Assembly (NCBI GenBank): GCA_964619725.1
Contig: CAZUFC010000159.1
Location: 1 to 17,231 of the forward strand
Length of the DNA stretch: 17,231 bases
DNA from: an uncultured bacterium
GTDB lineage: Bacteria > CSSED10-310 > CAZUFC01
Direction: 5' to 3'
Shown here: piece after piece, positions 1-17,231 of the stretch
How positions within the stretch are numbered: the first letter of the stretch is position 1
Layout: the number at the start of each line of letters is the position of its first letter
Translations under genes and position numbers: made by a program
Notes under the pieces: model-generated
What the model was told of the DNA's origin: nothing
What the model saw: only the letters and a program-made list of their open reading frames with translations
The model's database searches: none

Positions 1-33
1 CCTGGGCTTCGCTGTCCGATCCCTTCAGGATCG
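1..33. repeat. Possible truncated REP-like element (CCTGGGCT ... CGATCC-CTTCA-GGATCG hairpin) at window edge
   Basis: Perfect 6-bp stem CGATCC/GGATCG at 17-22/28-33 with a 5-nt loop, preceded by CCTGGGCT; any partner would lie outside the window. Confidence 0.3.
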
Positions 34-169
34 CCGGAGATGTTCAAAACATTAAATAATGCCAGATCGGTTGCGAATCATTTTCTTTTACTCAGCGGGA
101 TTCGGGGATATCCGATAAGGTTACGACGACCCATAAGCGTATAGGCAAAAATAAGCTCGGCGATATGAA

Positions 170-198
170 ACTGGGAGCGCAGGCTTCCAGCCTGCCTG
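170..198 (+). repeat. REP-like palindromic repeat, left copy
   Basis: ACTGGGAGCGCAGGCTTCCAGCCTGCCTG: GGAG (174-177) at the foot of hairpin GCAGGCT-TCC-AGCCTGC (179-195); 28/29 identical to the reverse complement of 489-517. Confidence 0.8.
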
Positions 199-488
199 TT
201 GAATCGAGGTTTCCGATTAAAATTGAGGTTTAAACGACCCTGCGCTTTACGACAACCATCCTGGCGGCACTTTGGCGATAAAAATATTTGCGGGATGGTG
301 CGTCCTCCTTTTTTCATTTTGGATGGGACTTCGTTCGGCCTTTCGAGGGATTGCATGTCAATCAGGTTCTTTTGTGATACGTTGTTTTTTTTCCCCGGAA
401 TAATTTTATCGGCTTTGCGGTCAATTCCGGTCGATTTACATGTCCGGCCTGACAGTAAGTTTATCGTTCTATTACCGTTTGCTATGCG

Positions 489-517
489 CAGGCAGGCTGG
501 AAGCCTGCGGTCCCAGT
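489..517 (-). repeat. REP-like palindromic repeat, right copy (inverted)
   Basis: CAGGCAGGCTGGAAGCCTGCGGTCCCAGT is the reverse complement of 170-198 with one mismatch (position 510). Confidence 0.8.
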
Positions 518-609
518 AATCGTTGAAAGGTTTTGCTCTGCTTGACGGTCTTGGGTTATTGTATGCCGTTATGATGACCTAATCGGATTTTTTAGCCGTT
601 TTTGTCGGA

Positions 610-844
610 AATGTTGTTTATTGAAAAAGGCAGACGCGATATCCGGTTTTTTGCTGAAAGGTAATGGTAATATTTTGTTTCGATTGCGATCCCGACCACG
701 AACCCGATAGAGAAAAAAACGACCCTTGATGACAATACAGCAGTGAGTTCTTCAAACAGATGATTGTGGGTGAGGATGAGTATCTTAATCGGGATTTCAA
801 TCAGTCAAATGTTTTATTAAAAAAGCGTAACGCCGGTTTGATCA
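610..844. repeat. Dispersed intergenic module Y, copy 1 (CGANNN hexamer run; ends GTTTGATCA)
   Basis: 672-690 identical to 7147-7165 (19 bp); 823-844 matches 7226-7247 at 20/22; 610-623 identical to 13463-13476; five CGANNN hexamers at 681-710. Confidence 0.65.
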
Positions 845-1513
845 TTCGCTTCGGCGTTCGTGTATCAGCACGTGCGAACTGCCCCAGGAGAACCATGATT
901 TGAATTCTTCTTTTAATTCGAACCTTTCATCTTTCAAATCGTAGGATAAGGTGATCACTTTACAGCCGCAGGGGGCCCTTGCCAGCGTTTCTGTTAACCT
1001 GTTTACCTGATCGTCGGTAAATGTGGTTCCCGCGATATAGATAATGGATGCGGATGAGAGGTCGGCATCCAGTAAATTTTTATTAATGAAATAGACGTTT
1101 TTCAGGTTTAAATTTTCTTTTATTTTATTGGCTTTTCGGATGAAGTCGGGGACCAGATCATACCCTGTGCATTGCAGCTTGCCCAGGAAATGTGCGTAAA
1201 ACAGCGTTAAACCTCTTCCGCATCCCAGGTCTATAAAATGGTCTCCCGGCGAATATTCTATGCGGGATAACATGCGGCTTACGGTCAGGCAGGGAGTTTC
1301 GCCATAGATGAAATTTCTGCTGTTTTGTTCTGTAACGAGAGGGAGTTTCTGAGGCGTTTGATAGTAATTCTGATAGGGATAAGCTTTGAAAAATTCGAAT
1401 TTAACTTTTCGCCACCAGGAGCATTTTCTGAAAACCCAAAATTCTCGCCAGAACAGGACAAAATTGTAAAGGGTATTCGTGGTCAGCAGATAGAGAAGGC
1501 GAAAAAATTTCAT
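842..1513 (-). CDS. Class I SAM-dependent methyltransferase (DOT1-like YGE + motif I type)
   Basis: 223 aa; YGET motif, SAM motif I FIDLGCGRG, motif II CTGYDL, later IIYIAGT and VITLS strands; 24 bp downstream of the deaminase gene. Confidence 0.8.
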   Translation of the reverse strand: MKFFRLLYLLTTNTLYNFVLFWREFWVFRKCSWWRKVKFEFFKAYPYQNYYQTPQKLPLVTEQNSRNFIYGETPCLTVSRMLSRIEYSPGDHFIDLGCGRGLTLFYAHFLGKLQCTGYDLVPDFIRKANKIKENLNLKNVYFINKNLLDADLSSASIIYIAGTTFTDDQVNRLTETLARAPCGCKVITLSYDLKDERFELKEEFKSWFSWGSSHVLIHERRSE

Positions 1514-1537
1514 GGAGAACCTGCGGTATCGATGAAA

Positions 1538-2758
1538 TTACTGCATAAATTTTTTTTCGACAGTTTCGTAATAATCGATTATTCGTCGGACATATTTTCT
1601 TTTTTCCAGGTATGAGCCGGGGAAGAAGCTGCGTTTGAACCCGTAGATGATATTGTTTTTCAGCTCGTGCGGTTCCAGGTTGAAACTATCGACGGCCAGG
1701 CTGATTTCTTTCGTCATATTGGTGTTTGAGACCGTGCGGTTGTCCGTGCAGAAGGTGGTGCTCAGTTTTTCTTTTCTCATCCTGCCGTAGGGATGATTTT
1801 TGATATGTTTGAGGTTCGGGTCGGTCTGCAGGTTGCTCGTCAGGCAGACTTCGATGGTGATCCTCCTGTCCGCGATATAATTGGCCAGTTCTTTGACGAA
1901 ACGTTTAGGGTCTTTTATGTCTTTTTCAGAGATTCTGGTGTGATCGAAGAGGGTGCATCCGTGTCCCAGGCGATCAGCGTAACATTCGGTGATGGCCTGG
2001 AAAACGCTGACAGGTCCGTAGGCTTCGCCGGCGTGGACGGTTTTTTTCAGGAAGTTTCTATGAGCCAGCATATAGGCGTTCCGATGGTCTTCTGCCGGGT
2101 ATCCTTCTTCGGCGCCGGCGAGATCGATGCCCACGACAGGGATGCCGAGCTTTTTGCGGATATTGATGGCAGCGCGTACCAGTTCCATGGATGCGATGGG
2201 AAACATGTCATCCAGCGGGGTATATTGATGAACTCGAATAAGGTCCCTGTAATATTCAGAATACTGGGCATCGAACTGTCGCAATGCGCATGCGATGATC
2301 CCGTAATCGTAAGCGGGTTCGGCATTTTCAACTACCGCTTTTCGAGCGTTGAATTGATTTTTGGCCCGTTCCAGACCGCGGTTGACCGCCAGAAATACCT
2401 CCTCAGTCGTAAACTTGTCCGATACATGAAGATGCGGCGCATATCGTACTTCTATGTAACGGACTCCTTCCCTGTAACTGTCCTCCGCAAGCTCATACGC
2501 TGTTCGTTCGAGCGCTTCGGCATCGCTTAAAACAGCCGTCGTATATTGAAATCCGCTCAAATACTCTACCAGGTTCTCATACCTCCGCTTGAATACCAGG
2601 TCTATCAGCCCCTCTTGCGTATAAGAGGGCAGTTTGACTCCCTGTTTGCGGGCCAGTTCAATGAGCGTTCCCAGTCGTATCGAGCCGTCCAGATGGCAGT
2701 GAAGGTCTGTCTTGGGTAATTCCTTTATCATCTCTTTCGTTATTTTTTTGCTTTCCAT
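1538..2758 (-). CDS. add: Adenosine deaminase-family metallo-amidohydrolase (COG1816-like)
   Basis: 406 aa; LPKTDLHCHLDGS, EGVRYIEVRYAP, GIDLAGAE, TVHAGEA, RLGHG, EVCLTSN, CTDNR; GGAGG RBS upstream. Confidence 0.9.
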   Translation of the reverse strand: MESKKITKEMIKELPKTDLHCHLDGSIRLGTLIELARKQGVKLPSYTQEGLIDLVFKRRYENLVEYLSGFQYTTAVLSDAEALERTAYELAEDSYREGVRYIEVRYAPHLHVSDKFTTEEVFLAVNRGLERAKNQFNARKAVVENAEPAYDYGIIACALRQFDAQYSEYYRDLIRVHQYTPLDDMFPIASMELVRAAINIRKKLGIPVVGIDLAGAEEGYPAEDHRNAYMLAHRNFLKKTVHAGEAYGPVSVFQAITECYADRLGHGCTLFDHTRISEKDIKDPKRFVKELANYIADRRITIEVCLTSNLQTDPNLKHIKNHPYGRMRKEKLSTTFCTDNRTVSNTNMTKEISLAVDSFNLEPHELKNNIIYGFKRSFFPGSYLEKRKYVRRIIDYYETVEKKFMQ

Positions 2759-2943
2759 TTATAATTTTTCCTCCAACATCGCTCTGAATCGTCAGTGGTT
2801 CAGGGTTTGAAATGTAATAGATTGACGCCGCTATTGCAAGTTTTGAGGAATTCAATATTTAATATCTGTTCTTTTTTCAGGTGTTGATTTATACTGGTGG
2901 GGAAGTCGATGATGAAAACAATTTACAGACAAGGAGTTTTGTC

Positions 2944-3429
2944 ATGACGAAACCTGTTTTTATCAGGAAGGATGATTTTCCCGTTATCGGTTACGAATTG
3001 AGGACGACGACGCAGGAGGGAAAAAACTTCAGGGAAATTCCGGAATTCTGGGATAAAATTATACAGGAGAAAGGGATTGAGAGAATTCCAAACAGAAAGT
3101 ATCCGAATGTGACTCTGGGAATATGCATGGACTTCAGGGAGGACGGCTCATTTTGTTATCTGATAGCGTCGGAAGTCAGCAGTGAGAAGGATATTCCTGA
3201 AGGAATGACGTTAAAGCAGGTGCCGGCAGCGGAATATGCGGTGTTCACGGCACGGGGCGAAATGCCTGAATCCATCCAGGAAACCGTGAAATACATATAC
3301 AGAGAATGGTTGCCTCATTCCAATTATATGAGAACGGCGGGAGCGGAATTTGAGCTTTACGATGAACGTTGCGAGCGTGAAGAGAATCCCGAAGTAGATA
3401 TATATGTTCCGGTGAAACCGGCGGAGTAG
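2944..3429 (+). CDS. Stand-alone GyrI-like / AraC effector-binding domain protein
   Basis: AAGGAG RBS at 2931-2936 supports ATG 2944 rather than GTG 2881; motifs EIPEFW, VPAAEYAVF, YIYREWLP, FELYDER, DIYVPV. Confidence 0.85.
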   Translation: MTKPVFIRKDDFPVIGYELRTTTQEGKNFREIPEFWDKIIQEKGIERIPNRKYPNVTLGICMDFREDGSFCYLIASEVSSEKDIPEGMTLKQVPAAEYAVFTARGEMPESIQETVKYIYREWLPHSNYMRTAGAEFELYDERCEREENPEVDIYVPVKPAE

Positions 3430-3636
3430 GCGGCGGATGCTGGAAGGCGGATGAAGTTTTTTTGATGCTTTGTTTTCTCAGCAGTTTTATTCTCAATTCA
3501 AGCGGAAGAAAACCATTTCCAATGAGATGAAAAAATGATTACAATAGTCCCGGCATTCTCTGAGTTGGAAGAACCGGGGTAATTGATGAATCTGCGTTAC
3601 TTCATACATTTGATTTTTTACGATTGGGGCCGGAAT

Positions 3637-4566
3637 ATGCCTGTGTGGAAGCGCATTTTCCTCTATCTTTCACTGGCGCTGTTGGGAGCGGGCTTCGGGG
3701 GGCTTGCTCAGATGGCCTTGTTTCATACTTCGGGACATGAGGCGCTGGTATTCGGCAGCATCGCCATATTTTTACTGGGAATTTTCACGATGAATGCGAT
3801 AATTTCTTCAGACTTGGAGCGGAAGTTGGAGATAGAGGCGGATAACCGTTTAAAGAAGGCCGAACTGGACCAGGCGCACAAAATGCAGGTGTCGATGTTG
3901 CCGGAGGAACCGCCGGAGTTGGATGGATATGAAGTTGCGGTACGGATGAAGACAGCGACGGAAGTGGGCGGCGATTACTATGATTTTTTTCAGAAAGACG
4001 ATGGAGTCAACTATATCGTAATCGGTGATGCGACGGGTCACGGTTTGCCTGCGGGAATGATGGTATCTATGACCAAGGCGGGATTGGAAGCGATTAACGC
4101 CGGCCAACCCGCTGCCATGATGGAAAAGTTGAATCAGGTTTTCTGCGCGGTGCGTATCCGCAAAATAAAAATGGCCCTGAACATTCTGCGGATAGGTGAA
4201 GACTCCGTTACTTACTGTTCGGTCGGTTTGCCTCCCTGTTTTTTATACCGAAGCGAAACGGGCATGACTGAGGAAATTTTGATACCGGGTTTGCCGCTGG
4301 GCAGTCCGATAGCGAAAGTATTCAAATCAAAAAGCATCAGGCCGGTGAGAGGCGACGTCCTGGTTTTTTATACGGACGGCTTTCCGGAAATCAGAAACAA
4401 AAACGGAGAAATACTGGGATTTGAAAATATAAAAAAATTCATAGAAAAAAATGGGGCTCTCAGCGCGGGGGAATTACTGGAAAAAATGATGGAGTTTGCC
4501 TTGGGGCATGCTGATGATCAGCCGTTAGAAGATGACATTACGTTGCTGATACTGAAAAAACGATGA
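3637..4566 (+). CDS. Membrane-anchored PP2C/SpoIIE (RsbU-like) Ser/Thr phosphatase
   Basis: Two N-terminal hydrophobic segments, coiled linker ELDQAHKMQVSMLP, then EVGGDYYD, IGDATGHG, FYTDG, DDITLL; start uncertain (ORF open from 3583). Confidence 0.88.
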   Translation: MPVWKRIFLYLSLALLGAGFGGLAQMALFHTSGHEALVFGSIAIFLLGIFTMNAIISSDLERKLEIEADNRLKKAELDQAHKMQVSMLPEEPPELDGYEVAVRMKTATEVGGDYYDFFQKDDGVNYIVIGDATGHGLPAGMMVSMTKAGLEAINAGQPAAMMEKLNQVFCAVRIRKIKMALNILRIGEDSVTYCSVGLPPCFLYRSETGMTEEILIPGLPLGSPIAKVFKSKSIRPVRGDVLVFYTDGFPEIRNKNGEILGFENIKKFIEKNGALSAGELLEKMMEFALGHADDQPLEDDITLLILKKR

Positions 4567-4580
4567 TTTGACGATAAATT

Positions 4581-5015
4581 ATGGACATCATCGACTGGAT
4601 AAATAACGAATTAAAACCTAAACCGGTCGATTCGACGGCATTTATTTATAATGAAATGGAATCACAGTCAGGCTATTGTCTGCCGATAATTTACCAGGAG
4701 TTCGACTGGGAAGACGTATTGCATTGGCGAGACCGCGGTTCTATGCTTGATTTTCTTTTTTCCGTTGAGGGCGAAAACAAACAATTACTGGATTTCGGTC
4801 CCGGCGACGGATGGCCTTCACTGATCGTCGCTCCCTATGCGGGCAAAGTCATTGGAGCGGATTTCGCCGGCAAGCTGTTCTACGGCTTATCGGATGATGA
4901 AAAACCCAAAGATGTCGCAGCGCTGGATAAGGCGCTTCGTCCCTTGATCCGGATAGTTATTAATATGCCGGCTCCGATAGAGGCAGACCCGATGATTACT
5001 GCAGTCAAAAAATGA
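4581..5015 (+). pseudogene. Class I SAM methyltransferase, probably with an in-frame internal deletion
   Basis: 144 aa; motif I LLDFGPGDG and motif II VIGAD present, but only about 50 aa follow, too few for the rest of the Rossmann fold. Confidence 0.55.
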
Positions 5016-5036
5016 TGAAAGGATATTGACGGCGCT

Positions 5037-5714
5037 ATGACAGGAACGTTAATCAACGCAGGAGCGGTGCTTGCCGGCAGCGCTGCGGGTTTGCTGCTGC
5101 ACGCCAGACTGCCCAGAAAGATTACGACGATAGCTTTTCAGGGCATTGGTCTTTTTACCCTTTTTCTCGGATTTACCATGGCCTCCAAAACATCGAATTT
5201 CCTGATCCTGATTTTTTCCATCATTATAGGTTCCATATTCGGTGAACTGATGCAACTGGAAAAACGGCTGGAAAGTTTCGGAGACTTTTTGAAGCGGAAA
5301 CTGAAATCAAAAAATCATAAATTTTCGGAAGGTTTCATCACAGCTTTTCTTCTCTTCTGCATGGGCTCCATGACCATATTGGGAGCATTCGAAGAAGGAT
5401 TAGGCGGAAAACCGACCCTCCTGTCGGCCAAATCGGTCCTGGACGGGTTCGCTTCCGTCGCTCTTTCTGCCGCCATGGGCATAGGCGTTATGTTCTCCAT
5501 CATACCGCTGATTATTTATCAGGGTGGATTAACCCTTTTCGCCGGATTGCTGGAAAACGTCCTGACGGAACATATAATCAACGAAATGACTGCCGCCGGA
5601 GGACTCATCCTCCTGGGCCTGGGCATCAATATTCTGGAAATTAAAAAATTAAAGGTCCTCAATATGCTGCCGGCGCTGATGATAGCGGTTATACTGGCTT
5701 TTTTCATCACGTAG
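5037..5714 (+). CDS. DUF554 family membrane protein (YdfK/YqgA-like)
   Basis: 225 aa, highly hydrophobic; GTLINAGAVLAGS, EGFITAFLLFCMGSMTILG, KSVLDG, IYQGGLT, KVLNMLPAL. Confidence 0.9.
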   Translation: MTGTLINAGAVLAGSAAGLLLHARLPRKITTIAFQGIGLFTLFLGFTMASKTSNFLILIFSIIIGSIFGELMQLEKRLESFGDFLKRKLKSKNHKFSEGFITAFLLFCMGSMTILGAFEEGLGGKPTLLSAKSVLDGFASVALSAAMGIGVMFSIIPLIIYQGGLTLFAGLLENVLTEHIINEMTAAGGLILLGLGINILEIKKLKVLNMLPALMIAVILAFFIT

Positions 5715-5722
5715 CGCCTGAT

Positions 5723-6118
5723 TCATATATGATCCCAAAGCCTTAATCCCGGCACATATTTGAAATGTCTGTCATAGGTCGCTAAAACAGAACCTGATTC
5801 CACCGCATGAGAAGCAATCCACAGATCATTTATGGGGATTGGTTTACCCCTTGTTTTCAATTGGTTCTTTAAAAACCCGAATGCTTCAGCCGTGCTCTGA
5901 TGAGCCAACAGCAATCTTACCGTCGGCTTTGTTAAAAATCGGTGAAGTATCTGCTTGTTCTCCTTTTTTTTCTTTCCGCCCCCAAAACCCGCATACAACT
6001 CACCTAAAACGAAAATGGACATGTATATTGTATCAGCCCCGGAAACAACGCCTAAAACCCTTTCATCGCCTGCCAGGAAATTCGAATACGCGCTTGTATC
6101 AAGCATTACTTTATTCAT
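5723..6118 (-). CDS. vapC: PIN-domain toxin, VapC family
   Basis: LDTSAY, VLGEL, PIPINDLWIASHA, LATYDRHF; ATG at 6118 overlaps the antitoxin stop (ATGA). Confidence 0.92.
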   Translation of the reverse strand: MNKVMLDTSAYSNFLAGDERVLGVVSGADTIYMSIFVLGELYAGFGGGKKKKENKQILHRFLTKPTVRLLLAHQSTAEAFGFLKNQLKTRGKPIPINDLWIASHAVESGSVLATYDRHFKYVPGLRLWDHI

Positions 6119-6372
6119 TTCCATTCCTCTTCATCAATTCCCTCAAAGTCTCTCGTATTTTTTTTAAACTCTTCCAAATCCTCTTTCGTCCAAACGGATA
6201 AAAATTCAACAAATTCACTTTCGTGCTTCATGCTTTCAGCAGGTTTTACGCCCGTCGCTTCCTCAAGGATTTTCTTCACCGTTTTGTTGATGCTCTTGCC
6301 CTCTGCCTTCGCCTTGTTTTTAATCACTTCATACACGGAGTCGTCAATTCCGTGAATTGTAATTGATTTCAT
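6115..6372 (-). CDS. Antitoxin, ribbon-helix-helix (FitA/VapB-like)
   Basis: 85 aa; MKSITIHGIDDSVYEVIKNKAKAEGKSINKTVKKIL RHH pattern and acidic C-terminal tail; translationally coupled to the PIN toxin. Confidence 0.85.
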   Translation of the reverse strand: MKSITIHGIDDSVYEVIKNKAKAEGKSINKTVKKILEEATGVKPAESMKHESEFVEFLSVWTKEDLEEFKKNTRDFEGIDEEEWK

Positions 6373-6396
6373 TTTTCTTTATCCTTTTCCATTTAC

Positions 6397-6431
6397 TGAA
6401 CCATTTCCGGTTCATTATTTTAATTATGAAC
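6397..6431. promoter_or_regulatory. Putative TA autoregulatory operator (two overlapping inverted repeats)
   Basis: TGAACC-N6-GGTTCA (6397-6414) and GTTCAT-N10-ATGAAC (6410-6431), 25-59 bp upstream of the antitoxin start. Confidence 0.5.
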
Positions 6432-6545
6432 TAATTTATGATGCAAATCAAGGAAAGAAATTGGGGGCTTTTCTTTCTTGCACAACCAAATTATTCTGTG
6501 GAGAGGTCTCTGGAGAAGACTGCAATATTTCAATGGGAGGATGAT

Positions 6546-6953
6546 ATGCGGGTATTATTCTGGTTTTGCGAGCATTTTGCCTGGAAGCCGAGCATGAAGA
6601 CGTTAGATACGGCGGATGAGGCGGAAGCGGACAGTTGGGAGGGTACGGCGGCGGCGTTCGTACATGTGGAATCGAAAGACGTTGAAGAGGGGAGCGGTTC
6701 TGAAACGAAGCTGGTGAAGAACGCCAAGTGGCTTGCGAGGAAATGGGAGGTGAAGCGGATCGTTTTGCATTCATTTGCACATTTGGGAGAAGAGAAGGGG
6801 GACCCGGAAAAGGCGAGAGATTTGCTGAACAGGGCTCAGGACAGGCTAGAGAATGCGGGTTATGACGTAAAACAGACGCCGTACGGTTATTTTTTCGATA
6901 TAGAAATAAAAGCGCCTGGAAAGCCGCTAGCGAGAATCTACAAGGAATGGTGA
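6546..6953 (+). CDS. Free-standing archaeal-type threonyl-tRNA synthetase editing domain (DTD-like fold)
   Basis: GGAGG RBS before ATG 6546; 135 aa; MRVL start, AFVHVE, SFAHL, TPYGYF and GKPLA align with the archaeal ThrRS N-terminal domain motifs AFISVE, PFAHL, APFGYY, GHPLA. Confidence 0.85.
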   Translation: MRVLFWFCEHFAWKPSMKTLDTADEAEADSWEGTAAAFVHVESKDVEEGSGSETKLVKNAKWLARKWEVKRIVLHSFAHLGEEKGDPEKARDLLNRAQDRLENAGYDVKQTPYGYFFDIEIKAPGKPLARIYKEW

Positions 6954-6988
6954 AGAAGGGGTAATATCAGGCAGGGATAATGATCGTC

Positions 6989-7103
6989 AAAATACTCAGG
7001 TTTTTGGAAAGAAGCGGTAGGCTGTCGCCTGCTGTTGTTGACACAGATACCGGGGATAAGGGAAGAAGAGTATTATGAGAAATTGTAATTTCGGCATTGA
7101 TCA
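6989..7103. repeat. Dispersed intergenic module X, copy 1
   Basis: Colinear with 15766-15878: 18/21 at 6989-7009, 15/17 at 7054-7070, shared AATTGT and terminal TTGATCA. Confidence 0.6.
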
Positions 7104-7247
7104 AAAAGGCGTCTTTTGAAGTTACAATTCTTCCGAATATGCCATCATTTTGTTTCGATTGCGATTACGATTTCGATCCCGATACCGACCCTGATTACTG
7201 AAAAAACTGTCGAACGTTTTGAAAGAAGTGTAACCCCGGTTTGATCA
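7098..7247. repeat. Dispersed intergenic module Y, copy 2, bounded by TGATCA at both ends
   Basis: Seven hexamers CGATTG CGATTA CGATTT CGATCC CGATAC CGACCC TGATTA (7156-7197); matches to 672-690 and 823-844. Confidence 0.65.
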
Positions 7248-7338
7248 GTCCCGTAATTTCCAATTGATCACTCCCCTGAGAATGTTTCGTCCTCAGTGAT
7301 CGAGATAAGGAAGACGACATTGATTTCAGGAATAATTA

Positions 7339-7366
7339 TTGACATAAATATTTTCGGCATTATGAT
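7339..7366 (+). promoter_or_regulatory. Putative sigma70 promoter of the Mo-hydroxylase operon
   Basis: TTGACA (7339-7344), 16 bp spacer, TATGAT (7361-7366); AT-rich upstream; 70 bp before GTG 7437. Confidence 0.55.
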
Positions 7367-7436
7367 TTTATGAGCAGCATAAGCGTTTTGTCGAGGTCGT
7401 GATGCGGCGGTTTTTCAATGCGAACGGGAGTGAAAG

Positions 7437-9833
7437 GTGTCGAATATGAAAGAAAAGGATGAAGATCATAGTAGAATGCAACGAGACAATTCTCCGAAGG
7501 ACTATCAGTCGGTGGGCCGTTCGATGTTAAGGGTCGACGGTTACGAGAAGGTTGTAGGAGAAGCCAGGTTCGTTGCGGATTTAAAATTTCCTGATTGTTA
7601 TCATGTGAAGATATTCCGATCTGAATGCGGTCATGGGCGAATCAGGAGGCTGGACGTTTCTGGAGCGGAGAAGACGCCCGGTGTCCGAAAGGTGATCACG
7701 GGCGAAAGCAACGATGTAATGATAGGCGATTGTTTAGCAGACCAGCCGCCGCTGGCGCGAGGCAAGGTAAGGTTCGTGGGAGAGCCGGTAGCGGCTGTAG
7801 TGGCGGAATCGATTGAGAGCGCGGAAGAGGGCGTGAGAATGATCAGGGCGGAATATGAGGAGATGGGAGTGGTATTGACGCCGCGAGAGTCCCTGGAGAA
7901 GGATGCTTCTTTAATTCACGAGAAGCTTGATGAATACGAGCATGTAGGCTCATTGCATCCGCAGCCGGGAACGAACATCTGTCATTATTACAAAGTCAGA
8001 AAAGGCGATACGGAGAGCATATTCAATCATCCGGACGTAATAACGGCGGAGAATGAATTTGAATTTCCTCATCTGTCCCAGGCCGCGTTGGAACCTCACG
8101 GCGCTGTAGCCTTATGGACCAAGGCCGATGATTTATCGATCTGGAGCAGTTGTCAGTCGCCTCATTTAGTCCGGGAGCATGTAGCGCATATACTAAAAAT
8201 GCCCATTGCGCGGGTGAGGGTAATTTCGCCTTTAATCGGAGGCGGCTTCGGCGGAAAATCGGATTTTACGATTGAGCCTTTGATCGCTCTGATAGCGCGT
8301 GAAGTAAAGGGACATCCTGTGAGACTGATTTTGACTCGTGAAGAGGTATTCGTGGGATCGCTGATAGCGCGGGGATGTCAGTGCAAGGTAAAGACGGCCG
8401 TGAGCGCTTCGGGTGAATTACTGGCGCAGCAGATTCAATTTTTGATCAATTGCGGAGCGTACGGCAACTGCAGCGTCAACATAGTTGAAGGCGGCGGACA
8501 TAATGCCACGGGGCCTTACGAGGTACCCAACGTGAAGATAGATGCCATGGGATTATATACGAACACGCCGCCGGTAGGAGCTTACCGGGGTTACGGGCAT
8601 CCCGAAGTGCACTGGATGATAGAGCGGCACATGGACATCCTGGCGGATAAACTTGATATGTCTCCCGTGGAGTTAAGGCTGAAAAACTGTTTCAGACCGG
8701 GGAGTCTTACGGCATTCAACCAGGAAGTGAAGGAAGATCACGGCGATTTGCAGCAATGCATAAGATTGGTGGAGGAGCGATTAAACGATTATCTGGAAAA
8801 CGAGCCGCCGCCCGCAGAAGGGGTATATCGGGGCGCTGGACTGGCCTCTTTCGGCAAGTCCCCGGTAATGGCCGTGAATGCTTCATCAGCCGCATTCATT
8901 CGGTTCAACCACGACGGATCGGTCGATCTGGCGTTCGCAGGGACGGAACTGGGACAGGGTTCATTGACTGCTCTGACGCAGATAGCGGCTGAAGCGCTGG
9001 AAGTTCCTGCGGAGAGCATAAGGGTTTTAAGGAGCAAGGATACGGATGCGACGCCGTATGAGTGGCAGACGGTCGGCAGCACAACCACCTGGAAAGTCGG
9101 CAACGCTATCATCACTGCGGCGGAGAAGGCGAAACGGCGATTAAAGAAGCATGCGGCCATAGTTTTCGGCGTTCACGATACGAACAAGGTTAGATATGAA
9201 CGGGGCGTTTTTTCTCTCGCTGACGATCCTTCCATAACGCTGAAAATCAGCGATATCGCCATGGGGTATGTTTTTCCCAACGGCAGAGCCATTGGGGGGC
9301 CGATCATGGCTTCAGGATATTTCACGCCGGAAGGACTTACTTTTCCGGATGAAAAAACCGGGTTCGGCAACCTGGCGGCTGAATGGACCTTCGGATGCCA
9401 GGGAGCGGTCCTGGACATCGATTCTCAAACAGGTGAAATAACGTTGAGGCGACTTATTACCGCTATAGACGCGGGACAGATAATCAACCCCATGCTGGCC
9501 AGGGGACAGATCGTCGGCGCTATGGTACAGGGTTTGGGAGGCGCTTTAACCGAAAGAATCGTTTACCGGGAAGACGGCAAAATGCGGACCGATTCATTCG
9601 TCGATTATAAAGTGTTGGGACCGGAAGACATGCCGGACAAGTTTGAAGTTCATTTCGTGAATACTCCGACCAAGGACACGCCTTTCGGATGCAGACCCCT
9701 GGCAGAACATGCGATCGTCTCTGTCGCTCCGGCTGTAGCCAATGCCGTGAAAAACGCCTGCGGAGCGGAATTTTTTAATTTGCCCATTATACCTCAGGAC
9801 ATCCTGAAAGCGTTGAAGGATAAAAGGGCGTGA
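7437..9833 (+). CDS. Xanthine dehydrogenase-family molybdopterin-binding (large) subunit
   Basis: 798 aa; RVDGYEKVVG, LEPHGA, SSCQSPH, GGGFGGK, GAYRGYG, ELGQGS, DAGQIINP, GQIVGAMVQGLG, catalytic Glu in RPLAEH; start may be GTG 7437 or ATG 7446. Confidence 0.95.
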   Translation: MSNMKEKDEDHSRMQRDNSPKDYQSVGRSMLRVDGYEKVVGEARFVADLKFPDCYHVKIFRSECGHGRIRRLDVSGAEKTPGVRKVITGESNDVMIGDCLADQPPLARGKVRFVGEPVAAVVAESIESAEEGVRMIRAEYEEMGVVLTPRESLEKDASLIHEKLDEYEHVGSLHPQPGTNICHYYKVRKGDTESIFNHPDVITAENEFEFPHLSQAALEPHGAVALWTKADDLSIWSSCQSPHLVREHVAHILKMPIARVRVISPLIGGGFGGKSDFTIEPLIALIAREVKGHPVRLILTREEVFVGSLIARGCQCKVKTAVSASGELLAQQIQFLINCGAYGNCSVNIVEGGGHNATGPYEVPNVKIDAMGLYTNTPPVGAYRGYGHPEVHWMIERHMDILADKLDMSPVELRLKNCFRPGSLTAFNQEVKEDHGDLQQCIRLVEERLNDYLENEPPPAEGVYRGAGLASFGKSPVMAVNASSAAFIRFNHDGSVDLAFAGTELGQGSLTALTQIAAEALEVPAESIRVLRSKDTDATPYEWQTVGSTTTWKVGNAIITAAEKAKRRLKKHAAIVFGVHDTNKVRYERGVFSLADDPSITLKISDIAMGYVFPNGRAIGGPIMASGYFTPEGLTFPDEKTGFGNLAAEWTFGCQGAVLDIDSQTGEITLRRLITAIDAGQIINPMLARGQIVGAMVQGLGGALTERIVYREDGKMRTDSFVDYKVLGPEDMPDKFEVHFVNTPTKDTPFGCRPLAEHAIVSVAPAVANAVKNACGAEFFNLPIIPQDILKALKDKRA

Positions 9834-9957
9834 CGGAAACTCCCATCGTTAAATTAAAACAGGCCGGAACGATGAAGTATTCACGTTTGAGCATTGTTTT
9901 ATAATATTCTCGGGCGATGGTAAATTCGGAGAGATATTTAACCGGAAAGGATCACAT

Positions 9958-10827
9958 ATGAACAGATACAGATACAGATACATAGCCCCCGCTTCTTTGA
10001 ACGAGGCGCTGGAAGCGTTGCAGCAGCCGGGATCGACAGCGCTGGCGGGCGGCACCGATCTGACGATCTCGTTAAGAAACGGGGATGCAAAGCCTGATAC
10101 GGTCGTCGATATTAAAAAGATAGAGGAACTTAAGAGAATTGAATTGAACGAAGACCACATTTTCGTGGGTGCGTTGATCACGATGGCGGAGATAAGGCGA
10201 AACAAGGCCATAGCGGAGCAATTGCGTTGTTTATATGAATCGGCGGCATCCTTTGCGTGCTATGAAATAAGAATCAGGGCCACCATAGGCGGAAACCTGG
10301 CCAATGCAGCCCCCTGCGCACAGACCGCACCCAATCTGCTCGTGATGGAGGCTTCCGCGGTCACAGCCTCTCAGAAGGGAACGCGTGAGTTTCCCATAAA
10401 AAAGCTGATCACAGGCGTATATCGCACCAATCTTGAGCCGGGTGAACTGATAACAGGGATCAAAATACCCAAACCTCATCCCACGGCAAAAACCGGTTCA
10501 TTCCGTATCGCCCGCATGAAGGGGATGGACCTTCCGTCGGTCAGCGGCGCCATGCTGGTGCAATATCCCGAAGATGATGAAAAAAGGGAGGTTCGATTCG
10601 CTCTGGGTTCAGTTGCGGCAACCCCGATCAGGTTGTCCGACGTGGAAGAAAAATTGAGCCGCAAGCCGCTGACGCGGGAACTTCTGGAGCAGGCGAAGGA
10701 AATCGTTAGGGAGCAGTTGAATCCCAGAAAAACGAGCCTGCGTGCTTCTCCTGAATATAAGAAGCATATAACGGGCGTTCATCTGGAAAGTTTGCTGAAA
10801 CGGTTAACGGGTATAAAATTCGATTAA
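9958..10827 (+). CDS. Xanthine dehydrogenase-family FAD-binding (medium) subunit
   Basis: 289 aa; LAGGTDL, RATIGGNLANAAP, GELITGI, ALGSVAATP, RASPEYK. Confidence 0.95.
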   Translation: MNRYRYRYIAPASLNEALEALQQPGSTALAGGTDLTISLRNGDAKPDTVVDIKKIEELKRIELNEDHIFVGALITMAEIRRNKAIAEQLRCLYESAASFACYEIRIRATIGGNLANAAPCAQTAPNLLVMEASAVTASQKGTREFPIKKLITGVYRTNLEPGELITGIKIPKPHPTAKTGSFRIARMKGMDLPSVSGAMLVQYPEDDEKREVRFALGSVAATPIRLSDVEEKLSRKPLTRELLEQAKEIVREQLNPRKTSLRASPEYKKHITGVHLESLLKRLTGIKFD

Positions 10828-10842
10828 AAGGCGGAACAAACT

Positions 10843-11319
10843 ATGAAAATACAATTTAAATTAAACGGTGAACAGAGGGAAGCGAATATTCCGGACCACA
10901 GGAGATTAATAGATTTCATCAGGGAAGATATGGGACTGACGGGAACCAAGGAAGGCTGCGGCAACGGAGAATGCGGAGCGTGCACGGTGCTGATGGACGG
11001 GATGCCGGTCAGGTCCTGTCTTGTTCTGGCTCCAGAGATAGACGGTTCGGAAATAACCACTATAGAAGGGTTGGACCGCAACGGAAAGCTGCATCCTGTT
11101 CAGCAGGCGTTTCTTGAAACAGGAGCGGTTCAATGCGGGTTCTGCACCGCAGGATTCGTTCTGGCCGTTAAAGCGCTGCTCGACAGGAATGCGAGTCCGG
11201 ACGAAGCGGAAATAATGGAAGCGCTGGGCGGACATTTATGTCGCTGCACGGGATATGAAACTATTTTTGAAGCGGTGGAAAGAGCAATAGAATTGAATAA
11301 GAAGGCGCAGAAGGTATAA
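10843..11319 (+). CDS. Xanthine dehydrogenase-family 2x[2Fe-2S] (small) subunit
   Basis: 158 aa; GTKEGCGNGECGACTV...SCL, QCGFC, HLCRCTGY. Confidence 0.96.
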   Translation: MKIQFKLNGEQREANIPDHRRLIDFIREDMGLTGTKEGCGNGECGACTVLMDGMPVRSCLVLAPEIDGSEITTIEGLDRNGKLHPVQQAFLETGAVQCGFCTAGFVLAVKALLDRNASPDEAEIMEALGGHLCRCTGYETIFEAVERAIELNKKAQKV

Positions 11320-11409
11320 TCGATGTGAAGGCTTTCAGAGAATGAAGGCCGTGAAAAATGATGCAGCGGCGGCGGAGCCGTCTTCAAGCGTAAAAGGAGT
11401 AGACAGAAA

Positions 11410-12651
11410 ATGGACTTAATCGTAAAAAACGCCAGGATTGAAGGAGAGGAAAAATTAACCGACATAGCCGTGCAGGACGGAACAATCGTTCGGATCGCTC
11501 CGGATATTCAAGATAACGCGGATAAAACGGTCGATGCTGAAGGAAGGCTGACCGCCCCTACATTCGTTGATCCTCACATCCACCTGGACAAGTGTCTGAT
11601 CAGCGAGACCGTAAGAGAAAACAAATCGGGAACGTTGACCGAGGCGATAGAGATAATATGGGAGCGGAAGAAGAATTATACAGCGGATGAGATAGCGGAA
11701 AGGGCCTGTCGAGCCGTGCAATGGGCCGTTCAGAACGGAACGACGAAGCTGAGAACGCACGTGGATGTTGATCCGATCGGCGGTTTGACGCCGCTGGAAG
11801 GTGTGGCGAAGGCGAGAAAGATGTGTGCCGATATAGCTGAGATACAAATAGTGGCTTTTCCTCAGGAAGGCATTATCCAGGCGGAGGGCACGGAAGAATT
11901 GATGCGCCAGGCTATGGAAAAGGGAGCCGATATAATAGGCGGCATGCCTTATAACGAGATGACTGATGTGGACTCGATGAAACATATCGATATAGTATTC
12001 GATATTGCGGCGGAATACGATTGCGATATCGACATGCACGTGGATGAGACGGACGACGATACAGCGCGCACCCTGCAGTATTTCGCGGCCAAAGCGATCA
12101 AAACGGGCATGAAGGGCCGGGTAACCTCCGGGCATACATGCGCGTTGAGCGCGTATAATCCCTATTACGCAGCAAAAATAATAGGTCTCGTCGCAACCGC
12201 TGATATGAACATGATAACCAATCCGGCCACCAACCTGATGCTGGAAGGCCGCCGCGATACCGTAAACAAGAGAAGAGGACTGACCAGGGTTAAAGAGTTG
12301 ATGGAAGCGGGCGTCAACGTCTGTTACGGTCAGGATTGCATTAAAGATACTTTTTACCCCACTTTCGGAAAGGCTGATCTGCTGGAAGTGGGCATGATAG
12401 CAGCCCATGCCGCTCAACTGTCCATGCCCGCAGATATAAATGCTCTTTTCCGGATGCCGACCCATAATGCGGCTCGATGCATGAGACTGGAGAAATACGG
12501 ACTGAAAGAGGGCGCAAAGGCTGATTTCAATATACTGGATTGCGAAACCGTTCAGGAAGCCTTCCGCCTGCAGCCGGACAGAACGGTATTCTTCCGGGGT
12601 AGTTTGACAGCACAAAGAACCACCAGGCAGGAGTTGTTCAGGCAAAATTAA
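11410..12651 (+). CDS. codA: Cytosine deaminase (CodA)-like metal-dependent amidohydrolase; substrate uncertain
   Basis: 413 aa; AAGGAG RBS; DPHIHLDK, RTHVDV, IVAFPQEG, MHVDE, SGHTCAL, RRGLTRVKEL, GQDCIKDTFYP. Confidence 0.88.
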   Translation: MDLIVKNARIEGEEKLTDIAVQDGTIVRIAPDIQDNADKTVDAEGRLTAPTFVDPHIHLDKCLISETVRENKSGTLTEAIEIIWERKKNYTADEIAERACRAVQWAVQNGTTKLRTHVDVDPIGGLTPLEGVAKARKMCADIAEIQIVAFPQEGIIQAEGTEELMRQAMEKGADIIGGMPYNEMTDVDSMKHIDIVFDIAAEYDCDIDMHVDETDDDTARTLQYFAAKAIKTGMKGRVTSGHTCALSAYNPYYAAKIIGLVATADMNMITNPATNLMLEGRRDTVNKRRGLTRVKELMEAGVNVCYGQDCIKDTFYPTFGKADLLEVGMIAAHAAQLSMPADINALFRMPTHNAARCMRLEKYGLKEGAKADFNILDCETVQEAFRLQPDRTVFFRGSLTAQRTTRQELFRQN

Positions 12652-12691
12652 ACGAGGGCAAATTTTGCCGTCATAAAAGGAATTAATTCAT

Positions 12692-13462
12692 ATGAGTGAA
12701 GACGAAAGACAATACCACATATCTCTAAAAAAAGGGGATGTCGCTCGATATGTCCTTCTGCCGGGCGATCCCGGACGAGTCCCCAGGATTGCCGAATACC
12801 TGGATGAGGCTGAAAAAATAGCCGAAAACAGGGAATACCGGACATATACGGGAAAATACAAGGGCATACCCGTATCAGTCGTTTCCACAGGCATAGGCTG
12901 TCCCTCCGCTGCCATAGCCATTGAAGAACTCATCAAAATAGGAGCCGATACCTTCATAAGAGTCGGAACGGCCGGGTCGCTTCAACCGGATATCTCACTG
13001 GGAGACCTCGTTATATCAACCGGTTCGGTCAGAGAAGAAGGCACAACGAAACAATACGTTCCGGAAATATATCCTGCAGTTGCCGACATCGAAGTGACTT
13101 CTGCCCTGAAGCAGGCTGCGGTTAACCTGGGTTATCCGCATCACCTGGGCATCAGCCATTGTAAAGACGCCTTCTACTCGGAAGATATGGACATTCCGTT
13201 GCGGGAGGAACAGGAGATAAGATGGAAAGTCTGGCAAAGGGCCCGCGTCCTGGCGACATCAATGGAATCTGCAGCTCTTTTCGTCATTTCCTCCATTAGG
13301 GGCGTCAGAACCGGGGAAATCCTCGCAGTTATTGGCTCTACGCATGATAATCAACCCATTATAAAAAAAGCGGGAATAGGAGAAGCCGTAAAAACAGCAT
13401 TGGAAGCCGTCAGGATACTCGATGCTAAAAACGATCACGCCGATCAGACACTGCGTCGTTAG
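12692..13462 (+). CDS. udp: Nucleoside phosphorylase, NP-I family (uridine phosphorylase-like); base specificity uncertain
   Basis: 256 aa; QYHI, LPGDPGRV, NREY, STGIGCPSAAIAIEEL, IRVGTAGSL, AVAD, MESAALF. Confidence 0.88.
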   Translation: MSEDERQYHISLKKGDVARYVLLPGDPGRVPRIAEYLDEAEKIAENREYRTYTGKYKGIPVSVVSTGIGCPSAAIAIEELIKIGADTFIRVGTAGSLQPDISLGDLVISTGSVREEGTTKQYVPEIYPAVADIEVTSALKQAAVNLGYPHHLGISHCKDAFYSEDMDIPLREEQEIRWKVWQRARVLATSMESAALFVISSIRGVRTGEILAVIGSTHDNQPIIKKAGIGEAVKTALEAVRILDAKNDHADQTLRR

Positions 13463-13662
13463 AATGTTGTTTATTGCTCGTAATATTAATAGAAAGACAT
13501 AATCCTCATCCACCCAGCATCAGAAAATTATGAACGAATGCGTTTTTCTTTTTGATCCGGTTATTGCCTGGCCCGCATTTAACAAAGGTCCGTCAAGATG
13601 AGAGAGCAGCCGAAAATCTAAATGGGTCAAACTTGTTAAAAAACATTGCGCTTGTTTGATCA
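13463..13662. repeat. Degenerate dispersed module Y-like copy 3
   Basis: Starts with AATGTTGTTTATTG (identical to 610-623) directly after the phosphorylase stop; ends GTCAAA...TTAAAAAA...GTTTGATCA like 804-844. Confidence 0.45.
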
Positions 13663-13770
13663 GTAAAAACCTTGAGTATTGCCGGCGTTACTTTTAAAAT
13701 TTTTAAGCAAAAGAATCGAACTGCCGGGCTTTTTCGATGTTTGAAAGTTGGGTCAGATTTTAAAGCAAAA

Positions 13771-14751
13771 ATGAACAAAGTAATTTTCTCCATATCAAGA
13801 ATAATCATTTTTTCAAGTATAATGGGATTACTTCTGATATTGTTTTTATCCGTCTATCTGGCGCCTAACCCGTCGTTTCAATTCGCAGTAAGATCGGACC
13901 TCAATTTCCTCGTTCGTTTTTATCTGCTTATGGGCGTGATACCCGTCGCGAATGACGTTTTTTCGCCTCTGCACGTTGCTGCGGAGAACAATAATCCTAA
14001 AATGTTCAAGATGTTGTACGATGCCGGACTTGAAATACGGTATGGTGATTATCTGTATCATACTGCATTCAAAAGCCAAAACGCTGCGCTATGGAAAACG
14101 TTTTTCGAATGCGGCGTTCCTTTTAATTTTAATAATCAACGTTTAATAGAAACGGCATTTGGAGCGGCGGATGCTGTAACTGCAGACAGATTAATGGAAT
14201 CAGGAGCAGATTTAAATAGTGCGATGAAAGGCGCGATGGAAAATGAAAATATGCCGGTGATTGATAAACTCGCCAAAACAGGCGCTGAACCTCGGATACA
14301 ATATTTCAAAAAATCAAGCACGAAGCAGTTATATTTGAAAATGTCCAAATGGATCGCTAAAGAACAGCTAATAGAAAAAGCAGCCGATTCGGGAAAAGTC
14401 GAAGCGCTGGCTGCGATTTTTGACATAACGGATAGAAACGAAATTTCTGAAGAGTTTGATGAGTTTTGTTTGCAACTCGCCTACAAGGCTGTTGAACAGA
14501 ATTACTATGAAATAGTGGAATTCCTTCTGCAGCATCTTGAAGACATAGATCGGGAGTTTTTACCTGAAAAATTCGAGAGAATGATGCTTATTACTTATAT
14601 TGATTCCGAGTCTGTGCTGTCTTATGCAGGAAGCCTTCTGCAACATGCGATGAGATTAAAACGGCATGAAATAGCTGAATTAATAAATAAGAAAGCGAAG
14701 CGATATGACAGCGATTTTGATGAGCGGTCAACGACCTATGAAACAAAATAG
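13771..14751 (+). CDS. Ankyrin-repeat-like protein with N-terminal membrane anchor
   Basis: Hydrophobic N-terminus; ankyrin-like SPLHVAAENNNPKMFKMLYDAG, LMESGADLN, AVEQNYYEIVEFLL, LLQHAMRLKRHEIAELI; start uncertain (ORF open from TTG 13672). Confidence 0.65.
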   Translation: MNKVIFSISRIIIFSSIMGLLLILFLSVYLAPNPSFQFAVRSDLNFLVRFYLLMGVIPVANDVFSPLHVAAENNNPKMFKMLYDAGLEIRYGDYLYHTAFKSQNAALWKTFFECGVPFNFNNQRLIETAFGAADAVTADRLMESGADLNSAMKGAMENENMPVIDKLAKTGAEPRIQYFKKSSTKQLYLKMSKWIAKEQLIEKAADSGKVEALAAIFDITDRNEISEEFDEFCLQLAYKAVEQNYYEIVEFLLQHLEDIDREFLPEKFERMMLITYIDSESVLSYAGSLLQHAMRLKRHEIAELINKKAKRYDSDFDERSTTYETK

Positions 14752-14952
14752 TATTTTTGCCGTGAAGTCAATAACTGTTTTAATTTTTTTGATGAATCCC
14801 GGCATCAGCCATGACAGACCAGGATTTGCGAAGGAGGCGTATGGCTTATACGTTGACTGGGTAAATCCGCAGCCTGACGCAGTATTAGCGAAAATTCGCG
14901 GTTTATGGACAAAACTCATTATAAATTTTCATTCTGTTCTCCTTAATTTCTT

Positions 14953-14981
14953 TTGCTTTTCGTGATTATTATGACTATAAT
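14953..14981 (+). promoter_or_regulatory. Putative sigma70 promoter of the Phd-VapC module
   Basis: TTGCTT (14953-14958), 17 bp spacer, TATAAT (14976-14981); GGAGGA RBS at 15002-15007. Confidence 0.6.
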
Positions 14982-15013
14982 GTACAGATAATTAAGCCCT
15001 TGGAGGACTTATT

Positions 15014-15307
15014 ATGAAAAGAGCTGCCATATCAGAAATAAAGTCATCGATAAGCAGGTACCTGGCGGAAGTAAGAAAAGGGGAAGAGATAGTCATAACG
15101 GATCGAAAAAAGCCGATAGCTAAGATTGTTCCATACGAGGGCGAAGACACGGGCATACCGACGCGAGTGCAAAAGCTTGCTTATGCTGGATTGGCAAAGA
15201 TCGGCAAGACCAGTATTCCGGATGATTTCTGGAAAAGAAGAGATTACAGGGATAAGGACGGAAAAGCCGTTTCTTTCCTTCTGGAGGAAAGAAGAGCTGG
15301 GCGATGA
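15014..15307 (+). CDS. Phd/YefM family antitoxin
   Basis: 97 aa; ISEIKSSISRYLAEVRKGEEIVITDRKKPIAKIVP; ATGA overlap with the toxin gene. Confidence 0.92.
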   Translation: MKRAAISEIKSSISRYLAEVRKGEEIVITDRKKPIAKIVPYEGEDTGIPTRVQKLAYAGLAKIGKTSIPDDFWKRRDYRDKDGKAVSFLLEERRAGR

Positions 15308-15726
15308 AATTCTGGGATGCTTCAGCGATAATCCCGTTGTGCCTGGAAGAAGAAAATTCAGGAACCCTGCAAAGAATAGCGGAAGAAGACAGCGCTCTGG
15401 CAGTATGGTGGGGAACCCTGATTGAATGTTTTTCAACCATTGCGCGTCTGCGCAGAGAAAAAATAGTGTCTATGGAAGAGGAACAGGCAATCAGAAAAAA
15501 TGTCATGATTCTGTCAAATTTATGGACAGAGATTCTACCGGGGCATGAGTTGAGGATCACGGCAGCCAATATATTGCTGAGGCATCCGTTAAGGGCGGCG
15601 GATGCTTTTCAGTTAGCGGCCGCCCTTGTTTGGGCGGACAGGAATCCGACTGACGATTATTTCGTCAGTCTGGACACGCGGTTGAATCAGTCAGCGTTAC
15701 AGGAGGGTTTCTCTGTTCTTCCATAG
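15304..15726 (+). CDS. vapC: PIN-domain toxin, VapC family
   Basis: 140 aa; FWDASA, LIEC, LRAADAFQLAAA, FVSLDTRL...ALQEGF. Confidence 0.92.
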   Translation: MKFWDASAIIPLCLEEENSGTLQRIAEEDSALAVWWGTLIECFSTIARLRREKIVSMEEEQAIRKNVMILSNLWTEILPGHELRITAANILLRHPLRAADAFQLAAALVWADRNPTDDYFVSLDTRLNQSALQEGFSVLP

Positions 15727-15765
15727 AAGATTTCCCGACGATGCAAACAAATACGGAGACTGAAA

Positions 15766-15878
15766 AAAATACCCGGATTTTTGGAACCTATTGTAAGGCT
15801 TTGGGCAGTCCCATGTATCATGGATAATCACGGATAAGGAACGAAGAGATTCGCCTGAATTGTTATGCCATTTGATCA
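15766..15878. repeat. Dispersed intergenic module X, copy 2
   Basis: Direct-orientation colinear match to 6989-7103 (113 vs 115 bp), ends TTGATCA. Confidence 0.6.
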
Positions 15879-16155
15879 GTTTGTAAAAATGAAAGAAGTA
15901 TCGCGTAGCAGGACCGGCGCCGTTTTTTATGAAACGTTGAACATAGAAGTCAAGCGAAATAGATCAATGTCCTGAAAAATCAATGCGGTTTTGAAGAATA
16001 GGGCTGCAGTGGAGATTCGGTTGTCGTACGGCTGTTTGAAACTTTCGACGGAAATCATTATGCTGTTGATGCTGTTGCGTTGTAATACGCGGGAGCATTA
16101 TGCCGCATGAGTAGATTCTGCCGTGGCTTGTGGATGGATTGATTTTTGGATAGTT

Positions 16156-17196
16156 ATGACGAAATGTAAACGCATTTTTTTCAGAATTCTGTTGTTTTTT
16201 ATAACTGTCTCGATCACTCTGGTCATGCTTGAAATGTATTTGAGGTTTTTCCGGCCGGTCAAGCATCGTCAGCCGCCTCCGCCGTTGCCGGAGGATGAGT
16301 GGTATGAGTTGTTGCACAGAAAATCGGCGATTCCCGGATTAGCGTATGAGCTTGCGCCGGGGATGAAGAAATTCTGGTACCGGACGGAGATATCGGTAAA
16401 CAGTTACGGGATGCGCGATACGGAACCTTTAGAGGGGGATGACGTAAGGAGGATAATCGCTTTGGGGGATTCTTTCACGTTCGGTTTCGGCGTCGCCGGG
16501 GAAGAGACCTATCCCAATGTTCTGGAGAGCCTGTTGAACCAGTCGGAGGTGATGGGACCACACCGATATGACGTGCTTAACATGGGAGTATCGGGATATT
16601 CAACAAAGGAGGAAGCTCTGGTATTAAAACACCGGGGTATGCAATGGGAGCCGGACCTGGTGATCATCGGGTATTTTTTGAACGATCCGGAGCTGACACC
16701 TGTTCAGTTGCTTCAGGCCTATTATCATGACGTTCACTGGTGGCAGCATTCTCACCTGCTCAGGTTGGCGGCCAGAGGCATTGAGGGTTGGAAAATATTG
16801 AGGATGGGAGACGGAGATTATTTCCGCTATTTGCATGCCGAGGGCAGCGAAAAATGGGAATCCGTTGTGAAAGCTTTCGCTGATATTCGGGATATGACGC
16901 AAAAGAAGAATTCGAAAGTTCTGCTGGTTCTTTTTCCTTTCATACCCTGGGAAAAATGGGAGGCGGAATACCCCTATGAAGACATCCACAAAAAAGTAGC
17001 TGATACGGCCAGAAATAAGGGGTTCTATGTCCTGGACCTGCTGGATGCCTACAGAGATTACGAGCCGTTCATGCTCAGGGTGTCCCGATCCGACCATCAT
17101 ATCAATGCTTTAGGCCACCGCATCGCTGCCAGAGCCATAATGAAACGGATATTATCGAAAAAAAACCTGAAATCTAATTTGATCGATGCAAAGTAA
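16156..17196 (+). CDS. SGNH/GDSL hydrolase with N-terminal membrane anchor
   Basis: Block I ALGDSFTFG, block II NMGVSGY, block III GYFLND, block V DHHIN; N-terminal TM helix; start ATG 16156 (ORF open from GTG 16123). Confidence 0.9.
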   Translation: MTKCKRIFFRILLFFITVSITLVMLEMYLRFFRPVKHRQPPPPLPEDEWYELLHRKSAIPGLAYELAPGMKKFWYRTEISVNSYGMRDTEPLEGDDVRRIIALGDSFTFGFGVAGEETYPNVLESLLNQSEVMGPHRYDVLNMGVSGYSTKEEALVLKHRGMQWEPDLVIIGYFLNDPELTPVQLLQAYYHDVHWWQHSHLLRLAARGIEGWKILRMGDGDYFRYLHAEGSEKWESVVKAFADIRDMTQKKNSKVLLVLFPFIPWEKWEAEYPYEDIHKKVADTARNKGFYVLDLLDAYRDYEPFMLRVSRSDHHINALGHRIAARAIMKRILSKKNLKSNLIDAK

Positions 17197-17231
17197 TGGG
17201 ATGCAGTTGAAATGATCAAACAAAAAGCAGT

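Follow-up and report, generated by a model that had tools for sequence, protein, structure and literature searches.

A five-gene cluster of an uncultured bacterium as the candidate upper part of an anaerobic oxidative pathway for pyrimidine nucleosides

Among described relatives of the genes reported here, Escherichia coli CodA is annotated as a cytosine/isoguanine deaminase. Three published accounts describe further relatives: E. coli AllFGH is an oxamic transcarbamylase (PMC11326118); XdhD, an XDH homologue, reduces urate in an anaerobic reductive pathway (PMC12507026); and pterin deaminase activity is reported for a CDA-like protein of Agrobacterium radiobacter, with CDA-like genes standing in for the pterin deaminase gene, next to a Mo lumazine dehydrogenase, in the lumazine-degradation clusters of Rhizobiales (PMC12391406). 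Literature searches found no description of a pathway such as we propose below, which agrees with the preliminary description of the cluster as a candidate undescribed operon.

The window, the whole 17 231-nt stretch of DNA that was analysed, carries five co-oriented ORFs for the Mo, FAD and 2Fe-2S subunits of a hydroxylase, a CodA-like deaminase and a Udp-like phosphorylase, with successive intergenic gaps of 124, 15, 90 and 40 bp (Table 1). The ORF listing, Pfam and NCBIfam confirm this arrangement as first described, and the two profile collections also bear out the absence from the window of transporter, regulator, barbiturase and Moco-insertion chaperone (XdhC) genes. Neither a ring-opening hydrolase nor a carbamoyltransferase is encoded within the window. 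The weakest part of the preliminary description was its single putative promoter. A promoter-like site does precede the Mo-subunit gene, but the count of such sites in positions 6800-13800 (10) is not above that in shuffled sequences (8.4 ± 2.7), so this site is a consensus match only, and a second site, possibly an internal promoter judging by its sequence, lies before the deaminase gene. The leader hairpin is terminator-like, with a 5-pair stem containing 3 G-C pairs, and matched no Rfam family.

Table 1. Positions in the window of the five genes and of the sequence features around them
Feature	Position	Strand	Length	Description
Promoter-like site	7339..7366	+		TTGACA-16-TATGAT; 11/12 consensus matches; 71 nt upstream of Mo-subunit start
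Hairpin	7396..7417	+		Short, G+C; followed by T-run; 5' leader, between promoter-like site and Mo start codon
Mo-cofactor subunit	7437..9833	+	798 aa	Three-subunit XDH-family hydroxylase, GGKSD clade; Pfam Ald_Xan_dh_C+MoCoBD_1+MoCoBD_2
FAD-binding subunit	9958..10827	+	289 aa	Pfam FAD_binding_5+CO_deh_flav_C
2Fe-2S subunit	10843..11319	+	158 aa	Pfam Fer2+Fer2_2
Second promoter-like site	11293..11320	+		TTGAAT-16-TATAAT; 10/12 matches; end of 2Fe-2S gene, 90 nt before deaminase gene
CodA-family metal-dependent deaminase	11410..12651	+	413 aa	GQDC clade, Lys61 + Cys310; Pfam Amidohydro_3/1
NP-I family nucleoside phosphorylase	12692..13462	+	256 aa	S. pyogenes-UP-like; Pfam PNP_UDP_1

We propose, with a probability of roughly 0.55, that the five genes form the upper part of an anaerobic oxidative pathway of pyrimidine-nucleoside catabolism, which would start from cytidine or uridine, pass through the base, barbiturate and ureidomalonate, and end in carbamoyl phosphate plus a malonyl unit. 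We infer all of the substrates and reactions from context, that is, from the protein families, residue changes, neighbourhoods and genome-level co-occurrence that were observed. The phosphorylase would first split a pyrimidine nucleoside into ribose-1-phosphate and the free base, the substrate being cytidine if a Gln-to-Glu switch in this enzyme alters specificity, and uridine otherwise. The Mo/FAD/2Fe-2S hydroxylase would place a water-derived oxygen on ring carbon C6 and the deaminase would take off the 4-amino group, the two reactions together giving barbiturate; if hydroxylation came first, cytosine would pass through 6-hydroxycytosine (6-aminouracil). In the lower part, whose genes lie elsewhere in this genome and adjoin those of the upper part in others, ring opening of barbiturate by a metal hydrolase of the cyclase family would give ureidomalonate. 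Phosphorolysis of this acyl-urea by an AllF/G/H-like carbamoyltransferase would release malonamate together with carbamoyl phosphate, and carbamate kinase would obtain ATP from the latter, the C3 remnant leaving as a (methyl)malonyl unit. If this is correct, oxygen-avoiding microbes would have a widespread route by which a pyrimidine base is oxidized to barbiturate with a gain of ATP.

Neighbourhoods were counted around the best 80 of 586 relatives of the deaminase clade, each locus being anchored on the deaminase. Of these 80 loci, 22, drawn from at least five phyla, have an orthologue of the Mo subunit with the GGKSD motif and an identity of 40% or more. The AllG-type subunit of a carbamoyltransferase is encoded in 19, a cyclase-family hydrolase in 17, FdrA in 15 and a Udp-like protein in 10. 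At least one partner occurs in 34 loci; 46 have none of four partners, and many contigs are short. Gene order is identical to that of the window in one locus (L028) and nearly so in another (L065), and these are the only two of the 22 Mo-carrying loci that also have a Udp-like gene. The phosphorylase, listed as a cluster member from the outset, thus recurs, but its link is the weaker one. Together with the tree and the co-occurrence in Bacillota described below, the counts show a linkage of the phosphorylase, deaminase and Mo-enzyme families that goes well past chance expectation and extends over many phyla. A chance arrangement, in which a Mo hydroxylase with no connection to them precedes an ordinary uridine phosphorylase and cytosine deaminase of pyrimidine salvage, is extremely improbable, given the Mo-deaminase adjacency in those 22 loci, the co-variation of Mo subclades with the type of adjoining amidohydrolase (tree and neighbourhoods), and a deaminase that lacks Asp314 and fails both cytosine-deaminase cut-offs (nearest NCBIfam model PRK07572, 400 vs 438). 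Such a coincidence would nevertheless fit the phosphorylase, which exceeds the uridine phosphorylase cut-off of TIGR01718 (294.5 vs 280.3), the presence of promoter-like sites before the Mo and deaminase genes alike, and a close deaminase homologue (L013, 63% identity) that has no partner genes nearby.

The three Mo-enzyme subunits are nearest to XdhA, XdhB and XdhC in NCBIfam, all under cut-off (506 vs 780, 187 vs 310 and 186 vs 217), and the 2Fe-2S subunit lies under every equivalog cut-off. The nearest models for the enzyme are xanthine dehydrogenase and 4-hydroxybenzoyl-CoA reductase, the latter (1RM6, E 1e-88) being also the nearest solved relative of the Mo subunit, and these models leave room for a purine substrate or for catalysis in the reductive direction. 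In the tree, the window Mo subunit belongs to a clade of 51 rows (support 100) that includes neither E. coli XdhA nor the four other paralogues of this genome; E. coli XdhA clusters with one of these paralogues (C10), which carries a GGKQE motif. The motifs GGGFGGKSD, RGYGHPE and AEH are invariant, and Glu757 aligns with the glutamate of E. coli XdhA GEPP. Sister to the clade (support 97) are five loci with CodA plus AllG/cyclase. At other loci the FAD gene is conserved next to the Mo gene, and the 2Fe-2S gene next to the FAD gene. Since some members adjoin instead another amidohydrolase (amidoII), without equivalents of His214 and Glu217, the deaminase is a non-obligatory partner of the Mo enzyme. 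Carriers of the Mo-linked cluster belong to many anaerobic phyla, Asgard archaea among them.

Carbamate kinase, nucleobase permeases and a sodium pump resembling methylmalonyl-CoA decarboxylase are further members of the larger clusters. In Moorella (L191 and L052) the order is AllH-FdrA-AllG-cyclase-sister XDH-NCS2 permease-PucR-GNAT-like-thiolase-like-DUF35-CodA-NCS1 permease-Mo-FAD-FeS-carbamate kinase, the kinase passing the arcC cut-off (379 vs 358); in a Halanaerobiales genome (L192) it is AllH-mmdA-like-OadG-biotin carrier-Na-pump decarboxylase beta-GNAT-like-FdrA-AllG-cyclase-carbamate kinase-sister XDH. The CoA-transferase of a further locus (L193) is nearest a CoA:oxalate transferase model (383 vs 522), a point against the pyrimidine reading. 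AllG was found in 5/5 Firmicutes genomes with the CodA-Mo pair and in 1/14 well-known control genomes. Among 201 Bacillota genomes, which include related and hence non-independent ones, it is present in all 17 whose best Mo-profile match is at least 830 bits, a threshold set after the scores had been seen, compared with 14 of the 184 others (9/68 with a weaker match and 5/116 with no match), and 15 of the 17 have AllG no more than 15.2 kb from the Mo gene on a shared contig. These partners bear on the direction of the Mo reaction. In a reductive scheme, the Mo enzyme would strip an oxo group from an oxidized base, like 4-hydroxybenzoyl-CoA reductase or XdhD, and the deaminase and phosphorylase would salvage the base to nucleosides. 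Although this would suit the solved structure nearest to the Mo subunit, the reduction of urate by XdhD and the reversibility of nucleoside phosphorylases, we consider it quite improbable, since the conserved partners (carbamate kinase, AllFGH-like complex and Na-pump decarboxylase) are catabolic and energy-yielding, and the recurrent neighbour set has no YgfK-like or PydA-like reductase.

Genes for the lower part of the proposed pyrimidine pathway are found on other contigs, assigned to the same organism through a bin with 90.9% completeness and 6.5% contamination. AllH-FdrA-AllG (contig C156), a cluster-type cyclase (C2, 53.5% identity) and carbamate kinase (C22) are each single-copy; C22 also carries XdhC and MocA-like genes, and C4 a likewise single-copy GNAT-like/thiolase-like/DUF35 trio with 62-70% identity to that of L028. 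No cytidine deaminase was found in this genome with TIGR01354, a profile that matched 10/14 control genomes. The AllG of this genome, 52% identical to the cluster type and 44% to its E. coli counterpart, could be a genuine oxamate carbamoyltransferase belonging to purine/allantoin catabolism. The phosphorylase would then cleave, for example, isoguanosine, the CodA-like enzyme would convert isoguanine or another aminopurine to xanthine and the Mo enzyme xanthine to urate, with AllFGH and carbamate kinase as the ordinary oxalurate branch of allantoin catabolism. The annotation of E. coli CodA, the XdhA/B/C models, the identity to E. coli AllG and the oxamic transcarbamylase activity reported for AllFGH all speak for such a route, as does the second-best solved relative of the phosphorylase, the purine nucleoside phosphorylase of T. 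thermophilus; the PucR-type regulators and xanthine/uracil (NCS2) permeases of related clusters are also compatible with purines. However, we judge it unlikely. Every Xdh equivalog score is far under cut-off, E. coli XdhA groups with the GGKQE paralogue, and allantoinase, allantoate amidohydrolase, ureidoglycolate dehydrogenase and uricase lie beside AllFGH in none of the annotated loci. We know of no anaerobic path from urate to oxalurate, the mmdA-like Na-pump decarboxylase gene within the AllH...FdrA operon indicates a malonyl rather than an oxalyl product, and the partner of this deaminase clade in other loci, cyanuric acid hydrolase, acts on a monocyclic ring. Of the two routes in the preliminary description, pyrimidine to barbiturate is favoured over isoguanosine to urate by the cyanuric-acid/barbiturase-family hydrolase beside the deaminase clade in aerobes, and by the acyl-urea carbamoyltransferase, carbamate kinase and (methyl)malonyl-CoA-decarboxylase-like complex in anaerobes. 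Overall, the original interpretation is partly supported.

Loci anchored on the phosphorylase point the same way for its Glu-type members, which adjoin pathway partners in 9/38 cases vs 0/42 for the Gln-type, while 11/19 loci with at least 60% Udp identity have no partner. Glu-type phosphorylases also co-occur with amidoII, which weakens the cytidine reading. A nucleoside phosphorylase, like the nucleobase permeases and the PnrA-like nucleoside ABC transporter among the neighbours of related clusters, is ill-suited to pterins. A pterin/lumazine route, with the CodA-like protein as pterin deaminase and the Mo enzyme as a lumazine-type dehydrogenase, would match the Agrobacterium and Rhizobiales precedents, but its hallmark amidase-signature isomerase and prFMN decarboxylase are absent among the recurrent neighbours, making it very unlikely.

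At nine alphaproteobacterial loci a PF09663 ring-opening amidohydrolase is encoded in the vicinity of a deaminase of the GQDC clade. Four of these loci were scanned: on the cyanuric acid amidohydrolase equivalog (cut-off 360) the three full-length copies reach 426-443 and the fourth, a truncated protein, scores 324; these genes adjoin an amidase gene. Such neighbours, which also include TRZ/ATZ-family hydrolases, would accord with an s-triazine route in which the Mo enzyme converts 5-azacytosine or a similar compound to ammelide and the deaminase is an ammelide aminohydrolase, serving to degrade triazine nucleosides or xenobiotics, and the deaminase shares a lysine with the ammelide deaminase AtzC. 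This route too is highly improbable: natural triazines are rare, yet the Mo-linked cluster spans many anaerobic phyla, and the (methyl)malonyl-CoA-decarboxylase-like genes require a carbon chain that a triazine does not have. PF09663 has no match in this genome, weak evidence as the control genomes gave none either.

Comparison with characterized enzymes agrees with the preliminary description that all three deviate at base-contact positions. The change in the Mo subunit relative to type members is the GGKSD motif. In the phosphorylase, Glu164, invariant in 34/34 aligned sequences, occupies the position of the uracil-contact Gln of S. pyogenes UP, and against 3QPB (E 2e-69) the Lys162 equivalent is retained but those of Gln168 and His169 are not. 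The deaminase retains the metal ligands and the equivalents of Gln156, Glu217 and His246 of E. coli CodA (1K6W, E 9e-85), but has Lys61 for Thr66 and Cys310 for Asp314, both invariant in 36/36 aligned clade sequences. The chemistries would be linked much as had been suggested, but these two residues, like the occurrence of a sister Mo enzyme in the largest clusters, suggest that hydroxylation may precede deamination rather than follow it. Lys61 corresponds to Lys65 of AtzC, the residue that holds the additional ring oxygen of ammelide in a docked AtzC model, and by analogy may contact a second ring oxygen, whereas Cys310 sits at AtzC Asn304.

The five-gene cluster (7437-13462) is best read as the upper part of an anaerobic oxidative pyrimidine pathway leading to barbiturate, a reading to which we give a probability of about 0.55. 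The ORF listing returned five plus-strand reading frames exactly where the preliminary description had placed them, with gaps of 124, 15, 90 and 40 bp, and its family assignments were reproduced with Pfam and NCBIfam models: an XDH-family molybdenum hydroxylase with Mo, FAD and 2Fe-2S subunits, a CodA-family amidohydrolase and an NP-I phosphorylase. The phosphorylase is the sole cluster product above a curated NCBIfam equivalog cut-off. From spacing and orientation, we infer that the five genes form an operon. The single putative promoter proposed for them survives in part: the site upstream matches 11 of 12 consensus positions, but such sites are no commoner than in shuffled sequences, and a second one lies directly before the deaminase gene. 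No Rfam family was matched in the window, leader hairpin included. The adenosine deaminase gene of the window was considered as a further cluster member and rejected, being on the opposite strand, 4.7 kb off and not recurrent near the cluster elsewhere.

According to the preliminary description, all three enzymes deviate at positions of base recognition. For the deaminase this was borne out, Asp314, Thr66 and Trp319 of CodA all being replaced. In alignments to E. coli CodA (1K6W) and within the clade, the His/His/His/Asp metal site is kept (H56, H58, H210 and D309), and the equivalents of CodA Gln156, Glu217 and His246 are conserved as Q152, E213 and H242. The replacements Cys310 for Asp314, Lys61 for Thr66 and Phe315 for Trp319 are each invariant in 36/36 members of the clade, here called the GQDC clade. 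The protein falls below both cytosine-deaminase cut-offs (PRK07572, 400.2 against 438; PRK09230, 340.8 against 483). CodA Asp314 is the residue that selects against cytosines substituted at position 5. In the excerpts of PMC6186785, the Asp at the CodA Asp314 position is critical for specificity, a Klebsiella 5-methylcytosine deaminase has Ser there, and an Asp-to-Ala mutant of CodA acquires 5-methylcytosine activity. The small Cys310 would give space at ring position 5. The base may equally carry hydrogen or, as in 5-methyl (thymine-type) substrates, a methyl group at this position; the Cys takes up less room than the Asp it replaces, and a methylmalonyl unit would suit the mmdA-like decarboxylase of a related cluster. 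AtzC, a remote relative (E 2e-49), has Lys65 at the place of K61, Asn304 at that of the Cys and His219 at that of the Glu. The excerpts of PMC4577212 equate AtzC Asn304 with CodA Asp314 and AtzC Lys65 with CodA Thr66, and in a docked AtzC model both residues contact the ring oxygen that is present in ammelide and absent in cytosine. Since the clade carries the AtzC-type Lys, Lys61 suggests, by analogy, that the substrate has an oxo group at position 6, as 6-aminouracil and ammelide do.

Loci from other genomes were fetched with an alignment (A2) of 36 close deaminase homologues, one genome per species, and the best 80 of 586 relatives were kept; a locus search with one protein had given one relative with no partners, and alignment queries were used instead. 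All 80 loci lie in the GQDC clade by construction, because the scan patterns included the GQDC motif. The window proteins and those of the first related locus (G027) were then searched against them by tblastn. An orthologous Mo subunit (44-52% identity) was found in 22 of the 80 loci, a Udp-like phosphorylase gene in 10, a PF04199 'cyclase'-family gene in 17, AllG in 19 and FdrA in 15, and 34 loci have at least one of Mo, Udp-like, cyclase and AllG. Four more loci carry unrelated XDH paralogues (26-30% identity). With many contigs short, failure to find a partner does not mean that it is absent, and a few contigs were fetched twice under different locus numbers (L026=L013, L048=L014, L106=L047, L117=L046, L209=L050).

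The window order Mo-FAD-FeS-CodA-Udp is present in L028 and nearly the same in L065 (Zixibacteria). Seven loci have the order FdrA-AllG-(cyclase)-Mo-FAD-FeS-CodA-(cyclase), eight have (AllH)-FdrA-AllG-CodA-cyclase-Udp with no Mo enzyme nearby, and twelve Firmicutes loci (11 full-length) have CodA-Mo-FAD-FeS, often preceded by an IclR regulator and an NCS1 cytosine/purine permease. The gene-neighbourhood search suggested earlier thus finds that the three families do co-occur in other genomes, with a modest Udp link, and chance adjacency is the least probable of all the explanations weighed here.

The Alphaproteobacteria loci among the 80 have none of the four partner genes (Mo, Udp-like, cyclase, AllG). 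A PF09663 ring-opening amidohydrolase is near the deaminase in 9 of them and an amidase in 10. When four of the PF09663 loci were scanned, the three full-length proteins passed the cyanuric acid amidohydrolase equivalog (426-443 against 360), and the fourth, from a truncated gene (L094), scored 324 against 360. In L066 the PF09663 gene is also accompanied by three TRZ/ATZ-family hydrolases, a creatininase and a second CodA of the PRK07572 type. Judged from this gene context, the GQDC clade passes its product to an opener of a 2,4,6-trioxo six-membered ring, which argues for a monocyclic substrate, not a purine or pterin. A triazine route for the window cluster, with which the AtzC-type Lys would agree, is very improbable; unlike in the AtzC system, a Mo hydroxylase gene stands ahead of the deaminase gene, so the substrate should have a carbon that can be oxidised. 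As a separate observation, the GQDC deaminases of L063, L066, L078 and L094, beside cyanuric acid amidohydrolase and amidases, are candidate ammelide deaminases of melamine- or cyanurate-type clusters.

The Mo enzyme consists of three subunits with Mo-cofactor, FAD and two 2Fe-2S domains (Pfam), which miss the XdhA, XdhB and XdhC equivalog cut-offs (506 against 780, 187 against 310 and 186 against 217). The Mo orthologues have in common the motifs GGGFGGKSD, RGYGHPE, PYEWQTV and AEH or GEH. Glu757 aligns with the Glu of 'GEPP' in E. coli XdhA and is invariant in alignment A3; the catalytic Glu near the C-terminus of xanthine dehydrogenase is Glu1261 in the bovine enzyme. The purine-binding Glu after GGGFGGK and the Arg of the RG.G motif are presumably bovine Glu802 and Arg880. 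The window subunit has Ser275-Asp276 after GGK, where E. coli XdhA has Gln-Asp, and keeps Arg384 in the RG.G motif. The deviation at base contacts claimed for this enzyme would lie in the residues after GGK.

Loci were likewise fetched with an alignment of the Mo subunit (best 80 of 590 relatives). A tree of 80 Mo sequences was then computed with FastTree, leaving out 28 distant rows and two duplicate contigs. The window enzyme lies within a 51-row clade (the GGKSD clade; support 100), as sister to five loci carrying CodA and AllG/cyclase (support 97). A second XDH, XDH#1, forms a 5-row sister clade (support 97) with gene order FAD-FeS-Mo and motif GGKSG or GGKAG, and directly adjoins cyclase-AllG-FdrA. 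E. coli XdhA pairs with a paralogue on contig C10 of the window genome (GGKQE, support 98), outside both of these clades. No XDH#1 orthologue was found in the window genome, where the best match is the window enzyme itself (38.5-39% identity).

In Mo-anchored loci the same Mo clade also lies beside a second amidohydrolase, here called amidoII, which is 33-37% identical to the window deaminase, is without the His214 and Glu217 equivalents and has the motifs HLHLCK... and SMLIDDAGD. It takes the place of the deaminase beside one Mo subclade, including Synergistota, Atribacterota and Chloroflexota. Udp-like genes accompany it in L125 and L130; in L109, L120 and L122 it is found with AllG, FdrA or cyclase. 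We regard amidoII as a candidate ring-opening enzyme, not a deaminase. Mo subunits of the GGKSD clade also occur in Asgard archaeal records (L109, L110 and L114; Heimdall-, Hod- and Promethearchaeota), so the module crosses the domain boundary; in L109 the Mo subunit adjoins FdrA, AllG and an acyl-CoA dehydrogenase.

The phosphorylase has the NP-I fold (PF01048, PNP_UDP_1, 159.9 bits against a cut-off of 25.1), passes the uridine phosphorylase cut-off TIGR01718 (294.5 against 280.3) and misses the E. coli-type model NF008383 (183.9 against 262). Its best solved relative is the S. pyogenes uridine phosphorylase SpUP (3QPB, E 2e-69), for which Tran et al. (2011) reportedly described the roles of Lys162, a uracil O2 contact, and His169. 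With a chain offset of 23 for 3QPB, Lys162, Gln168 and His169 fall in the motif KDAFYGQH, which reads KDAFYSED in the window and KDAF[YF]xE in the clade. The Lys162 equivalent, K158, is invariant in the clade; Gln168 is replaced by Glu164, a Glu invariant in 34/34 clade members, and His169 by Asp165 (Asp or Gly in the clade). The Gln and His/Arg of UP specificity (SpUP Gln168/His169; EcUP Gln166/Arg168) are thus not kept, and the base-contact deviation first noted for this enzyme is confirmed; 42 other relatives retain GQH or GQN. A switch from amide to carboxylate is the classical change from an oxo-specific to an amino-specific site, as in purine nucleoside phosphorylase. The Gln and Arg of the UP-specificity region are named as essential discriminating residues in the excerpts of PMC7271239.

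Among the phosphorylase-anchored loci (best 80 of 600 relatives), a pathway partner is present in 9/38 loci of the Glu type and in 0/42 of the Gln type, so that the Gln type serves as a natural control; loci at least 60% identical to the window phosphorylase have a partner in 8/19 cases. Cytidine deaminase (TIGR01354) has no match in the window genome, with the control positive in 10/14 genomes. This result and the Glu-for-Gln switch are the grounds for considering a cytidine phosphorylase, an idea weakened by the fact that Glu-type genes also accompany amidoII, a non-deaminase.

Linkage was also assessed at the genome level: for 201 Bacillota genomes drawn evenly, the best match to the Mo profile was set against whether AllG (PF06545) is encoded. 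AllG is present in all 17 genomes with a Mo profile match of at least 830 bits, in 9 of the 68 with a weaker match (E <=1e-100) and in 5 of the 116 with no such match. In 15/17 strong-match genomes the Mo gene and AllG are on one contig within 15.2 kb. The 830-bit threshold was set after seeing the score gap from 832.7 to 787.1, and related genomes do not count as independent samples; the result is accordingly a strong association that falls short of a formal test. AllG was also found in 5/5 Firmicutes genomes with the CodA-Mo pair and, among 14 well-known control genomes, in E. coli only.

The Moorella naiadis cluster of ~30 kb has the order AllH-FdrA-AllG-cyclase-XDH#1-NCS2 permease-PucR-213-aa protein-thiolase-like-DUF35-CodA-NCS1 permease-Mo-FAD-FeS-carbamate kinase, and its carbamate kinase passes the arcC equivalog (379 against 358). 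A Halanaerobiales cluster, with CodA-Mo on another contig, has PucR-AllH-mmdA-like carboxyltransferase-OadG-biotin carrier-Na-translocating decarboxylase beta-256-aa protein-FdrA-AllG-cyclase-carbamate kinase-XDH#1; the mmdA-like protein scores 898 bits, below the 999 subfamily cut-off, decarboxylase beta passes TIGR01109, and the carbamate kinase scores 434 against 358. A Clostridium thermobutyricum relative has AllH-FdrA-AllG-family III CoA-transferase-cyclase, and in loci of Atribacterota and Myxococcota a PnrA-like nucleoside ABC transporter joins the set. From these contents, the recurrent set joins nucleobase/nucleoside uptake, Mo hydroxylase, deaminase and a cyclic-amide-type hydrolase with an acyl-urea carbamoyltransferase, carbamate kinase and (methyl)malonyl thioester enzymes. 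In the annotated loci there is no allantoinase, allantoate amidohydrolase, ureidoglycolate dehydrogenase, YgfK, SsnA, HyuA or prFMN decarboxylase. The regulators and permeases of related clusters are typical of purine metabolism, and the AllG of the window genome is 44% identical to the E. coli enzyme, a point against the pyrimidine reading; with the deaminase clade beside a monocyclic trioxo-ring opener, a purine (isoguanine/xanthine) route is nevertheless unlikely. In several genomes the pathway genes are accompanied by a conserved trio, namely a 213-262 aa protein, a thiolase-like protein and one of the DUF35/OB-fold type. The first of these has no Pfam match and is GNAT-like solely by language-model features; the trio may process a malonyl or malonamoyl remnant.

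The genome bin (9.17 Mb in 344 contigs) has a completeness of 90.9%, a contamination of 6.5% and 27 sigma-70 matches. The 40 nearest genomes compared are at best phylum-level kin, and three full-length deaminase relatives were found among those 40. Genes for the lower pathway lie on other contigs of the bin (C2, C4, C22 and C156; see table). Contig C22 holds the only XdhC and carbamate kinase genes found in the bin, in a region reminiscent of the stretch around ygeW-yqeA in E. coli, which belongs to the reductive urate pathway. The barbiturase family PF09663 has no match in the 90.9% complete genome; the control matched in 0/14 genomes, which validates this search weakly, and hmmscan found the family in other loci. 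Homologues of allB, allC, allD and allE are absent beside AllFGH here and in the related clusters examined. Further weak points of the pyrimidine reading are the modest Udp link and the scattering of the lower-pathway genes in a contaminated bin. In a Vulcanimicrobiota record the deaminase, Mo and Udp-like genes are on separate contigs (L021, L102 and L203), with GNAT-like and thiolase-like genes beside the Udp-like gene and no adjoining partner for the other two, so a dispersed arrangement is not unique to the window bin.

In the pathway we propose, the Udp-like enzyme would split a nucleoside into ribose-1-phosphate and base, the Mo enzyme would hydroxylate cytosine at C6, and the Lys61/Cys310 deaminase would then give barbiturate; in the alternative order, deamination would come first and uracil would be hydroxylated. 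The largest clusters contain both XDH#1 and the window-type Mo enzyme, which argues for different substrates, for example uracil and cytosine, and such a difference fits hydroxylation before deamination in the CodA branch. A cyclase-family hydrolase would open barbiturate to ureidomalonate. The AllFGH-like complex is predicted to phosphorolyse this compound to malonamate and carbamoyl phosphate, because ureidomalonate is oxalurate plus one CH2; carbamate kinase would make ATP from the carbamoyl phosphate, and the malonyl unit would be activated and decarboxylated. Families, residues and gene context are observed, and from them we infer the reactions, those of an oxidative pyrimidine pathway that conserves energy and whose lower enzymes are not homologous to the known ones. 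In its most specific form, the proposal combines a natural cytidine phosphorylase, a molybdenum cytosine 6-hydroxylase and a 6-aminouracil (6-hydroxycytosine) deaminase yielding barbiturate, three activities without an assigned gene. These would feed a fermentative, ATP-yielding pyrimidine pathway ranging from Firmicutes to Asgard archaea, with a lower part made up of a cyclase-family barbiturate hydrolase, a ureidomalonate/malonamate carbamoyltransferase, carbamate kinase and malonyl-thioester decarboxylation. This complete combination is tentative, with the odds some way against it.

Outside the cluster, the window holds a free-standing editing domain of the 'archaea-specific' type in a bacterial genome, the product of which is possibly a trans-editing factor. 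The adenosine deaminase homologue matches that family in two stretches (residues ~14-137 and 190-382), and its sequence suggests an insertion of about 50 residues. G+C around the ankyrin-repeat gene is ~39-40%, against ~50% in the cluster, and this stretch may be a later insertion. The hexamer run may be either an array of sites for a regulator or a repeat that arose by chance.

Table. Positions of features in the window and, where a contig (C) or locus (L) is named, elsewhere
Feature	Location	Strand	Remarks
Adenosine deaminase homologue	1538-2758	-	406 aa; below equivalog cut-offs
PIN/VapC-type toxin gene	5723-6124	-	small ORF 6115-6372 upstream, which could encode its antitoxin
Threonyl-tRNA synthetase editing domain PF08915	6438-6953	+	free-standing, 171 aa, 123.6 bits
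Degenerate GAT-rich hexamer run cgattgcgattacgatttcgatcccgataccgaccctgattac	7150-7200		~150 nt upstream of the promoter-like site
Promoter-like site	7339-7366
Ankyrin-repeat protein gene	13672-14751	+	directly after the cluster
PIN/VapC-type toxin gene	15014-15726	+	overlapping Phd/YefM-type antitoxin gene 15014-15307 ahead
PF04199 gene, the only one in the genome	C2		53.5% identical to the cluster type; unrelated-looking context
262-aa protein, thiolase-like, DUF35-like	C4:56402-58779 (L184 6403-8780)		262-aa protein 70% and thiolase-like 62% identical to those of L028
Carbamate kinase, XdhC, orphan FAD subunit, MocA-like, two PALP, OTCase-like	C22 ~27870-36690 (L185 4874-13690)
AllH, FdrA-like, AllG together	C156:7180-11300		AllH 65 bits; FdrA-like subfamily 448 against 433; AllG 330 bits; then an asparagine-synthase-like gene
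Trio of 213-262 aa protein, thiolase-like and DUF35/OB-fold	L028 1919-3783; L052 7347-9637; L192 5425-6195
amidoII, examples among others	L120 3542-4747; L122 1698-2933; L125 4445-5602; L130 12896-14029

If the pyrimidine reading is true, many anaerobic phyla have an oxygen-independent oxidative pyrimidine route, which conserves energy by substrate-level phosphorylation, with carbamoyl phosphate as the donor, and in some genomes through a sodium-pumping decarboxylase as well. Several large families now misnamed or listed as 'hypothetical' would gain functions, namely GQDC 'cytosine deaminases', Glu-type 'uridine phosphorylases' and GGKSD 'xanthine dehydrogenases', as well as cluster-type PF04199 cyclases and non-allantoin AllFGH, and the automatic annotation of hundreds of metagenome-assembled genomes would be corrected. 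These hypotheses can be put to direct test, as cultured carriers exist and the proposed substrates can all be purchased. A real cytidine phosphorylase, if confirmed, would be useful for nucleoside synthesis.

Among known systems, E. coli codBA encodes a deaminase of the same fold with the same metal ligands and Gln156/Glu217/His246 equivalents (~38-40% identity). It is paired with an NCS1 permease, as in the Firmicutes relatives here, whereas the window-clade gene is linked to a Mo hydroxylase and not to salvage genes. The reductive uric acid cluster comprises XdhD-YgfM, YgfK, SsnA, HyuA, YgeW, YqeA and YgeX in the excerpts of PMC12507026; like the present set, it is described there as anaerobic and as having an XDH homologue, an amidohydrolase-superfamily enzyme, a carbamoyltransferase and a carbamate kinase. 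It differs in that YgfK, SsnA, HyuA, YgeX and YgeY are not among the recurrent neighbours here, and in its OTCase-type carbamoyltransferase, as against the AllFGH type. A reductive or salvage role for the window cluster is quite improbable. The Cupriavidus/Rhizobiales pterin-lumazine clusters also combine a deaminase (CDA-like in Rhizobiales) with a Mo dehydrogenase, according to the excerpts of PMC12391406; their carriers are aerobic soil bacteria, and their amidase-signature isomerase and prFMN decarboxylase were not seen here. A pterin/lumazine route of this kind is most unlikely for the window cluster.

With SpUP (3QPB), the window phosphorylase has the Lys162 equivalent and the phosphate/ribose regions in common, and Gln168 and His169 are replaced. 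The AtzC/TrzC plus AtzD system follows the same logic as the GQDC clade: a CodA-family enzyme strips the amino group of a 4-amino-2,6-dioxo ring, and the trioxo ring then goes to a ring-opening hydrolase. Compared with AtzC, the window clade keeps the CodA-type Glu (AtzC His219) and has Cys (AtzC Asn304). For E. coli allFGH-allK, homologues of all three subunits are encoded on C156 and also in related clusters, where carbamate kinase often accompanies them. In the excerpts of PMC11326118, E. coli AllFGH is an oxamic transcarbamylase that phosphorolyses an acyl-urea to carbamoyl phosphate. The order here is AllH-FdrA-AllG instead of allF-G-H, identities are 34-44%, no allantoin genes are near, and the substrate would be ureidomalonate, one CH2 longer than oxalurate.

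The pyrimidine routes listed in 2025, in the excerpts of PMC12507026, are the oxidative, reductive, Rut and URC routes. In the open full-text literature, with subscription journals and supplements outside the search, we found no description of this gene set or of an anaerobic barbiturate route, nor, in the literature searched, a gene-level description of the first enzyme of the oxidative route. The aerobic actinobacterial oxidative route uses uracil/thymine dehydrogenase, barbiturase and ureidomalonase, and to our knowledge the oxidative route is known solely from a few aerobic actinobacteria. As in our proposal, hydroxylation of the ring gives barbiturate, which hydrolysis then opens to ureidomalonate. 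The candidate ring hydrolase here is of the cyclase family PF04199, however, with no PF09663 found, and the ureido compound, which the known route hydrolyses to urea, would be phosphorolysed, giving carbamoyl phosphate and ATP. Most carriers also belong to anaerobic lineages, in which a deaminase and a phosphorylase are attached to the pathway.
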